Assembly: GCA_963707025.1 (NCBI GenBank)
Contig: CAVPOM010000018.1
Location: 192,001-256,000, forward strand
DNA: 64,000 nucleotides
Reading direction: 5' to 3'
DNA from: an uncultured Verrucomicrobiae bacterium
GTDB taxonomy: Bacteria > Verrucomicrobiota > Verrucomicrobiia > Limisphaerales > Palsa-1400
Shown here: piece by piece, positions 1 to 64,000 of the stretch
How positions within the stretch are numbered: the stretch's first letter is position 1
Layout: every line of letters begins with the position of its first letter
Notes under the pieces: model-generated
Seen by the model: the letters and a program-made list of their open reading frames with translations, nothing else
The model's database searches: none
Told to the model about the DNA's origin: nothing
Position numbers and translations under genes: made by a program

Positions 1-378
1 CCGAAACGTGTCGTTTATAATGGTAAAACCTACTCTATGCTTGGACAAATAGACTTTTTTGATCATCTGGTTGACCGTCAAGAGCGCGTTGTTGGCTTCC
101 ATTTTATGTGTGTCCGAGATAAGGCGGCCGAACTTGCCTTGCAGTGGCTTGTCGAACACACCGTCAACACCTATCGCGACGAGATCGCATTTCAGATTTG
201 TTTGTCCGAAAAGACCGAGGAATTAACCAGCGATTGTTGTCAGGCATTTTTCGGTCTCGTGTTCGGCGCACAGCCTGCACGGGAGCCGATAATCGTGTTA
301 CCAGACTGTATCGCTTGGGCGCATGAGACTCTTGGCTTTGATCTTCAGCGCGAAAACGTGCCAGTGGGCTGCTGGTGA
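1..378 (+). CDS. 3' part of a hypothetical protein (open from the window edge), lower GC than the flanking DNA
   Basis: Frame 1 is open from base 1 (PKRVVYNGKTYSMLGQIDFF...) to TGA at 378; visibly more AT-rich than the next gene; no motif recognised. Confidence 0.55.
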   Translation, partial: PKRVVYNGKTYSMLGQIDFFDHLVDRQERVVGFHFMCVRDKAAELALQWLVEHTVNTYRDEIAFQICLSEKTEELTSDCCQAFFGLVFGAQPAREPIIVLPDCIAWAHETLGFDLQRENVPVGCW

Positions 379-440
379 TTGTGCGTAGCGAGGCAAATTG
401 ACAGCGTGCTTTTCCGGGTTAAATTTGCCGCAGTCTATCC

Positions 441-3400
441 ATGAAAGCTTGCTCGCTGCCCTGGCCAATTGGGCTCTGCCTCCTTGTCGCCGTGTTTTGG
501 CTGGGCGGCACGACGTTTCCCGCGCTGGCCAATTGGCCCGGCGGCACCGACGGCACCGGCCCCAGCGTCGTGCTGCTCGATAATGGCAACGGCACCGTCA
601 CCATGTCCAACGGCATCGTCTCCATCCTTTGCACCACGAATGGGGCGACCATCAACCAGATCAACTACACTTACAACAACGGCGGCGGCCCCACCACCAC
701 CCAGTTGCTCAACGGCGGCCATAATGGCGGCCAGTTGTATTGGGAACTGGGCGGCTTCGGTTCCGGCAGCTTTGTCTATTCGCCCGTGGCCAGCGGCGGC
801 GACTACGCCGAAATGGACCTCCTCACCACCTCCGCCAACAACGGCGCCGTGGACATTCATTTCTCCATGCTCCGGGGCTCGCCCGGCTTTTACGTCACCG
901 CCATTTGGAGCCACCGCAGCGTGGACGCCGCCATGAGCATGGGCGAAACGCGGGATAACATCTATGCGGGCAGCATGTTCAACTGGATGTGCGTGGACTC
1001 CCGGCGCAACCAATTAATGGAGGTGTCCGGCGGCTCCGCCATCGGCGTGTACGGCGCTCCGGTGGAGGTTTCAATTTGGACCAACGGACTCTACGCCGGG
1101 CGCTACGAGGACAAATACAAATACAGCGCCGACTTCGGCGCGCAACGGGTCTGGGGTTGGGCCAGCGTCAACGCCTCCACCGGCAGCGGCGGGCTTAATG
1201 TCGGCCTGTGGAATGTCCTGGCCAGCACCGAATATTATAATGGCGGCCCCATGAAGCGGGAGCTGATGTCCCACATCGGCACCACCATCCTCAACATGAC
1301 CCATGGCGGCCATTACGGCGGCGGCCAGGATGGCAACTGGGCTGCCTGGGAAGTTTGGACCCAGGTTTACGGGCCATGGTTTATTTATTGCAACCACGTG
1401 ACCAACACGCTCACCAATCCCGCCCAGGCCGCCGCCGCCCTCTACGCCGACGCCCAGGCGCAGGCCGGCGCCGAGGCCGCCGCCTGGCCCTACAGTTGGC
1501 TCACCAACGCCAATTATGCCCCGGCCTCCAGCCGCAGCGCTGTCTCCGGCCAAATCGTCATCAACGACACCTATAACACCAATGCCTCCGCCGCCGGCCT
1601 TTGGGTGGGCCTCATCCAGCAACCTTCCACCACCGACGGAATCTATGACTTTCAGGATTGGTGCAAGTGCTGCCAGTTCTGGGTCAAGAGCGGTCCCGAC
1701 GGCGTTTTCACTGTCTCCAACGTCATTGCCGGCGCCAACTACACCCTCTATGCCTTCGGCCCCGGCGCGGCCGGGATGTTCATGTCGCAAAATCAAATCG
1801 GCGGCAATCCGGACCTGACCTTCAACCTCCCGGCCGCTCCTTTCAGCGTCACCGTCACCGGCGGCGCCACCAACAATTTGGGCGCGGTCACCTGGACCCC
1901 CACCCGCGTCGGCCCCACCGTCTTTGAAATCGGCTATCCGAACCGGACCGCCGAGTACAAGTTTCGCCACAGCGATGATTGGTGGGTGGGCGACATCGGC
2001 CCCAGTTCCAACGCGCCCAGCCCCATCTGGAGCAAATACTTTGAGTACCCCTTCGACTTTCCCAACGGACCCAGCTACGCGGTGGGCCAAAGCCGGTGGT
2101 CCACCGACTGGAACTTCTGCCAGCCCGCCGTGTTCAACTCCTCGGGCGGCGCCAGCAGCTCCAGTTCCACCATTGCCTTCAATCTGGCCTCGGCGCCCGC
2201 CGGCGGCGCCAGCGCCTCGTTTTACATGGCCACCGCTTCCGATTTCACCGGGCCAATTGTCGTCAGCGTCAATGGTCATAATCTGGGCAGCACCAGCGGT
2301 GTGACTTCCACTCCCAACGCGAATGGCTCCGGTGGTTACAGCCCGGCTTTCTCCGGCGGCAACGACGAAAGCGACACCACCATTCGCGAGGGGATTCACG
2401 GTTGCTATTCAGACGAGCGCATCACTTTTCCCGCGACCTTGCTCACCTCCGGCCCGAACACCATCACCATCAAAATGAATGGCGGCGGCGCCGAAGACCA
2501 CATCATGTATGATTACATCCGCCTGGAACTGTCTGGCTACGTGCCGCCGCCGCCTGCCGCCGTCACCGCCTGGCCCGGCAACAACTGCAACTTGCTCAGT
2601 TGGCCGGTCACGCCCGGCGCCACCAGCTACAACATTCTGCGCTCCACCACTTCCGGAAGTGGTTATGCCGGCATTGCCACAGACGTGCCCGGCCCGGTCT
2701 GCGGCAGCGGCTCCAACAACGCCACTTACCTCGACACCAACGCACTCGACGGCACGGCTTACTATTACATTGTCCAATCCGTCAACCCCGTCGGCGCGAG
2801 CGCCGGCTCCCCTGCGAGCGCCGCCGCCACACCCTCGGCCGCCATCACCACCTCTGCCCCGGCCGCGCCCACCGGTCTGGCTGTCACGGTGGCCCACACC
2901 AACGTCACCCTCACCTGGAGTCCCTCCTCCGGCGCGAATTACTACTCGGTCTGGCGCTCCACCCTGGCGGACACCGGAGGCGGCGCCTCCAACATCCTCA
3001 GCACCAATATTCTTGACAACACCATCAGTACCGCCGCCTACAGCGACACCCGGCTGACCGACGGCGCCTACTACAGCTACTCCGTCACCGCCGCCAATGC
3101 CGCCGGCGCCAGCCCCAATTCCGCCTGGATCAACGCTACACCCCGGCCGGCGCCGCCGGCCGGCGCTCCGGCCAATTTCACCGTGACCACGGCCACCACC
3201 TCCTCCAACCAGCAAGCGACCTTGAGTTGGTCGGCCGTGAGCGGGGCGGTGGGTTACATCATCGAGCGATCCGCCGGCTCCGCCGGCCCATTTGCCTTCG
3301 CCAGCAACTTCGTCGTGAGCCTGACCGAAACTAGTTACACCGACGCCGCCCTGCCCCTGGGCACGGCTTATTACTACGTCGTCATCGCCGTCAACGCGGG

Positions 3401-5483
3401 CGGCGTTTCGCCCAATTCCACCATTATGGGCACCGCCCTCATCCCGCCCGCTCCCGCCAGCCTGAACGCGATCCCCGGCAACGCCCAAGTCACCTTGCTC
3501 TGGCCCGCCGCGCCCGGCGCCGCCAGCTACGTCATCAAGCGCGGCACCAGCTCCGGCAATGAAACCGCCACCGTCGCCTCGGGCGTCGCCGGCGCCAGCT
3601 ACACCAACACCGGCCTCAACAACGGCACGACTTACTATTACGTCGTCGCCGCGACCGCCAGCGGCGGCACCGGCCCGCCTTCCCCCGAAGCCAGCGCGAC
3701 CCCAAGCGCCACCATTTCAACTTCGACCTGGATTTGGACCGGCGCGGCCAGCACCGCCTGGGACACGACCACGGCCAACTGGATAAATGGCGGCAGCGTG
3801 GCGGTGTATGCCGACGGTGACCCTGTCGCTTTCGATGACTCGGCCGCGACCACCACCGTGGCCATCACCGGCGCGGTTTACCCCGCCTCCGTCACCTTCT
3901 CCAACGCCACCGCCGCCTACACCTTGAGCGCGGGCGGGGCGGGCATCTCCGGCCCGTCGGGCATTGTCAAGACCAATTCAGGCGTGGTCACCGTCACCAG
4001 CGCCAACGCTTGCACCGGGGGCACGGTGATCCATGGCGGCATGATTACCCTTTCCGGCGCCAACGGCAGCGCCGCTTTCACCGCCGCCCTCGGTTCCGGC
4101 CCCGTCACCCTCAACATTGGAGGCGAACTCCAACTGGCCCCGCCGGGCGGCAGCGCGGGAAAAACTTCCAGCACCTTCAGCAACAACTTTGTGCTCAACG
4201 GCGGCACCCTCTATGGCAACGACGGCCAGGAACATCTCACCGGCTCCATCGCCGTCAACGCCGCCTCCTCCCTCCTGCGGCAGTGGGACAACTCCACCGC
4301 CGATCAAACCAAGGCCCTGCTGTGCGACGGCCTGCTTTCCGGCGCCGCCGCCCTGAACCTGTCCGGCACCGGCGGCTACACCAGTCAGGGCGCCAGAATC
4401 TGGATTGACAACCCCGCCAATACCTACAGCGGAACCATCACCGTCAACGCCGGCACCGCCCTGGGCGGATTCGCCCTGGCCCTGGGCGCGAACAACGCCC
4501 TGCAATTCGCCACCGTCAACCTGCAAGGCGTCCGCCCCGCCGCCAGCACCGACGCCACCCTCCTCTACGGCGTGGAATTTCTGGCCGGCCAGGACGCCCC
4601 GGTCCTCGGGGGGTTGCAAGGCAGCGGCAACATCGCCCTGGCCGATCTGGGCGGCGCATCCGTGGTATTGACAGTTGGCGGCAATAACACCTCCGGCGCC
4701 TTCTCCGGCATCTTGAGCGGCGCGGGCGGCCTGGCCAAGACGGGGGCCGGAACGCTGGCCCTGTCCGGCGCGAACACCTTCACCGGCGCAACCACCGTCC
4801 TGGCGGGCCAACTGCTGGTCAACGGATCGCTGGCTGCCGGCAGCGCCGTGACCGTCGCCGGCGGCGGCGTTCTCGGCGGCACGGGAACCGTCAACGGCCC
4901 AGTGACGATCCAGAGCGGCGGGGTCTTCTCTCCCGGCGGCTCTCTCGGCCAAATGAATTTCGGCAGCTCCGTCACCCTCTCCGCGGGCAGCACCAACCTT
5001 TTTCAAATCAGCCCGTCTCCCCTGGCCAACAATGCCGCCGTCATTGCCGGCGCGTTGACCAACGGCGGCGTCCTCATCGTCAGCAACAGTAGCGCCGCCG
5101 CTCCCGCCGCGAACCAAACCTTTTCACTCTTCAACGCCGCGAGCCACGACGGCGATTTCGCCGCGGTTATCCTGCCTCCCCTGCCGTTCGGCCTGGGCTG
5201 GAACACCAATCAACTCAACAGCGCCGGCGTCATCTCCGTCATCATCATCACCCGTCCCCTGATCGCGCCGCCCGTCCTTTCCTCTGGCGGCCTGGTTTTC
5301 GCTGGAACCGGCGGCGTCGGCTCCGCCCGTTACTATCTCATTTCCTCGACCGACCTCGTCACCCCGTTGAGCAACTGGAGCATCGTGGCCACCAACGTCT
5401 TCGACACCGGCGGCAACTTCATCTTGACCAATCCGCCCAACCCCGCCCAGCCTTTGCAATTCTTCCAACTGGAACTGCCCTGA
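441..5483 (+). CDS. Secreted rhamnogalacturonan lyase (PL4-like) with fibronectin type III repeats, autotransporter-associated beta-strand repeats and a C-terminal Verrucomicrobia-type domain
   Basis: Signal peptide; PL4-like motifs (EDKYKYS, GGPMKRELMSH, MYDYIRLE); several FN3 units (W....GATSYNILRS...TYYYVV); GGLAKTGAGTLALSGANTFTGATTV repeat. Confidence 0.85.
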   Translation: MKACSLPWPIGLCLLVAVFWLGGTTFPALANWPGGTDGTGPSVVLLDNGNGTVTMSNGIVSILCTTNGATINQINYTYNNGGGPTTTQLLNGGHNGGQLYWELGGFGSGSFVYSPVASGGDYAEMDLLTTSANNGAVDIHFSMLRGSPGFYVTAIWSHRSVDAAMSMGETRDNIYAGSMFNWMCVDSRRNQLMEVSGGSAIGVYGAPVEVSIWTNGLYAGRYEDKYKYSADFGAQRVWGWASVNASTGSGGLNVGLWNVLASTEYYNGGPMKRELMSHIGTTILNMTHGGHYGGGQDGNWAAWEVWTQVYGPWFIYCNHVTNTLTNPAQAAAALYADAQAQAGAEAAAWPYSWLTNANYAPASSRSAVSGQIVINDTYNTNASAAGLWVGLIQQPSTTDGIYDFQDWCKCCQFWVKSGPDGVFTVSNVIAGANYTLYAFGPGAAGMFMSQNQIGGNPDLTFNLPAAPFSVTVTGGATNNLGAVTWTPTRVGPTVFEIGYPNRTAEYKFRHSDDWWVGDIGPSSNAPSPIWSKYFEYPFDFPNGPSYAVGQSRWSTDWNFCQPAVFNSSGGASSSSSTIAFNLASAPAGGASASFYMATASDFTGPIVVSVNGHNLGSTSGVTSTPNANGSGGYSPAFSGGNDESDTTIREGIHGCYSDERITFPATLLTSGPNTITIKMNGGGAEDHIMYDYIRLELSGYVPPPPAAVTAWPGNNCNLLSWPVTPGATSYNILRSTTSGSGYAGIATDVPGPVCGSGSNNATYLDTNALDGTAYYYIVQSVNPVGASAGSPASAAATPSAAITTSAPAAPTGLAVTVAHTNVTLTWSPSSGANYYSVWRSTLADTGGGASNILSTNILDNTISTAAYSDTRLTDGAYYSYSVTAANAAGASPNSAWINATPRPAPPAGAPANFTVTTATTSSNQQATLSWSAVSGAVGYIIERSAGSAGPFAFASNFVVSLTETSYTDAALPLGTAYYYVVIAVNAGGVSPNSTIMGTALIPPAPASLNAIPGNAQVTLLWPAAPGAASYVIKRGTSSGNETATVASGVAGASYTNTGLNNGTTYYYVVAATASGGTGPPSPEASATPSATISTSTWIWTGAASTAWDTTTANWINGGSVAVYADGDPVAFDDSAATTTVAITGAVYPASVTFSNATAAYTLSAGGAGISGPSGIVKTNSGVVTVTSANACTGGTVIHGGMITLSGANGSAAFTAALGSGPVTLNIGGELQLAPPGGSAGKTSSTFSNNFVLNGGTLYGNDGQEHLTGSIAVNAASSLLRQWDNSTADQTKALLCDGLLSGAAALNLSGTGGYTSQGARIWIDNPANTYSGTITVNAGTALGGFALALGANNALQFATVNLQGVRPAASTDATLLYGVEFLAGQDAPVLGGLQGSGNIALADLGGASVVLTVGGNNTSGAFSGILSGAGGLAKTGAGTLALSGANTFTGATTVLAGQLLVNGSLAAGSAVTVAGGGVLGGTGTVNGPVTIQSGGVFSPGGSLGQMNFGSSVTLSAGSTNLFQISPSPLANNAAVIAGALTNGGVLIVSNSSAAAPAANQTFSLFNAASHDGDFAAVILPPLPFGLGWNTNQLNSAGVISVIIITRPLIAPPVLSSGGLVFAGTGGVGSARYYLISSTDLVTPLSNWSIVATNVFDTGGNFILTNPPNPAQPLQFFQLELP

Positions 5484-5669
5484 TTGGCCCGGCCATCAAG
5501 CATGGGTTGGAGGCCGTTTTTTTCCATGAGCTCGAGCCTGTGGCTCGACTTCGGCGCACAGCGCCAACACTACAACAATGAAACCAAGCCGCTGCCGGCT
5601 CATGCGCCGGTTTGACATTTGCGTCCGGCATCTCATCATGGGAGCGGTTGACCTGGTATTCCCGTTGGA

Positions 5670-6800
5670 ATGACTGCTCCTGAAAAATTGTTGTGTGAAC
5701 TGATCGCGCTGCCCAGCGTGAACCCGGCGTTTTTGCCCGCCCGCGATCCCTGCGCCGGCGAAGGCCGGGTCGCTGAGTTTTTGGCGGCCACCGCCGCCCA
5801 GGCCGGATTGGATGTCCATTTTCAAAACGTCCAACCCGGCCGCTCCAATTTGCTGGCCACTCTTCGGCCCTCGGGCCGGCCCCGCCACCGCCTCCTCCTG
5901 GCCCCGCACCTGGACACCGTGCCGGCAATGGCCGGGGAACAATATGTGCCGCGGCTGGCAGGCGCGCGCATTTACGGCCGGGGCGCCTGCGACACCAAAG
6001 GCTCGGTCGCCGCCATGCTCACCGCCTTGTGCCAACTGGCCAAACAAGGCCCGCGCCCGGCGGAAACGGAAATTGTTTTCGCCGGCCTGGTGGATGAAGA
6101 ACACGCGCAGAGCGGCGCGCGCGCCCTGGCCGCCGGCGGCGGCACAGCGGATTTGGCCGTCGTGGGCGAGCCGACCCGGCTGCGCATTGTCACCGCCCAC
6201 AAAGGCAGTCTCTGGCTGGGCCTGGCCACCCGGGGCAAATCGGCCCACGGCGCCCGCCCCGAACTGGGGCGCAACGCCGTCCATGAAATGGCGCAAGTGG
6301 TCTGCCTGCTGGAAACCCATTATGCGCGGCGCCTGCGCCGCCGGCGCCATCCGCTGCTGGGCCACGCCACCGTCAACGTCGGAGTCATCGCGGGCGGCAC
6401 GCAGCCCAACATTGTGCCCGCGGCCTGCCGCATCAGCGTGGATCGCCGCACCTTGCCGGGGGAAACGGAAAAAGGCGTGCGGGCGGAAATGATGGCCTTG
6501 TTTCGCAGCCGGAACCTGCGCGTCACCATTGCGGACCAAAAGCAGGCGGCCTGCCTGCCCATGGAAACGGATTGCCGGCTGCCGCTGGTGCGCCAGTTCT
6601 TTCGCCTGGCGGGCCAGAAAAAAGCGGCGGGGGTGGATTATTTCTGCGACGCTTCCGTGCTGGCGCGGGCCGGGATTGCCAGCGTGGTGTTCGGGCCGGG
6701 GGACATCGCGCAGGCCCACACGGCGGAGGAGTGGATTGCGCGAAAGTCACTGGAGGCGGCGACGGCGCTGCTGGCCGGTTTTTTGCGGTCGCTGCCGTAA
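5670..6800 (+). CDS. M20 family metallopeptidase, ArgE/DapE-like deacylase
   Basis: HLDTVP, YGRGACDTKG, DEE, GEPT, GKSAHG and GPGDIAQAHTAEEW motifs. Confidence 0.9.
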   Translation: MTAPEKLLCELIALPSVNPAFLPARDPCAGEGRVAEFLAATAAQAGLDVHFQNVQPGRSNLLATLRPSGRPRHRLLLAPHLDTVPAMAGEQYVPRLAGARIYGRGACDTKGSVAAMLTALCQLAKQGPRPAETEIVFAGLVDEEHAQSGARALAAGGGTADLAVVGEPTRLRIVTAHKGSLWLGLATRGKSAHGARPELGRNAVHEMAQVVCLLETHYARRLRRRRHPLLGHATVNVGVIAGGTQPNIVPAACRISVDRRTLPGETEKGVRAEMMALFRSRNLRVTIADQKQAACLPMETDCRLPLVRQFFRLAGQKKAAGVDYFCDASVLARAGIASVVFGPGDIAQAHTAEEWIARKSLEAATALLAGFLRSLP

Positions 6801-6805
6801 AACTG

Positions 6806-8242
6806 ATGAGTTCCGAAAGCAAATCCTCTTTTTTCCGCCAAAGCGGCTGGATGGTGGTGTCCACCTTTCTGGGCGGCATCTTCATGGTCAGCGTCCAGAT
6901 GGCGGCCCAAAACAGCCGGGTGATGGAAACCGCCGATTCCAACACCTTCATTGCCCTGCTCGGCCTTTTAATCATTTTTGGCGGGGTGCCCTCCGCCGCC
7001 CTGCAAACCATTTTTGCCCAGCAGGCGGCCGCGGCCGTGAGCGATGAAAAGACGCGGGAGTTGACGGCGACTTTGCGCGCCCTTCTCCGGACTATATTTT
7101 GGTTCTGGTTTGTCATCGCCGGCTTGATCATGATTTTCGCCGGATCCGCGGCTTCGGCCTTGGGGGTCAATGATCCGGCGGCGTTGCGCATCGTCATGCT
7201 AGCCGTGCTGGCGGTGATCTGCCTGCCCACCTTCAAAGGGGTGTTGCAGGGCCTGCACCGCTTCGCTCCGCTGGGCTGGCTGCAGATCATGGAAGGCGTC
7301 CTCCGCCTGGCCATATTTTTTCTCTTCGTGATGTGGCTCAAGTGGCGGGCCGCGGGAGCTGCTTGGGCGGTCTGCATTGCCGCCTATCTCACGCTGGCCC
7401 TGGCCATCTGGCGGACCCGCGATGTCTGGCGCGCCAAAACCTCCGCCTCCTTTTCCTGGAAGCCCTGGCTGATCCGGGGCGCGCCCCTGACCCTGGCCAT
7501 GGGCACCTATGTTTGCATGTCCAGCCTGGATCGTGTCTTCACCAAGAGCCTCTTTTTTGATCCGTTCCCAGTCAAGTTGTACTATAACGCCATGCTGATC
7601 GGCTATGCCCTCGGCCAGTTCATCTCCCCAATCAGCTTGGTGATGTTTCCCACCATTGTCCGGAACCTGGCCCTGTCCAAAAAGACCGACGCCTTGCTCC
7701 TGACCCTGGCCGCGACCAGCATTTTTGGATGTCTGGCCGCGGTGGGATGCACTTTGTTTCCGCGACTGCCTCTGGCCGTTCTCCATTTCCGGCTGGAGGC
7801 CGCTCCCTTGGTCCCCTGGTTTGCGTGGTCGCTCCTGCCCCTCACCCTGGCCTATGTCCTCATGCTGAATTTGATGGCGCGGGGACGCTATTACGCCGCG
7901 CAGTGGCTCATTTTGGTTCCCGTGTTTTACGCTCTGGCGCTCCTGCTGCTCTCGCCGCTGATGGTGAAGATGGCCGACCTCACCGCCCTGGCGCGGGGAA
8001 TGACCGATCCCAAGGAATTGCTCCAGATGCAGATTATGGCGGACCTCCCTGCCATGACGCGGGTGATCCAAACTCTGGGCTGTTCCAACCTGGCCTTGTT
8101 CGGCGTGGCGGCCTGGTTCACCTGGCGCAAGCCGGCTGAACGCAGTTTCGGATCCGGGTTCGGCGGGGGCGCGTGGAGTTTCCGATACAGCCAGTTTTCC
8201 ACCGGGGCGAAAAGTTTCCGCAGCGGATTGAGCCGCGAATAA
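6806..8242 (+). CDS. Polysaccharide biosynthesis flippase-like (Wzx/MATE superfamily) membrane protein
   Basis: About 12 hydrophobic segments; FFRQSGWM N-terminus, GVLQG, MFP motifs; ATG at 6806 just after the upstream stop. Confidence 0.75.
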   Translation: MSSESKSSFFRQSGWMVVSTFLGGIFMVSVQMAAQNSRVMETADSNTFIALLGLLIIFGGVPSAALQTIFAQQAAAAVSDEKTRELTATLRALLRTIFWFWFVIAGLIMIFAGSAASALGVNDPAALRIVMLAVLAVICLPTFKGVLQGLHRFAPLGWLQIMEGVLRLAIFFLFVMWLKWRAAGAAWAVCIAAYLTLALAIWRTRDVWRAKTSASFSWKPWLIRGAPLTLAMGTYVCMSSLDRVFTKSLFFDPFPVKLYYNAMLIGYALGQFISPISLVMFPTIVRNLALSKKTDALLLTLAATSIFGCLAAVGCTLFPRLPLAVLHFRLEAAPLVPWFAWSLLPLTLAYVLMLNLMARGRYYAAQWLILVPVFYALALLLLSPLMVKMADLTALARGMTDPKELLQMQIMADLPAMTRVIQTLGCSNLALFGVAAWFTWRKPAERSFGSGFGGGAWSFRYSQFSTGAKSFRSGLSRE

Positions 8243-8955
8243 ATCCAGCGCAGGCGGATGACCGACAGCAGCATGGTCAGCGAAGTCCGGCCCAGCGCCA
8301 CCTTGGAGCCCACCTTGTCGGTCCACTCCGTCGGCACTTCCAAAACGCGCCAACCCTCCCGCTTGAGCAAGTAAAGAAGATTGATGTCAAAGGCCATGTC
8401 GGCAATGCAGAGGAAGGGATGGATTTTTTCCACGGCGGCGCGCCGCATCACTTTGGCGCCGCATTGGGTGTCCCGGATGTTCATGCCGAAAAAAAACTGC
8501 ACGATGCCGTGAAAAACCCGGCTGGCAAATCGCCGCCGCCCCGCCTGCATCTGGTGCAGCACCGCCCCCGGCAGCCAGCGCGAGCCAATCACGCAATCCG
8601 CCTCGGGCATGTGCCGGATCAGGTCCAGAAACGCCGACGGGGCCGTGGCCCCGTCGGCATCCACGTAGCCGATCAAATCGGCGCGCGGCGCCAGGCGCAG
8701 CCCCTCGATCAGTGCCCCGCCCTTGCCAATGGGCGCGGGAAATTCCAGGGCGCTGACTTCGGGAAATTCCGCCGCCACCCGCTGCACCACGTCCGGGGTA
8801 TTGTCCCGGCAACCGTTGAGCACCACCACCAGTTGGAACTTGCCCTGGTAATTCCGCCGGAAAAACTCGGCGTAGCTGCGCAACACCGGTTCGATCCGAT
8901 CCTCCTCGTTGTAAGCAGGTATCAGCAACAACACACTGGGATGGACCTCGGCCAC
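7927..8955 (-). CDS. Glycosyltransferase family 2 (dolichyl-phosphate glucosyltransferase-like)
   Basis: LIPAYNEE, GKGGA, DADG, IGSR, DTQCGAK, AFDINLL motifs; the C-terminal ~75 aa look like read-through into the flippase gene. Confidence 0.88.
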   Translation of the reverse strand: MAEVHPSVLLLIPAYNEEDRIEPVLRSYAEFFRRNYQGKFQLVVVLNGCRDNTPDVVQRVAAEFPEVSALEFPAPIGKGGALIEGLRLAPRADLIGYVDADGATAPSAFLDLIRHMPEADCVIGSRWLPGAVLHQMQAGRRRFASRVFHGIVQFFFGMNIRDTQCGAKVMRRAAVEKIHPFLCIADMAFDINLLYLLKREGWRVLEVPTEWTDKVGSKVALGRTSLTMLLSVIRLRWIYSRLNPLRKLFAPVENWLYRKLHAPPPNPDPKLRSAGLRQVNQAATPNKARLEQPRVWITRVMAGRSAIICIWSNSLGSVIPRARAVRSAIFTISGESSRSARA

Positions 8956-9014
8956 AGGCGGAGTGTTTACCCAAACCGTCCCGCCATGTCGAGGGGAGAG
9001 TTGGAAGGGATCTG

Positions 9015-9091
9015 TCCTAATCTTAATCCTAATCTTAATCTTAATCTCTGAGGACTGATGACGGAGATTAGGATTAAGATTATGATTAAGA
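9015..9091. repeat. Inverted pair of hexamer tandem arrays (TAATCT)n ... (AGATTA)n
   Basis: cctaatcttaatcctaatcttaatcttaatctc ... gagattaggattaagattatgattaaga. Confidence 0.85.
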
Positions 9092-9113
9092 TGGAAACCC
9101 CGCCCTTTGCCGC

Positions 9114-9141
9114 TTGCCAGCAGCGGGTGGACGTTTAACCT
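9114..9141 (+). promoter_or_regulatory. Putative sigma70 leaderless promoter
   Basis: TTGCCA-16 nt-TAACCT, then 6 nt to the GTG start at 9148. Confidence 0.55.
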
Positions 9142-9147
9142 TCCCCC

Positions 9148-9939
9148 GTGAACCTTCTTTTCATTGGCGACATCGTGGGTGAACCGGGGCGGCGCGCCGT
9201 CAAACAGCTTTTGCCCAAATTACGCGCGGATCTCCGGCTGGACATGGTGGTGGCCAATGGCGAAAACGCCGCCGGCGGCGCGGGCATCACCGTCAACACG
9301 GCCAACGAAATTTTCGGCGCCGGGGTGGACATCATGACCACCGGCGACCATCTTTGGGACCAAAAGGAAGCGGCCATTCTGCTGCAAACCGAACCGCGTT
9401 TTTTGCGCCCGCTCAATTATCCGCCCGGCGTCATGGGCCAGGGCAGCACGATCTGGCATTCGGAAAAACTCCCCCCGGTCGCCGTGCTCAACTTGCAGGG
9501 CCGCACCTTCATGCCCCCGCTGGACAATCCCTTTCTCTGCGGCAAGACCGAGGCGGAACATCTGCGCAAAATCACCAGGATTATTTTCGTGGACATGCAC
9601 GCCGAGGCGACCTCGGAAAAAATCGCCCTGGCCCGCATGCTCGACGGGCGCGTCAGCGCCGTGGTCGGAACCCACACCCATGTGCAAACCGCCGACGAAC
9701 AGATCTTTCCCGGCGGCACCGCCTATCTGAGCGACGCCGGTTTCACAGGCCCGCACGACAGCGTCCTGGGCCGCGAAATCGAGCCGGTCATCGAACGGTT
9801 CCGCGCCAACACCCCGCAAAAGTTCGACGTGGCCAAAGGCCGCATTCTTTTGCAAGGCGCCTTGATTGAAATTGACGCGGCCACCGGCCGGGCCTTGGGC
9901 ATCCGCCGCATTTCCGAGCCGCTCCCTGAAGATGCCTAA
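9148..9939 (+). CDS. ymdB: YmdB-like metallophosphoesterase (TIGR00282 family)
   Basis: GDIVG, NGENAAGG, DMHAEATSEK, GTHTHVQTAD motifs. Confidence 0.92.
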   Translation: MNLLFIGDIVGEPGRRAVKQLLPKLRADLRLDMVVANGENAAGGAGITVNTANEIFGAGVDIMTTGDHLWDQKEAAILLQTEPRFLRPLNYPPGVMGQGSTIWHSEKLPPVAVLNLQGRTFMPPLDNPFLCGKTEAEHLRKITRIIFVDMHAEATSEKIALARMLDGRVSAVVGTHTHVQTADEQIFPGGTAYLSDAGFTGPHDSVLGREIEPVIERFRANTPQKFDVAKGRILLQGALIEIDAATGRALGIRRISEPLPEDA

Positions 9940-11332
9940 GCAAACCTCACAATGGGATTTTGGCGGGGAACTTTTTCCGCCCGAGGCGACGCGGCGCGTT
10001 TTCTCCGTGAGCGAGTTGACGGCCGGCATCCGCCGCGCGCTGGAAAAACAAGTCGGCCAGATTTGGGTCATGGGCGAAATCACCAATTTCCGCCAGCAAA
10101 TGTCCGGCCACATTTATTTCACCCTCAAAGACGCCGGCGCGCAGTTGAGCTGCGTTCTTTTTCGCGGCGACGCGGTGGCCAATCGGGGCGCGCTGGCCGA
10201 CGGGCGCAAGGTGATTCTCAAGGGCGACATCACCGTCTATGAGCCGCGCGGACAATACCAATTGCAGGTGCTGGCCGTGGAACTGCAAGGCGTCGGCGCG
10301 CTCCAGGCCGCCTTTGAAAAATTGAAGGAGAAGCTCGGCGCGGAAGGGCTTTTTGCCCCGGAACGAAAGCGTCCCCTGCCGCGCTTTCCGCAACGCATCG
10401 GCCTGGTCACCTCCCCCACCGGCGCGGCCCTGCGCGATGTTTGCCATGTGATGCAACGCCGCAATCCGACGGTGCAGATCATTTTGGCCCCATGCGCCGT
10501 GCAGGGCGCGGGCGCGGCGGAAGAAATCGCGTCGGCCATCGGCCTGCTCAACGAGTGGTCGCAAAAATCCCCCGGCGCGGTGGACTTGATTCTGGTCACG
10601 CGCGGCGGCGGCAGCCTGGAAGATCTTTGGGCCTTCAACGAGGAAGCGGTGGCCCGCGCCATTTTCCATTCCGCCCTGCCGGTGGTGTCGGCGGTCGGCC
10701 ACGAAATTGATTTCACCATCAGCGATTTCGTGGCCGACTTGCGCGCCGCCACGCCGAGCGCGGCGGCGGAGATTTTGACCGAGGGCGTTTTTGCGGGCGC
10801 GCGCTGGGTGGCGCAAGTTCCGGCGCAACTGGGCGAAAAGGTGAGACGCCGCCTGCTGGGCGAGCGCCGCCACTTTGAGCAATTGACCCGCCGCCTGCAA
10901 ACCGTCCATCCGCGCCGCCAATTGGATCAGCGCCGCCAGCAAGCGGACGAATTGCAACTGGCCGTATCGCGCGGCGCGCGGCGTCAACTGCAAAAACTGC
11001 GCCAGGCCTGGCAAACCCGGCGCGAGCGGCTGGCCCGCGTCCGTCCCAGCCGGATGCTGGCCCTCCGCCGTGAGTCGCTTGACCGCCAGCAACACCGCCT
11101 GCGCGAGGAGACGCGCCGGTGTCTGCAAAATTTGCGCCAGCGCGCCGCGTCGCTCACCGCCCGCCTGCGGTTGCTCGGCCCGGAGCAGGTGCTGGCCCGC
11201 GGCTACTCCATCACCCTGGACGCCGCCAGCGGCCGCGTCCTCCGCGCCGCCGCCGAAACCGCTCCCGGCCAAAAGTTGGCCACGCGTTTGAAAAAGGGCG
11301 TAGTGAACAGCACCGTGACTGGACAATCTTAG
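9932..11332 (+). CDS. xseA: Exodeoxyribonuclease VII large subunit
   Basis: SGHIYFTLKD, VTSPTGAALRD, RGGGSLEDLWAFNEE, VGHEIDFTISDFVADLRAATPSAAAE, LARGYS. Confidence 0.96.
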   Translation: MPKQTSQWDFGGELFPPEATRRVFSVSELTAGIRRALEKQVGQIWVMGEITNFRQQMSGHIYFTLKDAGAQLSCVLFRGDAVANRGALADGRKVILKGDITVYEPRGQYQLQVLAVELQGVGALQAAFEKLKEKLGAEGLFAPERKRPLPRFPQRIGLVTSPTGAALRDVCHVMQRRNPTVQIILAPCAVQGAGAAEEIASAIGLLNEWSQKSPGAVDLILVTRGGGSLEDLWAFNEEAVARAIFHSALPVVSAVGHEIDFTISDFVADLRAATPSAAAEILTEGVFAGARWVAQVPAQLGEKVRRRLLGERRHFEQLTRRLQTVHPRRQLDQRRQQADELQLAVSRGARRQLQKLRQAWQTRRERLARVRPSRMLALRRESLDRQQHRLREETRRCLQNLRQRAASLTARLRLLGPEQVLARGYSITLDAASGRVLRAAAETAPGQKLATRLKKGVVNSTVTGQS

Positions 11333-11354
11333 AGCTTATCCGTAACCGAGTTGC

Positions 11355-11424
11355 TGTAGCGGCGGTCTATGAGCGCCGCAATGAAAAACCGCGAAAGATG
11401 CGGCGGTCATGGAGCGCCGCCACA
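11355..11424. repeat. REP-like inverted doublet (GTAG family)
   Basis: tgtagcggcggtctatgagcgccgc ... gcggcggtcatggagcgccgccaca; related copy at 56848-56874. Confidence 0.75.
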
Positions 11425-11443
11425 ATCGCCAGATAATCAAAAC

Positions 11444-11815
11444 TCACTCCGTACCGGCCACTATTGTTGTAGTGGCCACAAACCGATGGCCGATTTGGTC
11501 CACCATCACGCCAAAACCTTCCAAAGTTCTCACGCCGAGCAAAGTCATGTCGCCGGGTTCCGCAAAGACCACTTCATCGTTGGTTTCGTAGCCCTCGGCG
11601 CTCAGGATGGCGTAGCCAACTTCCCGCTCGACCTTCTGCTGCGTGGCCATGGCAATTATCCGCTTCCGGCGCGGCGTGATGCCGGCCCCTTTCAAAACCT
11701 CTCCTGGAAGCCAGGTGAGTTCTGAGCCGCTGTCCACCACAGCCTCCAACGGCTTGGTGGCCAGTTCCTCGCGCTTGGGATTGCGGGCGATGACATTGAC
11801 TTTGAACATGCTCAT
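11444..11815 (-). CDS. Clan AA (retropepsin-like) aspartic protease
   Basis: VVDSGSELTW catalytic motif and LLGVRTLEGFG C-terminal motif; preceded by TTGCCA-16-TAGTCT-7-ATG. Confidence 0.85.
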   Translation of the reverse strand: MSMFKVNVIARNPKREELATKPLEAVVDSGSELTWLPGEVLKGAGITPRRKRIIAMATQQKVEREVGYAILSAEGYETNDEVVFAEPGDMTLLGVRTLEGFGVMVDQIGHRFVATTTIVAGTE

Positions 11816-11952
11816 GGTTGTAAGACTATCCCATTTGCCCTTCCTGGCAAGCCGGGAAGACCATCCCGCCGATCAGCCGAAAGTTGGTTTTTGCGGTGGC
11901 GACGAAATAATTAAAACTGTTTTTCCGGGGAAATTCGTGCTTTGTTGAGGGC

Positions 11953-12573
11953 ATGACGTTGCCGTCACGATTTGGAAAATCGCCCCGCGCCGCCCCCGGT
12001 TTTTCCCTGGTCGAACTCCTCTGCGTGCTGGTCATCCTCATTATCCTGGCCACCATGTTGGACAGCCGTTTGGCCGGCTCCCGCCGCCGCACTGCCCAGG
12101 AATTGTGCCGCAAGAATCTACAGACCATTTATCTCGCCATGACCCTCTACGCCGAGGACAATCATGGCACCTTTCCCTTCCTGAAAGAGGCCGCCGTTTC
12201 AGCGGGGCCCCTCAGCCTGCTCGTGCCCCGCGGCACCACCGAAACCGCCATCTTCATCTGCCCGGGCAGCCGCGACAAGGCGCTGCCCGAAGGCGAACCC
12301 TTCGCCCAGCGCCGCATCAGTTACGCCTATTACATGGGCCGCTCCACCAACCGCAGCGCCAACGTCATGCTGTCGGACTGGCAGGTCAACAACCTGCCCA
12401 AAAGCAAAGGCCAGCCGCTCTTCTCCCCCGACGGCAAAAAGCCGGCCAACAACCACGACAAGGACGGCGGCAATCTTCTTCTTGGCAGCGGCGAGGCCAT
12501 CAGTTCCGGCACCAATGCGCCGCAGGACCTGCCCGTTCCGCCCGGCATCACCCTCTTGAATCCCCTGCCATGA
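11953..12573 (+). CDS. Prepilin-type N-terminal cleavage/methylation domain protein
   Basis: GFSLVELLCVLVILIILA; C..NL..I.LA..LYA; FICP; degenerate H-X9-DG-type motif (NHDKDGGNLLLGSG). Confidence 0.85.
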   Translation: MTLPSRFGKSPRAAPGFSLVELLCVLVILIILATMLDSRLAGSRRRTAQELCRKNLQTIYLAMTLYAEDNHGTFPFLKEAAVSAGPLSLLVPRGTTETAIFICPGSRDKALPEGEPFAQRRISYAYYMGRSTNRSANVMLSDWQVNNLPKSKGQPLFSPDGKKPANNHDKDGGNLLLGSGEAISSGTNAPQDLPVPPGITLLNPLP

Positions 12574-14471
12574 ACGTTAAGATACAATGCTCTTGCGGGA
12601 CCCGTTACTCATTCGAGGTTGAGCCGCTGGACGGCCGCATGCCCTGGACGGTGCAGTGCCCGGCCTGCCACGCCGACGGCACCGGGGCCGCCAACCAGAT
12701 CATCTCCGCTTCCGCGCCGCCAGCGCCGGCCCCGCGCCTGCGCCTCCACGAGACACCTTCCGAAAACCTGCCGCCCGCCGCACCGCGCTCGGAACCGCCT
12801 GCCGCGCCAAAACTCGATCTCGCCGCGTTCAAAGCCCAAAAGCGCCATGCCGAAGAACACGCCTATCGCAAAGGCGCGCGGCTCATGGCCGGCCTGGCCG
12901 CCCTCCTGGCCGCCGGCTTGGGCGGGTGGGCCTGGTATTCCTTCGCCGGCTCCAAACCGCATCTGGCCACCACGCTCAAACTGCCCGGCGACGCGCCCGC
13001 TCAGATCCAGTTCCTCGGACCCGGCAAGATTCTCATTGCCACCGCCAATGAAGCCAGCGTGCGCGATCTCTCCCTGGAGAAAGTCCTTTGGTCCGCCAAG
13101 CTGTCCGACGCCGCCTCCCCCATGGGCGCGCCGCCGGTTTTTGCCGACCATGACAAACTCTGGATTTGCCTGGGAGATCAGGTCAAATGTTTGGACGCAG
13201 CGACCGGGATAATTCAACAAACCATTCCCATCACCGGTCAGTTCGTCAGTTTCACCCCGGCCGGCCCCAGCCTCCTCGTGGTCTCCGCCCCGGATGAGAC
13301 ACGGCGCATCGCCCTCCACATCGAGCTGGCCACCGGCGCGGTTTCCAGCCAGGAAATCACCGTCCCGCGCAAGGAAAAGCAGACCCTGCCCAACGATCTT
13401 CCGCCCAACGTCCTGCCCACCGCCGCCGTCTTGACGGCCCAAATTCTGGAGGAGCAAAAATTCAACAAACCGCTCGACGCCATGAGCAGCGAGTTTTTTG
13501 CGGCGGGAAAAAATCTTGTCGAACTGCGCGTCAAATTGCTCGAAGCCAAAGTCACCTACGTCCCTAGCATCAAGCCCCCCGGCGCGCCGCATCTCAACGG
13601 GCAAACCACCGCCGGGTCCAGCCCCGGCGTGATTGGCGAGGAAATTTTCAACGACCTCAAGCGCAGCCAGACCGGCGGGGTGCGTCCGGTGGATGAGAGC
13701 CGTTATGAAGTGCGCCTGCGCCGCTGGATCGAAGCGGAGCCGGTGGAATGGAAGGGCGAAGCCACCGGCGCGCCCTCCTTCTTTCCCCTCGCCAGCGTGG
13801 ACCTGTTGGTGGCGGGCCAGAGTCTGGCCGTTTTCGACAAGGAAAATCACAAGTTGTTTGACAGCCAGCTTAGTTACCCGGTGAGCGAGCGCTTCACCAC
13901 CGGCGACCTGGCCGGACACCTCATGCCCGCCGCCGATCGCGCCAACACACTTTACTTTTTTGACCAGGGCGTCCTCACCGCCTTTTCCCTCCCGGACGGC
14001 CAGGTGCGCTGGCGTCTGACCAGCTTTGGCATCAGCGCCATCCAATTCGACGACCAGGGCATGCTCTACGTGGATTCCACCGCCGCCGGCCCGGACGACA
14101 TCAAGTATGCCAACACCATCAGCTTTGAAAAAATCCCTTCCGTCCTGCTCAAGGTGGATGCGGCCTCCGGCAAAATCCTGTGGAAAGCCGAGCAACGCGG
14201 CGAACGCACCATAGTCTCCGGCAAGTTCCTTTACTGCGAGAGCGTGCAGCAAGGTGGCGCTGGCCTCGCCGCCGCCTTGAGCGACGCCCTCAACCAGCCG
14301 CCCGGCGAAGGCCCCGTCTATTTTCATCTTTACAGAATGGACCCCGCCACCGGCGAGGCCCTCTGGAGCCTTTACCGCGAGCAACGCCCCCGGAATTTGG
14401 TCATTGAGGGCAACCGCATCCTCCTCCGTTTCGGCAACGACCTCGAGTTGTTCAAATTCCTGGCCTTTTAG
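12570..14471 (+). CDS. Membrane-anchored PQQ-like beta-propeller protein with N-terminal Zn-ribbon
   Basis: CSCG...CPAC N-terminus, Pro-rich linker, one TM helix, repeated D..TG..LW motifs; ATGA overlap with the upstream gene. Confidence 0.7.
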   Translation: MNVKIQCSCGTRYSFEVEPLDGRMPWTVQCPACHADGTGAANQIISASAPPAPAPRLRLHETPSENLPPAAPRSEPPAAPKLDLAAFKAQKRHAEEHAYRKGARLMAGLAALLAAGLGGWAWYSFAGSKPHLATTLKLPGDAPAQIQFLGPGKILIATANEASVRDLSLEKVLWSAKLSDAASPMGAPPVFADHDKLWICLGDQVKCLDAATGIIQQTIPITGQFVSFTPAGPSLLVVSAPDETRRIALHIELATGAVSSQEITVPRKEKQTLPNDLPPNVLPTAAVLTAQILEEQKFNKPLDAMSSEFFAAGKNLVELRVKLLEAKVTYVPSIKPPGAPHLNGQTTAGSSPGVIGEEIFNDLKRSQTGGVRPVDESRYEVRLRRWIEAEPVEWKGEATGAPSFFPLASVDLLVAGQSLAVFDKENHKLFDSQLSYPVSERFTTGDLAGHLMPAADRANTLYFFDQGVLTAFSLPDGQVRWRLTSFGISAIQFDDQGMLYVDSTAAGPDDIKYANTISFEKIPSVLLKVDAASGKILWKAEQRGERTIVSGKFLYCESVQQGGAGLAAALSDALNQPPGEGPVYFHLYRMDPATGEALWSLYREQRPRNLVIEGNRILLRFGNDLELFKFLAF

Positions 14472-14580
14472 AGCGGTTTCACAAATACCGAGGCCGCGCC
14501 GGCGCGACCTCTCCCCGGAAGCGGGGATGAACCGGGCCGGGCGCCCCAGGCGCAAGGCTGCCTCCGGGTCGCGCAGGCAA

Positions 14581-17500
14581 TCACGGGCGGAGCTGGATGA
14601 GGAGGTCTTTGCTGGCGACGGTTTCGCCGACTTGGGCGAAGAGGGCCTGGACGGCGCCGTCGGAGCTGGCGTAGAGGGTGCTTTGCATTTTCATGGCTTC
14701 CAAGGTGAGGAGTTTGTCGCCTTTTTTCACCTTGCTGCCCACGCTGACGGCCAGGGCGGTGAGGAGGCCGGGAATGGGCGCGCCGATTTGCCAGGGGTCG
14801 GACGGGTCGGCCTTGGGACGGGTCCTGGCCTTGACCTGGGCGGTCTTGTCAAGTATGGAGGCCTCGCGGGTCATGCCGTTGAGTTCGAAGGTGACGATGC
14901 GGCGGCCATCCTTGTCCACCGCGCCCAGGTGGATGAGCTTGATGAAAAGGGTCTTGCCCGCCTCGATGTCCACGGAGATTTCCTCGCCGGGCTTGAGCCC
15001 GTAGAAAAAGGCGCTGGTGGGGAGGACGGCCAGGTCGCTGTAGTCGCGCTCGAATTTGGCGTATTCGGCGAAGACTTCGGGGTACATGAGATGGCTGTAG
15101 AGATCGTCCGGGGTGGCGTCGCGCTTGAGTTTGAGGGTGAGTTGGTCCTGGATTTTTTTGAGGTGGAGCGGCTTGAGCCTGGCGCCGGGACGGCCGCGAA
15201 TGGGTTGGCGGCGGCCGAGGACGACTTTTTGCAGGCGGCGGGGCCAGCCGCCCAGGGGCTGGCCGAGTTGGCCGCCGAGCATGTCAATAACAGAGGCGGG
15301 GAAGGGGACGCTGCCGGGCTCAAGATTGAGAAGGTCGGCGGGATTGATGCCCCGGCTGATGAGGAACATGGCCAGGTCGCCCACGACTTTGCTGCTGGGG
15401 GTGACTTTAACGATGTCGCCCAGAAGCTGGTTGACCTGGGCGTAGGTGCGGGCGATTTCGGGCCAGCGCTGGGCCAGGCCCATGCTGGCGGCTTGTTCTT
15501 TGAGGTTGGTGTATTGGCCGCCGGGCATTTCGTGGTCATAGACTTCGGCGCTGCCGCTGCGCGGGGCGGTGTCGAAGGGGGCGTAAGCCAGGCAAACTTT
15601 TTCCCAGTAATCGGAGAATTCGTTGAGGGCGGCCAGGTCCAGGCCGGTGTCGCGGGGGGTGTGGCGCAAGGCGGCGACCAGGGAGTTGAGGTTGGGCTGG
15701 CTGGTGGAACCGCTCATGGCGGCAATGGCCAGATCCACCACGTCCGCGCCCGCCTCGGCGGCTTTGAGGACGGAAGCGGCATTGACGCCGCTGGTGTCGT
15801 GAGTGTGGAAATGCAGGGGCAGGGCGATTTCCTCCTTGAGCGCCTTGACCAGGGTGTAGGCGGCATAGGGGCGGCACAAACCGGCCATGTCCTTGATGGC
15901 GAGGAAATGAGCGCCCATTTTTTCCAGTTGCCGGGCCAGCTTGACGTAGTATTTGAGGGAGTATTTGGCGCGGCGGGGATCATGGATGTCGCCGGTGTAG
16001 CAGATGGCGGCTTCGCAGATGGCGTGGGTTTGCCGGACCGCCTCGATGGCGACTTGGAGATTGGGGGTGTAGTTGAGGGAATCGAAGATGCGGAAGATAT
16101 CAATGCCGGAAGCCGCGGCATGTTTGACAAAGCCGGCGACGACGTTGTCGGGATAATTGGAATAGCCGACGGCGTTGGCGCCACGGAGCAGCATCTGGAA
16201 ACAGATGTTGGGGATTTTTTGGCGCAAGAGGCGGAGGCGGTCCCACGGGTCTTCGCGGAGGAAGCGCATGGCGGTGTCGAAGGTGGCGCCGCCCCACATT
16301 TCCAGGCTGAAGAGTTGCGGGGTGCGCCGGGCCAGGGCGTCGGCGATGGCGAGCATGTCGTAGGTGCGCAAGCGGGTGGCGAGGAGGGATTGGTGGGCGT
16401 CGCGGAAAGTGGTGTCGGTGACGAGGAGTCTTTTTTGGGCGAGGGTCCAGCGGGCGAAGCGGCGCGGCCCCAGTTGCAGGAGCAGTTGGCGGGTGCCGGG
16501 CGGGGGTGCTTGTTTGCGGTCGTGGGGCGGCGGAGTGACCGCAGGCAAGGGGGCCTGGAGGGACTGTCCCTTGGCCTGGGGGTTGCCGTTGACAATGACA
16601 TCGCCGAGGAAGGCGAGGAGTTTGGTGGCGCGGTCGCGGCGGGAGGCGAAGGCAAAGAGGCCGGGCGAGGTGTCAATCAGGTTGGTGGTGGCGCGACCGG
16701 AGCGGAATTCGGGGTGGGCGATGACGTTTTCGAGGAAGGGAATGTTAGTCTTGACGCCGCGGATGCGAAATTCGCGCAGGGCGCGGTCCATGCGCACCAA
16801 GGCGAGGTCGAAATCGCGCCCGAAGGCGGTGATCTTGACGAGGAGGGAATCGTAAAAGGGGGTGATGACCGCGCCGGCATAGCCCATGCCGCCGTCCAGG
16901 CGCACGCCATAGCCGCCGGTGGAGCGGTAGGTGAGGATCTTGCCGTAGTCAGGGGTGAATTTATTTTCCGGATCCTCGGTGGTGACGCGGCATTGCACGG
17001 CATAGCCGTGGCGGGGAATGTCGCGGCCGGGCGGCAGGTTGATTTCGGGGCTGTGGAGGGAGAGGCCCTGGGCGACGAGGATTTGCGAACGAACCAGGTC
17101 CACCCCGGTGACAACTTCGGTGACGGTGTGCTCGACCTGGATGCGTGGGTTGACTTCGATGAAGAACCATTGGCGGCGGTCGAGGTCATAGAGGAATTCG
17201 ACGGTGCCGGCATTGTCATACTGGACCGCGCGGCCCAGGCGGACGGCGGCCTGGCACAAGTCGCGCCGGACGGAATCGTCCAGGGCGAAGGCGGGGGCGA
17301 TTTCGATGACTTTCTGGTGGCGGCGCTGGACCGAACAATCCCGTTCGTGGAGGTGGACGACGTTGCCGTAGTGGTCGCCGAGAATCTGCACCTCGATGTG
17401 TTTGGCGCGGGGGATGTATTTTTCCAGGAAGACGGCGGGGTTGCCGAAGGCGCGGCCGGCTTCGTCGCGGGCTTCATCGAGGAGGCGGGCGAGGTCGGCG

Positions 17501-18102
17501 GGTTTATGCGCCACTCTCATGCCGCGGCCGCCGCCGCCGAAGGCCGCCTTAATGATGAGTGGAAAGCCGATTTGGCGGGCAATCCGGAGCGCCTGGGCGC
17601 GGCCGGCCACGGCCTGCTCCGTGCCGGGGAGGATGGGAACGTTGAGTTTTTGGGCGAGGGCGCGGGCGGCGGTTTTGTCGCCCATCATGGCCAGGATGTC
17701 CGGGCGCGGGCCGACGAATTGGATGCCGGCCTGGGCGCAAGCGCGGGCGAAGCCGGCGTTTTCGGCGAGGAATCCGTAGCCGGGATGGATGAGGTCCACT
17801 TGCCTTTCCTTGGCCAGGGCGACGATGCCCGGGATGTCGAGGTAAGCGCCGACGGGCCCTTGGTTTTCTCCGATGAGATAGGCTTCATCGGCCTTGAAGC
17901 GGTGGATGCTAAGGCGGTCTTCCTGGGCGTAAATGGCGACGGTGCGCAAACCCAATTCGGTGGCGGCGCGAAAAACGCGGATGGAAATTTCGCTGCGATT
18001 GGCCACAAGCAATTTTTTGAAGGAACGGCGCGGCGGGGGCGCGCCGGCCCCGGCGGCGGGAGCGTCGGACGGTTCTGCGGCATGGAGCGGATGGCTCATC
18101 AT
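14581..18102 (-). CDS. pyc: Pyruvate carboxylase
   Basis: LVANRSEI biotin carboxylase domain, ERDCSVQRRHQK, RDAHQSLLATR, HTHDTSG, EAMKM biotinyl motif; start moved to the MMSHP ATG. Confidence 0.97.
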   Translation of the reverse strand: MMSHPLHAAEPSDAPAAGAGAPPPRRSFKKLLVANRSEISIRVFRAATELGLRTVAIYAQEDRLSIHRFKADEAYLIGENQGPVGAYLDIPGIVALAKERQVDLIHPGYGFLAENAGFARACAQAGIQFVGPRPDILAMMGDKTAARALAQKLNVPILPGTEQAVAGRAQALRIARQIGFPLIIKAAFGGGGRGMRVAHKPADLARLLDEARDEAGRAFGNPAVFLEKYIPRAKHIEVQILGDHYGNVVHLHERDCSVQRRHQKVIEIAPAFALDDSVRRDLCQAAVRLGRAVQYDNAGTVEFLYDLDRRQWFFIEVNPRIQVEHTVTEVVTGVDLVRSQILVAQGLSLHSPEINLPPGRDIPRHGYAVQCRVTTEDPENKFTPDYGKILTYRSTGGYGVRLDGGMGYAGAVITPFYDSLLVKITAFGRDFDLALVRMDRALREFRIRGVKTNIPFLENVIAHPEFRSGRATTNLIDTSPGLFAFASRRDRATKLLAFLGDVIVNGNPQAKGQSLQAPLPAVTPPPHDRKQAPPPGTRQLLLQLGPRRFARWTLAQKRLLVTDTTFRDAHQSLLATRLRTYDMLAIADALARRTPQLFSLEMWGGATFDTAMRFLREDPWDRLRLLRQKIPNICFQMLLRGANAVGYSNYPDNVVAGFVKHAAASGIDIFRIFDSLNYTPNLQVAIEAVRQTHAICEAAICYTGDIHDPRRAKYSLKYYVKLARQLEKMGAHFLAIKDMAGLCRPYAAYTLVKALKEEIALPLHFHTHDTSGVNAASVLKAAEAGADVVDLAIAAMSGSTSQPNLNSLVAALRHTPRDTGLDLAALNEFSDYWEKVCLAYAPFDTAPRSGSAEVYDHEMPGGQYTNLKEQAASMGLAQRWPEIARTYAQVNQLLGDIVKVTPSSKVVGDLAMFLISRGINPADLLNLEPGSVPFPASVIDMLGGQLGQPLGGWPRRLQKVVLGRRQPIRGRPGARLKPLHLKKIQDQLTLKLKRDATPDDLYSHLMYPEVFAEYAKFERDYSDLAVLPTSAFFYGLKPGEEISVDIEAGKTLFIKLIHLGAVDKDGRRIVTFELNGMTREASILDKTAQVKARTRPKADPSDPWQIGAPIPGLLTALAVSVGSKVKKGDKLLTLEAMKMQSTLYASSDGAVQALFAQVGETVASKDLLIQLRP

Positions 18103-18207
18103 TGGGGCGACGGTATAGCGGGCGGCGGCGCGGGTGGAAAGAGCAAAGTGGAAGGGCGGGGCGGTTTTGGGTTGAAAAGGAGGAGGGGGTTGTAGTTTGA
18201 TTCTGTG

Positions 18208-19779
18208 ATGAAATACCGCCTTGCCAAACTTTGGCTGATTCCCTGTTTCGCCGCCGCCGTTTTTTCGGCGGACGGGCAGGACCATGGGGCGATGGTCAAT
18301 GCCCTGCTGCAACTCAAGGCCGATCAACCCGGGTCGGTGATCAACCGCCACCAGTACGGACAGTTTGCCGAACATCTTGGGCACGGCATTTATGGCGGAT
18401 TGTGGGTGGGGGAGAATTCGACCATCCCCAACACGCGCGGCATCCGCAGTGACGTGGTGGCGGCGCTGAAGAAGATGGGCATCCCGGTGCTGCGCTGGCC
18501 GGGGGGCTGTTTCGCCGACGAATATCATTGGCGGGACGGCATCGGCCCGCGGGAGAAGCGGCCCAAAATGATCAACACCACCTGGGGCGGGGTGGTGGAG
18601 GTCAACGCCTTCGGCACCCACGAGTTCATGGATTTGTGCGGGCAATTGGGCTGCGACGCTTATGTCTGCGGCAATGTGGGCAGCGGCACGCCGCAGGAAA
18701 TGATGGAGTGGGTGGAATACATGACCTCGGACACCGACTCGACCATCGCCAATCAGCGCCGGCAAAACGGGCGGGAGAAGGCGTGGAAGCTGGCCTATTT
18801 CGGCGTGGGCAACGAGAACTGGGGCTGCGGCGGGAACATGCGGCCGGAGTATTACGCGGACCTTTTCCGGCGCTACAACACGTTTGTCAAAAATTACGGG
18901 GCCAACAAACCCTACCGCATCGCCAGCGGCGCGGATGGGGGCGACTTGAACTGGACGACGGTGCTGATGAACCAGGCCGGCTCGCAGATGGACGGCCTCT
19001 CGGTGCATAATTACACCCTGCCCTCGGGCAGTTGGACCGGCCCCAAAGGGTCCGCGACCGACTTTGGCGAGGAGGCCTGGATCACCCAGTTATCCAGGAC
19101 GCTGGGGATGGACGGAATTCTTTCCCGGCACTCGGCCATTATGGACCGCACCGACCCGAAGAAACGGGTCGGGCTGATCGTGGATGAATGGGGGTCCTGG
19201 TATGATGTGGAGCCGGGCACCAACCCGGGCTTTCTTTACCAGCAAAACACCCTGCGCGACGCGCTGCTGGCGGCGCTCAATTTCAACATTTTTCACAGGC
19301 ACGCCGACCGCGTGCCCATGGCCAACATCGCGCAGATGGTCAACGTCCTCCAGTCCATGGTATTGACAGACGGCCCGAAGATGACGGTCACGCCCACCTA
19401 CTGGGTTTTTGAAATGTACAAAGTCCACCAGGACGCGACTTATCTGCCCGTGGCGGTGGTGACGCCCGATTACAAGTTTGGCGACCGGACCATCCCGATG
19501 GTGGACGCGACGGCCTCGCGCGACGCCGCGGGCAAGACGCATCTTTCGCTGGTGAATGTGGACCCGCACGCCGCCGTCATGGTCTCGTGCGAATTGCGCG
19601 GCCTGGCGGCCAAATCGGTGTCCGGCCGCATCCTGACGGCGCCGGAAATAAATTCTCACAACACTTTCGATGCGCCCAACGCCGTCGCGCCGCAGCCTTT
19701 CATTGGCGCGTCCCTGGCGGAGGGCAGGCTTTCGGTGAAACTGCCCGCCAAGTCGGTGGTGGTGCTGGAATTGCTTTAA
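18208..19779 (+). CDS. Alpha-L-arabinofuranosidase (GH51), secreted
   Basis: [47 protein letters not shown]. Confidence 0.95.
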
Positions 19780-19883
19780 GTTGCCGATACGAATTTGACC
19801 CGGTGCGACACCGGCGCGGCAAAGGCGTTTTCGGACCGGCGGGCGGCATATTCCCGCAGCAACTCCATGTCATCGTTCATCAT
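19776..19883 (-). pseudogene. N-terminal remnant of an ECF/sigma-70 family sigma factor
   Basis: Manual translation [35 protein letters not shown] resembles the D.ELL..Y....SE.AF..LV.RH start of verrucomicrobial ECF sigma factors. Confidence 0.65.
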
Positions 19884-20001
19884 CACCCTATAAATGCACG
19901 CCGAAGCGGAAATGAGACAATTTTCGTCAACCTTCTCCGGGCGTTAAATAATCGCCCCCGGACTGGCAGGAAGAAACAGAAAAAAGGAATTCAAAGAAAT
20001 G

Positions 20002-20080
20002 GCCGCGAAAAGGCGCAAAAAGCGCAAAAAAACTGAATTCTTTTTCCCCCGGTTTTGCGATTTCTGTGCTTTTTTGCGGC
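20002..20080. repeat. Imperfect inverted repeat built from ~9-mer units
   Basis: gccgcgaaaaggcgcaaaaagcgcaaaaa ... ttttgcgatttctgtgcttttttgcggc; similar unit at 48976-49003. Confidence 0.65.
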
Positions 20081-20106
20081 TGTTCAATTAGCCCTGGAGA
20101 CCACTG

Positions 20107-20218
20107 AATTACCAATGACAAGTACTCGATGGCAAATTCTCAATTATAGGACGGGCGCAATACCTTATTGGGTTCTCAGGATTGAAAATTGCCAATTGAA
20201 AATTTGTCATTGGTAATT
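20107..20218. repeat. AT-rich imperfect inverted repeat between convergent genes
   Basis: aattaccaatgacaa...ggcaaattctcaat / attgaaaattgcc...ttgtcattggtaatt. Confidence 0.7.
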
Positions 20219-21348
20219 TATTGACCACAGACCCGGTGGTAAAGGGCCTGGTAGCGCGGGACGATGATGGCGGCGGAAAATAAATCGCGCGCGCGGCTTT
20301 GCGCGGCGAGGCCCAGTTGGCGGCGGCGGGCCGGGTCGCGAATCAATTCTTCCACCGAGGCGGCCATCGCCGCGACGTCGCCAAAGGGGACCAGAATTCC
20401 GCTGACGTTGTGCTCGACCACTTCCGGGATGCCGCCGACGCGGCTGGAGACGCTCGGACAGGCAAAACACATCGCTTCCAAAATGCTGAGGCAAAAGGTT
20501 TCCAGCTCCGAGGTGAAGAGTCCCAGGTCGGCGGCTTGGAGGTAGTCCTCAATGTCGCTGACTTTTTCGCGCACGATCACCCGATCCTGCAAAGCCATCC
20601 GCCGCACTTGTCCCTGGAAAGGGGCAAAGCTGTCTCCGGCCAAAATGAGCAGCTTGAAGGCATCGCGCGGGCGAATGCGCGCGGCGGCCTCCAGCAAGAG
20701 ATCAATGCGCTTGGGCGCGCGCAGGTTGGAGGAATGGAACAGCAACACTTCGCCGCCCAGGCCCAGTTCACGCCGCACCTCGTCGCGCGAACGCCGGGCG
20801 GGGCGCGGCTCAAAAAAATTATGTATGACATCAATGGGCTGCGTCACCCCCAGCACCTCCTGCGTCTCCCGCCGCAGGTAGGCGGACACGGTGGTGATGG
20901 CGTCCGAGCAGGCCAGGGCATGGCGGATGGCCGGGGCATAACCGGGATCGCGCCCCAGCAAGGTGGTGTCCGTGCCGTGCAGGGTGGTCACCAGGCGCGG
21001 CTGTTGCCGGGGCGGCAGCATGTCGCGCGCCAGGATGGCGGCGGTGGCGTGAGGCACGGCGTAATGGACATGGAGCACGTCCAGTTGGTGGTCGCGGCTG
21101 ACCTCGGCCATTTTTACCGAGAGCGGCAAGGTGTAGTCGGGGTATTTGAACAGCCCGTAATCGTTGATCACCACGGGATGGAAAAACAGGCGCGGCGCCT
21201 CCGCCGGGAGGCGGAAGGGGCGTTCGTAGCCGATGAAATGCACTTCCTCGCCGCGCCGGGCCAGTTGCTCGCCCAGCGCCGAGGCCAGAATTCCGCTCCC
21301 GCCGACCGAGGGATAACAGGTGATGCCGATTTTCAGGGGGCGGGCCAC
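20218..21348 (-). CDS. bshA: N-acetyl-alpha-D-glucosaminyl L-malate synthase (GT4)
   Basis: KIGITCYPSVGGSG, HVHYAVPHA, TTLHGTD, HSSNLRAPKR motifs; GTG start just after the bshB1 stop. Confidence 0.9.
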   Translation of the reverse strand: MARPLKIGITCYPSVGGSGILASALGEQLARRGEEVHFIGYERPFRLPAEAPRLFFHPVVINDYGLFKYPDYTLPLSVKMAEVSRDHQLDVLHVHYAVPHATAAILARDMLPPRQQPRLVTTLHGTDTTLLGRDPGYAPAIRHALACSDAITTVSAYLRRETQEVLGVTQPIDVIHNFFEPRPARRSRDEVRRELGLGGEVLLFHSSNLRAPKRIDLLLEAAARIRPRDAFKLLILAGDSFAPFQGQVRRMALQDRVIVREKVSDIEDYLQAADLGLFTSELETFCLSILEAMCFACPSVSSRVGGIPEVVEHNVSGILVPFGDVAAMAASVEELIRDPARRRQLGLAAQSRARDLFSAAIIVPRYQALYHRVCGQ

Positions 21349-21349
21349 G

Positions 21350-22087
21350 TCAAAAGCGCCGGGCGCCGCGGCTGAGTTGCGCAAGCGAGCCGGCGACCAC
21401 GGGATCACTGGGAAACAAGGCAATGGCATGGCCAACCCCGGCCCGCAATCCCTGAAACCGCGCGCGGGCCAGTTGGAGTTCCACGTAGGGCCGGGCGCGA
21501 AGTTGGGAAGCGTGCGCGGCCATCGCCGCCGTCCAAGCCGCGATAATTTCCGGGGCGGAAACGTCCATCAGCACGGGCGTGATATCGGGAGGCTCCGCTT
21601 CGGGAGTGACGGCGTAGAAGAAAAGCTGGTCAACGGCGTGGGGCGTCTGGCGCCGCAATTCCTTCAAGCCCCCGTAGCGGGCCAGCCGCGCGGCGTCGCG
21701 CACCAGGCGTCCGAGCCGCGCGTGATCGGGGTGCTGGTTTTCCACCACGCTGGGCGCGAGCACGATGGCGGGCCGGGCGCGCCGGATCAGGGCCGCAAGC
21801 TGGATGGCGTGGGCGGCGCGCATTTCCAGGCGCGCATCGCCGTCCAGCGTGATGAATTGAAGAGTGGCGCCGAGGAGGGCGGCGGCTCTTTTCGCCTCGG
21901 CCGCGCGTTGCGCGGGCGTGCCGCAGGTGCCGGCTTCGCCGCGGGAACAGATGACAAAATGCGCGGGCCGGCCGGCGCGGGTCTCGCAGGCGACGACGGC
22001 TCCGCAGGCAAATTCGATGTCGTCGGGATGCGCGCCAAAGGCCAGGAGCGGCGCGGGTTCAGGAGGGGATTTCAGTGTAGGCTTCAT
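21350..22087 (-). CDS. bshB1: PIG-L family deacetylase, BshB1-like
   Basis: FGAHPDDIE, SRGEAGT.GT...R..E, HPDH, HASQ; adjacent to bshA. Confidence 0.8.
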   Translation of the reverse strand: MKPTLKSPPEPAPLLAFGAHPDDIEFACGAVVACETRAGRPAHFVICSRGEAGTCGTPAQRAAEAKRAAALLGATLQFITLDGDARLEMRAAHAIQLAALIRRARPAIVLAPSVVENQHPDHARLGRLVRDAARLARYGGLKELRRQTPHAVDQLFFYAVTPEAEPPDITPVLMDVSAPEIIAAWTAAMAAHASQLRARPYVELQLARARFQGLRAGVGHAIALFPSDPVVAGSLAQLSRGARRF

Positions 22088-22835
22088 CGGAGCGGTCAAT
22101 GGGATCGCGTTTGACAAAAGTTATTTCCGGCGCATCGGCGGGGCAAAGATACGCCTGTTCGCCCAGGCCGGCAATGTAATGCGTGCAGTGGATGACCGAT
22201 TGCATCCAGCGCAGCCGGGAGTCGCGCGCCGGGCTGATCTGTTCCTTGCCGAAATCGGTCCGGGGCAGGGTAATGAAGGAATTCCCGCCCTGGTGCAGGG
22301 TCAGGGCGCCGTTGACGCAGCGGGCGCGCACCAGTTCGCCCGCGTAGGGCACGTCCACAAAGAATTCCGCCACGTCGCAGGCGGCGCGCCGGAAGGCCGG
22401 ATCGCCCGAGCGCGCCACGCGCACGCCCGCCAGCAGGCCCATGAGCCGGTACATCTCCAGGCAAAAATCGGCGGGGTTGGCGGCGTCCGTATTCGCGAAG
22501 GCCTCCACCCAGCGCGGGTCCACGAAGGGCGGCAGTTGCAGGGCGGTCCGGTCGCGCCAGCCGGCGGCGATGCGCTTGGCGAAAAGAGGCGAAAACTTGC
22601 GCTGCCACTTGTTTTCGCAGGCGAAATTGAGGCGCAAGGCTTCGCCGGTTTTGCGATGGCGCAGGATGGTGGCGGTCTCGCGCGGGTCGTGGTCGCTGTC
22701 GTGATAAAAGAAAACGATCTCCCCGCCCATTTCCGCCTGGAGCCGCCGGGCGGTCTGGATTTTGGCAAAAAGGAAGCGGCGCGGAAAGAATCCGCAGGGC
22801 TGCTGGCCAAAACAAATAATGGGCGATGTCGTCAT
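22059..22835 (-). CDS. Short BshC-like protein (putative cysteine-adding enzyme, minimal form)
   Basis: GQQP...AK..TA..L....VFF..DSDHD..E and YIAGLGEQAY match the BshC GQQ/K/DHD and Y.GGPGE..Y motifs; lies directly upstream of bshB1-bshA. Confidence 0.6.
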   Translation of the reverse strand: MTTSPIICFGQQPCGFFPRRFLFAKIQTARRLQAEMGGEIVFFYHDSDHDPRETATILRHRKTGEALRLNFACENKWQRKFSPLFAKRIAAGWRDRTALQLPPFVDPRWVEAFANTDAANPADFCLEMYRLMGLLAGVRVARSGDPAFRRAACDVAEFFVDVPYAGELVRARCVNGALTLHQGGNSFITLPRTDFGKEQISPARDSRLRWMQSVIHCTHYIAGLGEQAYLCPADAPEITFVKRDPIDRSDEAYTEIPS

Positions 22836-24550
22836 GGAGCGGGGCGCGCCTCTTCCTTTTTAGCATGCACGGCCTGAATCGCCAGACTGAACAGGACGCA
22901 GGCGGCGCAGCCGATGAGGTTGTACCAGAGATAACTGATTTCTTGAGGGGTATTCTTGAGATGGAAATAGAAGTATAACACCAGCCCTTCCGCCAGCACC
23001 GCCCCCCAAAAAACGGCCGTCCCATGCACCCATTTGACGAAAAAGGCGACGAGAAACAATCCCAGGACCACGCCGTAAAAGACGGAACCGACGATGTTGA
23101 CGGCCTGGATCAGGTTCTCCGCCAGGTGGGCATAGAGGGCGAAGCCCAGGGCCACCAATCCCCACATGGCCGTGAACCATCTTGAGGCCTTGACGTAATG
23201 CGCGTCGCCCGCCTCGCGTTTGAGGAGGTGCCGGTAAAAATCCACCGAGGTCGTCGAGCCCAGCGCGCTCAATTCCGCCGCCTTGGAGGACAGGGCCGCG
23301 GCAAAAAAGGCCGCGACCAGCAAACCAATCACGCCATGCGGCAGATGGGCCAGGATGAAAGTGATGAACACGTAGTCGCCATCGTTGGTTTGGGCGTGGA
23401 CATCGGCCTGGCGCAGCGCGGCCCGGGCTTCGGCGCGGATGGCTTCGCTTTGGTCGTGCGCGGCCAGGGCCTGGGCGCGGGCGGCGGTGGCGGCGGAGAG
23501 GTCGTGGCGGTGACGGGCCTCGAGCCAGGCGCGGAGGGATTGCTCCTTTTGCAAATAAACGGCCGCAAATTTTTGCTCGACAGCGTGAAATTTTGCGCCG
23601 TCATGCGCGGCCGCGGCCTGCCAGGAGGATTGGTTGAAAAAAACGGGCGGCGGCTCGAATTGGTAGAAGACAAACATGAGGACCCCCAGCCACAGGATGA
23701 GGAACTGCATGGGGATTTTGCAAACGGCGTTAAACATCAGGCCCAGCTTGCATTCCCGGGTGGAGGCTCCTGAGATATAACGCTGCACCTGGGATTGGTC
23801 GGTCCCGAAGTAAGAGAGCATGAGGCACATTCCCCCGAACATGCCGGACCAGAAGGTGTAGCGGCGGTGCAGATCGGGTGAAAAATCAACGGCGTTCATT
23901 TTATGGAACGTCCCCGCCAGGGACAACGTGTCGGTGCAGGTGAGCTGGGCGGGCAGCCGCGCCAGCAGAATGACCAAGGCCGTCACCATGCCGCCGAAGA
24001 TGACCATAATCTGGTATTTCTGCGTCACGCTGACCGCTTCATTGCCGCCGATGACGGTGTAAAGGATGACGAGCAGTCCGCTGAAGATGATGGTCAGGCC
24101 CAGGGGCCAGCCGAAGACGGTGGAAAGCACGATGGCCGGGGCGTAAATGGTGATGCCGGCGCCCAAGCCGCGTTGCAGGAGAAACAGCCCCGCGCCGAGC
24201 AGGCGGGTTTTGGCATCGAAGCGCCGGCCGAGAAACTCGTAGGCGGTGTAAACGTTCAAGCGGCGGAACATGGGGAGGAAAAACGCCGCCACGACGATCA
24301 AGGCCAGGGGCATGGCAAAATAATTCTGCACAAAAGTCAGGCCGTCCTCATAGCCCTGCCCCGGCACGGAGAGGAAGGTGATGGCGCTGGCCTGGGTGGC
24401 CATGACGGAAAGCCCGATGGTGACCCAGCCGGTGGTGCCGCTGCCTTTGAGGTAGCCGCTCAAGCCGCGCTGGCCGCGCGTCCGCCAGACACCGTAGGCG
24501 GCGATCCCGAGCATCGTGACGAACAGAACCAGGTAATCCAGCGGGTTCAT
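22832..24550 (-). CDS. Sodium:solute symporter (SSS) family protein
   Basis: LSVMATQASAITFLS.PG, TAYEFL..RF, SYFGTDQSQVQRY, multiple TM helices. Confidence 0.93.
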   Translation of the reverse strand: MNPLDYLVLFVTMLGIAAYGVWRTRGQRGLSGYLKGSGTTGWVTIGLSVMATQASAITFLSVPGQGYEDGLTFVQNYFAMPLALIVVAAFFLPMFRRLNVYTAYEFLGRRFDAKTRLLGAGLFLLQRGLGAGITIYAPAIVLSTVFGWPLGLTIIFSGLLVILYTVIGGNEAVSVTQKYQIMVIFGGMVTALVILLARLPAQLTCTDTLSLAGTFHKMNAVDFSPDLHRRYTFWSGMFGGMCLMLSYFGTDQSQVQRYISGASTRECKLGLMFNAVCKIPMQFLILWLGVLMFVFYQFEPPPVFFNQSSWQAAAAHDGAKFHAVEQKFAAVYLQKEQSLRAWLEARHRHDLSAATAARAQALAAHDQSEAIRAEARAALRQADVHAQTNDGDYVFITFILAHLPHGVIGLLVAAFFAAALSSKAAELSALGSTTSVDFYRHLLKREAGDAHYVKASRWFTAMWGLVALGFALYAHLAENLIQAVNIVGSVFYGVVLGLFLVAFFVKWVHGTAVFWGAVLAEGLVLYFYFHLKNTPQEISYLWYNLIGCAACVLFSLAIQAVHAKKEEARPAP

Positions 24551-24717
24551 GAGTAAACCCGGGTCAACACCGCCAGGAAAACCACCCAGGCGGCAAAGGC
24601 GGCCACCACAAAAAAGTAAACCGCCCGCCAGGTGCGGAAGCCGGGCAGGCCGGTGCCCTTTTCGTCAATACTAGATTCAGGCGCGCCCGGCGGGGCTGGA
24701 GTTCCCGGCGACTTCAT
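24547..24717 (-). CDS. Small single-TM membrane protein (56 aa), probable SSS transporter partner; absent from the ORF track
   Basis: MKSPGTPAPPGAPESSIDEKGTGLPGFRTWRAVYFFVVAAFAAWVVFLAVLTRVYS*; ATGA overlaps at both ends. Confidence 0.8.
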   Translation of the reverse strand: MKSPGTPAPPGAPESSIDEKGTGLPGFRTWRAVYFFVVAAFAAWVVFLAVLTRVYS

Positions 24718-27239
24718 TTTCCAAGCGAGACCAGATTGGCAAACAGCCGGTAGGCTCCCGGCACGCCGTCGGGCAATTGCCGGAACCAGGAGAGAGCGGT
24801 ATAGGTGAAATAACCCCTGCCGTATTGCGCCACGAGCAGGCTGCCCTTGAGCGGCGCCTCGCCAGGGTCATGGCAGGCGAGCAACGGGGTGAAATGCTCA
24901 TCCCACTGGCTGGCAAAGTAAGCGCCGCGCTCCTGCACCCAGCCGTCGAAATCCGCCGGGACAATTTTGTTGGGCGTGTTGAAAACCGGATGATCGGGCG
25001 CCAGCAGCGTCATCTCGGCCGTCTCGTCCGTCACCCGTTCCCCGGAGACGGCAAGGCTGTAAGGGGCAAGCTGCATCACGCTCGGCCCTCTCTGGCTCGG
25101 ACGGTTGTAAAGAACAATGACATTGCCGCCGTTGGTCGCGAAATCGAACAACCCGGTCAAATGCGGCGCGAGGTCGGTGCGGACGTTGAAGGCGCGAATG
25201 CCCGCCACCACCGCATCCAGACCCTGTAGTTTCTCCGGCGTCAAATCCGCGCCGGTCAGCGGTGTCACCGCGCAGCCCATCCGCGCCAGCGCCTCGGCCA
25301 CCTCGTCGCCCGCGCCGGGAATGTAACCGACTTTGCGGGCGCGCATGGCCATTTCGAGGCTCAAGGCTTTGAGACGCGCGGGCGGCTGGAGCAACTGGGG
25401 CGGGATATGCTCGTAGTGTTCTTTAAGCTCCACCCGGCCAGTGTGCCAGGTCGCGCCACCCACATTCGCAACCGCCAGAAACTCCCCCGTGCCGGTCTGG
25501 GTCGGCGCGGTGATGGTGAAGGTAAAGCGCGCGCTCCCGCCTGAATTGCCCAGGGAAAAAGGTTGGGCTGCCGGCGTCACCTTCCAACCCGCCGGCGCCT
25601 CCAGTCGCAGCGTGCCCCTGGCATGGTCCCGCGCCGCCGTGACTTCCACCTCCGCGTCCCGCGCCGCGCCCGGCGGAAAAAGTCCTACATCGTCCACAAA
25701 TTTCAGCGACACCGGCGGGATGACCCGCAATGGAAGATGGCTCTCTCTTTGCACCGGCTCGTCGGTCACGGAGAATTCTTCGCCGTTCACCGCAAAGACC
25801 TGTTCAATGGGAAAAACGGGGGGGTTCTCCGGCCGGCCGATCAGCGAAACGTCGTCCACCCGGAAACGCCCGGCGGTGCCCTCTTCGCGCAACCAGTAAG
25901 GCTGGGTAATCGGCGTGTTGGTTGGGAGGACGCTGTTCAACTCGTGCATAATGAACCCGCCGGACTCCAAATTCTTCGGCCCAGGTCCGATTATTTCCTT
26001 GGTCCTGCCAGGATAGCGCACTCCGAGCCAGCGCACCGGCACGTCGCTGCGCAGGGTCACCTTAGTGCGCTGTGGCAGCGTTTCGCCCGGCACCACTTCG
26101 GCCTGCGCGATAGTCGTTTCCACCTCAAGCCCAAGGCACTCCTGCAAAATGTGATCCAATTGATGGCGCTTTTCATCCAGCACGATGTCCGCAGGCAGGC
26201 CGGCCAGAAGGTGATGGATTTTAATCAGGGCGGGCACGCTCGCCGCCGGGTGCGCCGGGTCGAAGTGCGCGATCACTTCATCGGTCATCGCCCCGATCTC
26301 CTTGCCGCCCGGGACGCGGCCCCAGGTTGTGTCCACCCCGTCAAATATATCGTTGGTCGCCGGTTCCCCGGCCAGGAAGGTAAAACCGGCGCTGCCCGCG
26401 CCCCCGCGCCCGCCCCTGCCGAAATTGCCAAGGCCCTGCGTTTTGTGCATGGAACGGCTGCGGCCGGCGATGACCCCGAATTCCGCGGGCACCTCCATCG
26501 TCAGCGAGCGTCCGCGGTTTTGGAGAAGCCGTTTGGGCTGCCAGGGTTTTAATTCGCCCAGTTGTTCGGGAAAAGCCTTGGGGTCGCCCGCCAGTTTGAA
26601 GGCTTCGCCCGCCAGTATGGCTGAGGCGGTGTGATGCCCGTGCTGGCCGCCGCCGCCATTGGTGGAAAAGTTGGCGACGACCACGTCCGGCCGGAAGGTG
26701 CGCATGACCCGCACAACGTCGGACAACACTTCTTGCTCGCCCCAGAATTTGAACGTCTCCCGGTAATCCTTGGAAAACCCAAAATCCTTGGCCCGGGTAA
26801 AAAACTGCTGGCCGCCGTCAATGCGCCGCGCCGCCAGCAATTCCTGGGTGCGGATCACGCCCAGCTCGTCCCCGATCTCCGGTCCGAGCACGTTCTGCCC
26901 GCCGTCGCCGCGCGTGACCGAGAGATAAGCGGTGCGACAATAGCGGCCCCTGGCCAGAAAGGCGATCAGGGTCGAGTCTTCGTCGTCCGGATGCGCCGCA
27001 ACCAAGAGCAGGCTTCCCATCTGGCGAAAACTGCGCAGTTCCTGGAGAATGTCCGGAGAAGGATCCGCGCCAGCCAGGGTGAGGAACGGCAAAAGGATGA
27101 AGGCAAAAGGAAGAAGTCCGCCCAGAAAAAGAGGCCCGCGGCGGCGGGCCTGTAAGGCGCGCGCCGCCCCGCGGAACCGGGGCGCAGGGCTTGGGCAGAG
27201 GAGAGGCAACGGCATCATCACGGCATCAGGTGCATTCAC
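24714..27239 (-). CDS. Large secreted PIG-L/LmbE family deacetylase with NEW3-like Ig domain and C-terminal glutamine-amidotransferase-like domain
   Basis: AAHPDDED, TRGDGGQN, DFGFSK, HGHH; C-terminal GWVQERG.YF and FRQLP.GVPGAYRLFANL; start codon uncertain. Confidence 0.88.
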   Translation of the reverse strand: MNAPDAVMMPLPLLCPSPAPRFRGAARALQARRRGPLFLGGLLPFAFILLPFLTLAGADPSPDILQELRSFRQMGSLLLVAAHPDDEDSTLIAFLARGRYCRTAYLSVTRGDGGQNVLGPEIGDELGVIRTQELLAARRIDGGQQFFTRAKDFGFSKDYRETFKFWGEQEVLSDVVRVMRTFRPDVVVANFSTNGGGGQHGHHTASAILAGEAFKLAGDPKAFPEQLGELKPWQPKRLLQNRGRSLTMEVPAEFGVIAGRSRSMHKTQGLGNFGRGGRGGAGSAGFTFLAGEPATNDIFDGVDTTWGRVPGGKEIGAMTDEVIAHFDPAHPAASVPALIKIHHLLAGLPADIVLDEKRHQLDHILQECLGLEVETTIAQAEVVPGETLPQRTKVTLRSDVPVRWLGVRYPGRTKEIIGPGPKNLESGGFIMHELNSVLPTNTPITQPYWLREEGTAGRFRVDDVSLIGRPENPPVFPIEQVFAVNGEEFSVTDEPVQRESHLPLRVIPPVSLKFVDDVGLFPPGAARDAEVEVTAARDHARGTLRLEAPAGWKVTPAAQPFSLGNSGGSARFTFTITAPTQTGTGEFLAVANVGGATWHTGRVELKEHYEHIPPQLLQPPARLKALSLEMAMRARKVGYIPGAGDEVAEALARMGCAVTPLTGADLTPEKLQGLDAVVAGIRAFNVRTDLAPHLTGLFDFATNGGNVIVLYNRPSQRGPSVMQLAPYSLAVSGERVTDETAEMTLLAPDHPVFNTPNKIVPADFDGWVQERGAYFASQWDEHFTPLLACHDPGEAPLKGSLLVAQYGRGYFTYTALSWFRQLPDGVPGAYRLFANLVSLGK

Positions 27240-27259
27240 TTTCCTGGGTATCTGCGCTT

Positions 27260-27284
27260 CATCTTAATCACAATCTTAATCTTC
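27260..27284. repeat. Degenerate (TAATCT)n hexamer array
   Basis: catcttaatcacaatcttaatcttc; same unit as at 9015 and 31381. Confidence 0.6.
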
Positions 27285-27394
27285 TTCGTGCCATTGGCAA
27301 TCAATTTCAAAAGCGAGAACGGACACTGGCACGCTGACCCTGGCAGGGCAAGATCTGCCGTTTGACTTTTTCCGGGAGAGTCGGATGTTATGCC

Positions 27395-27745
27395 ATGAAA
27401 ACTAAACTATTGAGATTGGTTTTGTTGGCCTCCTTGGCGGGGCTGTTCGCGGCGGGATGCACTGTGTATGTCAGGCCGCCGGCGGCCCAAGTGGCTGTCA
27501 GTGCGCCAGGCGAGGTGGTGGTGGAGGGAGCTCCGCCGCCCGCCCCTCCCTACGTGGATGTGGTGACGCTCAGTCCAGGCCCGGATTTCATCTGGATTGG
27601 CGGAGCTTGGTTCTGGGGAGGCGGTCGTTGGCAGTGGGAACGAGGTCACTGGGCCCGTCCGCCGCATCGCGGCGCGGTTTGGGTGGCTCACCATTACGAG
27701 TATCGCAACGGACGGCATGTATTTGTCCGGGGTGGATGGAGATAA
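27395..27745 (+). CDS. YXWGXW-repeat lipoprotein
   Basis: Lipobox AAGC; PGPDFIWIGGAWFW, WERGHW, WVAHHY, FVRGGWR repeats. Confidence 0.88.
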   Translation: MKTKLLRLVLLASLAGLFAAGCTVYVRPPAAQVAVSAPGEVVVEGAPPPAPPYVDVVTLSPGPDFIWIGGAWFWGGGRWQWERGHWARPPHRGAVWVAHHYEYRNGRHVFVRGGWR

Positions 27746-27924
27746 CCGGGTTCAAAAACGCCAAGCAGAGCGGTTTTACAAATACTGTAGCCGCAGCACG
27801 CGGCAGGGCCGGTCCCGAATTATCGGGACCCGCCGTGGCGCGCACGGAGTGTACGTCCTGCCATCCTCATTCAGGGCTGCACAATTTCTAAAACCGCCCT
27901 GTTGCGAAGTTTGCCGGCCATGCA

Positions 27925-28842
27925 TCAGTGCAGGCCGGCGATCACTTCCTGGTTCATCTTGAAGTAGGGAGTGCCCGGCCCCTCCACCTGAATGGCGAGT
28001 TGGCTGGATTGGTTGGCGGCGGCGACGGCGCCATCGCGGTCGCCTTCTTTGGCCAGGATTTTCGCCTTGAGATGGAGCAATTGATAGGAGATGGGCGGAT
28101 GGGTCGCCAGCCCCATGTTGACCCACAGCAAGGCCTGAGTCAGGTCCTTGGTGTGGTCGAAGTAAAAGGTCGCGGCCCGGAGGTAGGTTTCGGGCTGCTT
28201 TTTGGCCGGGGAATCCATGGAGGCCTGAATGCGGACCAGGAGATCGCTGACGATGCTGACTTCCACTTTCACCGGAACGCGCACCCGGTCCCAAATCAAA
28301 TTGATGGTGGCCGAATCGTCCTGGAGATCGTTGACATCAATGGTAAAAGTCTCGACGGGCGGATCAATCTTGACCGGCGTCACTTTGAAGCGCGCGACAT
28401 CCTTCCTGGGGTCATAACCGTCTTTGCCCCAAAGTCCGGCATCTTTGTTCAGGATGACGGTCCAGGCCTTTTCGTCCGGGATGGTGTAGAGGCCGTATTC
28501 GCCTGCGGGAACTTCCTGGCCGTCGGCCCCGCCTAATTTTACCGGAGTGCTGAACGAGATCTTGGTGGAGGCGTTGTCGCCGGTACGCCAGAGATCGTTG
28601 TAGGGAACGATGCCGGCGAAAACGGCATGATGCCTCCTGCTGGGCCGGGAATAAACGATTTTAATCTCGGTCAATCCGACGCGTTGAATATTGGTGCAAG
28701 CCGGGCTGGCCTGGGGAAGCTCTGGAAACCGGATGGGGGGAGTGGCGGGCTGCATGGCCGCCGGGGTCTGCGCCGGCACGCCCCCGGCCAGAGCCAGCCC
28801 GGAGACGAAGAGGAGCGCGCAGGGCAATTTTGCGGGATTCAT
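27925..28842 (-). CDS. DUF2911 domain protein with C-terminal TPR-like helices
   Basis: PQASP...Q.VGLT.I.I.YSRP, WRTGDN, GEYGLYTIP. Confidence 0.85.
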   Translation of the reverse strand: MNPAKLPCALLFVSGLALAGGVPAQTPAAMQPATPPIRFPELPQASPACTNIQRVGLTEIKIVYSRPSRRHHAVFAGIVPYNDLWRTGDNASTKISFSTPVKLGGADGQEVPAGEYGLYTIPDEKAWTVILNKDAGLWGKDGYDPRKDVARFKVTPVKIDPPVETFTIDVNDLQDDSATINLIWDRVRVPVKVEVSIVSDLLVRIQASMDSPAKKQPETYLRAATFYFDHTKDLTQALLWVNMGLATHPPISYQLLHLKAKILAKEGDRDGAVAAANQSSQLAIQVEGPGTPYFKMNQEVIAGLH

Positions 28843-28935
28843 GGCTCGGAGAAGAAATTGCGATTGGCCAGAGATTCGCCGCGGCCGGCAGCCGGCCGCG
28901 GCAAAGATTAAGGAGAAAACACCGCGTGCCTGGCC

Positions 28936-29475
28936 TTAAGGGGCATTGCTAAACGCAACGGAATACTGCGTCTTTTCCCACTGGATCTTGATCACGCCAC
29001 CGGAACCCTCCGCGGCCACGGAAAGGGTGAGTTGGTCCATCTGGGTATCCAACGGCGCTTTCTTCAAGTCCACCCGGGCCAAATCGTTCTTTTCATCCAC
29101 CGGAATTCCCCACTTGCCGGTGGTCTTGCTGATGGCCAGCTTGGAGGTGCCGGATTCCGATGGAACCATGTAGAGAGTATAAGTGCCGGCGGGCACCGTC
29201 GTGCCGCCCAGAACGATGCCTTTTTCGCAGACCAGGGTGGTGGCTTGATCCGCTCCCAGCCGCCAGGCCTTGTCCCACGGCACCAGAGATCCCCAGACTT
29301 TGCGCACCACATCGGTGCCGGGTTTCTTGCTGAAAGGCCGTCCGTAAGTAATCTTGACAGCGTTGCCACCGATGGTGGCGCTGACCGTATCATGAGGGCT
29401 GACTCCGCCCAGAGCGGGCAATACCGTGGCCGCGCTGAGCGCTGTGACAATAAATGCGTGTTTTAACATTTTCAT
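28936..29475 (-). CDS. DUF2911 domain protein (short paralog)
   Basis: Signal peptide, [23 protein letters not shown]. Confidence 0.85.
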   Translation of the reverse strand: MKMLKHAFIVTALSAATVLPALGGVSPHDTVSATIGGNAVKITYGRPFSKKPGTDVVRKVWGSLVPWDKAWRLGADQATTLVCEKGIVLGGTTVPAGTYTLYMVPSESGTSKLAISKTTGKWGIPVDEKNDLARVDLKKAPLDTQMDQLTLSVAAEGSGGVIKIQWEKTQYSVAFSNAP

Positions 29476-29617
29476 AGTGCGATTTCTGTTCTCCTGAGTT
29501 TATTTGAAGTTTGTGCCGCGAATAACTTTTTGTTTCATGGCGCCGTCACTTTAGAACAGCCGCGCCAAATGACAAGACGAAAATGGCGCCCAGCGCGTTA
29601 CATGAAAAAGCGGGAGG

Positions 29618-30478
29618 TCAGCCGGCCAGGCCGGACAGATAAGCGAGGATCAATCGGGGCAGATCGTCGCTGTAGCCGCCTTCCAGAACGCTGAAGGACG
29701 GAACCGCCAGCCGGCGCACGGTTTGACCCAGCCAATGAAAGTCCTCCTCTTCCAGGGTGCCCTCGGCCAGGGGATCGCCGCGATAGGCGTCGAAGCCGGC
29801 GGAAACGGCCACCAGGCCGGGCTGGTATTTTTTCAGCCGGGCCACGGCCTTTTCCAAAATGGCGCGGTACTCCGGGCGCGGGGTCCCAGGCGGGACTGGG
29901 AAATTGAAACAATTGCCGCCGCGATCGGCCTGGCCGGAGCCGGGATAGCAGGGATGCTGGTGGATGGAAAGGAAGGCGCAACCGGGTTGGTCAAGAAGAA
30001 TATCTTCCGTGCCGTTGCCGTGGTGGACATCAAAATCGAAGACGGCCACGCGCTGGCAGCCGGCGGCGCGGGCCTCCAGGGCGGCGATGGCGATGGAGTT
30101 GAGGTAGCAAAAGCCCATGGCGCGGTCCCGGGTGGCGTGGTGGCCGGGCGGACGCATCAGGCTGAAGGCCATCTCGCCCGCGCGGGCCGATTGCAGGGCT
30201 TGCAAAGCGCCGCCCACGGCGCGGCGGGCGTGGGCGGCAATTTGGGGATAAGCAGGGGTGTCGGCATCAATGTCGAATGGGATGTCCAGCCGCTGGAGGT
30301 GTTCCGGGGAGTGGGCGCGGAGGAGGGAGGCTTCCTCGACGGGAAGCGGTTCGCCCCAGGCCAGGCGGAGCGCGTCCTGGGATTTGAGGGCAGCAAGGGC
30401 GGCGAAGATGCGTCCGGGGCCTTCGGGATGGCCGGGGGCCGAGAATTCGGCGCAACGTATGTCAGTTATAATTTTCAT
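29618..30478 (-). CDS. Histone deacetylase family protein
   Basis: HPE.P.R, RPPGHHA, GFC, DFDVHHGNGT, SAGFD, LEGGY; start at the MKIITD ATG. Confidence 0.93.
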   Translation of the reverse strand: MKIITDIRCAEFSAPGHPEGPGRIFAALAALKSQDALRLAWGEPLPVEEASLLRAHSPEHLQRLDIPFDIDADTPAYPQIAAHARRAVGGALQALQSARAGEMAFSLMRPPGHHATRDRAMGFCYLNSIAIAALEARAAGCQRVAVFDFDVHHGNGTEDILLDQPGCAFLSIHQHPCYPGSGQADRGGNCFNFPVPPGTPRPEYRAILEKAVARLKKYQPGLVAVSAGFDAYRGDPLAEGTLEEEDFHWLGQTVRRLAVPSFSVLEGGYSDDLPRLILAYLSGLAG

Positions 30479-30479
30479 G

Positions 30480-31370
30480 TTACAAAAGGCCGGCGTCTTG
30501 CAGGCGCTGGATCTCGGCGGTGTAGCCCTGGCGGAAGGTGGGATAACGGAAGGAATAGCCCAGCTCCATTTTGAGCTTGCGATTGAGAACTTTTTTGTTG
30601 GTGACGCCGCGCTTGGCGGCGGAGGCGGCGGATTCGGGGACGAAAGGGGGCATGTTCCTGCCCAGGGTCTCGGAGAGCCAGCGGAAGAAATGGATCTGCG
30701 GCACCGGCTCGTCGTCCACCAGATTGTAGATTTCCCCCGGACGGCCGCTTTGCAGGGCGGTGAGGATGGCGCCCATGACATCGTCGCGGTGGATCATGTT
30801 GAGGCAGCGTTCGCCCCGCCCCGGAATGGTCGCCTCGTTTTTCAGGTAGCGGAGGAAGTGATGGCCGCGCCCGGGGCCGTAAATGCCGGCCACGCGCAGG
30901 AGGACGGCGGGAAATTGTATTTCGCGGACGGAATCGAGCAGGAGCTTTTCGGCGGCGAGGAGGATGCGGCCGGTTGGGGTGGCCGGTTGGGCGGGGCTGG
31001 TTTCCTTGACCTGGGAGGCGTCGCTCTGGCCATAGACGCTGGTGCTGCCGGTGTGGATGAATTTTTGGGGCGGGGCCGGGGCCAGCCAGCGGAGCAGATT
31101 GCGGGTGCCTTCGAAATAGACCTCCTGATATTCCTCCGCTCCGCCCCTGGCAGAAGAAATGGTGTTGACAATCCAATCGTAGGGGAGGGGCACCCTGGCC
31201 AGATCGCCGGGCCGGGTGATGTCGGCGGTGATGGGCTGAAGGCCGGCGCTTTGCAGGCTGGCGGCGCCGGCAGCGGAACGGCGGAGGCCGGAGACGGCAT
31301 GGCCCAGGCGGAGGAGTTGGACGCCCAGAGGCAGGCCCACGTAGCCGCAGCCGATGATGAGAACGCGCAC
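30480..31370 (-). CDS. NAD-dependent epimerase/dehydratase (extended SDR, YeeZ-like)
   Basis: LIIGCGYVG, STSVYG, LRVAGIYGPGR, IHRDD; GTG start at 31370. Confidence 0.88.
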   Translation of the reverse strand: MRVLIIGCGYVGLPLGVQLLRLGHAVSGLRRSAAGAASLQSAGLQPITADITRPGDLARVPLPYDWIVNTISSARGGAEEYQEVYFEGTRNLLRWLAPAPPQKFIHTGSTSVYGQSDASQVKETSPAQPATPTGRILLAAEKLLLDSVREIQFPAVLLRVAGIYGPGRGHHFLRYLKNEATIPGRGERCLNMIHRDDVMGAILTALQSGRPGEIYNLVDDEPVPQIHFFRWLSETLGRNMPPFVPESAASAAKRGVTNKKVLNRKLKMELGYSFRYPTFRQGYTAEIQRLQDAGLL

Positions 31371-31380
31371 GGAAGAGTTT

Positions 31381-31414
31381 GAGATTAAGATTAAAATCAG
31401 GATCAAGATTAAGA
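31381..31414. repeat. Degenerate (AGATTA)n hexamer array
   Basis: gagattaagattaaaatcaggatcaagattaaga. Confidence 0.65.
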
Positions 31415-31436
31415 AAGGGGCCGGAGAAGCGCGGGC

Positions 31437-33065
<1,629 letters not shown>

Positions 33066-33092
33066 TTAATTTCTAGATAAAGCACGCACATT

Positions 33093-33320
33093 TCAACGCC
33101 AATTCAAGAAATCATCGGCTGCGAAACCCGCCTGTTTCAGTATTTGCAAGGCCAAGCCGCGGCCAATGTCATATCCGGTGTGAACCGGAACCGAAACGGT
33201 TTGGCCCGTCGCCGGATTCCGAAGAATCACGTGGCTGCCGCGTTGGCGGTCAAGCATGAAACCATGCGTCTTGAGAAACTTGACCAATTCCGTCGCCCGT
33301 ATAGTCGGGAACCGGCTCAT
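33093..33320 (-). CDS. hicA: HicA family toxin
   Basis: L...GF...RQRGSHVIL, VSVPVH, G....ILKQAG. Confidence 0.9.
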   Translation of the reverse strand: MSRFPTIRATELVKFLKTHGFMLDRQRGSHVILRNPATGQTVSVPVHTGYDIGRGLALQILKQAGFAADDFLNWR

Positions 33321-33559
33321 GCAGGCGCCAGCAGCGCGACCCTTCCCACCTGAACGGCTTTGCGCGGTCTGGGGATTTCCTCACCATGAGCTATGAGGCT
33401 TTCCAGATAAAGTTCCATGGCTTCGCGGATGTTGCGCTTGGCTTCCGCAGCCGTCCCGCCGTTGGAGACGCAGCCCGGCAGAGCCGGACAGTGAACTGAA
33501 AAACCAGCCTTGGGATCTTCTTCGCGTTCGATCACAATTTCGTATGTCAGCCGTTTCAT
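33317..33559 (-). CDS. hicB: HicB family antitoxin (short form)
   Basis: GFSVHCPALPGCVSNG.T..EA..NIREAMELYLE; ATGA overlap with hicA. Confidence 0.9.
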   Translation of the reverse strand: MKRLTYEIVIEREEDPKAGFSVHCPALPGCVSNGGTAAEAKRNIREAMELYLESLIAHGEEIPRPRKAVQVGRVALLAPA

Positions 33560-33570
33560 AAAGTTAGAAT

Positions 33571-34305
33571 CTAACCTCTTCTTAACAATTTTTCCACCCG
33601 CGGCACGTCCGCCGGCACATCCACGCCAACGCTGTCATAGTTGACCCTGACCACGGCGATGGGAATGCCGTTTTCCAGGGCGCGCAGTTGTTCGAGTTTC
33701 TCGGCTTGTTCCAGCGGAGAAACCGGCCAGGCCACCAGGCGCAACAACGTCTCGCGCCGGTAGCCATAAAGGCCCAAATGTTTCAAAAACGGAAACGCCG
33801 CCAACGGCTCGGCACCGGGAGCGGCGTCTCGCACATAGGGAATCGTGCGCCGGGAGAAATATAAGGCCCGGCCGGCGGCGTTGACAACGACTTTTACAAC
33901 GTTGGGATCGGCGTATTCGGCCGGGTCGGTCAGGGCCGTGGCGGCGGTGGACATTTCCGCGCGCTCCAAAGCGCGGGCGACCGCGTCCACCACGGCGGGG
34001 TCCAGGAGCGGTTCGTCGCCCTGGATGTTCAAGACGGCGTCGCACGGGTAATGGCGCGCCACTTCGGCGACGCGGTCGGTGCCGCTGGCGTGATCCAGGG
34101 CGGTCATCTCGGCGCGGCAAAAATTCTGCGCGACCTCCCAAATGCGGGTGTCGTCGGTGGCGACGATGACTTCGGCCAGGGATTGGGCGCTCTGGCAGCG
34201 TTCGACGACATGCTGGATGAGGGTCTTGCCAGCGATGCGGGCGAGCGGTTTGCCGGGAAACCGGGAGGAGGCGTAGCGGGCCGGGATGATGCCGATAATT
34301 TTCAC
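33571..34305 (-). CDS. kdsB: 3-deoxy-manno-octulosonate cytidylyltransferase
   Basis: IIPARYASSRFPGKPL, SGTDR, NIQGDEP, ALYFSR, EKLEQLRALE; GTG start at 34305. Confidence 0.96.
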   Translation of the reverse strand: MKIIGIIPARYASSRFPGKPLARIAGKTLIQHVVERCQSAQSLAEVIVATDDTRIWEVAQNFCRAEMTALDHASGTDRVAEVARHYPCDAVLNIQGDEPLLDPAVVDAVARALERAEMSTAATALTDPAEYADPNVVKVVVNAAGRALYFSRRTIPYVRDAAPGAEPLAAFPFLKHLGLYGYRRETLLRLVAWPVSPLEQAEKLEQLRALENGIPIAVVRVNYDSVGVDVPADVPRVEKLLRRG

Positions 34306-34520
34306 GGAGAACAGGAGTTGAGCCGGCCCAATTTCAATGTCATCCGCAAAGTGTAGGGAGAGACAGGGAAATGCAAAATGAAAAAGCAAACCCTTCGGCC
34401 GGGTTGGGCGGAACGGAGGTGCAATGAGTCGGAAATCAGTTATAGGGATGCGGGGGGGCGCTGATCTGCGGTCCCTGGAGCACGCTCATGTGGGCGATGA
34501 TCCAATTGAAGTCGCGCGGG

Positions 34521-35309
34521 TCATCCGAGAACGTCAATGGGCAGGTTGGCGGCGTCGGGGAGCGAGGGCGGCATGGTGCTGGGGCATTTCCAGCGGTAGA
34601 TTTCCAGGTGCCCGTCGGCGTAGGAGAAAGTGGCCCCGCCATGGTGCCAGGAGGCCGGCAGCCGGAGCCATTCCGGATAAGAGTTGCGGTTGACGAAGTA
34701 GCCGTCGGAGATGCTGTCGGGGTGCTCGTCGAGAAAGACGAAGATGCGGGCGGGCACGGGCATGGCGGTGAGCTTGAAGAATTGGACGAGGCCCGGATTA
34801 TTAGTATTGACCCCAGACTGGGTAACGACGCCCACGTCCCCCACCGAGGCGTTCATGGAATAACTGCGCACCCGGCTGCTCCAGCCCGCCGCGCGTTGCA
34901 GCGGGCTGAGGACGGAGTCCGAAGGGCAGAGATAGGGTGTGGTGGCGTTGGCGACATAAGAGCCCAGGGCGGATTGGGAGAGGTCGGCGAGGTTGGTGTT
35001 GTCGGGGGTCAACTCCCAGTCCAGCGTGCCGGCCGCCCAATTGATGTTGGTGCGGGCGGCCGCGTCGGCCAGATTATAGGCCAGGCGCTGAGAGTGGTCG
35101 TCGGCATACATCAGCCAGGCGGTGACCAGTTGTTTATTGTTGTTCTGGCAGAAAAGGCCCCGCGCCTTGGCTTTGCTGCCGGCCAGGGCGGTCAAAAGCA
35201 AAGCGGCCAAAATGCCGATGACAGCCACCACCACCAGTAACTCGACGAGGGTGAAACCACCGCGCTGGGAGAGGTTGACCGGTTGTGGAACAGGAACAGG
35301 GCCACGCAT
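34521..35309 (-). CDS. Prepilin-type cleavage/methylation protein with H-X9-DG domain
   Basis: GFTLVELLVVVAVIGILAALL; C.NN.KQ; CPSD; RSYSMN; HHGGATFSYADGH. Confidence 0.9.
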   Translation of the reverse strand: MRGPVPVPQPVNLSQRGGFTLVELLVVVAVIGILAALLLTALAGSKAKARGLFCQNNNKQLVTAWLMYADDHSQRLAYNLADAAARTNINWAAGTLDWELTPDNTNLADLSQSALGSYVANATTPYLCPSDSVLSPLQRAAGWSSRVRSYSMNASVGDVGVVTQSGVNTNNPGLVQFFKLTAMPVPARIFVFLDEHPDSISDGYFVNRNSYPEWLRLPASWHHGGATFSYADGHLEIYRWKCPSTMPPSLPDAANLPIDVLG

Positions 35310-35353
35310 GGGACATTCAGATACAGTTGAACTCTAGCAGCAAACGCCGGAAA

Positions 35354-37297
35354 TTACCAGTCCTTTATTTTGCCCTGGACGGTCTTGGCGGGCTGATTTT
35401 CCGGAGAGAAAACCAGCACCTTCTCGTCGTCTTTTTGCGCGTCCAGCATCTGCCGGGCCTGCTGCAGGGACATTGGGGCGGAGAGGGCGGATGCGGTTTG
35501 CTGGTTTTGGCCGGGTTCCTTGCCGCGCTGGCCGTCCTGGCCTGCCTTGGCCTGGTCGGATTTGTTTGGCTGGTCCTTGTTCGGTTGCGGCTGGGCCTGG
35601 TTTGGCTGATCTTTCTTGTCCTGCTGATCCTGCCGGGCGGATTTCTGTTGCTGGTCTTGCTGGTTTTTCTGGTCCTGGTCCTTTTGGTTCTGCGGCTGCT
35701 GCTGGTCCTGTTTCTTTTGGTCCTGGTTTTTGTCGTCGTCCTGCTGGTTTTTCTGCTGTTGCTGCTGCTGCTGCTGCTGCTGGAGATCCTCCAATTTCTT
35801 TTTGACATACGCGAGGTTGTTGCGCGCGTCCAGGTCGTTGGTGTTGAGGCGCAGGGCGCGGGAGTAATTGGCGATGGACTGCTCCCAGCGCTCCTGCTTT
35901 TTCTGCGGGTCGGCGGCCGGCTCGCCCAGATGGTAGAGGGTGTTGCCCAGGTTGAAATAGGCGTGCTCCTGGGCTGCCAGGTCGGAAACGATCTCCGGGG
36001 AGTTGAGCGCCGCCCCCAATTGCTGCTCCGCCGCCTCCAGCTCCTTGGCGCGGTAGGCCGAGGTGCCGGCGTTGTAGTGGAGGCGGTAATCGTTGGTTTT
36101 CTCGCCGGCCAGGCGGTTGTATTCCTCGAAGGCCGCCTTGAAATCGCCGGATTGGTATTCATGGAACGCGCCCGGCCCGGAAGCCTGGCTTGGGGCCGCA
36201 ACCAGCAGCGCGCACCAGATCACCAGCGCCTTCTGCCAGCCGGCCTTGGCGGCGGCGCGGGCGGTTTCGGCGCGGCGCGGCCGCGGGCCTTCCGGCAGCA
36301 ACATTTCGGCGGCGAGGCAGAGGACGGCAAATCCCAGGAACCAATGATACTGCTCGCGCGGAACGAGCGCCAGGCGGGAAGTGGCTTCGGATTTGGGCAG
36401 CGGCGCCAGGCCCTGGCGGTACAGGATTTCCATCGGGCTGGCTCCGCGCAAGGGCAGATAGAATCCTTCGGTGGCCGTGGCAATCTTCCTGAGCAACTCT
36501 TCGTTCAGGTGCGATTTGACCACGTTGCCGTCCTCATCCTTGATGAAGGAAGTGTTGCCGTGCTCGTCGGTCACCTGCAACAATTCCCCTTCGGCCGTGC
36601 CCACGCCCACCGTGAAAATGCGCAGTCCCGCCTCGGCCGCCTCCTGCGCCGCTCCCATGGTTTCGGCGTCCTCGTCGTGGTCCTCCCCGTCGGTGAACAG
36701 GACGAGGACCTTGTGATTGTTGTTGCCCTTGGCGAAGGCGCCGATGGCGGTGCGAATGGCTTGGGAAAGGGCGGTGCCGCCTTGCGGGATGACCCCTACG
36801 TTGAGCGCCTGCAAGCTTTGGCGGAAGGCCTCGTCGTCCAGGGTCAGGGGACATTGCAGAAAGGCGGCGCCGGCGAAGGCGACCAGGCCGAGGCGGTCGT
36901 CCCCGGCCAGGCGGAACAAGTCAAAGGCGGCCAGCTTGGCCTTTTCGAGACGGTTGGGCGGCACGTCCCTGGCCAGCATGCTGCGCGAAGTATCCACCGC
37001 CACGACGATGTCCAGGCCGCGCTGCCGGGCCTCTTCCCAAGTGGATCCCCAGCGTGGCCCGGCCAGGGCGGCCAGCACGCCGGCCAAGGCCGCCAGCAGC
37101 AGGGCCAGGCGCAACTTCTGGCGGGCCGCGGACAGGCCGACAGTCAGGGTGGAGAACAGGCGCGCCTGCACAAACTGGCGGATGAGCCTTTGCTTGACGC
37201 GCCACGACCAGTAAAAAGCGGCGGCGGCCAGAGGCAGGGCCAGCAGCAGAATCCAAAGGAATTCGGGTTTGGCGAAATGACTGGCAAATTCTTTCAC
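35354..37297 (-). CDS. BatB/BatC-like fusion: VWA domain, TPR repeats and Q/K/D-rich tail
   Basis: DTSRSMLARD..PNRL, PLTLD, TDGED, YNAG/YFNLGN TPRs, terminal KDW. Confidence 0.88.
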   Translation of the reverse strand: MKEFASHFAKPEFLWILLLALPLAAAAFYWSWRVKQRLIRQFVQARLFSTLTVGLSAARQKLRLALLLAALAGVLAALAGPRWGSTWEEARQRGLDIVVAVDTSRSMLARDVPPNRLEKAKLAAFDLFRLAGDDRLGLVAFAGAAFLQCPLTLDDEAFRQSLQALNVGVIPQGGTALSQAIRTAIGAFAKGNNNHKVLVLFTDGEDHDEDAETMGAAQEAAEAGLRIFTVGVGTAEGELLQVTDEHGNTSFIKDEDGNVVKSHLNEELLRKIATATEGFYLPLRGASPMEILYRQGLAPLPKSEATSRLALVPREQYHWFLGFAVLCLAAEMLLPEGPRPRRAETARAAAKAGWQKALVIWCALLVAAPSQASGPGAFHEYQSGDFKAAFEEYNRLAGEKTNDYRLHYNAGTSAYRAKELEAAEQQLGAALNSPEIVSDLAAQEHAYFNLGNTLYHLGEPAADPQKKQERWEQSIANYSRALRLNTNDLDARNNLAYVKKKLEDLQQQQQQQQQQKNQQDDDKNQDQKKQDQQQPQNQKDQDQKNQQDQQQKSARQDQQDKKDQPNQAQPQPNKDQPNKSDQAKAGQDGQRGKEPGQNQQTASALSAPMSLQQARQMLDAQKDDEKVLVFSPENQPAKTVQGKIKDW

Positions 37298-38295
37298 GGC
37301 AGTTTCCTCCACACAGTCTGGCTCAAAATGATTTCCAGGAGGAGCAGGCTCAAACCGCCCAGCCCCACCGGCCGGTACAACTCGTCGAAATGCACGTATT
37401 TTTTCACTTCCACCTCGGTTTTTTCCATGCTGTCAATCTCCGCATAAATGCGCCGCATGGTGTCGGCGCTGTCGGCGCGGTAATACCTGCCGCCGGTCTT
37501 GTCGGCGATTTTTTGCAGGGTGTCCTCGTCCACGTCCGCCGCCATGAGCCGGGTCGTCATCTGGCCGGTGTAGGGATCCGGGACGGGCATGGGGGCCATG
37601 CCGCGCAGGCCGATGCCAATGGTATAGACCTTGACCTTCAAGGTTTGCGCCACATCCGCCGCGGTCAATGGTGGAACTTTGCCGGAGTTGTTCTGGCCAT
37701 CGGTCATGAGGATGATGATCTTGCTTTTGGATTGGATGTCGCGCAAGCGGTTCAAGGCCGCCATCAGGGCCGAGCCGATGGCCGTGTGGTTCTTATCTAT
37801 CACCCCCAGTTGCAGCCGGGCCAGGTTGGTCTGCAAAAAATCGTGGTCCAGGGTCAACGGCGAGGCGGTGAAGGCCTCGGTGGCGAAGGCGACCAGGCCG
37901 ATGCGGTCGTTGGGTCGGCCGTCTATGAATTTGGACAGGACTTTCCTGGCCATATCAATGCGGTTGACGCGCTGGCCTCCTTCCACAAAATCCAAGGAGG
38001 CCATGCTGCCGGAAAGATCTATGGCCACCACAATATCAATGCCGCTGGCTTTGATTTGAGTCTCGCCCTTGACCAGACGCGGCTGTGCCAGCGCCACGAC
38101 AAAGACGGCCAGGGCCAGCCAGCGCAGGCCGGCCAAAATGCGGCCCGCCCACGATTTGTTCAGGCCGGAAATGGGACGGACCAAATCCACCGAGGAATAA
38201 AGGAAGGAGGCGTTTCGCCCCCACTTGCCTTTGAGCCAGGCCAGCACCGGCAGGAGCATCAACCACAACAGAACGGCTGGGTGGGCGAAGGTCAT
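37294..38295 (-). CDS. batA: BatA-like VWA domain protein
   Basis: MTFAHP..L, LAQPR, DLSGSM MIDAS, DRIGLVAF, TDGQNNSG, TGGRYYRA. Confidence 0.9.
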   Translation of the reverse strand: MTFAHPAVLLWLMLLPVLAWLKGKWGRNASFLYSSVDLVRPISGLNKSWAGRILAGLRWLALAVFVVALAQPRLVKGETQIKASGIDIVVAIDLSGSMASLDFVEGGQRVNRIDMARKVLSKFIDGRPNDRIGLVAFATEAFTASPLTLDHDFLQTNLARLQLGVIDKNHTAIGSALMAALNRLRDIQSKSKIIILMTDGQNNSGKVPPLTAADVAQTLKVKVYTIGIGLRGMAPMPVPDPYTGQMTTRLMAADVDEDTLQKIADKTGGRYYRADSADTMRRIYAEIDSMEKTEVEVKKYVHFDELYRPVGLGGLSLLLLEIILSQTVWRKLP

Positions 38296-38987
38296 GGGAG
38301 TTGCTCCTTCGCTAAAGCTGCCTCCTTCGCCAAGCCTGCCGAGGACGGGGCGGAGGACAGGGCTGACGGGGGAAGAGGCGCGGGCGGACCGCCGGGCCGG
38401 AGGCTGGGCAGGGGCGGCGGGACGTGGGCCGGAACCGGGCGCGGCTCAGTTTCATTGACGAGGCGGAGGGCCGACTGGTAAAGACCGCGCAATTCCATTT
38501 CGGCCGGTTCGTATTTGGCAAATTTAATCAGGTCACAACTGGCCAGAAATTCCCCCAGGCTGCGCTTTTGGTCGCGGGTGAGGAGGAAGCTGCTTTGCAA
38601 CTCGCAGAGGAACTCATCGGTCGTGCGCTCCGGGGCGCGGAAGTTGAACCGCTCCTCCAAGTACTCGCGAATCGCGCCGGAAACCAGGATGGAAAACGGC
38701 TTGGGCTCACTGAGCATGGCCAGGGCCTGCTCCAGCTTGCGCCGGGCGCGGACGTGCGGCGGAATGGGCGGGGGCGCCAACACCGGCTGCTTGCGCCACC
38801 ATCGCCAGGCAAAATAAAGAGCGGTCAGCAGCGCCAGAATCACCACCGCCCAGAGAACCCAGGCCCAGGTGTTGGGAATATAAATCAGGGGCTTGGGCAA
38901 CTCCTGAAAAGCGGGCGCGGCCGCCGCGCCGTTGGTGGCGGGCGATGGGGCGGGAACGATCAGCGCCGATGAATTGGTGATGAGCAT
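38292..38987 (-). CDS. Bat-operon single-TM hypothetical protein
   Basis: TM helix, IREYLEERF...A.E.TTDE, CDLIKFAKY; position between DUF58 and batA. Confidence 0.8.
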   Translation of the reverse strand: MLITNSSALIVPAPSPATNGAAAAPAFQELPKPLIYIPNTWAWVLWAVVILALLTALYFAWRWWRKQPVLAPPPIPPHVRARRKLEQALAMLSEPKPFSILVSGAIREYLEERFNFRAPERTTDEFLCELQSSFLLTRDQKRSLGEFLASCDLIKFAKYEPAEMELRGLYQSALRLVNETEPRPVPAHVPPPLPSLRPGGPPAPLPPSALSSAPSSAGLAKEAALAKEQLP

Positions 38988-38995
38988 GCCGGTCC

Positions 38996-39952
38996 TTATC
39001 CGTGGCGGCGCCGTTTTTCGCGCGTTTCAAAAAAATAGCCGAGGGCGGCGGCGTACGGCTGGTCAGTGCGCACTTCAATGGTGTCTATCTTGGCGGAACG
39101 CAGGGCGCGCAGCATGTCTTCCTGGTGGCGGGCGCGCCGTTCGGCAAAGGCGCGCCGCTTGCGCGCGTCGTGGGTGTTGATCTCGACCAACTCGCCCGTT
39201 TCGGCGTCGGTCAACAGCAGCCGGCCCAGGGGCGGCAATTCCATTTCGAAACGGTCCACCACCTGGATGGCGATGACGTCGTGGCGCCGGTTGGTCTGGC
39301 GCAAGGCGGGCAGGGAGCCGGATCCGAGCGTGGGCGAAAGCAAATAGCCTCCGGGCCGCTGGCGGGCGGCTTCTCCGGCCGGCGGGCGTGGCTCGAAGAG
39401 AAAATCCGAGATCACCACGACAATGGCGTGGCGGCGGGCCAGGCGGTTCAAAACATCGAGCGCTTCGCTAAAACGGGTCCCGCGCCGGGCGGGTTGAAAG
39501 AGCAGGATTTCGCGGATCACGCGCAAGACGTGGCGGCGTCCTTTTTTGGGCGGGATATATTTCTCGACCTCCTCGGTGAAAAGAATCAGGCCCACCTTGT
39601 CGTTGTTGCGGATGGCGGAGAAGGCCAGGACGGAGGCGATCTCGGCCGCCAGTTCGCGTTTGGTTTGCGCGCCCGAGCCGAAGATGCCCGAGCCGCTCAG
39701 GTCCACCAGGAGCATGAGGGTCAGCTCCCGTTCCTCCACGTATTTTTTAATGAAGGGATGGTTCATGCGCGCCGTGACGTTCCAATCAATGGAGCGGACT
39801 TCATCGCCGGGCTGGTATTCGCGCACCTCCTCAAAATTCATGCCCTGCCCCTTGAAGACGCTGTGGTACTGGCCGCCCAGGGTCTCGGTGACCAGGCGGG
39901 TGGTGCGCAGCTCGATCTGGCGGATTTTTTTAAGGATGTCGCGCGGGATCAT
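38996..39952 (-). CDS. DUF58 domain protein (MoxR-associated)
   Basis: GQYHSVFKGQGMNFEEVREYQPGDEVRSIDWNVTAR, EERE, DLSGS, ISDF. Confidence 0.95.
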   Translation of the reverse strand: MIPRDILKKIRQIELRTTRLVTETLGGQYHSVFKGQGMNFEEVREYQPGDEVRSIDWNVTARMNHPFIKKYVEERELTLMLLVDLSGSGIFGSGAQTKRELAAEIASVLAFSAIRNNDKVGLILFTEEVEKYIPPKKGRRHVLRVIREILLFQPARRGTRFSEALDVLNRLARRHAIVVVISDFLFEPRPPAGEAARQRPGGYLLSPTLGSGSLPALRQTNRRHDVIAIQVVDRFEMELPPLGRLLLTDAETGELVEINTHDARKRRAFAERRARHQEDMLRALRSAKIDTIEVRTDQPYAAALGYFFETREKRRRHG

Positions 39953-39956
39953 GGGG

Positions 39957-39982
39957 AATTGAGGATTGCGGATTGCGGATTC
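39957..39982. repeat. Heptamer tandem repeat (ATTGCGG-like)
   Basis: aattgaggattgcggattgcggattc; opposite-orientation copy at 46228-46260. Confidence 0.7.
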
Positions 39983-40001
39983 CGCGGGCGAATAACTCTG
40001 C

Positions 40002-40029
40002 TTGCGCGGGCGAATCCGCGCGGTAAATT
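40002..40029 (+). promoter_or_regulatory. Leaderless promoter of TA cassette A
   Basis: TTGCGC-16-TAAATT-6-ATG(40036). Confidence 0.7.
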
Positions 40030-40035
40030 AGGGCC

Positions 40036-40398
40036 ATGAGTGCGACAGAAATTCTTGCAGCAGCGAAGGCGCTTCCGCTCGAAGAGCGAATCGAGATTGC
40101 CCAAGGCTTGTGGGAAGACATTACCAGCAACGGATACGATCCCGATTTGACGCCGGAACAAACAGCGGAACTCGAGCGCCGTCTCGCTGACTTCGAGAAA
40201 AACCCCGGAGCCGGAATTCTCCTGGAGCAAGTCAAAGCCGAGTTGCGGCAACGCTTCCATTTCGATGACCGTTTGTCTCCAGAGCAAATCGCCGAACTTG
40301 ACCGCCGCGCAGAAGACGCATTGAAAAATCCCGGACGCGGAAAACTCGTTGACCAAGTATTTGCTGAAATTGAGGAACGCCTTCGCGCCAAGAAATGA
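40036..40398 (+). CDS. Addiction-module antitoxin (TIGR02574-like) with internally duplicated C-terminal segment
   Basis: LPLEERIEIAQGLWEDI; LTPEQ.AEL.RR motif occurs twice. Confidence 0.85.
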   Translation: MSATEILAAAKALPLEERIEIAQGLWEDITSNGYDPDLTPEQTAELERRLADFEKNPGAGILLEQVKAELRQRFHFDDRLSPEQIAELDRRAEDALKNPGRGKLVDQVFAEIEERLRAKK

Positions 40399-40703
40399 CT
40401 TTGACGGTCATAGTCGAGGCTGACGCTGAACGGGACTGGGATGAGGCCGTGATGTGGAATGATGAGCGCGAACCAGGAATCAGTCATCGGCTCAATGTTG
40501 CGATTCGTGCAGTTCTTCAAACGCTTGCCCGACAGCCAGAACGATTTTCCGGCGCCACCCGGTTGACGCATAAAGCCAAAGTACCGCCGCCGTGGCCTTA
40601 CTCTGTTTATTTCACCATCAACGTGGAACATCGCGAAGTAAAGGTGCTGGCCATCTGGCACGGCGCGCGCAATCCCGCTGAACTGCGCCGGCGGCTGAAA
40701 TGA
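40395..40703 (+). CDS. RelE/ParE family toxin
   Basis: AERD..EA..W......G; PERF; WPYSVYF; VKVLAIWHGARNP; ATGA-coupled to the antitoxin. Confidence 0.88.
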   Translation: MTLTVIVEADAERDWDEAVMWNDEREPGISHRLNVAIRAVLQTLARQPERFSGATRLTHKAKVPPPWPYSVYFTINVEHREVKVLAIWHGARNPAELRRRLK

Positions 40704-40718
40704 AAAGCCCGCAGGCAG

Positions 40719-40781
40719 TTCGGTCGCGATGCGGTTCGTGCGAATCTCGATCTGGCGGATTTTTTTGAGGATTTCGCGGGT
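40719..40781 (-). repeat. Diverged copy of the 5' end of the DUF58 gene (copy 2)
   Basis: Translates TREILKKIRQIEIRTNRIATE versus resident PRDILKKIRQIELRTTRLVTE. Confidence 0.9.
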
Positions 40782-40793
40782 GGAAAACCGTGC

Positions 40794-40821
40794 TTGCGCG
40801 TCCAAGGGGGCATGGTAAATT
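40794..40821 (+). promoter_or_regulatory. Leaderless promoter of TA cassette B
   Basis: TTGCGC-16-TAAATT-6-ATG(40828), with an extended -10 TG. Confidence 0.7.
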
Positions 40822-40827
40822 AATGCC

Positions 40828-41049
40828 ATGAGTTCGGAAACAATATTCAAAGAAGCCCGCGCACTTCCATTCGTGGAACAAATTGAGCTGTGCCGCAACC
40901 TTTGGAATGGAATCGTGGGTTCGCACGAACTGACGCCCGGCGAAGCGGAACTAATTGACCGCCGTCTGCAAGACCACCTGGAGAATCCCAACGACGTGGT
41001 TTCGTGGGAAGAAGTCAAAGCCAAGCTCGACGCGAAATACCGAAAATGA
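40828..41049 (+). CDS. Addiction-module antitoxin (TIGR02574-like)
   Basis: LPFVEQIELCRNLWNGI, LT..E..LIDRRL, VSWEEVKAKL. Confidence 0.88.
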   Translation: MSSETIFKEARALPFVEQIELCRNLWNGIVGSHELTPGEAELIDRRLQDHLENPNDVVSWEEVKAKLDAKYRK

Positions 41050-41345
41050 AACGCGGATTCGTCCTTCGCCGCGTCGCGGAACTGGAGTATGACGATTCCA
41101 TCGCTTGGTATGAAGGCGAACGGGAAGGCTTGGGGCAGGAATTTCGAGCCACCATCGAGAAATACTTTCACCGCATCGCCGAAACCCCCGAGCGGTTTCC
41201 GAAAGTCAGAGGCGAGGTCCGGCGAGCAGTCGTTCTCGGCCGCTTTCCGTATGTAATTCACTTTCTCGTCGAAAAGGATGGCATCGTGATTATGTCCGTA
41301 TTTCATACGAGCCGCGAACCGGAACAACTGAAATACCGGCGATAA
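41046..41345 (+). CDS. RelE/ParE family toxin
   Basis: AELEY..SIAWYE.ER.GLG.EF, PERFP, RFPYVIHF, SVFHTSREP; ATG at 41046 overlaps the antitoxin stop. Confidence 0.9.
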   Translation: MKRGFVLRRVAELEYDDSIAWYEGEREGLGQEFRATIEKYFHRIAETPERFPKVRGEVRRAVVLGRFPYVIHFLVEKDGIVIMSVFHTSREPEQLKYRR

Positions 41346-41350
41346 GATTC

Positions 41351-41414
41351 TCGCGGTGCGGTTCGTGCGAATCTCGGTCTGCCGGATTTTTCTGGGAATC
41401 TCGCGGGGAATCAT
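41351..41414 (-). repeat. Diverged copy of the 5' end of the DUF58 gene (copy 1, retains its ATG)
   Basis: Translates MIPREIPRKIRQTEIRTNRTA versus resident MIPRDILKKIRQIELRTTRLV. Confidence 0.9.
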
Positions 41415-41806
41415 TTTCCTTTGCTCAACCGTATTTCGATGAATGCTGTCAATTCTTCTGGCGAAACCAATTTTGCTTCGATGCAGCGAATCAAAGTTCT
41501 GCGCTGTTTAACCATCCAATTGCTGTGTTTCAAAGCATCTGCAACTTCGCTCGCCGTCAACCCCAAACCATCGTGTTCAGCTTGATGGTGTTTTTCGCAA
41601 AGCGTAATCAGATTCTCGTCTAATTCATTCCACGGTTCACTGGTTGTGTAGTTGCGATGGTGAGCATTCAGGTCGCCAGCGTGGTCGCCTTCGGATTGGC
41701 AACGCCAGCCGTCACGTTCCATCATGATTTTGCGCTTTGCTCGCCAGCGCGGATCGTCAAAGAATTTCTGCGGAACGCGTGGCCGAGGTTTGTATTTAGT
41801 TGCCAT
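41411..41806 (-). CDS. HNH endonuclease-like protein, low GC
   Basis: W...R..I.ERDGWRCQ, LNAHH, ENLITLCEKHH..EH. Confidence 0.8.
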   Translation of the reverse strand: MATKYKPRPRVPQKFFDDPRWRAKRKIMMERDGWRCQSEGDHAGDLNAHHRNYTTSEPWNELDENLITLCEKHHQAEHDGLGLTASEVADALKHSNWMVKQRRTLIRCIEAKLVSPEELTAFIEIRLSKGK

Positions 41807-41815
41807 ATTCCACGC

Positions 41816-42808
41816 TCACGGCACGGGCAGTTCGTTGAAGATTTTGGTGATGATGGTTTCGCTGGTTTTTTCCTCGGCCTCGGCTTCGTAGGTCACGGTG
41901 ACGCGGTGGCGCAGGACATCCATGCCGATGCTCTTGACATCCTGGGGGGTGACGTAGCCGCGCCCCCGCAAAAAGGCGAAGGCCTTGGCGGCCAGGGTAA
42001 GGGCGATGGTGGCGCGGGGCGAGGCCCCAAGCTGGATCAGGCCCTGGAGTCCCTGGATTTTATAGGCGGCCGGATCGCGGGTGCAGCAAACCATGTCCAC
42101 AATGTAATCCTTGACCTTGTCATCAATATAAATGTCGTTGATGACCTGGCGGGCCTCCAGGATTTGCCGGGCGCTGACCACCGGGCTGGCGGCGGGGATG
42201 GCGCCGGTGCGGGCCATTAAATCCAGGATCTGGCGCTCCTCCTCGCGCGAGGGATAGACAATTTTCAGCTTCAACATGAAGCGGTCCACCTGGGCCTCCG
42301 GCAGCGGATAGGTGCCTTCCTGTTCGATGGGATTTTGCGTGGCCAGCACCAGGAACGGTTCTTCCAGCTTGAAGGACTGGTCTCCAATGGTGACCTGTTT
42401 TTCCTGCATCGCTTCCAGGAGCGCGCTTTGCACCTTGGCCGGGGCGCGGTTGATTTCGTCGGCCAGGACCAGATTGGCGAAAATCGGCCCGCGCCGGGTG
42501 GTGAAGGCGCCGGTCTGCGGATTGTAAATCTGCGTGCCGATCAAGTCGGCCGGGAGCAGGTCGGGGGTGAATTGCAGGCGGGAAAACTTGACATTCAGGC
42601 ACGCCGACAAGACCTTGACGGACAAGGTTTTAGCCAGACCCGGCACGCCTTCCAGCAGGACGTGACCGTTGGCCAGCAAACCAATGGCCAACCGTTCCAC
42701 CAGGTAATTCTGGCCGACGACGACCTTGGCAATTTCACTAAAGAGGGGCCGGACAAAGGCGCTGGCCCGTTGCACCTCATCGTTGATGGCACTGATTCCG
42801 GTATTCAT
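41816..42808 (-). CDS. moxR: MoxR family AAA+ ATPase
   Basis: HVLLEGVPGLAKT, RLQFTPDLLPAD, ADEINRAPAKVQSALLEAM, ATQNPIEQEGTYPLPEAQ.DRF, GASPRA. Confidence 0.96.
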   Translation of the reverse strand: MNTGISAINDEVQRASAFVRPLFSEIAKVVVGQNYLVERLAIGLLANGHVLLEGVPGLAKTLSVKVLSACLNVKFSRLQFTPDLLPADLIGTQIYNPQTGAFTTRRGPIFANLVLADEINRAPAKVQSALLEAMQEKQVTIGDQSFKLEEPFLVLATQNPIEQEGTYPLPEAQVDRFMLKLKIVYPSREEERQILDLMARTGAIPAASPVVSARQILEARQVINDIYIDDKVKDYIVDMVCCTRDPAAYKIQGLQGLIQLGASPRATIALTLAAKAFAFLRGRGYVTPQDVKSIGMDVLRHRVTVTYEAEAEEKTSETIITKIFNELPVP

Positions 42809-42921
42809 AATTACAAACAGCAAATAATAATGCCTAAAAGACAGCCGGATTTCAAACTTTGTTCAGAAAAAATCCATTGGGAAAAGCCCCGGCAACACGC
42901 CCAAAGGACCTGCGGCGGAGA

Positions 42922-44427
42922 TTATCCGGCAGAGGCGGCCAGTTCCTCCTCAAAATCCACAATCTCTTTTATTTGCACCAGGAACCAGCGGTCAATTTTG
43001 GTGAGTTGGAAGATTTCCTCGACGGTGAAGCCGGCGCGCAAGGCGTGACGGATGAAGAAAATGCGCTCGGCGTTGGGCGAACTGAGTTTCTGGCTGATGA
43101 TTTCCCGCGGCAAAATATCGCGGTCCTGATAGATGGTGGCGCCGAGGCGCCAGGGCCTGCCGTCGCCGCCCAAACCGGCGCGGCCGATTTCCAGCGAGCG
43201 GAGGGCCTTTTGCAGCGATTCCTTGAAGGTGCGCCCGATGGCCATGGCTTCGCCGACCGATTTCATCTGGGTGTGCAGGGTGGGATCGGCCTGCGGAAAT
43301 TTCTCGAAGGCAAAGCGCGGCACCTTGGTCACCACATAATCAATGGTCGGCTCAAAACTGGCCGGGGTCAGGCGGGTGATGTCGTTGCGGATTTCGTCCA
43401 GCAAATAACCGACCGCCAGCTTGGCGGCGATCTTGGCGATGGGAAAACCGGTGGCCTTGGAGGCCAGCGCCGAGGAGCGCGAGACCCGCGGGTTCATTTC
43501 AATGATGACCATGCGCCCGTTGTCCGGGTTGACGCCAAATTGGATGTTGGAGCCGCCCGTCTCCACCCCCACCGCGCGAATCACGGCGAAACTGGCGTCG
43601 CGCATGAGTTGATATTCCTTGTCGGTCAAGGTCTGAATGGGGGCGACGGTGATGGAGTCGCCGGTATGCACACCCATGGGATCGAAGTTTTCAATGGAGC
43701 ATATAATGACGCAGTTGTCGGCCTTGTCGCGCATGACTTCCATTTCAAATTCCTTCCAGCCGAGCAAGGATTCTTCGATGAGAATTTCCGAGACGGGGGA
43801 CAGCTCCAGCCCGCGCCGGGCCATGATGTCAAATTCCTCGCGATTGTAGGCAATGCCGCCGCCGGTGCCGCCCAGGGTATAGGCCGGGCGAATGATGAGC
43901 GGGAAAGGCCCGACGCGCTCGGCCACGGCGCGCGATTCCTCCAAATTATGGGCCGTGCCGCTGATGGGGACATCCAGCCCGATGGAGAGCATGAGGTCCT
44001 TGAAAATCTGCCGGTCTTCGCCCCGCTCGATGGCGGCGGCGTTGGCGCCGATCATTTCCACGCCGTATTTTTCCAGGGTGCCGCTCCGGGCCAGGGCCAT
44101 GGCCGTGTTGAGGGCGGTTTGTCCGCCCAGGGTTGGCAGCAGGGCCAGTTTGCCCGTAGCGCCCGTCCGCCGCATTTCCTCCGCTTCGCGCGCGATGATT
44201 TTCTCCACCGCCTCCGGGGTGATGGGTTCGAGGTAGGTGCGGTCGGCGAATTCCGGGTCGGTCATGATGGTGGCGGGATTGGAATTGACCAGGACAATGC
44301 GATAGCCCTCCTCGCGCAAAGCCTTGCAGGCCTGCGTTCCCGAGTAATCGAATTCGCAGGCCTGGCCGATGATGATCGGCCCGGCGCCGATAATCAGCAC
44401 CGAGTGAATGTCTGGGCGCCTGGGCAT
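42922..44427 (-). CDS. carB: Carbamoyl-phosphate synthase large subunit, N-terminal half only (501 aa)
   Basis: [49 protein letters not shown]; stops shortly after IDRWFL. Confidence 0.9.
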
Positions 44428-44507
44428 AAAGCGGGCGAAACTTTAAGGCATTTGCCCGCGGTTGCCAGCGTTTTTCTGCAAAGCTGCCACCGGCCATGCC
44501 CGCTGCC

Positions 44508-45440
44508 TCACCCGGCCAGCCCCCGCACCGTGGCTTCCAAACTGGCGGCGTCGGCGATGTTGAAACTCTGAGCCCGCGGGTCAATTCGTTTCAAGAAACC
44601 GCTCAAGGTCGTGCCCGGTCCCAGTTCGATGAAGCGCGTGAACCCCTCCTCCAGCAAATAGCGCATGGAATCCTCCCAGCGCACTTCCGAGGTCACTTGC
44701 TCGACCAGGCGGGCGGCGATGGCGTCGGGGCTGGTATGCGGCCGCGCCGTGACATTGGAAATGACCGCCGCCGCCGGGAAATTTATGGAGACAGCCGCGA
44801 GCATGGCCGCCACCTTGGGCCGCGCGCCCGCCATGAGGCGGGAGTGATAGGCCCCCGCCACCGGGAGGGGGACCGCCCGTTTGGCGCCTTTGCTTTTGGC
44901 CAGTTGGCAGGCCCGCGCGATTTTTTCCGTCTCGCCCGAAATGACGATTTGCCCCGGGCAATTCAAATTGGCCACCTCAACGTCCGCCTCGGCGCAAACG
45001 GCGCGGGTGGCGTCCAGATCCAGCCCCAGCACCGCGGCCATGCCGCCGCGGGTCAGATCGCACGCTTCCTGCATGAAACGGCCCCGTTGCCGCGCGAGCT
45101 TGAGGCCGTCGCCAAACTCAAAAACTCCCGCCGCCGTCAGGGCGGTCATTTCCCCCAGCGACAAGCCCGCCGCCGCCTGAAAGGAGAATCCCGGCACGCT
45201 TTCCTTTAACAATTGCAGCGCCAGCCAGCTCACCAGAAAAATGGCGGGCTGGGCGTTTTCCGTTTTTGTCAATTCCTCTTCCGGCCCGTGGGAGCAGAGG
45301 GCGGGGAGATCAAAGCCGAGGAGGGCGCGGCCTTGCTCCAGCCAGGGCCGGGTGGAGGGGAACCCTTCGGCCAAATCGCGGCCCATGCCGGGGTATTGGG
45401 CGCCCTGGCCGGCGAACAACAGTGCGGTTTTAGGCATCAC
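44508..45440 (-). CDS. fabD: Malonyl CoA-ACP transacylase
   Basis: LFAGQGAQ..GMG, TENAQPAI, GLSLGE, AN.NCPGQ.VISG, GAYHS, ELGPG. Confidence 0.95.
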   Translation of the reverse strand: MMPKTALLFAGQGAQYPGMGRDLAEGFPSTRPWLEQGRALLGFDLPALCSHGPEEELTKTENAQPAIFLVSWLALQLLKESVPGFSFQAAAGLSLGEMTALTAAGVFEFGDGLKLARQRGRFMQEACDLTRGGMAAVLGLDLDATRAVCAEADVEVANLNCPGQIVISGETEKIARACQLAKSKGAKRAVPLPVAGAYHSRLMAGARPKVAAMLAAVSINFPAAAVISNVTARPHTSPDAIAARLVEQVTSEVRWEDSMRYLLEEGFTRFIELGPGTTLSGFLKRIDPRAQSFNIADAASLEATVRGLAG

Positions 45441-46195
45441 GTCCCCTCACTAAACCACGAACCGCCCGCCGGGGAAAACAGATTTTTGGCCGGCGGCGGC
45501 GCGCCCGGTTGCAGCCGGGCCAGAAATTCTGAAATCGCGCGGACCGAAGCTTCTGGGTGAACCTGGAGAATGAGATGCGGCGACGCAATCCTTTCGAGGT
45601 GAGTCTCTGGAAACCGCCGTTGGACGATTTTAAAATCGCGCGGCTTGACCAAACGGTCTTGTCCCGCCTGCAAATAGAGCAACGGGAAATTCAACGCCGC
45701 CGGCACGAAATCCTCATCGAATTCCAGCAGAACAGAAAACCGGTGCGCCAACACGCGGGGGGAAACCCCGCCAAGCGCATGATAAAACAAAGCAACAACT
45801 TCCTCGGCCGCATCTCCCAATAAAAACCGGCGAACCAGCCAGCGGGGCAGCCGCGTCCTGGTCAGAGCGGTTCCGCAAAATCTTAAGACCGCGATCAAAA
45901 TTCGAGGCGGGGGACATTGCGCGAAGGAGGCGCACAAGACTACCGCTTTGGGAGGCATGACATGGCGCGAAGCTGCCTTCAGCGCGATGGGGCCGGAAAA
46001 AGATTCGGCGACCAAAACGTAAGGTTCACTTTGCGGAAGATGGGCGAGCACAAGCCCGGCCAATTCATCGGCGGAACAGCTCCGGTCAGCCGGGTAAGCC
46101 ACCACCCCCGGCTCAATCTCCGGCGGCAGCACACGAAGCAACGGTGCAAACAAAATCCCTGTTCCATCAAATCCCGGCAGAAAAATCCATTTCAT
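45437..46195 (-). CDS. Alpha/beta hydrolase fold protein
   Basis: FLPGFDGTG.LF, VLVAESFSG, D.LV, PHL; lower GC than its neighbours. Confidence 0.82.
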   Translation of the reverse strand: MKWIFLPGFDGTGILFAPLLRVLPPEIEPGVVAYPADRSCSADELAGLVLAHLPQSEPYVLVAESFSGPIALKAASRHVMPPKAVVLCASFAQCPPPRILIAVLRFCGTALTRTRLPRWLVRRFLLGDAAEEVVALFYHALGGVSPRVLAHRFSVLLEFDEDFVPAALNFPLLYLQAGQDRLVKPRDFKIVQRRFPETHLERIASPHLILQVHPEASVRAISEFLARLQPGAPPPAKNLFSPAGGSWFSEGT

Positions 46196-46227
46196 CTCGT
46201 GGAAGACCGCGATTGACAGGCTGATCT

Positions 46228-46260
46228 TCAATCCGTAATGCGCAATCCGCAATCCGCAAT
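46228..46260. repeat. Heptamer tandem repeat (CCGCAAT-like)
   Basis: tcaatccgtaatgcgcaatccgcaatccgcaat. Confidence 0.7.
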
Positions 46261-46266
46261 GTCACA

Positions 46267-47673
46267 TCACGCTGCTCCCTTGCAGCCAAACAATTTCCGC
46301 TCGCGGATGATTTTGGCGACTTGGGGCGGCACGGCGGCTTCCCAAGCCGGGTCGCCCGCGCGAATTTTGGCGAGGATTTCCCGCGAAAAAATGGGGAGCG
46401 ATTTTTCGTCGTAGTCGCGCAGGCCTTCGATGAACCGGTTCTCCATGAGGTAGGCGTGGAGATGGCGCAAATTGGGGGCCACGCGCAAATTGCCCGCGGT
46501 GATGAGGGCGCCCGTTTTGGCCTCGAGCAACGGATAAACATAGAGCTTCAAATCGTTGCGGAACAGGCGCCCAAAGGATTCCAACAGGCCGCCCTCGAGG
46601 TCGGCGTAGTACTTTTCGTCAAAAACTTCCTTCAAAGTCGGCACCCCCATGGCCACGCCGATCATCTTTTTGGTGTAGCGGAAGAAGTAGGCGGCCAGGC
46701 GGTGGTACTCCGCAAAATCGGAAATGAGAACCGTTTTGCCCAGGGCGCCCAGAATATCCACGCGATCCAGAAAATCGCGCGGATCAATTTTGTCCCCGTC
46801 CGTCAGGTTTTTCAGGGTCATTTCCATCAGCGTGAGCACGTCTTCGCCCTGCACCATTGGTTCCTGCACAAAGAGCGCCTGGGCGCAGCGCAACATGTCC
46901 AGGGTGACATTGGTGACGGGGCGGAAACTGCCGCGCTCGACCAGGATGCACTTTTTGTAAAAGGCGTCGGCGGGTTGGACGACCTGGCCGTCGGCGGTGA
47001 ACAAGACGGCGTTGGTCAGGCCGCTCTGCACCAGTTGCAGGGCCATGAGGCGGTTGTCCAAATGGGCGAAGGCCGGCCCGGTGAGCTGGATCATGTCCAC
47101 CTCGACCCTGGCGGCGCCCACATTGTCCACCAGCGAGACGATCATGGTGTTGGGATCGGCGTGCAGGTACATGGCGCCGTGAACAAGGTTGACCCCAACA
47201 ATGCCGAGGGCCTCCTGTTCGGCCAGATTTTCTTTGTCCCACAAGCGGACGTGGGCGATGATTTGCGAAGGTTCCTCTCCCGGCTCCTTTTGAAAGCGGA
47301 TGCCCAGCCAGCCGTGGGCGTCGTCATGGCGCGAATAACTGCGCGCCGTGACCGTGTCGGCGAAGACGAAAAAGCGGGTGTTGGCGCCGCGTTTTTGCGC
47401 CAGCCGCTCCACCAGCAGGCCGTATTCACGCTGCAGCATGGTCTCCAGCCGCTGGCGGCTGACATAACGCTCGGCCTGGCCGTAGATGGCGTCGCTGATG
47501 GTCATGTCGTAGGCGGAAATGGTTTTGGCAATGGTCCCGGCCGCGCCGCCGACGCGGAAGAACCATCGCGCCACCTCCTGGCCGGCGCCGATCTCGGCGA
47601 AGGTGCCGTACTTGGCCGGGTCGAGGTTGACCTGGAGGGCCTTTTGGTGCGTGCTTATTATTTCTCGTTCCAT
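46267..47673 (-). CDS. Conserved cytoplasmic protein with a nucleotidyltransferase-like C-terminal region
   Basis: KAL..NLD...YGTFAEIGAGQEVARWFFRVGGAAGTIAK; RGSFRPVT; no signal peptide. Confidence 0.75.
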   Translation of the reverse strand: MEREIISTHQKALQVNLDPAKYGTFAEIGAGQEVARWFFRVGGAAGTIAKTISAYDMTISDAIYGQAERYVSRQRLETMLQREYGLLVERLAQKRGANTRFFVFADTVTARSYSRHDDAHGWLGIRFQKEPGEEPSQIIAHVRLWDKENLAEQEALGIVGVNLVHGAMYLHADPNTMIVSLVDNVGAARVEVDMIQLTGPAFAHLDNRLMALQLVQSGLTNAVLFTADGQVVQPADAFYKKCILVERGSFRPVTNVTLDMLRCAQALFVQEPMVQGEDVLTLMEMTLKNLTDGDKIDPRDFLDRVDILGALGKTVLISDFAEYHRLAAYFFRYTKKMIGVAMGVPTLKEVFDEKYYADLEGGLLESFGRLFRNDLKLYVYPLLEAKTGALITAGNLRVAPNLRHLHAYLMENRFIEGLRDYDEKSLPIFSREILAKIRAGDPAWEAAVPPQVAKIIRERKLFGCKGAA

Positions 47674-47816
47674 GTCTGCACGAAATCAGGGTTTATCATC
47701 ACTGCTCAATGCACTGCTGACCATTGTTTAATCACGGCTTGCCTTGGTGGAAAGTTTAATGTGGCGCGAACTCACGGCCGGCGCGGCAAAAATCAGGACG
47801 GGGTTGGATTGGCAAA

Positions 47817-47860
47817 GAATGGGACGGATGGGACGGATGGGACGGATGGGACGCATGGCG
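47817..47860. repeat. 9-bp tandem repeat (GGGACGGAT), about 4 copies
   Basis: gaatgggacggatgggacggatgggacggatgggacgcatggcg. Confidence 0.85.
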
Positions 47861-47876
47861 GGAAGTGTTTTTAGCC

Positions 47877-48953
47877 TCACCGCCGGAAGGGCGGTGGCGG
47901 GATTTTGAGGACCAATTTGCGCGCTTCTTCGGCGGTGGTGACATCCTTGTCCAAGGGCAGCAGCAGCCATTTTTCCGGGAAGATGAAGCTGGCCCCGGGG
48001 GCCAGGGTGGCTTCGGGGCTGAGCGGATCCAGCTCCGTCACCCGGCGGTCGAAATAGACTTCCACCGAGTTGCCGCCGCCGCCGTAGTCCCCCCCCGGCG
48101 AAAATAAATAGTACTTGACAAAGAGGAGCCGCCCCCGCGCGTAGGCGATCCATTGGCCGTCGCTGTCCGCGCCCAGGCGGGTGGCGTCCCCGCCCGTTTC
48201 CGCCACCAGCACCCCGCCCAGCAGGCTGACGGCGGAGGAGCCGGGGTGGTCGCCATCATAGTATTTTTGCCCGCCGGCTTCCCGGATGCGGGCCCAGCCG
48301 GCTTTGAACCGGCTTTTTTTATTGAGCGGGAAAAGGACAAAACCGCCGCCCTTGCAAAACGTCCGGTCGGCCAGGCCATACTTGACAGGATTGTCGGAGA
48401 TGTTGCGCAGGCATTGCACCAAGCCCAGTTCGCCGGTGTCGCCCGCCAGCACAAAATCCTTGTCCAGCGCCACGCCCAGGGTCGCGTCCGGGCGGCTGAA
48501 AACCCGGGCGGAGAAATTGGCGTCGGCCTGCCAGCGTTGCGGCCCTTCGGACAGTTGCCAGTGGTCGGGCAGGACGCGGGCGCCCGCGGTGGCATCACAT
48601 TGGTAGCCGCCGAGAAAAAGGTCCTCGTTTTTCAAGCCCAGCGTGGCGCCCTGGCTGGCGGAATTCTCCAGCAAAATGTTCGCGCCGTTCCAACTGTAGT
48701 GCATGATCCGCCCGCCGACCGCCGGGACGACGACGGCCTGGACGGGTTTTTCGCTGGCGTTGAGAAACAGGCAGTTGGCCCATCCGGTGTAATCCCGCAA
48801 CTCCACGCCGGCCGGCAACTCATGCTGGGTCTGGCCGCGGCCGGCCACAAGGCCAAGCCACAGGGCCAGAACATAAAAAACACGTTGATTAGGCTTGATT
48901 AGGCTTGATTGATGTTGATTGGAAAAGCCCTTTCTTGCGCGTAAGTAGTTCAT
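47877..48953 (-). CDS. Secreted hypothetical protein, galactose-mutarotase-like (DUF4380-type)
   Basis: YTGW..C..L, VVPAVGGRIMHY...G.NIL, SVEVY, ELDPLSP...L.PG; start codon uncertain. Confidence 0.65.
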   Translation of the reverse strand: MNYLRARKGFSNQHQSSLIKPNQRVFYVLALWLGLVAGRGQTQHELPAGVELRDYTGWANCLFLNASEKPVQAVVVPAVGGRIMHYSWNGANILLENSASQGATLGLKNEDLFLGGYQCDATAGARVLPDHWQLSEGPQRWQADANFSARVFSRPDATLGVALDKDFVLAGDTGELGLVQCLRNISDNPVKYGLADRTFCKGGGFVLFPLNKKSRFKAGWARIREAGGQKYYDGDHPGSSAVSLLGGVLVAETGGDATRLGADSDGQWIAYARGRLLFVKYYLFSPGGDYGGGGNSVEVYFDRRVTELDPLSPEATLAPGASFIFPEKWLLLPLDKDVTTAEEARKLVLKIPPPPFRR

Positions 48954-49232
48954 GGATAGTAACTTCCATTGATTTGCCGCAAAAAGGCGCAAAAGGCGCA
49001 GAAACAGCCACTTTTTCGGAGCTGGGAACACTTAAAGACTGTCATCGCGGGGGCGAATCCGCGCGCAAAGGCAAACGAGTTCAGCGCAGCCAAGCGGAAC
49101 CAAAGGAATTGAGCACCGGATTTCACGGATTTCATGGATAAAAAGGACTCTTCAACGCCAAGACGCCAAGACGCCAAGACGCCAAGGCGGAAAAAGCTCT
49201 TTGTGCCTTCGCGTCTTGGCGGCTTTGCGTTA
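48886..49232. repeat. Cluster of different short tandem and inverted repeats
   Basis: (ttgattaggc)n at 48886, (cgcaaaaag)n at 48978, (ggatttcac)n at 49118, (acgccaag)x4 at 49155 with inverted partner at 49203-49231. Confidence 0.8.
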
Positions 49233-49637
49233 AAAATCCCACTGCCATTCGCGGTAAAATCTTTGCGGAAAGGAGTGATGGCAGCGGAGGGAAGATCATC
49301 CTTGTTGAAATTCCCGCTCCGGGATGCCGCCGCGCGCTCCAAGACCGCGCCTGCGCCGGGAGCCTCCTCCCGGATGCGGCCTTGGACTGTGCCTCCGTGT
49401 CTCACGCTGAGTATTCAACCATAGGTTCTAATTTTTGTCAAGCTCCTGTTGGAAAGTGGATTTTGTCATGGGAACCTCGTTCGAACCAGACTGACAAGGC
49501 AAAATCATTGAGGGCAAAATCATGCGGAAATCCGAATGAACTTGGGGTAACCCTTTCGCTGACACTTTCACCTTTCAGATATTAATCTCTCCCCTCCCCG
49601 GCTTGCATTAGAGCGCCCCGTCGCGTACAATGGCAAC

Positions 49638-49859
49638 GTGACATCAGCGGAAATCATTGAGGAGATCAAACGCCTGCCTCGAGCGGAACAGAACCGAGTC
49701 ATTGATTTTGTCCGAAAAGCCGGGGAAGTCCGCCGTCTCCCCCCCGACGAGTTGGGAGAACTGGCGAGGAAAATGGCCGAGGCGAAAGATTCCGGCGAAG
49801 CCGACCGTTTGCAGACAGAGATTGTGCGTGGATTCTACGGCGGGCGAGCCGATGCCTAG
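49638..49859 (+). CDS. Small antitoxin-like protein, leaderless
   Basis: MTSAEIIEEIKRLP..EQ..V..F; preceded by TTGCAT-17-TACAAT-6-GTG. Confidence 0.7.
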   Translation: MTSAEIIEEIKRLPRAEQNRVIDFVRKAGEVRRLPPDELGELARKMAEAKDSGEADRLQTEIVRGFYGGRADA

Positions 49860-49868
49860 AATTCGTCG

Positions 49869-50264
49869 CTAGAAACCGCCGAAGAGCGGTGATTTATACT
49901 TGGCCTGTATAATCTTCGGCGGCTTGTTGCGGGCGAGCCATATAAACACTTGATTTGTGGTCACGGCTAGTGTGCCCTCGTCTCCGAACTGGCCGCCGCC
50001 GATTTCAGGGTAGCACTTGTACTGAGTGCCAGCAATTGTAACGACGTTGGTGGATAGCCAGAACCGGTCGGCTGAACTGGAGACGTTCGTGACGTATCCA
50101 TACTTCGCGAAATCCTCGGCGGCGATCTTTAGCATGTATCTGTGCTCCTTCATGCAGGCGTCTCGTTCCGACTGTCCTGAAAGGACAAGCAGTGCGCCTA
50201 AGCAGAAGAACAGGATCAGGACAATTGCTATGATCCGGTTTCTCATGGGCATCGGACTTACCAT
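49869..50264 (-). CDS. Hypothetical protein with N-terminal TM/signal, lower GC
   Basis: RIIAIVLILFFCLGALLVL; clean ORF with no recognised motif. Confidence 0.6.
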   Translation of the reverse strand: MVSPMPMRNRIIAIVLILFFCLGALLVLSGQSERDACMKEHRYMLKIAAEDFAKYGYVTNVSSSADRFWLSTNVVTIAGTQYKCYPEIGGGQFGDEGTLAVTTNQVFIWLARNKPPKIIQAKYKSPLFGGF

Positions 50265-50429
50265 GCCTGCGGTGATTTGAAAACGGAAAACCGCTTACGA
50301 AAGGCGAAGCCCTGCCCTGGTGGAGATGGCGGTGGATTCCAAGATGCGAAGGGCAAACCGGGGGCGAACTGGAATCTAGCGACCTCCCGACCAGGCAATC
50401 ATCGGGGCGGAGCGTTCGCGTGTTGGCAT

Positions 50430-50502
50430 CCCACCTTCGCGGGGCCTTCTGCCTTCGCAGGGCCTACGGCGGACAAGACGGCGGACAAGACGGTGGAAAG
50501 GC
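50430..50502. repeat. REP-like repeat (CCTTCGC...ACGGCGGACAAG family)
   Basis: ccttcgcggggccttctgccttcgcagggcctacggcggacaagacggcggacaagacggtgga. Confidence 0.6.
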
Positions 50503-50625
50503 GACACGGGAACGAGCCGCGGGGATAAGCCGGACTTTCTCGGGAATACGGAAACGGCGGGAACACCTTGATTTTGAGCAGCAAGAGCGGTTGCATTCAG
50601 GCTCGTTTGGTGTTTATTTACGGTC

Positions 50626-50835
50626 ATGACCGAAAGCGTCGTCGTCCAGGACCCTGAAATTCTCAGTGGCACGCCGGTATTTGCGGGTACTCGCGTGCCG
50701 GTGCGCAACCTGCTTGATTACCTGGAGGGCGGTTACACGCTCGACGAGTTTCTGGATGACTTTCCCGGAGTAACCAAAGCCCAGGTGGTTGCGTTTCTGG
50801 AGCAGGCCAGCGCCAAACTCCTTGTGACGGCTTGA
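50626..50835 (+). CDS. DUF433 domain antitoxin
   Basis: DPEILSGTPVFAGTRVPV..LLDYLEGG..LDEFL.DFP. Confidence 0.92.
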   Translation: MTESVVVQDPEILSGTPVFAGTRVPVRNLLDYLEGGYTLDEFLDDFPGVTKAQVVAFLEQASAKLLVTA

Positions 50836-50836
50836 A

Positions 50837-51154
50837 ATGAGAGTCGTGCTCGACGAGTGCCTGCCAAGGCGATTGACCCGCGAACTGCCTGGACACGAGG
50901 CCCGCACGGTCCAGCAAATGGGATGGAGCGGCATTTCCAATGGCAAGCTGCTCTCTTTGATTCGTGGTCAATTTGACGCCTTCATCACTGTGGACAGCAA
51001 TCTGGCGTACCAGCAAAACCTCTCCGCCCTGCCGGTGGCCGTGGTTGTGTTGCGCGCGCCGTCCAACAAAATTGAAGATCTTCGCCCGCTCCTGCCCCTT
51101 TTGTTGGCGACGCTGACTGTTCTCAAGCCGTGCGAACTGCGCCTCGTGGGGTGA
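50837..51154 (+). CDS. DUF5615 PIN-like toxin
   Basis: MRVVLDECLP, GW.G..NG.LL, FITVDSNL.YQQN; follows the DUF433 gene. Confidence 0.9.
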   Translation: MRVVLDECLPRRLTRELPGHEARTVQQMGWSGISNGKLLSLIRGQFDAFITVDSNLAYQQNLSALPVAVVVLRAPSNKIEDLRPLLPLLLATLTVLKPCELRLVG

Positions 51155-51250
51155 GGGGATTCTGTCGAGCCACAGGCACGACGCTACAACGCCGGGTCAG
51201 TGGCCCGACGGGACGGGTCCCGACTGCATCGGGATGCCACCCATGCAGTA

Positions 51251-53722
51251 TTATGGGGGCAGCGGAACGGCGGCTTGGAGGGCGAGGGTGGCGGCGGTGA
51301 GGCCGGGGGCGGTGACGGTCAATAGGATTGTGCCGGTCGGGGCGGTGGCTTTGAGGAAGGCAACGCAGCGGCCCTGGAAGGCGCGGCGTTCGGCGGCCTG
51401 AAAGGGTTCGTGGCTGGAGTTGTCGGAATTGTCCACGGCGGCGATAACGCCGGGGCCGGAGAGATTGAAGGTGATCAGATCGTTGGCGGCGGGGACGGGC
51501 TGGCCGTCTTTGTCCACCACGGTGGCGGTGACGCGGCAAACATCATCCCAGTCGGCGGCGATTTTGGAGGCGGTGGCGGCGAGTTGGATTCTGGCGGGCG
51601 GGCCGGCGGTGCGGAGCCGGCTTTCGGCGACGGCGACGCCGCGGTTTTTGGCGACGGCGCTGAGGGTTCCCGGCGCAAAGTCCACTTTCCAAGTGCGCGG
51701 CGTGGCGTCATCATGCAGTTTTTGCGATCCGAGGGACTGGCCGTTGAGAAATAATTCCACCTCCTCGCAGTTGGCATAGACTTCGACGTTTTCCTGGTGG
51801 GGAGCTGAGTTTTGCGGGGTCCAATCGTCGAAGAGGACCTGGGGGCGGCGCAGGACGTTCTGCTGGGCGGGTTCGTAACCGGGATCGGTTGGGGAAGGCA
51901 TGGAGGCGGCGCTGCGGCGGGTGATGGAAACGATGGGCTGGCCGCTCCACCAGCTCTGGCGCTCGGCGGCCATCGGTTTGGGAGCGCCTGTGCGATCCAA
52001 CAGGCCGGAGCCGGCGGCGATGACCGGCCAGCGGCCCGCTTCGCCCAGATAGTCAATGCCGCTCCAGAGGAATTGGCCGGCGTAAGGGGCGTTGTCGCGC
52101 ACGTAGAGCCAGGCGCCGCGGTCGTGATGGTTTTCCGTGCCGATGATTTTGCGGGAGGGCTTTTGCTGATGGGCGGCGAGCAGTTCGTTGTCGCGATAAT
52201 TGGTGCCGATGACGTCGAGGAGGTCGGCCAGGCCGTTGTCGTAATCGTGGCTGACGTTGGGGCGGAAGAGGGCCTGGGTGACGGGACGGGAGGGATCGTT
52301 TTCATGGAAGACCTGAACCAGGCCAGCGAGGATTCTCTTGGAGAGGGCGGCATTGGGGGTGTCGTGAATTTCGTTGCCGGCGCTGTAAAGTATAATTGAG
52401 GGATGATTGCGGTCGCGCCGCACGGTGTCGCGGGTGTCGGTCAGCGACCAGTCGTTGAAATAAAGGTGATAATCGTAGCGGCTCTTGCCCACGGTCCAGC
52501 AATCGAACATTTCGTCCATGACGAGAAAGCCCATGCGGTCGCAGACATCGAGGAAGGCGGGGTCGGGAGGATTGTGGGCGGTGCGGACGGCGTTGGCGCC
52601 GAGGAGCCTGAGGGCGGCCAGGCGCTGCTCCCACACGGCCGGGGGCACGGCGATGCCGAAAGCGCCGGCGTCCTGATGGAGGCAGACGCCCTTGATTTTG
52701 AGGTTTTTTCCGTTGAGCCAGAATCCGGTGTCCGCCTCAAATTTGGCCTCGCGGATGCCGAAGGGAATGACTTCCTCGTCGAGCTTCACCGCTTCAGTGG
52801 AGGCGGCGGTGCTGACCGGATGGAATATCGTTCGGGGATCGGCTGCGGCGGCGAGCGTGATTAGCGTGACGCGGGCGCGATAAAGGACGGGATTGTCCAA
52901 ATCCCAACGCCGCGGATTGTTGACAACAATGTCCTGGTCAAATTGCGCCGAATCTCCGGCGGCGAGATTCAGGGATTTGCTGTCACCCTTGGCCGCGGAT
53001 TTTCCGTCCGGATCGAGCAAGTCAACCATCAGGAAAATTTCGCGCGGCGAAGCGGATTGGTTGGTGACGGCGCATTGGACGCGGACGGTGGCCTGGGCGG
53101 CGGAGACTTGCGGGGTGGTGACGAAGACGCCCCAGTGGGCGATGTGAACCGGACCGGTCGCGACGAGGCGAACGTGACGGTAAATGCCAGCGCCGAAATA
53201 ATAACGGGAGGCCGGTTGGGCCGAGGTGTCGGCGCGGACGGCGAGAACATTATCCGCGCCGCCGAAATGCAAATGGCCGGTGAGTTCGTATTGGAAACCG
53301 ACGTAGCCGTAAGGACGGTGGCCGAGGTTGAAGCCGTTGATCCAGACATCGCTGTTGGCCATCACGCCGTCGAATTCAATGAAGACGCGGCGGGCGGAGA
53401 AATTTTCCGGGAGGGAAAAATGTTTGCGGTACCAGCCGACGCCGGCGGGGAGAAAGGCGCCCGCGCCGCCGGTGGCATTGGAGGAGGCAAAGGGGCCTTC
53501 GATGCTCCAATCGTGGGGCACATCCAATTTGCGCCAGGCGGCGTCGGCCAAGGCGGGTTGTTCGGCGCCCGGGGCGTCGGATTTGAGGAAGAGCCAGGCG
53601 GAGTCGAAGGACTGGGTGGAGCGGGGCGAGGAAAGAGGGGGGCGGACCCTTGGCGGCATGGCGGTGCAGGAAGCAACCAGCGCAACGATTACGAAGGCGA
53701 AGCGGAATGCGTTTTTTTTCAT
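51251..53722 (-). CDS. Glycoside hydrolase family 2 (beta-galactosidase-like), lipoprotein
   Basis: PHDWSIE, GWYRK, FDGVM, GIYR, KGVCLH.D, RTAHNPP, RDRNHPSII.YS.GNE, WSGIDYLGE; ASC lipobox. Confidence 0.93.
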   Translation of the reverse strand: MKKNAFRFAFVIVALVASCTAMPPRVRPPLSSPRSTQSFDSAWLFLKSDAPGAEQPALADAAWRKLDVPHDWSIEGPFASSNATGGAGAFLPAGVGWYRKHFSLPENFSARRVFIEFDGVMANSDVWINGFNLGHRPYGYVGFQYELTGHLHFGGADNVLAVRADTSAQPASRYYFGAGIYRHVRLVATGPVHIAHWGVFVTTPQVSAAQATVRVQCAVTNQSASPREIFLMVDLLDPDGKSAAKGDSKSLNLAAGDSAQFDQDIVVNNPRRWDLDNPVLYRARVTLITLAAAADPRTIFHPVSTAASTEAVKLDEEVIPFGIREAKFEADTGFWLNGKNLKIKGVCLHQDAGAFGIAVPPAVWEQRLAALRLLGANAVRTAHNPPDPAFLDVCDRMGFLVMDEMFDCWTVGKSRYDYHLYFNDWSLTDTRDTVRRDRNHPSIILYSAGNEIHDTPNAALSKRILAGLVQVFHENDPSRPVTQALFRPNVSHDYDNGLADLLDVIGTNYRDNELLAAHQQKPSRKIIGTENHHDRGAWLYVRDNAPYAGQFLWSGIDYLGEAGRWPVIAAGSGLLDRTGAPKPMAAERQSWWSGQPIVSITRRSAASMPSPTDPGYEPAQQNVLRRPQVLFDDWTPQNSAPHQENVEVYANCEEVELFLNGQSLGSQKLHDDATPRTWKVDFAPGTLSAVAKNRGVAVAESRLRTAGPPARIQLAATASKIAADWDDVCRVTATVVDKDGQPVPAANDLITFNLSGPGVIAAVDNSDNSSHEPFQAAERRAFQGRCVAFLKATAPTGTILLTVTAPGLTAATLALQAAVPLPP

Positions 53723-56643
53723 TTTTGAAGGGGCCGGGTTTCCGGCGGCCAGAGATAACCGGGGGCCGGAGCCTGGCCGTCATCGGCGGCAATGGTGTCA
53801 ATAACAATGCCCGGGTCCACCATCCAGATTTTCAGGAGGTGCAGGCCGGGCCGGGCGACGGGATGGGAACTGGAGCCCAAGGCGGCGTTGCGCAGAACAT
53901 CTTCCTGCCAGCGGCGGTCGGTTTCGCTGGTGGAAACCGGCAAGGCCACGATCCTGGGGGTTTCGTTGTCGAGGGCGATGGCGTAGCGCTGGGGGCGTCC
54001 GGTTTCGACGGAGAAGGTCGGGAGGGCGCGCACGGTGAAATGCCAGTCGCCGGGATGCTGCATCCAGATTGTGTAATGCAAGGCGGGAGACTCGGCGAGG
54101 ATTTTTTGCGGGTCGGAGCGGACGGGAACCAGGGTTGGGAAAACGGCAACGGCGCTGCCCTGGTAGCCGAGGCCGCGGATGGTTTCCCAGCGGGCGTCCA
54201 GGCCGGGCAAAAAGGCGGAAGCGTGGGCGGCTTGGGCGACGATGTGGTGATTGTCCTCCACAAAATCGGCCGCGCGCATCGGGGCGGTGTCGGCCGGGTT
54301 GAAGAGGCTGAGGAGCACCGCCAGGGGCGGTTGGTTGGAGGAGGCGAACCGGATAAAGCCGCGGACATCGTCGCCCGCCGGCGCGCGCGGCCAGTCAATG
54401 GTCACCCAGAGGCGAGCCTCCTGGCCGCCGGCGCTTCGGCTAAGCTGAATCCAATCCGCGCTGGGGGCGGCCGTCCAGCGCAGCGGTTGGGAGCCGGCAT
54501 TGAAGACATCCACGAAATAAGAGCGGCGGGTCAGTTTGCTGAACTGCGGCAGCACGTTGGTGGAGAGACTTCCTTCCGTGCCCGCCAGGACGGCCTGACC
54601 GGCGCCTTCCAGGAGAAGGCCGAGTTTGGCCGGGGAGAAAGGCCTTTCCGGCACTGGAATTTTGGGGAGGGAAAAGACGGGCTGGGCGCGGGGATTGTCG
54701 GACATGATGAAGCGCCATTTGCCGCCAGCGGTGCGGTTGTTGTAAAGGTCCGTCTGCCGGGCGATTTCCTGCTGGGCGCTTTGGGCCTGGGCGAGAAGAT
54801 CGAGAGGCGGGGGGCGGCCGAGTTTGGAGCAGGCCTGATAGCGGCTGAGGGCGAGCCACTTGTCATTCATGAGGAGGGAGGCGATGACGGGATAGCCGAT
54901 GAGTTCGAAGAAAGCATCCTGCATTTCCGGGGGCAGTTTTTGGGCCAGAGCGGCGGTGAGGGCGCCCAGAGCGCGCCAGGATTGCAGGCGCTGTTCGGCC
55001 TCGTCGCCGTTGGCGGCGCTGGAAAAGATTTCGCCGGAAGTGAGAGCCATGTGTTCGGGTTTGCGCTGGAAGTTGAGGCGGTTGTATTCGGCGAAGACGG
55101 CGGAGATTTGGGGGGCGAGATCGGGGCCGAAATCGCGGGCGAATTGTTGTTCGATCAAGGCCTCGGTGTTGGAGGCGTTCCAGGAATGGGGATTCCAGGC
55201 GAGCTTGAGGAAGAATTCGATGTCCATCTCGGCCGGTTTCAAATCGCCGACGTTGAGCATCCAGACGTGATTGGCGCCGTAGTCATAGGCCTTGGACATT
55301 TCCTCGCCGATAAGAGCGGGCGGGGTGGAGCAAAGCCAGAGATAATCCTGGGGCCGGCCCCAATAGGAAACATGGTAATAGACCCCGGCCCCGCCGGCGC
55401 GGGCGCGCTCGCGGGCGTCGGAAAACTGGCGGACGTAACCGTAATTGTCGTCGGGCCAAAGGAGGGTGATGTCGGAGGGAATGTCCGGGGCGAGGCGGTA
55501 GAGGTCGAGGACTTCCTTGTAGGGGCAAAAAATCTGCGGGACGGAGGAAAGATTAGTGTTGACCCAGCGGGCGAGGAGGGCGCGCTGGTCCTGAATGATG
55601 TGGAGGAGGCGGGCGGCTTTCTCGGAGGGGGCGCCGCCGCCGGGCATGGCGCCGTCGCTAATGCCGCGCATGCCCAGGGTGTAAACGTTGTCGAAAGCGG
55701 CATTCTCGCGGACGCGCTCTTCCCAGTAATTGAGCACGCCGTCGCGATTGAGCACGTAATTGTATTCGCCGTTCTTTTCAGGCTTCCATTCGTCAATATT
55801 GTCGCGGAGCATTTGCTCGCAATGGGAGGAGCCCATGACGATGCCGTAAAGGCCGGCGATTTGCTTGTTGGTGGGAAAGGAATTGAAGGCGGGGGTGCCG
55901 GGATGCATGGCAGGCCAGAGATAGTTGGCGCGCAAACGCAGGAGCAACTCGAAGACTTTGGCGTAAGTGTGTGGGCCGATGTTGCCGGTCTCCGGCTCGA
56001 GGGTTTTGGCCGCCCAGGGGCGCAGCCCCCAATCCTCGTCGTTCAAGAAGATGCCGCGATACTTGACGGCGGGCGGCCCTTGCGTGAAAATTCCCTTGTG
56101 GACGGCCAGGAAATTTTTCCGTTTGGGCGGCACGTCGGCCCACCAGTACCACGGGGAGACGCCGATCCACTCCGATAATTGGTAGAGGCCGTAAATCGTC
56201 CCGCGCCGGTCGCTGCCGGCGATGACCAGGGCGGAGTCCACGCCGGGCAGGGGATTGTCCACCACTTGCAGCAGATAACTTTCCCACCCGCCGCCAATGC
56301 CGCCGGCCTGGATTTTTCCCGCGGCGGCGAGGCGGTCCATGACCTGGCTGCGGCCGAGCGTGCCGGCGATGATGAGGTTTTTGGCGCCGTCCGTATTTTG
56401 CTGGAGCGCGGGTTGGAGACCGGTGACGCGGGCGATGTCGGCGGCCAGATCACCGGCGGCGCGGAGGACGGCGCGGTCATCGCCGGGTTCGACAAAAATG
56501 GGGACGGGGTTTTGGCCGTCGCAGAGAACGAAGGCGTCCGGACCGGGGGAGTCGGCCAGGGAGAGTTGGGCGAAAGCAGGCGGGGCGGGCCAGAGCCAGG
56601 CGGGCAGCAGGAGCAAAGGGAAGGAGGCGCGAAAAGTGAACAT
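53719..56643 (-). CDS. Glycoside hydrolase family 115 (alpha-glucuronidase-like)
   Basis: IAGSDRRGTIYG, IGVSPWYWWADVP, YRGIFLNDEDW, LLRLRANYLWPAMH, SSHCEQM, DDNYG, NVGDLKPAE. Confidence 0.93.
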   Translation of the reverse strand: MFTFRASFPLLLLPAWLWPAPPAFAQLSLADSPGPDAFVLCDGQNPVPIFVEPGDDRAVLRAAGDLAADIARVTGLQPALQQNTDGAKNLIIAGTLGRSQVMDRLAAAGKIQAGGIGGGWESYLLQVVDNPLPGVDSALVIAGSDRRGTIYGLYQLSEWIGVSPWYWWADVPPKRKNFLAVHKGIFTQGPPAVKYRGIFLNDEDWGLRPWAAKTLEPETGNIGPHTYAKVFELLLRLRANYLWPAMHPGTPAFNSFPTNKQIAGLYGIVMGSSHCEQMLRDNIDEWKPEKNGEYNYVLNRDGVLNYWEERVRENAAFDNVYTLGMRGISDGAMPGGGAPSEKAARLLHIIQDQRALLARWVNTNLSSVPQIFCPYKEVLDLYRLAPDIPSDITLLWPDDNYGYVRQFSDARERARAGGAGVYYHVSYWGRPQDYLWLCSTPPALIGEEMSKAYDYGANHVWMLNVGDLKPAEMDIEFFLKLAWNPHSWNASNTEALIEQQFARDFGPDLAPQISAVFAEYNRLNFQRKPEHMALTSGEIFSSAANGDEAEQRLQSWRALGALTAALAQKLPPEMQDAFFELIGYPVIASLLMNDKWLALSRYQACSKLGRPPPLDLLAQAQSAQQEIARQTDLYNNRTAGGKWRFIMSDNPRAQPVFSLPKIPVPERPFSPAKLGLLLEGAGQAVLAGTEGSLSTNVLPQFSKLTRRSYFVDVFNAGSQPLRWTAAPSADWIQLSRSAGGQEARLWVTIDWPRAPAGDDVRGFIRFASSNQPPLAVLLSLFNPADTAPMRAADFVEDNHHIVAQAAHASAFLPGLDARWETIRGLGYQGSAVAVFPTLVPVRSDPQKILAESPALHYTIWMQHPGDWHFTVRALPTFSVETGRPQRYAIALDNETPRIVALPVSTSETDRRWQEDVLRNAALGSSSHPVARPGLHLLKIWMVDPGIVIDTIAADDGQAPAPGYLWPPETRPLQK

Positions 56644-56764
56644 GGCGCGAAGCGGATTCAAGAGGCCATTGAAACCACTTTTTGTCAGTTGCGCAATAAA
56701 ACAGACGACGCGGCTGCAGGAATTATGGAAAGCTTGGCAAAATCATGGGGGGCAAAATGTTGAG

Positions 56765-56874
56765 CGCCTGGAGTGCGCCGACTGGCCGGCACTGCCGCTT
56801 TCCGAAAGCGGCGGCAAGCCGCCGCCATGATGTTATTTCCCCTGGTTTGCGGCGGCCAGAGACCGCCGCTACAA
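56765..56874. repeat. Two REP-like palindromic elements
   Basis: tggagtgcgcc...tgccgctttccgaaagcggcggcaagccgccgc hairpins; gcggcggccagagaccgccgctacaa matches the 11355 element. Confidence 0.65.
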
Positions 56875-57138
56875 TCGTGGAGGCGCGTTTTGCAGAGGTC
56901 TCATTCTCTAAACAACGGCGTTTGTCGGCGGGGTGTCGTTTACCGTTCCGGCCGGCGAGCCGCCTGTGCCACCCAACGGGTTCGGACACGGGTGTGAAAG
57001 GTCCGGGCGAAAATCCGGGGCGTGCAGCGCCACCCCCTGGCCGATGCCGGTCAAAATGAGGAGAATGGGTGCCTAAATTAAGTTGTCATGTTTGCCGATA
57101 AGGAGATAGCATGAAGGCTCGAAATTGCCTGAAGTCAT

Positions 57139-60100
57139 TTGTCCAATTGCGTGAGTTCAGTCGAAACAGTTACGGCCCCTGAAAACCCGGCGACCAAGCG
57201 AGCCGGGGAGTTTTTTCGTCAGCAGAAACAGGTCAATTTCAAGGCGACGGACCGGATGTTCGCCTGGCTGATCGCTTTCGAGTGGCTGGCGGCGATGGCG
57301 GCGGCGTCGCTGATCGCCCCTACCATAGATCAGTTGAAGGAGATCCCCCAATGGCACCTGTTCGAGATGGCGGCCGGATTGTCGGGGCTGATTTACCTGC
57401 TGCCGCTGACCCTGGCCTTGTTTCATCCGGGGCGGGCATACACGCGGCATGTCATTGCCGTCGGGCAGATGTTGACGCCGTCGCTTTTTATATTTCTGAC
57501 GGGGCGGGGATTTGAAACGCATTTTTTTGTATTCGGCGCGCTGGCCTCGCTGGCGGCGTATCGGGACATCAAGGTTTTGATGACGGCCACGCTGGTGGTG
57601 GCGCTGGATGACCGGCTGGGGCAATGGGTGCAGACGATATTTTTTAATCCGACCTATTTGATGCCGTGGACGTGGGTGGAATTCACCGGCTGGGTGTTGT
57701 TTGAGGACACGCTGCTGGCCATCTGGATATGGGAGAGCCTGCGTCTGATGGCCGGATTGGCGCGGCACCAGGCGGAGGAGGAGATTCTCAATGAAATCGT
57801 GGCGCGCGAGGTGGCCGAACGGATCGAGGCGCTCAAGCAGGAGAACACCCGCTACCGGCTGGTGCAGACCTCCCTGGAACGCAGCGAAGCGAGGTTTCGT
57901 TCGTTGAGCGAGTCTTCGCCCGCCGGCATTTTTCTGGCGGATATTTCGGGGGGGCGGGTTTACAGCAATTCCAAGTGGCTGCAGATGACGGGCCTGACGC
58001 CCAGCGAAAGCATGGGGGATGGCTGGATGCGGGCTTTGCATCCGGAGGACAAGCCCGGGGTGGTGCAGTGGTGGCAACAATGCGTGCGGGAGCGCAAGGA
58101 ATACTCCCAGGAATTCCGCCTGGTGACCCCGCAGGGCGAAGTCCACTGGGTATCCTGCCGGGCCGCCTTGATTCCCACCGAAGAGCCGGCCAAGGATGAA
58201 AATGGGGATGCGATTGAAGCCAGCGAGGACAGCGGCGGTTACGTGGGCACGATGCGCGACATCACCGAATACAAGAAGGTGGAGGAAGAACTGCGGGAGG
58301 CCAAGGCCAAAGCCGACGCGGCCGTCAAGGCCAAGAGCGAATTTCTGGCCAAAATGAGCCATGAAATTCGCACGCCCATGAACGGCGTCATCGGCATGGC
58401 CAACCTGTTGCGCGACACGCCGCTGGGTTCACAACAACGCGAATATGCCGACGCCATCCGGCGCAGCGCCGAGTCGCTGCTGCTGTTGATCAACGATGTT
58501 TTGGACTTCTCCAAGTCGGAAGCCAAGAAGCTGATTTTTGAGACGATGGATTTTGATTTGCAGGAAACCATTGAAGGCTCCCTGGAGCTTCTGGCGGAAG
58601 GCGCCCAGGCCAAGAACATCGAATTGGCGGGGTTTGTGCTGGCCGATGTTCCCACCCAGCTCCGCGGCGATCCCAGACGATTGCGCCAGATTGTCGTCAA
58701 TCTGGTCAGCAACGCCGTCAAGTTCACCGAATGCGGGGAAGTGGTGGTTTCCGTCTCCAGCGTGAGGGAAAGCCAGGCACACGTGGAGCTGCGGTTTGAA
58801 GTGCGGGACACGGGCATCGGGATTGATCCGGCCACCCAGCCCAAACTGTTCCAGGTGTTCAGCCAGGCCGACAGTTCGACCACCCGCAAGTACGGGGGCA
58901 CGGGCCTGGGCCTGGCCATTTCCAAGCAACTGGTGGAATTGATGGGAGGGCAGATTGGTTTCACCAGCGTGCCGGGACAAGGCTCGACGTTTTGGTTTAC
59001 GGCCGGCTTCGACAAGCAACCCGCCGGCGCCAAAGCCGCGGCCGCCAAATCGGACAAGATCAATCTCCATGTCCTGATCGTGGACGACAACCAGACCAAC
59101 CGGCAGATACTGGAGGAATTGCTGCACAGTTGGGGCATGCGCTCCTGCGCGGCCCACGGCGCCCAGGAAGCCCTGGAAAAATTGCAGGAATCCACCCACG
59201 ATCCCATTGATGCTGTTCTTCTTGACATGCACATGCCCGGCATGAACGGCATCACCCTGGCCCATGTCATCAAATCAGACCCGGCCATCGCCAAAACCCG
59301 GGTCATCCTCCTCACCTCCCTGGGCAATTTAATGGACGACGACAAACTGGCCCGGACGGGGGTGGACGCCTGCCTGGTCAAACCGGTCAAACGCGCCCGG
59401 CTTTACGAGTGCCTGACCGGCCCGGCCAAGGAAAAGGGCGCTGCCGGGGCGGCCCCCAACCAAGGCCCCGCGCCCAAGCCGCCCATTGTGCTGGCCGCCC
59501 GCCCCCTGCGCATCCTTCTGGCCGAAGACAATCTCATCAACCAGCGCGTCGCGGTCGCCCAGTTGAAAAAACTCGGCTACTCGCCCAACGTGGTCAGCAA
59601 CGGCGTGGAAGCTTTGGAAATGGCCGTCCAGAAAGCGTATGATGTCATTTTAATGGACGTCCAGATGCCGGAGATGGACGGCTACGAAGCCACCGAGCAA
59701 ATTCGGTCGCGCGAAAAGGCCGCGGGCCGCAAACCGGTCTATATCGTCGCCATGACGGCCAACGCCATGCAGGGCGACCGCGAGAAATGCCTGGCGGCGC
59801 AGATGAGCGATTACCTCTCCAAACCGGTCAAGGACACCGAATTGAAGAAAGCGCTGGAACGCGCTCCTCTGCCGGCGGCCGGCGCCGGCGCCGATGGGGC
59901 CGCCGATTTTGTGCCGCCGGAGGCGGCCAGCGACAATGACCTGGTGGACCTGGAAAGACTGGAAGCCGCCGCCAACGAAGACCCTGCCATGTTGCAGGAA
60001 TTGGTGGAGCTTTACTTTGCCCAGGCCAAGGATTTGATGAATGGCCTGCGGGGAGCGATCAACGCCGGGTCGGCCAAGGACGTGGATCATTTCGCCCACA

Positions 60101-60285
60101 AACTTGTCGGGGCCAGTCTGGCCTGCGGCATGTCGGCCATGGTTCTGCCGTTGCGCGAGTTGGAACGCCAGGGCAAGGAAGGCCGCCTGACCAACGCCGA
60201 GGCCTTGTTTGCCCAGACCAGCCGCCATTTGGAATTGACCCGCAGCAAAGTCGGTACTTACGTGCGCGAATACCAACACCCGTGA
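57139..60285 (+). CDS. Hybrid sensor histidine kinase (multi-TM, PAS, HisKA/HATPase, two REC domains, Hpt)
   Basis: FLAKMSHEIRTPMNG, NLVSNAVKFT, DTGIGI, YGGTGLGL, LIVDDN, LLAEDN, AHKLVGAS; start codon uncertain. Confidence 0.95.
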   Translation: MSNCVSSVETVTAPENPATKRAGEFFRQQKQVNFKATDRMFAWLIAFEWLAAMAAASLIAPTIDQLKEIPQWHLFEMAAGLSGLIYLLPLTLALFHPGRAYTRHVIAVGQMLTPSLFIFLTGRGFETHFFVFGALASLAAYRDIKVLMTATLVVALDDRLGQWVQTIFFNPTYLMPWTWVEFTGWVLFEDTLLAIWIWESLRLMAGLARHQAEEEILNEIVAREVAERIEALKQENTRYRLVQTSLERSEARFRSLSESSPAGIFLADISGGRVYSNSKWLQMTGLTPSESMGDGWMRALHPEDKPGVVQWWQQCVRERKEYSQEFRLVTPQGEVHWVSCRAALIPTEEPAKDENGDAIEASEDSGGYVGTMRDITEYKKVEEELREAKAKADAAVKAKSEFLAKMSHEIRTPMNGVIGMANLLRDTPLGSQQREYADAIRRSAESLLLLINDVLDFSKSEAKKLIFETMDFDLQETIEGSLELLAEGAQAKNIELAGFVLADVPTQLRGDPRRLRQIVVNLVSNAVKFTECGEVVVSVSSVRESQAHVELRFEVRDTGIGIDPATQPKLFQVFSQADSSTTRKYGGTGLGLAISKQLVELMGGQIGFTSVPGQGSTFWFTAGFDKQPAGAKAAAAKSDKINLHVLIVDDNQTNRQILEELLHSWGMRSCAAHGAQEALEKLQESTHDPIDAVLLDMHMPGMNGITLAHVIKSDPAIAKTRVILLTSLGNLMDDDKLARTGVDACLVKPVKRARLYECLTGPAKEKGAAGAAPNQGPAPKPPIVLAARPLRILLAEDNLINQRVAVAQLKKLGYSPNVVSNGVEALEMAVQKAYDVILMDVQMPEMDGYEATEQIRSREKAAGRKPVYIVAMTANAMQGDREKCLAAQMSDYLSKPVKDTELKKALERAPLPAAGAGADGAADFVPPEAASDNDLVDLERLEAAANEDPAMLQELVELYFAQAKDLMNGLRGAINAGSAKDVDHFAHKLVGASLACGMSAMVLPLRELERQGKEGRLTNAEALFAQTSRHLELTRSKVGTYVREYQHP

Positions 60286-60671
60286 CACCCAACGAAAACC
60301 AATCCCAGGCCGCCGCCGGCAAGCCGGCGGTGGATTTTAAACAGTTGCGCGACGCGTCGGGCGAGGATCCCACCTTCCTGCGGGACCTGACCAAGCTTTA
60401 TTTCGACCAGGCCGGGGAGATCATGGCCGCCCTGGTCGTCGCCTTGGAAAAGCGTTCCGCGGGCGAGGTGGATTATTTGGCCCACCGGCTGGCCGGGGCC
60501 AGCCTCTCTTGCGGCATGTCGGCCATGGTGGCTCCCCTCCGGGAACTGGAGGCGCGCGGGCGCAAGGGCGATCTGACCGGCGCCGATGACTTCGTGGCCC
60601 AGGCCGCGGCCAACCTGGAGATCGTCCGCGCCGCGGTGCAGGAATATCTGCGCAGCGGCAAAACCGGCTAG
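60282..60671 (+). CDS. Stand-alone Hpt domain protein
   Basis: LAHRLAGASLSCG; similar to the kinase's own Hpt domain. Confidence 0.88.
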   Translation: MTPNENQSQAAAGKPAVDFKQLRDASGEDPTFLRDLTKLYFDQAGEIMAALVVALEKRSAGEVDYLAHRLAGASLSCGMSAMVAPLRELEARGRKGDLTGADDFVAQAAANLEIVRAAVQEYLRSGKTG

Positions 60672-60683
60672 GAGCCTGTTCCG

Positions 60684-61421
60684 GTGGGCCGAATCTTGTT
60701 CATTACAGGCACCGGCACCGGGGTTGGAAAAACCGTTTTGACAGCTCTGTTGCTGCGCCATTTGCGGGAGCAAGGGCTTGACGCCCTGGCCATCAAACCG
60801 TTTTGCTCCGGTTCCCGCAAGGACGCCCGCCTGCTGCAACGCCTCCAAAAAGAGGATCTCACGCTGGCCGCAACCAACCCGTTTTTTTTCAGGCGGCCGC
60901 TGGCGCCGTGGGTGGCGGCCAGGGAGAATGGCCGGGCGCAGATTCCTTTGCGCCACGCTCTGGGGAAGATCCGGCGCCTGGGCAAACGCGGCAGAATCCT
61001 GCTGGTGGAAGGTTCCGGCGGGGTGCTGGTCCCGTTGGGTGAAAATTACGCGGTGGCGGATTTAATTTCGCTGCTCCGCTGTGAAACTGTGCTTGTTGCG
61101 CCCAATAGTCTGGGGACCATCAACCACACGTTATTGACGGCGAAATACATGCAAGCCATTGGTGTAAAGGACATTAAGATTGTGATGATGTCAGGAAGAA
61201 AGCCGGATTTATCATCTAGGAGCAACATTCGTGCCATTTGTGAGCTGCTTCCGGCAATTCCGGTTTTTTCGCTGCCGTATTTGGGTGGGGAGGCCTCAAA
61301 TTTGGCCGCGGTGCGGAAAAATGCAAAAAAAGTGAAAAAAACGCTTGCGCAACTGGTTGGGGGTGGTAGTGTGGGCCGTTCCTTCCAACTGGGAGAAGAT
61401 TGCGCGACAATAAACCGTTGA
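60684..61421 (+). CDS. bioD: Dethiobiotin synthase
   Basis: FITGTGTGVGKT, KP..SG, VEGSGG..VP, LGTINHTLLT. Confidence 0.92.
   Translation: MGRILFITGTGTGVGKTVLTALLLRHLREQGLDALAIKPFCSGSRKDARLLQRLQKEDLTLAATNPFFFRRPLAPWVAARENGRAQIPLRHALGKIRRLGKRGRILLVEGSGGVLVPLGENYAVADLISLLRCETVLVAPNSLGTINHTLLTAKYMQAIGVKDIKIVMMSGRKPDLSSRSNIRAICELLPAIPVFSLPYLGGEASNLAAVRKNAKKVKKTLAQLVGGGSVGRSFQLGEDCATINR
61316..61372 (+). promoter_or_regulatory. Putative rRNA P1 promoter with A-tract UP element (inside the bioD 3' end)
   Basis: aaaaatgcaaaaaaagtgaaaaaaacgc TTGCGC-16-TAGTGT; second candidate TTGACA-17-CAGATT at 61418-61446. Confidence 0.65.
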
Positions 61422-61693
61422 CAATCCGGCGTTGAAGAGACAGATTGCTTCAACGAAAAGAACAGGTATCTGCGATGCCGAAATGAAGCAGGAGAATTCG
61501 GCAAGCAGGTGTTTTTGTCCATTGGATGGGAAGAGAATTTTGGGGTGGAGACACCCGGTGCTCATTGAAAATTGAATTGTGCGAATAGTGAGAGCCCCTT
61601 TGAAGTTCGCCTGTTAGTTTGGCGGGCTTTAGAGAGTTTTAAAATTGCAAAATCAGTCCGGCCAACCCCCGGACGAGATTCAAGCTAACGTTT

Positions 61694-63272
<1,579 letters not shown>

Positions 63273-63491
63273 CATGGACACGGGTTGAAAACCGTGCTCC
63301 TAGGTCGGTCAATCCCGGCTTGCCGGGGTTGATATGGCTTTCACTATCGCACAATTCAATATTCGTGAGCCTTTTGCAGGGCGCTGGTTCGCCCGGTTCG
63401 GCACGCAGACATTTTTTTGCGCCCGGACTTCCGTTCTTTAACAAGTGGTGGAGAGACGAACTTTTGGGGGAATGGCGGCCATCCGGTTGTG

Positions 63492-63567
63492 GGGGCTGTA
63501 GCTCAGTTGGTAGAGCGGTAGCTTTGCAAGCTATAGGTCAGGGGTTCGAATCTCCTCAGCTCCACCA
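63492..63567 (+). tRNA. tRNA-Ala(TGC)
   Basis: GGGGCTG/CAGCTCC acceptor stem, TGC anticodon, GGTTCGAA T-loop, CCA end. Confidence 0.97.
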
Positions 63568-63638
63568 ACTTTCGCGGAGCGAAAGTTGCCCGCCGCCGCG
63601 CGCCGCGCGCCGGCGGGCGGAAGCGACCCGCCAAAAAG

Positions 63639-63715
63639 GGGCGTGTAGCTCAGTTGGTTAGAGCATGCGCTTGATAAGCGCAGGGTCACTGGTTCGAATC
63701 CAGTCACGCCCACCA
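63639..63715 (+). tRNA. tRNA-Ile(GAT)
   Basis: GGGCGTG/CACGCCC acceptor stem, GAT anticodon, CCA end. Confidence 0.97.
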
Positions 63716-63780
63716 CTTGCGACGATTTGCCCGGAGGCGAAGGTTTGGGGCCGCAAGGCCCCGGCCGGGGCCGCCGGGAT

Positions 63781-63794
63781 TGTTCTTTGACAAC
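63781..63794 (+). promoter_or_regulatory. boxA-like antitermination site
   Basis: TGTTCTTTGACAA before the 23S; similar TGCTCATTGAAAA near 61559 and CGTTCTTTAACAA near 63432. Confidence 0.65.
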
Positions 63795-63864
63795 TACACA
63801 TAGATAATTAAGGGCATGTAAATTACAATTCGCTGAGTTACCATCGAAAGATGGTTATCTTTGT

Positions 63865-64000
63865 GATCAAGCTACTAAGTGCAAACGGTGGATGCCTTGG
63901 TGCCAAGAGGCGATGAAGGACGTAGCAGGTTGCGATAAGCCCCGGGGAGCCGCATAACAGGCTTTGATCCGGGGATTTCCGAATGGGACAACCCAGTGCC
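63865..64000 (+). rRNA. rrl: 23S rRNA, 5' end (truncated by the window)
   Basis: GATCAAGCTACTAAG...GGTGGATGCCTTGG...GCGATGAAGGACG...TTTCCGAATGGG. Confidence 0.97.

Follow-up and report, generated by a model that had tools for sequence, protein, structure and literature searches.

The BshA-BshB-BshC pathway for bacillithiol occurs in Bacillota, Bacteroidota, Chlorobiota, Deinococcota and other phyla. The ligase that adds cysteine in mycothiol synthesis, MshC, is a paralogue of CysRS and activates cysteine with ATP. To our knowledge, the BshB2-type deacetylases have no equivalent of the Arg109 of BshB. This residue is important for substrate binding in the BshB of B. cereus and B. anthracis, and the HxDD + H zinc-site motif has also been defined (PMC4101496). 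GlcNAc-malate is also a substrate of BshB2-type enzymes (PMC5790435). For BshC, the last enzyme of bacillithiol synthesis, the reaction still awaited reconstitution in 2018 and was assumed to require activated cysteine (PMC5790435), and our literature search returned no later solution.

One survey named Verrucomicrobia as bacteria for which a low-molecular-weight thiol is neither documented nor predicted (PMC6282198), and another, from 2025, lists Verrucomicrobiota as lacking a complete pathway (PMC12719100). Both studies demanded matches of query-like length, which would exclude a protein of 258 aa. Here we describe such a protein, related to BshC, from a window of 64,000 nucleotides (the whole stretch of DNA analysed) of an uncultured Verrucomicrobiae bacterium.

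The bsh locus and its neighbours

The initial annotation had placed a 258-aa ORF directly upstream of bshB1 and bshA, and the ORF positions and profile matches bore this out (Table 1). BshA scored 383.2 bits against TIGR03999, above the equivalog cut-off of 273.7, and matched five solved BshA-type chains with E values from 4.9e-88 to 3e-77. It also keeps four stretches known from solved BshA, namely YPSVGGSG, HYAxPH, HGTD and SNxR..KR. Translation probably starts at GTG 21348 for bshA and at ATG 22087 for bshB.

BshB scored 127.9 bits against TIGR04001, under the cut-off of 182.5; two relatives scored 129.4 and 117.1, and the BshB of a canonical cluster 207.3. Its HPDD and HPDH metal motifs aligned with those of 2ixd, 6p2t and 1uan. 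At the Arg109 position this BshB has Gln, as do 99 of 100 motif matches taken from short-protein loci, whereas both genomes with canonical BshC retained Arg.

Table 1. Features of the cluster, with positions in the window
Feature	Position	Strand	Size or residues	Basis or remark
BshA, GT4 GlcNAc-malate synthase	20218..21348	minus	376 aa from probable GTG	TIGR03999
BshB1-like zinc deacetylase (PIG-L)	21350..22087	minus	245 aa from probable ATG	PF02585
Half-size BshC-like protein	22059..22835	minus	258 aa	ORF; AF2 model; fold match; hhalign
Short tail of the half-size protein	22062..22109	minus	residues 243-258	occupies coiled-coil place; overlaps bshB start
YIAGLGEQAY	22149..22178	minus	residues 220-229	BshC-like motif
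VFFYHDSDHDPRE	22677..22715	minus	residues 41-53	VFFYHDSDHD..E motif
GQQP-x11-K	22761..22808	minus	residues 10-25	first Rossmann strand/helix
Sodium:solute symporter	22832..24550	minus	572 aa	PF00474, TIGR00813 over cut-off
ORF with one hydrophobic segment	24547..24717	minus	56 aa	overlaps both neighbours
Long PIG-L hydrolase	24714..27239	minus	up to 841 aa, start uncertain	PF02585 and weak NPCBM_assoc
DUF2911 protein, N-terminal hydrophobic segment	27925..28842	minus	305 aa	PF11138
DUF2911 protein, N-terminal hydrophobic segment	28936..29475	minus	179 aa	PF11138

The stop codon of the symporter gene overlapped the ATG of the half-size gene, and a symporter lay upstream at 65 of 67 loci, one of them represented by a weak match of 23%. 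The 56-aa ORF gave zero matches in NCBIfam and is a candidate for a small symporter subunit. The long PIG-L hydrolase had Mca as its best NCBIfam match, below cut-off, and the N-terminal hydrophobic segment in its hydropathy profile suggests that it is probably exported. It was present at 56 of 59 loci and, counted by genome, in 20/20 carriers of the short protein and one of the two genomes with canonical BshC (21/301 in total). The DUF2911 genes recurred in the cluster across loci. Clustering of 2109 flanking ORFs showed no additional conserved cassette gene of at least 70 aa, and a scan for promoters and terminators gave weak consensus matches only.

The C-B-A gene order was the same as in the canonical bshC cluster of a second genome (G070). 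As in the known pathway, one overlapping run of genes encodes a BshC-fold protein together with a zinc deacetylase of BshB1 type and a BshA that exceeds its cut-off. The locus differs in that these genes are joined to the symporter, the putatively exported PIG-L and the DUF2911 genes, and in the low score and Arg109 substitution of its BshB.

A half-size protein with the BshC core

The 258-aa ORF is a genuine gene, with a GC content by codon position (0.64/0.49/0.80) resembling that of the neighbouring genes. Homologues were obtained at E ≤ 0.001 for 6689 of the 7487 candidate proteins sized 141-452 aa, and the majority of the best 120 were 253-261 aa long. Intact homologues were found at 80 genome loci with 67-93% identity; the three closest (87-93%) came from records titled Verrucomicrobiota. 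The core residues were still conserved at about 40% identity within the family.

Sequence searches of the 258-aa protein against Pfam, NCBIfam and PDB gave zero matches and did not recover BshC, and PF10079 and TIGR03998 gave nothing at E ≤ 1. PF10079 was reached by 2 of 56 family members (best E 0.11). The 56-row family profile did not recover BshC from PDB either and returned four chance matches (E 0.52-0.63).

A structural or profile match to BshC, which the initial annotation had named as a check, was obtained by both routes. The AF2 model (pLDDT 95.4, pTM 0.92) is a complete compact domain as predicted. Among 48,161 representative chains the top fold match of this predicted model was B. 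subtilis BshC, 4wbd (Z 20.2, rmsd 2.7, 240 aligned), and Foldseek against 4wbd gave E 2.9e-9. The BshC-type Rossmann core was present in the model with its insertions. Aligning the short family with 88 full-length BshCs in hhalign gave 96.6% (pairwise E 6.4e-10, 222 columns), while the reversed alignment gave 0.22% and eight of eight column shuffles 0.10-1.74%. With all controls under 2%, the resemblance to BshC is beyond chance.

Ten of the 19 invariant canonical columns had the same residue in the profile alignment, and R243 was an eleventh by fold register. The invariant core residues covered were GQQ, K, DHD..E, R, G..E..Y and R: G10, Q11, Q12, K25, G223, E226 and Y229 aligned with invariant BshC columns, and D48, H49, D50 and E53 with its D-H-D-x-x-E. 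Two of the motifs first read from the DNA, VFFYHDSDHD..E and YIAGLGEQAY, stood as described; the spacer between GQQP and K, given as nine residues, is eleven. Eight of the 19 columns were changed or had no counterpart. By sequence comparison the short protein had no identical residue for the G-P after the first loop, for W131 (canonical numbering, P0356) or for the C-terminal P..Q-E-R. Family-wide, PRRF replaced GPLY, Phe replaced the invariant Trp and Q-E-R was absent. The EDHD of BshC was SDHD here, and S47, at the position of the usual Glu, was Ser in 55 of 56 short proteins versus Glu in 77 of 88 canonical ones.

Residues 1-242 of the model corresponded to residues 81-376 of 4wbd, and the full 1-258 to 81-521. 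The 16-residue tail bridged to the far side and ended superposed on BshC residue 521. Relative to BshC, the short protein lacked roughly 80 residues at the N-terminus, some 38 internal ones and the coiled coil; the coiled-coil family PF24850 was absent from it and from the five carrier genomes searched. The description of a minimal BshC lacking the coiled coil was thus correct for the coiled coil but incomplete, with N-terminal and internal residues also gone, and an origin by truncation is not implied. The likeness to BshC (YllA; 4wbd; PF10079 + PF24850; TIGR03998) comprises a superposable core, invariant residues, cluster position and complementary presence in genomes. The differences are a length of 258 aa, where BshC has a median of 541 aa, an identity of about 15% (15-20%), escape from PF10079 and TIGR03998, and the missing Q-E-R.

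Genomic distribution

Among 301 genomes of the phylum, BshA over cut-off was found in 22, the short protein in 20 and PF10079 in 2. The genomes with the short protein and those with PF10079 were disjoint and together made up all 22 BshA genomes. Among 151 genomes of the order, the short protein and BshA occurred in the identical 23 (23/23) and PF10079 in none. BshA scored well above its equivalog cut-off in every listed carrier. Linkage of the homologues to bshA and bshB, also proposed at the outset as a check, was seen at the genome loci with enough flank (bshA at 65/67, bshB at 66/67) and in the matching genome sets. At 35 metagenome loci with enough flank, bshA was found at 34 and an adjacent bshB at 12. 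Because the co-occurrence largely reflects a single cassette passed on as a unit, by descent or by transfer, individual genomes do not count as separate tests of it.

On one archaeal-looking contig the short protein was adjacent to a BshB-like gene, and the locus gave no symporter match. None of five carriers had YpdA, BrxA/B or BrxC above the cut-off, and Thermus and Deinococcus in the control panel were likewise without BrxA/B. Glutathione synthetase was over cut-off in 0 of the 5 carriers tested.

Likeness to class I synthetases

The second fold match was class I LysRS, 1irx (Z 14.6, rmsd 3.0, 210 aligned), and all remaining matches had Z below 10. The G-x-x-P-x-G ahead of the HIGH site of the LysRS catalytic domain (PF01921) was preserved, as judged by eye. 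In contrast, the short protein has no anticodon domain and 11% identity, and neither HIGH nor KMSKS occurred in the short-family consensus, while both were visible in the LysRS-I sequences (positions matched by eye). Profile comparison of the short family with three LysRS-I sequences (0.3%) and with four CysRS sequences was not significant. MshC (3c8z) performs an analogous step on a glucosaminyl acceptor and belongs to the same broad fold class, but its fold match was Z 7.8, at rank 28. The pI of the short family was the higher (median 7.7 against 5.9), a weak sign of tRNA use.

The LysRS-like fold without HIGH or KMSKS hints at a pre-activated cysteine donor, and by analogy the short enzyme may transfer cysteine that is already activated, a suggestion we make weakly. 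The analogy is to the cyclodipeptide synthases AlbC and Rv2275, which are small, class I synthetase-like, without HIGH and KMSKS, and use aminoacyl-tRNA (PMC3105412). However, these enzymes resemble class Ic TyrRS and TrpRS and produce cyclic dipeptides, and they were not among the best 50 fold matches listed. S47, S143, S201 and S213, the conserved serines of the short family, are sequence-based candidates for a covalent serine intermediate of the cyclodipeptide synthase type. Cys-tRNA is a tentative choice of donor, at somewhat under even odds; it is doubtful that the enzyme makes its own Cys-AMP through a non-standard ATP site, and equally doubtful that another activated form or carrier serves.

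Proposed function and alternatives

We infer the reaction, substrates and product of the short protein from the observed fold, core residues, missing parts, gene order and distribution. The best explanation, to which we give a probability of about 0.68, is that it adds cysteine to glucosaminyl-malate, yields bacillithiol and replaces canonical BshC. BshA would couple UDP-GlcNAc with L-malate, and the BshB-like enzyme would deacetylate the product. The 258-aa protein would then make the amide of cysteine and glucosaminyl-malate with the BshC catalytic core alone, a step in which neither the N-terminal segment of BshC nor its coiled coil would take part. The 0/5 carriers with a glutathione synthetase over cut-off also speak for this reading. 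Against it count the missing PF10079 and TIGR03998 matches, the eight altered columns, the low score and Gln of the partner BshB, the 0/5 carriers with YpdA, BrxA/B or BrxC over cut-off, and the adjacent bshB at 12/35 metagenome loci.

The cluster could instead yield a bacillithiol variant, with another or modified amino acid added or a hydroxy acid other than malate on the sugar, which is unlikely but the alternative we take most seriously. It would fit the concerted changes that the whole family shows around the presumed site (S47, PRRF, Phe and no Q-E-R), the Gln in the partner BshB where canonical-BshC genomes keep Arg109, and the 0/5 carriers with known bacillithiol accessories over cut-off. 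However, substitutions are to be expected from divergence alone at about 15-20% identity, BshB2-type enzymes also use GlcNAc-malate (PMC5790435), Thermus and Deinococcus lack BrxA/B too, and the strong BshA scores of all listed carriers argue against it. An improbable extension is that the short protein, instead of being a pared-down BshC, forms a lineage of its own that reaches archaea, may be older and lies closer to the ancestor of class I synthetases. Its donor would be an aminoacyl-tRNA, whose amino acid it would pass to a glucosaminyl acceptor, and together with the altered BshB it would produce a low-molecular-weight thiol or amino-acid glycoside not yet described. In part of Verrucomicrobiota this compound would be the missing redox buffer, recycled by the exported hydrolase and the symporter.

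Canonical BshC dimerises through its coiled coil and may require an unknown partner (PMC5790435), and the C-terminal Q-E-R has no sequence counterpart here, so the short protein might be only a catalytic subunit, with a separately encoded partner supplying the role of the coiled coil or missing lobes. We consider this quite improbable, since PF24850 was found in 0/5 carriers, four of them single-contig genomes that are 98-100% complete, the cassette has no additional conserved cytoplasmic gene and the model is compact and complete. Its translational coupling to the symporter, together with the long PIG-L in all 20 carriers and 21/301 genomes, would suit a role in binding or salvage, in which a protein of BshC fold assists the symporter and the exported hydrolase and does not act as a ligase in biosynthesis. 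That is very improbable: 20/20 and 23/23 BshA genomes would be left with no third enzyme, and the archaeal-looking contig pairs the short protein with a BshB-like gene and no symporter match. Half the canonical length and the lack of a family match might also point to an artefact or to what is left of a damaged or shortened bshC, but this reading is refuted by conserved length and sequence, with thousands of constant-length homologues, intact copies at the 80 genome loci, and an internal deletion with a bridging tail, unlike a simple cut.

From a compact BshC relative in the place of bshC in some Verrucomicrobiota, we predict a protective thiol for a phylum in which surveys saw none. If the ligase function we favour is true, bacillithiol or a relative would occur in a sizeable minority of genomes (20/301 and 23/151) that annotation pipelines overlook. 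The coiled coil is probably dispensable, given this natural 258-residue form. The roughly 11 shared positions offer a narrowed set of essential residues, and the enzyme is a smaller, simpler protein for assaying the BshC reaction.

Longer forms and other records

Among 8000 scored candidates, 11 matches were longer forms to which a symporter, BshB or BshA neighbour was attached, several of them covering part of the query; canonical BshC was absent from this search. The one long open frame inspected (L113) consisted of separate genes, and no true fusion is claimed. A search of 72,556 plasmids for the short protein gave zero matches, and 0 of 115 viral pattern matches were confirmed. We claim no spread to other phyla from five records with non-verrucomicrobial titles, each of which carried the full cassette.

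The short gene and its family

The initial annotation had placed a 258-aa ORF directly upstream of bshB-like and bshA genes, and this ORF was present in the window (table below). Two of the three motifs claimed for its product stood as described, but the first read GQQP-x11-K, not GQQP-x9-K. The ORF agreed with its neighbouring genes in GC by codon position. The ATG of the short gene had bases in common with the stop codon of the upstream symporter gene, the probable bshB start (22087) fell within the final codons of the short ORF, and the probable bshA start (21348) lay one base beyond the bshB stop. At 22059-22087 the probable bshB start codon sits inside the codons for the tail D-E-A of the short protein, so conservation of this tail may partly stem from the gene overlap. 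Among the downstream products, the GT4 glycosyltransferase passed the BshA cut-off (383.2 vs 273.7), and the best NCBIfam model for the PIG-L deacetylase was BshB1 at 127.9 bits (cut-off 182.5).

Features of the cluster and its flanks in the window
Feature	Coordinates	Strand	Remark
Putative pyruvate carboxylase	about 14581-18100	-	reading of the sequence; flanks cluster
GH51 alpha-L-arabinofuranosidase	18205-19779	+	flanks cluster; recurs in only 1/80 loci
bshA	20218-21348	-	
bshB	21350-22087	-	
Short bshC-like gene	22059-22835	-	258 aa
Sodium:solute symporter	22832-24550	-	
Module upstream of symporter	24547-29475		56-aa ORF, long PIG-L, two DUF2911 genes
Long PIG-L gene	24714-27239	-	
Small WXXGXW-repeat ORF	27362-27745	+	PF12779 below cut-off

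Searches with the short protein found nothing in Pfam or among PDB sequences, and no relevant NCBIfam model. Relatives numbered 6689 at E<=0.001, from 7487 candidates of 141-452 aa; the best 120 were mostly 253-261 aa and unnamed or titled 'hypothetical'. There were 243 matching 50%-identity cluster representatives, many of them fragments, and a pattern search of the genome collection confirmed at least 575 among the 599 matches listed. The nearest genome loci among the matches listed were 87-93% identical and titled Verrucomicrobiota; the phylum assignment of the window rests on them. The short protein represents a real, unannotated family, and no short BshC appeared in titles or abstracts of the bacillithiol and BshC literature covered, a coverage that leaves out most subscription journals. 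A language-model search returned two unnamed clusters on top, then PF10079 Rossmann-like_BshC clusters at 0.91, which we took as a lead only. One 257-aa relative (P0188, ~31% identity) has lost GQQP together with some of the DHD motif and kept the central and C-terminal blocks.

Kinship with BshC

An AlphaFold2 model built from a 56-row alignment reached pLDDT 95.4 and pTM 0.92. Foldseek, proposed earlier as the comparison with B. subtilis BshC, ranked that structure (4wbd) top at E 2.9e-9. A fold search against 48,161 representative chains also placed 4wbd top (Z 20.2, rmsd 2.7, 240 aligned, 15% identity), followed by class I LysRS 1irx (Z 14.6, rmsd 3.0, 210 aligned), with all further matches below 10. 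We aligned 88 full-length canonical BshC sequences (87 of 120 listed plus one from a canonical cluster, locus L081), and the profile of the short family matched them at 96.6% across 222 columns, against 0.22% for a reversed alignment and 0.10-1.74% for eight column shuffles. Of 19 invariant canonical columns, 10 held the identical residue (G10, Q11, Q12, K25, D48, E53, R207, G223, E226, Y229), R243 would be an eleventh on our assumption that the deposited 4wbd sequence is offset by two positions ahead of the residue numbering, and the remaining 8 had a different residue or no counterpart. The features of canonical BshC without a match included the G-P that follows the first loop, the Trp ahead of the DHD motif and, at the C-terminus, P..Q-E-R. 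The short protein fell outside the BshC family in formal membership tests on score and on the coiled coil.

The short protein is a relative of BshC. This interpretation is well supported by comparative evidence from fold, profile match and genomic context. By fold, core residues and genomic role, the protein probably works as BshC does.

Parts of BshC absent from the short protein

The model began at the position equal to BshC residue 81, and the profile alignment left a gap of ~38 residues after position 156. We placed the C-terminus by folding residues 1-242 separately. This model mapped to 4wbd 81-376 (Z 17.6, 226 aligned), whereas the whole protein mapped to 81-521 (240 aligned); the comparison outputs ranges only, with no pairing positions for the 14 added pairs. 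Therefore 16 residues appear to replace ~145 of BshC, and the end of this tail is predicted to fall past the coiled coil. The coiled-coil family PF24850 was found in none of five carrier genomes, of which four are single-contig assemblies with 98-100% completeness, and was detected in three control genomes by the same search. The fold comparison bears out the earlier claim that the coiled coil is missing from the protein.

Genomic context and distribution

The expected linkage of homologues to bshA and bshB held in 65/67 and 66/67, respectively, of the genome loci with at least 2.2 kb downstream (80 loci in all). Upstream, a symporter match was present in 65/67 loci (one weak) and the long PIG-L gene in 56/59. 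Among 80 metagenome loci selected with three divergent relatives, 35 had enough flank; bshA was present in 34 and bshB in only 12, with bshA directly after the short gene in the loci with no bshB. Most loci of the L120-L167 series (~54% GC) had this arrangement, with no adjacent bshB.

Across 301 phylum-wide genomes, 20 held the short protein and 2 others canonical BshC, and the 22 with BshA over cut-off were exactly these. In a sample of 151 genomes from the window's order, the short protein and BshA occurred in an identical set of 23, and none held PF10079. The window's own genome (88% complete) belongs to both samples, and the counts are non-independent because of kinship and the co-travelling cassette. 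The C-B-A gene order in the window is that of the canonical cluster in genome G070 (methyltransferase, bshC, bshB1, bshA), and the short protein takes the place of BshC in the gene cluster.

A SAM methyltransferase gene, possibly NmbA, precedes bshC in both canonical clusters (L081:738-1496 in one); tblastn with it against the window's genome gave nothing at E<=1e-5. In one locus (L114:7905-8535, minus strand) two small genes resembling a candidate RelE/Phd-type toxin-antitoxin pair were lodged between the short gene and bshB. At L118:5801-7313, a 264-aa relative (39% identity) and a BshB-like gene were convergent, with gatA and gatB on either side of them. This contig encodes Alba, RNase P protein 2, GatB and geranylgeranyl reductase and is therefore probably archaeal; no bshA match was found within the 12.6 kb covered.

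Proposed reaction and product

BshA is described as making GlcNAc-malate, which BshB deacetylates; BshC loss abolishes bacillithiol and glucosaminyl-malate builds up. According to the same sources, reconstitution of the BshC reaction had yet to be achieved, and the BshC dimer forms through the coiled coil (PMC5790435; PMC4360819). We propose that the short protein would carry out the third step of this pathway, and put the probability that it performs the BshC step at roughly 0.68.

A cluster making a variant product instead of plain bacillithiol is unlikely. Such a product would fit a partner BshB scoring under the BshB1 cut-off in the window and in two relatives, where that of the canonical cluster scores over it, and a QHPDH motif in the window's BshB against RHPDH in three solved BshB-type chains. 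Arg109 of BshB is reported to contribute to substrate binding (PMC4101496). Across 167 loci, 103 such motifs comprised 99 Gln, 3 Arg and 1 Ala, the Arg motifs coming from the two canonical-BshC genomes, one of which entered the count twice. YpdA, BrxA/B and BrxC over cut-off in none of five carriers point the same way; glutathione synthetase was likewise over cut-off in none. However, BshA, which sets the acceptor, was over cut-off in every carrier and near solved BshA, favouring plain bacillithiol.

For the BshC step itself, the class I synthetase-like fold and the precedent of cyclodipeptide synthases, in which such a domain uses aminoacyl-tRNA (PMC3105412), lead us to lean towards a pre-activated cysteine donor, which the short protein would use. 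By analogy, Cys-tRNA is tentatively the single likeliest donor. By eye, the short family and class I LysRS had G-x-x-P-x-G in common; at the site of the LysRS HIGH-type motif the short family has PRRF, and in place of a following KMSKS it has an acidic tail. The LysRS link was not significant by profile comparison, and no cyclodipeptide synthase was among the fold matches listed. In the passages covered, PMC5372718 ties tRNA(Cys) to bacillithiol only by clustering of the genes and by the cysteine pool.

The short protein is directly useful for two open questions, the BshC reaction and whether Verrucomicrobiota make a low-molecular-weight thiol. In earlier work, such a thiol is neither documented nor predicted for Verrucomicrobia (PMC6282198), Verrucomicrobiota is listed among phyla without the complete pathway (PMC12719100), and BshA and BshC homologues are reported mainly in Asgard archaea (PMC7278568).

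The wider cassette

The symporter gene lies upstream of the short gene; beyond it come a 56-aa hydrophobic ORF, long PIG-L and two DUF2911 genes, and this module travels with the cluster and symporter. The long PIG-L and both DUF2911 proteins carried an N-terminal hydrophobic segment, and the former is exported-looking by sequence. The long PIG-L gene was confined to BshA-positive genomes of the 301, occurring in 21 (each of the 20 carriers plus one canonical-BshC genome out of two), and was unlinked in three (G180, G213, G247). This distribution is consistent with salvage of thiol conjugates, and we hypothesize that the set is a candidate salvage module. Partial matches to long PIG-L on 22 plasmid records, mostly alphaproteobacterial, and look-alike clusters, mainly in Bacteroidota, count against exclusivity. 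In the window's genome, the opposite-strand WXXGXW-repeat ORF breaks the gene run between long PIG-L and DUF2911.

Follow-up and report, generated by a model that had tools for sequence, protein, structure and literature searches.

Toxin-antitoxin cassettes anchored on copies of a DUF58 gene start at the moxR-DUF58 junction of Limisphaerales, with a candidate translational relay frame

The window, the whole 64,000-nt stretch of DNA that was analysed, derives from an uncultured bacterium of the Verrucomicrobiota order Limisphaerales and carries a cassette array flanked by moxR, carB-like and DUF58/VWA genes. Along the operon (minus) strand, the features of the array are:

41816..42808, minus strand: moxR AAA+ ATPase gene (Pfam AAA_3, E 4e-65), the upstream flanking gene
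41411..41806, minus strand: HNH-like cargo ORF of 131 aa, beginning 9 nt past the moxR stop, its TGA overlapping the ATG of copy 1
41345..41414, minus strand: first copy of the DUF58 start (copy 1; profile nt 1-70), which retains its ATG, anchors unit B and opens the putative relay ORF
39930..41414, minus strand: putative relay ORF of 494 codons, stop-free over both antisense toxin-antitoxin (TA) pairs and in frame through copy 2
41046..41345, plus strand: ParE-family toxin B, 99 aa (PF05016), counted from the ATG that overlaps the antitoxin stop
40828..41049, plus strand: antitoxin B (family matches to TIGR02574/PF09720)
40794..40821, plus strand: promoter-like motif B, TTGCGC-16-TAAATT, 6 nt ahead of the ATG
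about 40705..40780, minus strand: second copy of the DUF58 start (copy 2; profile nt 8-83), without its ATG and joined in frame to the relay ORF
40395..40703, plus strand: ParE-family toxin A (PF05016)
40036..40398, plus strand: antitoxin A, two-domain form (family matches to TIGR02574/PF09720)
40002..40029, plus strand: promoter-like motif A, TTGCGC-16-TAAATT
39961..39981, minus strand: three AATCCGC-type heptamers, in the spacer before the intact DUF58 start
38996..39952, minus strand: intact DUF58 gene (PF01882, E 8e-81), followed by BatA/VWA-type genes

The order, coordinates and orientation that the initial annotation gave for moxR, the HNH ORF, the copies, the TA pairs, the heptamers and DUF58 all hold. 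Its reading of both TA promoters as TTGCGC-16-TAAATT-6-ATGAGT is confirmed, and the layout is conserved in 59 units, although a generic sigma-70 scan gives it no score; a leaderless transcript may start from motif B. The antitoxin-toxin operons are predicted type II TA systems, with ParE and TIGR02574 family matches above cut-off. As first described, the two pairs are diverged from each other (toxins A and B are 24% identical), and each toxin has close relatives at other loci: toxin B is 70% and 73% identical to its nearest relatives at L118 and L208, and toxin A is 82-83% identical to those of L044, L151 and L129. The HNH-like ORF has no Pfam match at E 0.01, its HNH stretch matches the NCBIfam IscB model weakly (27.6 bits versus a cut-off of 175), and its homologues at the moxR-DUF58 junction are restricted, among the loci compared, to the window and two others (L153 and L174). 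The AATCCGC-type heptamer is a genome-wide repeat that is stop-free in the relay frame, and the region upstream of the intact DUF58 gene is devoid of a Shine-Dalgarno-like motif.

Within the insert, the best 60-nt match to the intact DUF58 start is 46/60, compared with a maximum of 32 in 200 shuffles. Copies 1 and 2 share 88% identity over 57 nt and are 77% and 83% identical to the intact start. Copy 1 is of a foreign type and not derived from the resident DUF58 gene; the resident start ranks 77th of 101 starts by identity to copy 1 and 62nd of 101 by identity to copy 2. Copy 2 was correctly recognised in the initial annotation, which placed it at 40719-40781; it is longer than was given there and has lost its ATG, and the similarity reported to continue past the -35 box is in part copy 2 itself. 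Absent from that annotation were mirror arrays on the 3' end of moxR and the stop-free, ATGA-coupled frame opened by the copies. Copy 2 abuts the stop of toxin A, and this copy-toxin junction recurs across the order. Among units in general, copy ends cluster at nt 79-85 within a full range of nt 36 to 104 that varies with cargo type, the ATG is kept in 91/95 units while the rest of the copy decays, and a direct repeat restoring the target gene is present, as at gene-end elements. The DUF58-start copies are, on these patterns, probably more than dead scars.

The ATG of copy 1 opens the 494-codon ORF that crosses both cassettes of the window and ends at a TAA 20-22 nt inside the DUF58 start. The overlap is 23 nt and not ATGA, and one more heptamer would bring the frame into the ATGA register. 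In units generally, a frame free of stops crosses the cassette in 88/95 (38/42 sequence clusters), and the unit length is 2 mod 3 in 82/95, which places the stop on the next start (ATGA). The units come in 62 different lengths, of which 49 are 2 mod 3, and the frame is also kept in units with other junctions and REP-like cargo. With clustering at 70%, 7/11 clusters are stop-free and 8/11 have a length of 2 mod 3 (p 0.009). Over the toxin and antitoxin, the relay frame has no stops in 55 units versus 60.4 expected on synonymous recoding. Over the toxin, the relay runs in the codon-aligned antisense frame, in which stops are in any case scarce; in the antitoxin part, where the frame is not codon-aligned, there are no stops in 4213 codons. 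A stop-free antisense frame is also present at 3/9 other antitoxin loci of the window genome. The chain of ORFs from moxR to DUF58 is unbroken at 36/67 loci versus 2/67 with the insert reversed, and Shine-Dalgarno-like motifs lie ahead of 5/129 DUF58 starts. The stop-free, ATGA-ending frame may serve as a translational-coupling relay. A genome-wide relay screen (24/111 loci) was set aside, as it used its own gene calls and had no control.

In the genomes compared, an array system at the moxR-DUF58 junction spans one Verrucomicrobiota order, apparently Limisphaerales. The moxR-DUF58 gap varies from -4 to 3764 nt. Among 85 junctions with both genes, inserts are found in 45 and DUF58-start copies in 31; by gap length, copies occur at 34/45 junctions with a gap of >300 nt versus 0/40 with a short gap. 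Units range from 206 to 1387 nt, carry cargo genes and are stacked up to four in an array. Mirror cassettes use the last 52-92 nt of moxR as anchor (3' copies in 14/101 loci); of these moxR-side copies, 17/17 keep the stop, 14 are open and only 4 have the coupled arrangement, so that a relay role on the moxR side has only partial support. Cargo occurs without a DUF58 copy at 14/67 loci, in 8 of which the long ATGA-ending frame is missing. The copy-toxin junction of the window type occurs, among the matches listed, in at least 25 genomes from 18 families, out of 400 others searched in the order, and also in 42 distinct metagenome loci. A DNA search, which distant forms may escape, detected no such junction in 300 genomes from elsewhere in the phylum. 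A window-type cassette lies at a 47%-identical DUF58 paralogue (L209), with the paralogue's own start as its anchor, and the layout recurs at unrelated gene ends, namely those of moxR, argG, parA, gcvP, ETF-QO-like and carbonic anhydrase genes. Carriage by phages was considered and rejected, the exact pattern of the junction motif having no match in viral contigs. No read run contained as much as half of the sequence words searched for, and no RNA data set was among those listed. Read-derived contigs, mostly from relatives, include empty-junction joints at ~90% identity and are of a kind in which circles are undetectable. Cargo number and identity vary and the left unit boundary is constant at the ATG of the copy, the pattern by which the initial annotation proposed to recognise an array; its view of an array that grows serially, has no integrase and is anchored on the start of a conserved gene is supported across the junctions compared.

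Toxins within one array are 24-53% identical (14 pairs), and the best match of an array toxin among the junction toxins of other genomes is mostly 70-100% identical (14 toxins examined). Because array neighbours are unlike and close matches lie at the same junction elsewhere, arrays are concluded to grow by capture. The toxin tree rejects monophyly of host families (AU p 3e-102; 6e-72 without long branches), and unit B of the window aligns colinearly for 603 nt (74%) with one from a host outside the family. Of the non-identical shared tracts of high identity, 11/15 begin within 10 nt of the copy's ATG. Homogenised sequence windows in DUF58 number 88/109/24/1/0/0/0 of 492 cargo pairs versus 0 of 266 empty pairs, and those in moxR 35/28/32/0/0/0/0 of 1596 cargo pairs versus 1 of 703 empty pairs. 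Since units and host pairs are related, these counts and those of units overstate independence. The homogenised tracts (about 240 nt in DUF58 and 360 nt in moxR) are synonymous and nearly confined to cargo-bearing hosts, and the top examples listed come from outside the family of the window. These values supersede first tests that were GC-confounded and in which moxR was ambiguous, the 5' control having risen too. As flank homogenisation occurs almost only in cargo-bearing hosts, it points to homologous recombination and not to an integron-type enzyme. At the level of sequence comparison, units move between host families, stack additively and adjoin locally homogenised gene ends. Two candidate regularities were rejected: (i) toxin exclusion within arrays, which was not significant at ≥60% identity (0/14 pairs versus 11.5% between arrays) or at 50% identity (2/14 pairs versus 25%), and (ii) polarised growth as a rule, as similarity is highest in the copy next to the intact gene in only 6/11 arrays; in L153, copy similarity is monotonic (0.68, 0.70, 0.83, 0.87).

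The absence of an integrase from the array, proposed in the initial annotation, extends to the cargo at large: no tyrosine or serine recombinase is encoded by the 63 cargo ORFs scanned as representatives (100 had been selected out of 347), and one Y1_Tnp family is present among the cargo, in 2 loci. The source genome has 22 PF00589 tyrosine-recombinase matches, none on the array contig, which may act as helpers. It also encodes recA, comEC, dprA and rho; the presence of comEC and dprA, found in 10-11 of 14 control genomes, is little informative. In Vibrio cholerae, an arm pair of 0.08/3 kb supports natural transformation at a level ~100-fold below that of 3/3 kb, according to the portion of the report available (10.1101/127308).

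The reading that is favoured, with a probability of roughly 0.7, is that the junction arrays consist of cassettes that enter by recombination, are tolerated through the relay and are stabilised by their TA pairs. A pool of small cargo units, mainly of one ParE/TIGR02574 TA lineage, would circulate at one chromosomal address, each unit comprising (i) the ATG and about 60-90 nt of the DUF58 start, (ii) the cargo, with TA pairs antisense, and (iii) the promoter and spacer; a mirror unit would carry the last 52-92 nt of moxR. Entry would occur via host homologous recombination, with the carried copy as a short arm that pairs with the recipient gene start and a second arm provided by the donor gene body or by a circle closed between two copies. 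Such two-arm pairing would add the unit upstream of the intact gene, with nothing replaced. Ribosomes arriving from the upstream ORF would restart at the ATG of the copy, traverse the antisense cassette along the stop-free frame and terminate where the ATGA overlaps the start that follows. The relay would, thus, keep a DUF58/Bat operon that has no Shine-Dalgarno sites translationally coupled and shielded from Rho polarity, and units would be tolerated because the upstream copy stays in use. The TA pair would resist loss through recombination between the direct repeats. More tentatively, and with somewhat less than even odds, the units may be self-spreading cassettes that need no recombinase, in which the 60-90-nt start copy is an additive homing arm for RecA as well as the entry of a relay through a junk ORF, and spacer indels and 7-nt repeats tune the frame; gain or loss of one heptamer could then switch the coupling of the downstream operon.

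The copies may instead be scars only, in which case double crossovers in moxR and DUF58 (as for a minimal mobile element) would bring in the cargo, passive copies would stem from rare homology-facilitated illegitimate events, and the open frame would be inherited from a few ancestral inserts or be an antisense by-product. Conversion tracts on both sides of the junction, the dominance of one junction in the data, the naturally stop-poor codon-aligned antisense frame and the 14/67 cargo loci with no copy are consistent with scars. This account is nonetheless rather unlikely, as the frame survives the many unit lengths, the other junctions and REP-like cargo, no stops are found where 60 are expected, 91/95 ATGs are kept despite copy decay, and replacement alone would not stack unrelated toxins additively. 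It is less probable still that a recombinase encoded elsewhere recognises the DUF58-start site and inserts excised circular units in an integron-like manner. The left boundary is sharp at the ATG, copy ends cluster at nt 79-85, the genome has its 22 tyrosine-recombinase matches, and Rhs arrays have been modelled with circles in the text available (PMC2935791); against these points, copy ends spread over nt 36-104 and vary with the type of cargo, the layout recurs at unrelated gene ends, co-conversion reaches far past the copy, and the cargo ORFs scanned encode no tyrosine or serine recombinase. The integron-like label of the initial annotation is therefore not retained for a system without a dedicated recombinase or fixed crossover, whose tracts reach into both flanking genes. 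A check for short-range inverted repeats found none at the unit borders of the window.

Largely refuted are the ideas that one TA unit was duplicated locally in tandem and then diverged, or that the array is an artefact of assembly. The L208 array holds a near-identical local duplication of 272 nt, copies 2-4 of L153 share derived mutations and spacers, and no read run spans the window array. Yet the two window toxins are only 24% identical and each has close relatives elsewhere, a two-unit array is present in a single-contig genome of 5.9 Mb (L205), and run X1 contains pieces that, within unit B and the HNH gene, differ from the window at 0-1 positions. Least probable of all is that the HNH protein acts as a homing endonuclease, driving the insert by cleavage of the empty junction. 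Homing gives co-conversion tracts and an HNH-like ORF sits at the junction; that ORF is, however, confined to three of the loci compared, and arrays are common without it.

The recombination-entered, relay-tolerated arrays share traits with several known systems. Integrons likewise form gene-cassette arrays rich in TA pairs with their own promoters, whereas the junction arrays have homology-length anchors, co-converted flanks, no attI and no integron integrase adjoining the window array. Integrative elements at gene ends carry their own integrase, use a fixed crossover and leave flanks unchanged beyond the att core; by contrast, the junction units have homogenised flanks and no integrase among the cargo ORFs scanned. 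Mycobacterial MIRU elements are short repeats without cargo genes, inserted at operon junctions, in which a small ORF overlaps the upstream stop and the downstream start and is proposed to keep coupling. The relay ORFs share this type of overlap (23 nt downstream in the window) and differ in that the bridge is 70-490 codons, is antisense to a two-gene operon and has as its beginning a copied start of the gene downstream.

Arrays formed by displacement of Rhs C-termini (PMC2935791) and those of V. cholerae T6SS effector-immunity modules (PMC5361080) are, in the portions of these reports available, attributed to homologous or homology-facilitated recombination with no integrase shown; like the junction arrays, they are strings of laterally acquired units that are led by conserved-gene fragments and are unrelated within an array. 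There, the protein acquires a new toxin tip from the incoming DNA, and the reports call the displaced pieces silent. In the junction arrays, by contrast, the target is a junction of a housekeeping operon, entered from both sides, and the DUF58 and MoxR proteins remain conserved at full length. The cargo forms an antisense operon complete in itself, and the upstream copy retains a start codon and a coupled frame that stays open. Neisseria has minimal mobile elements that also place variable small cargo between conserved genes by homologous recombination in the flanks, without mobility genes, and that are exchanged by natural transformation. The junction appears to agree in both flank recombination and lack of mobility genes; the available text on these elements describes alternative content between flanks and makes no mention of gene-end copies, additive stacking or a relay frame (PMC3787668, PMC1797815). 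Additive flexible genomic islands of Ca. Actinomarinales resemble the junction in gene-end cassettes, a partial direct repeat and inter-genus transfer and, as far as the accessible text states, differ in tRNA targets, an assumed site-directed recombination and a repeat without a translational role (PMC7771536). Chromosomal TA islets are similarly TA-only, free of mobile-element genes and suggested to spread by recombination of flanking core genes, with no mention of anchor copies or arrays of the junction design in the sections available (PMC13617665). A full-text search of openly available papers returned no description of the moxR-DUF58 junction, of gene-start-anchored TA arrays or of relay ORFs across TA cassettes. 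Thus, the view in the initial annotation that the system was not recognised as described stands for the combination and not for its likeness to Rhs/T6SS displacement arrays and Neisseria minimal mobile elements.

How chromosomal TA pairs and other small cargo genes arrive and persist in the absence of mobile-element genes is an open question in the part of the literature available (PMC13617665). With >140 loci, the junction offers a natural series of great depth from which capture that is additive and free of integrases can be followed directly. The model predicts that insertion depends on RecA and the short arm, and that downstream expression depends on the stop-free relay frame. If the relay is true, long antisense ORFs annotated as 'hypothetical' whose beginning resembles that of a gene next to them would be functional RNA features and not annotation noise, and the design would be a natural recipe for non-polar insertion into coupled operons. 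If the dual role of the copy is true, it would explain how TA pairs colonise tightly coupled operons in bacteria without Shine-Dalgarno sites.

The junction between moxR and the downstream DUF58 gene, on the minus strand of the window and within a 753-kb contig of the host genome, has the layout of the initial annotation: an HNH ORF, a copy of the DUF58 start with antisense toxin-antitoxin (TA) pair B, a second copy with TA pair A, and the intact DUF58 gene. By Pfam and NCBIfam models, both toxins are ParE and both antitoxins TIGR02574/PF09720; moxR and DUF58 are also recognised, and genes of BatA/VWA type come after DUF58. The two copies share 88% identity, and their identity to the intact DUF58 start is 77% and 83%; the best match of the insert to that start is 46/60, compared to a maximum of 32 in 200 shuffles. 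Copy 2, at profile positions 8-83, no longer has an ATG. Other features of the window include:

42922-44427, minus strand: carbamoyl-phosphate synthase large-chain gene of just 501 aa (N-terminal half), immediately upstream of moxR
45437-46260: alpha/beta-hydrolase ORF (minus strand) overlapped by a small ORF on the opposite strand (45557-45823); heptamer repeats and fabD flank the region
39961-39981 and about 46234-46260: AATCCGC heptamer runs, also found on many other contigs and, genome-wide, often directly before start codons

The alpha/beta-hydrolase region may be a further insert that has a bridging frame, and the heptamer runs may mark other inserts.

Arrays of this type, in which units (start copy, cargo and promoter or spacer) are stacked, are real and widespread within the host order. 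The survey set includes 130 loci and the window, with a usable DUF58 start in 127 (101 distinct). At the 85 junctions with both genes, the gap exceeds 300 nt in 45 and is shorter in 40 (three with a moxR/DUF58 stop/start overlap); copies occupy 34/45 long gaps versus 0/40 short ones. DUF58-start copies occur at 34 of the 101 loci (39 copies), moxR-end copies at 14 (15 copies) and both kinds together at 9. The DUF58 copies start at the ATG in nearly all cases and end mostly at nt 59-89 (range 36-104), while the moxR copies have lengths of mostly 52-92 nt and extend to the moxR stop. The cargo includes: (i) TA types (ParE/TIGR02574, VapBC, DUF4160/DUF2442, UPF0175/DUF3368 and DUF5615), and (ii) VanY, KilA-N, T5orf172 and REP-like palindromes. 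Among 63 scanned cargo ORFs, none is a tyrosine or serine recombinase, and a Y1 transposase of one family is detected at 2 loci. One copy-to-ParE junction gave 61 hits at 42 distinct metagenome loci. Within the host order, at least 25 of 400 other genomes, from 18 families, also have it; it has no match in the viral contigs searched or in 300 genomes of the phylum beyond the order. The longest arrays have four units (locus L153), and an array is also found in a single-contig genome. Locus L210 (585-3930) carries three moxR-end copies and one DUF58-start copy at a single junction, the longest moxR-side array seen. At L189 (2987-3760), a copy-TA-copy block lies away from any intact moxR or DUF58, nested in a duplication of another gene's start.

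The arrays enlarge through capture of units. Toxin pairs within arrays share 24-53% identity (14 pairs), and each of 14 array toxins examined has a 70-100% match at the junction in other loci. The host tree recovers the window's host family as a 100/100 clade; monophyly of the toxins of that family is rejected by the toxin tree. Over 603 nt, beginning 3 nt before the copy's ATG, unit B can be aligned with a unit of a host outside the family, and unit A matches another unit at 82% over 499 nt. The window copies are closer to foreign DUF58 starts than to the resident one, which ranks 62nd and 77th of 101; elsewhere, the best match of a copy is often the start of its own host. Of 15 non-identical high-identity tracts common to loci, 11 begin within 10 nt of the copy's ATG, and moxR ends can be 95-98% identical, yet the hosts differ in their inserts or have none. 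Units move between host families and stack additively at a constant left boundary, as the serially growing array first proposed. There are also cases of local duplication (L208), of an internal deletion that left both cassette ends (L006) and of decayed copies reused with different toxins (L153), as would be expected of direct repeats under host recombination.

The flanks are locally homogenised, a pattern that points to homologous recombination. In 40-codon windows (synonymous identity at least 85%, background at most 65%), homogenisation in cargo-bearing hosts falls in the first 80-120 codons of DUF58 (88, 109, 24, 1, 0, 0 and 0 of 492 pairs) and the final 120 codons of moxR (35, 28, 32, 0, 0, 0 and 0 of 1596), compared to 0/266 and 1/703 pairs in empty-junction hosts; the pairs are not independent, and the proximal-versus-distal contrast is drawn from 25 and 30 genomes. 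For moxR, a prior binned analysis gave an ambiguous result. The tracts are longer than the copy, a length that speaks against a fixed-site recombinase and fits better with repeated conversion or with a linear donor that has one long arm. In the available text of a study of Vibrio cholerae natural transformation (10.1101/127308), a 0.08/3 kb arm pair works at ~1% of the 3/3 kb rate.

The start, frame and register of the units are conserved beyond controls. In the window, the ATG of copy 1 overlaps the HNH stop and opens an ORF of 494 codons that spans both antisense TA pairs, continues in frame through copy 2 and stops 20-22 nt inside DUF58. Of 95 distinct units, 91 keep the ATG, 88 have a stop-free frame and 82 have a length of 2 mod 3, such that a TGA coincides with the ATGA of the next start; 8 continue in frame into the copy or gene that follows, and the other 5 do neither. 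Distinct unit lengths are 2 mod 3 in 49/62, and the property holds in 38/42 sequence clusters at 80% identity, more weakly at 70% (7-8/11). Across the toxin and antitoxin of 55 parsed TA units, this frame has 0 stops versus 60.4 expected on synonymous recoding, which would leave 17.5/55 units stop-free. In the antitoxin part the frame is not codon-aligned, yet has 0 stops in 4213 codons versus 117 and 35 in the other frames; spacers have 3 versus 56 and 37. Stop-free runs of at least 450 nt end at the DUF58 ATGA in 55/67 cargo loci (1 and 1 in other frames), and an unbroken ORF chain links the moxR stop to DUF58 in 36/67 (2/67 with the insert reversed). Shine-Dalgarno-like motifs precede 5/129 DUF58 starts and 294/2559 genes (207 in the control region); the genome also has rho. 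Against ribosome passage along this frame, a stop-free antisense frame also occurs in 3/9 other antitoxin loci of the genome, although one of these (C17:63950-64645) has the relay layout itself, with no start copy detected, its 231-codon frame ending on the neighbouring gene's start; the long frame is absent from 8/14 cargo loci without a copy, and the moxR side is coupled in part (4/17 by the criterion used). In 59 units, 6-7 nt separate a -10-like hexamer from the antitoxin ATG downstream, a spacing suggestive of leaderless TA transcripts.

The cassette also occurs at a DUF58 paralogue (47% identical, L209), where the anchor is the paralogue's own start and the junction position is unchanged. 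A screen of the 3671 predicted genes of the window's genome, whose list includes noise, finds non-paralogous copies at 19 gene starts (on the upstream side) and at 20 gene ends (on the downstream side), versus 5 for mid-gene controls. The cases inspected include VapBC-type, HEPN/MNT and ORF6N cargo at gcvP, ETF-QO-like, carbonic anhydrase, formamidase and LPG-synthase genes, and copies at argG, parA and uvrD. Between clpP and clpX (C6:91488-93780), a 115-aa ORF consists of two ClpX zinc-finger copies with a clpP C-terminus copy at its end, so that gene ends are duplicated from both sides of another coupled junction. An ETF-QO-like gene (C7:389028-392564) has copies of its own ends on both sides; a PIN-type pair and an ORF6N gene accompany them, and the 3' copy forms an ORF of 17 aa, the stop of which overlaps the start of the following gene. 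At C11:20597-23106, a 68-80-nt segment occurs in five copies with mixed spacers upstream of a large gene.

Insertion would be RecA-type, with the copy acting as a short arm; the copy and frame would persist owing to ribosome relay or polarity protection, TA addiction would slow unit loss and heptamers may adjust the frame. The bridge frame resembles that of MIRU elements. The junction array works like the Rhs and T6SS displacement arrays (PMC2935791, PMC5361080) and has the testable features of the minimal mobile element (PMC3787668, PMC1797815), as the available text of these sources describes them; related additive or flank-mediated gain, in the text available, is without the features of the junction array (PMC7771536, PMC13617665, PMC11375855, PMC2884548). 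The array is neither an integron, to which the initial annotation likened it, nor an integrase-bearing island. The literature searched holds no account of the system; mechanistically it is a variant of known recombination-built arrays. What this system would add is a predicted, well-supported relay role of the anchor.
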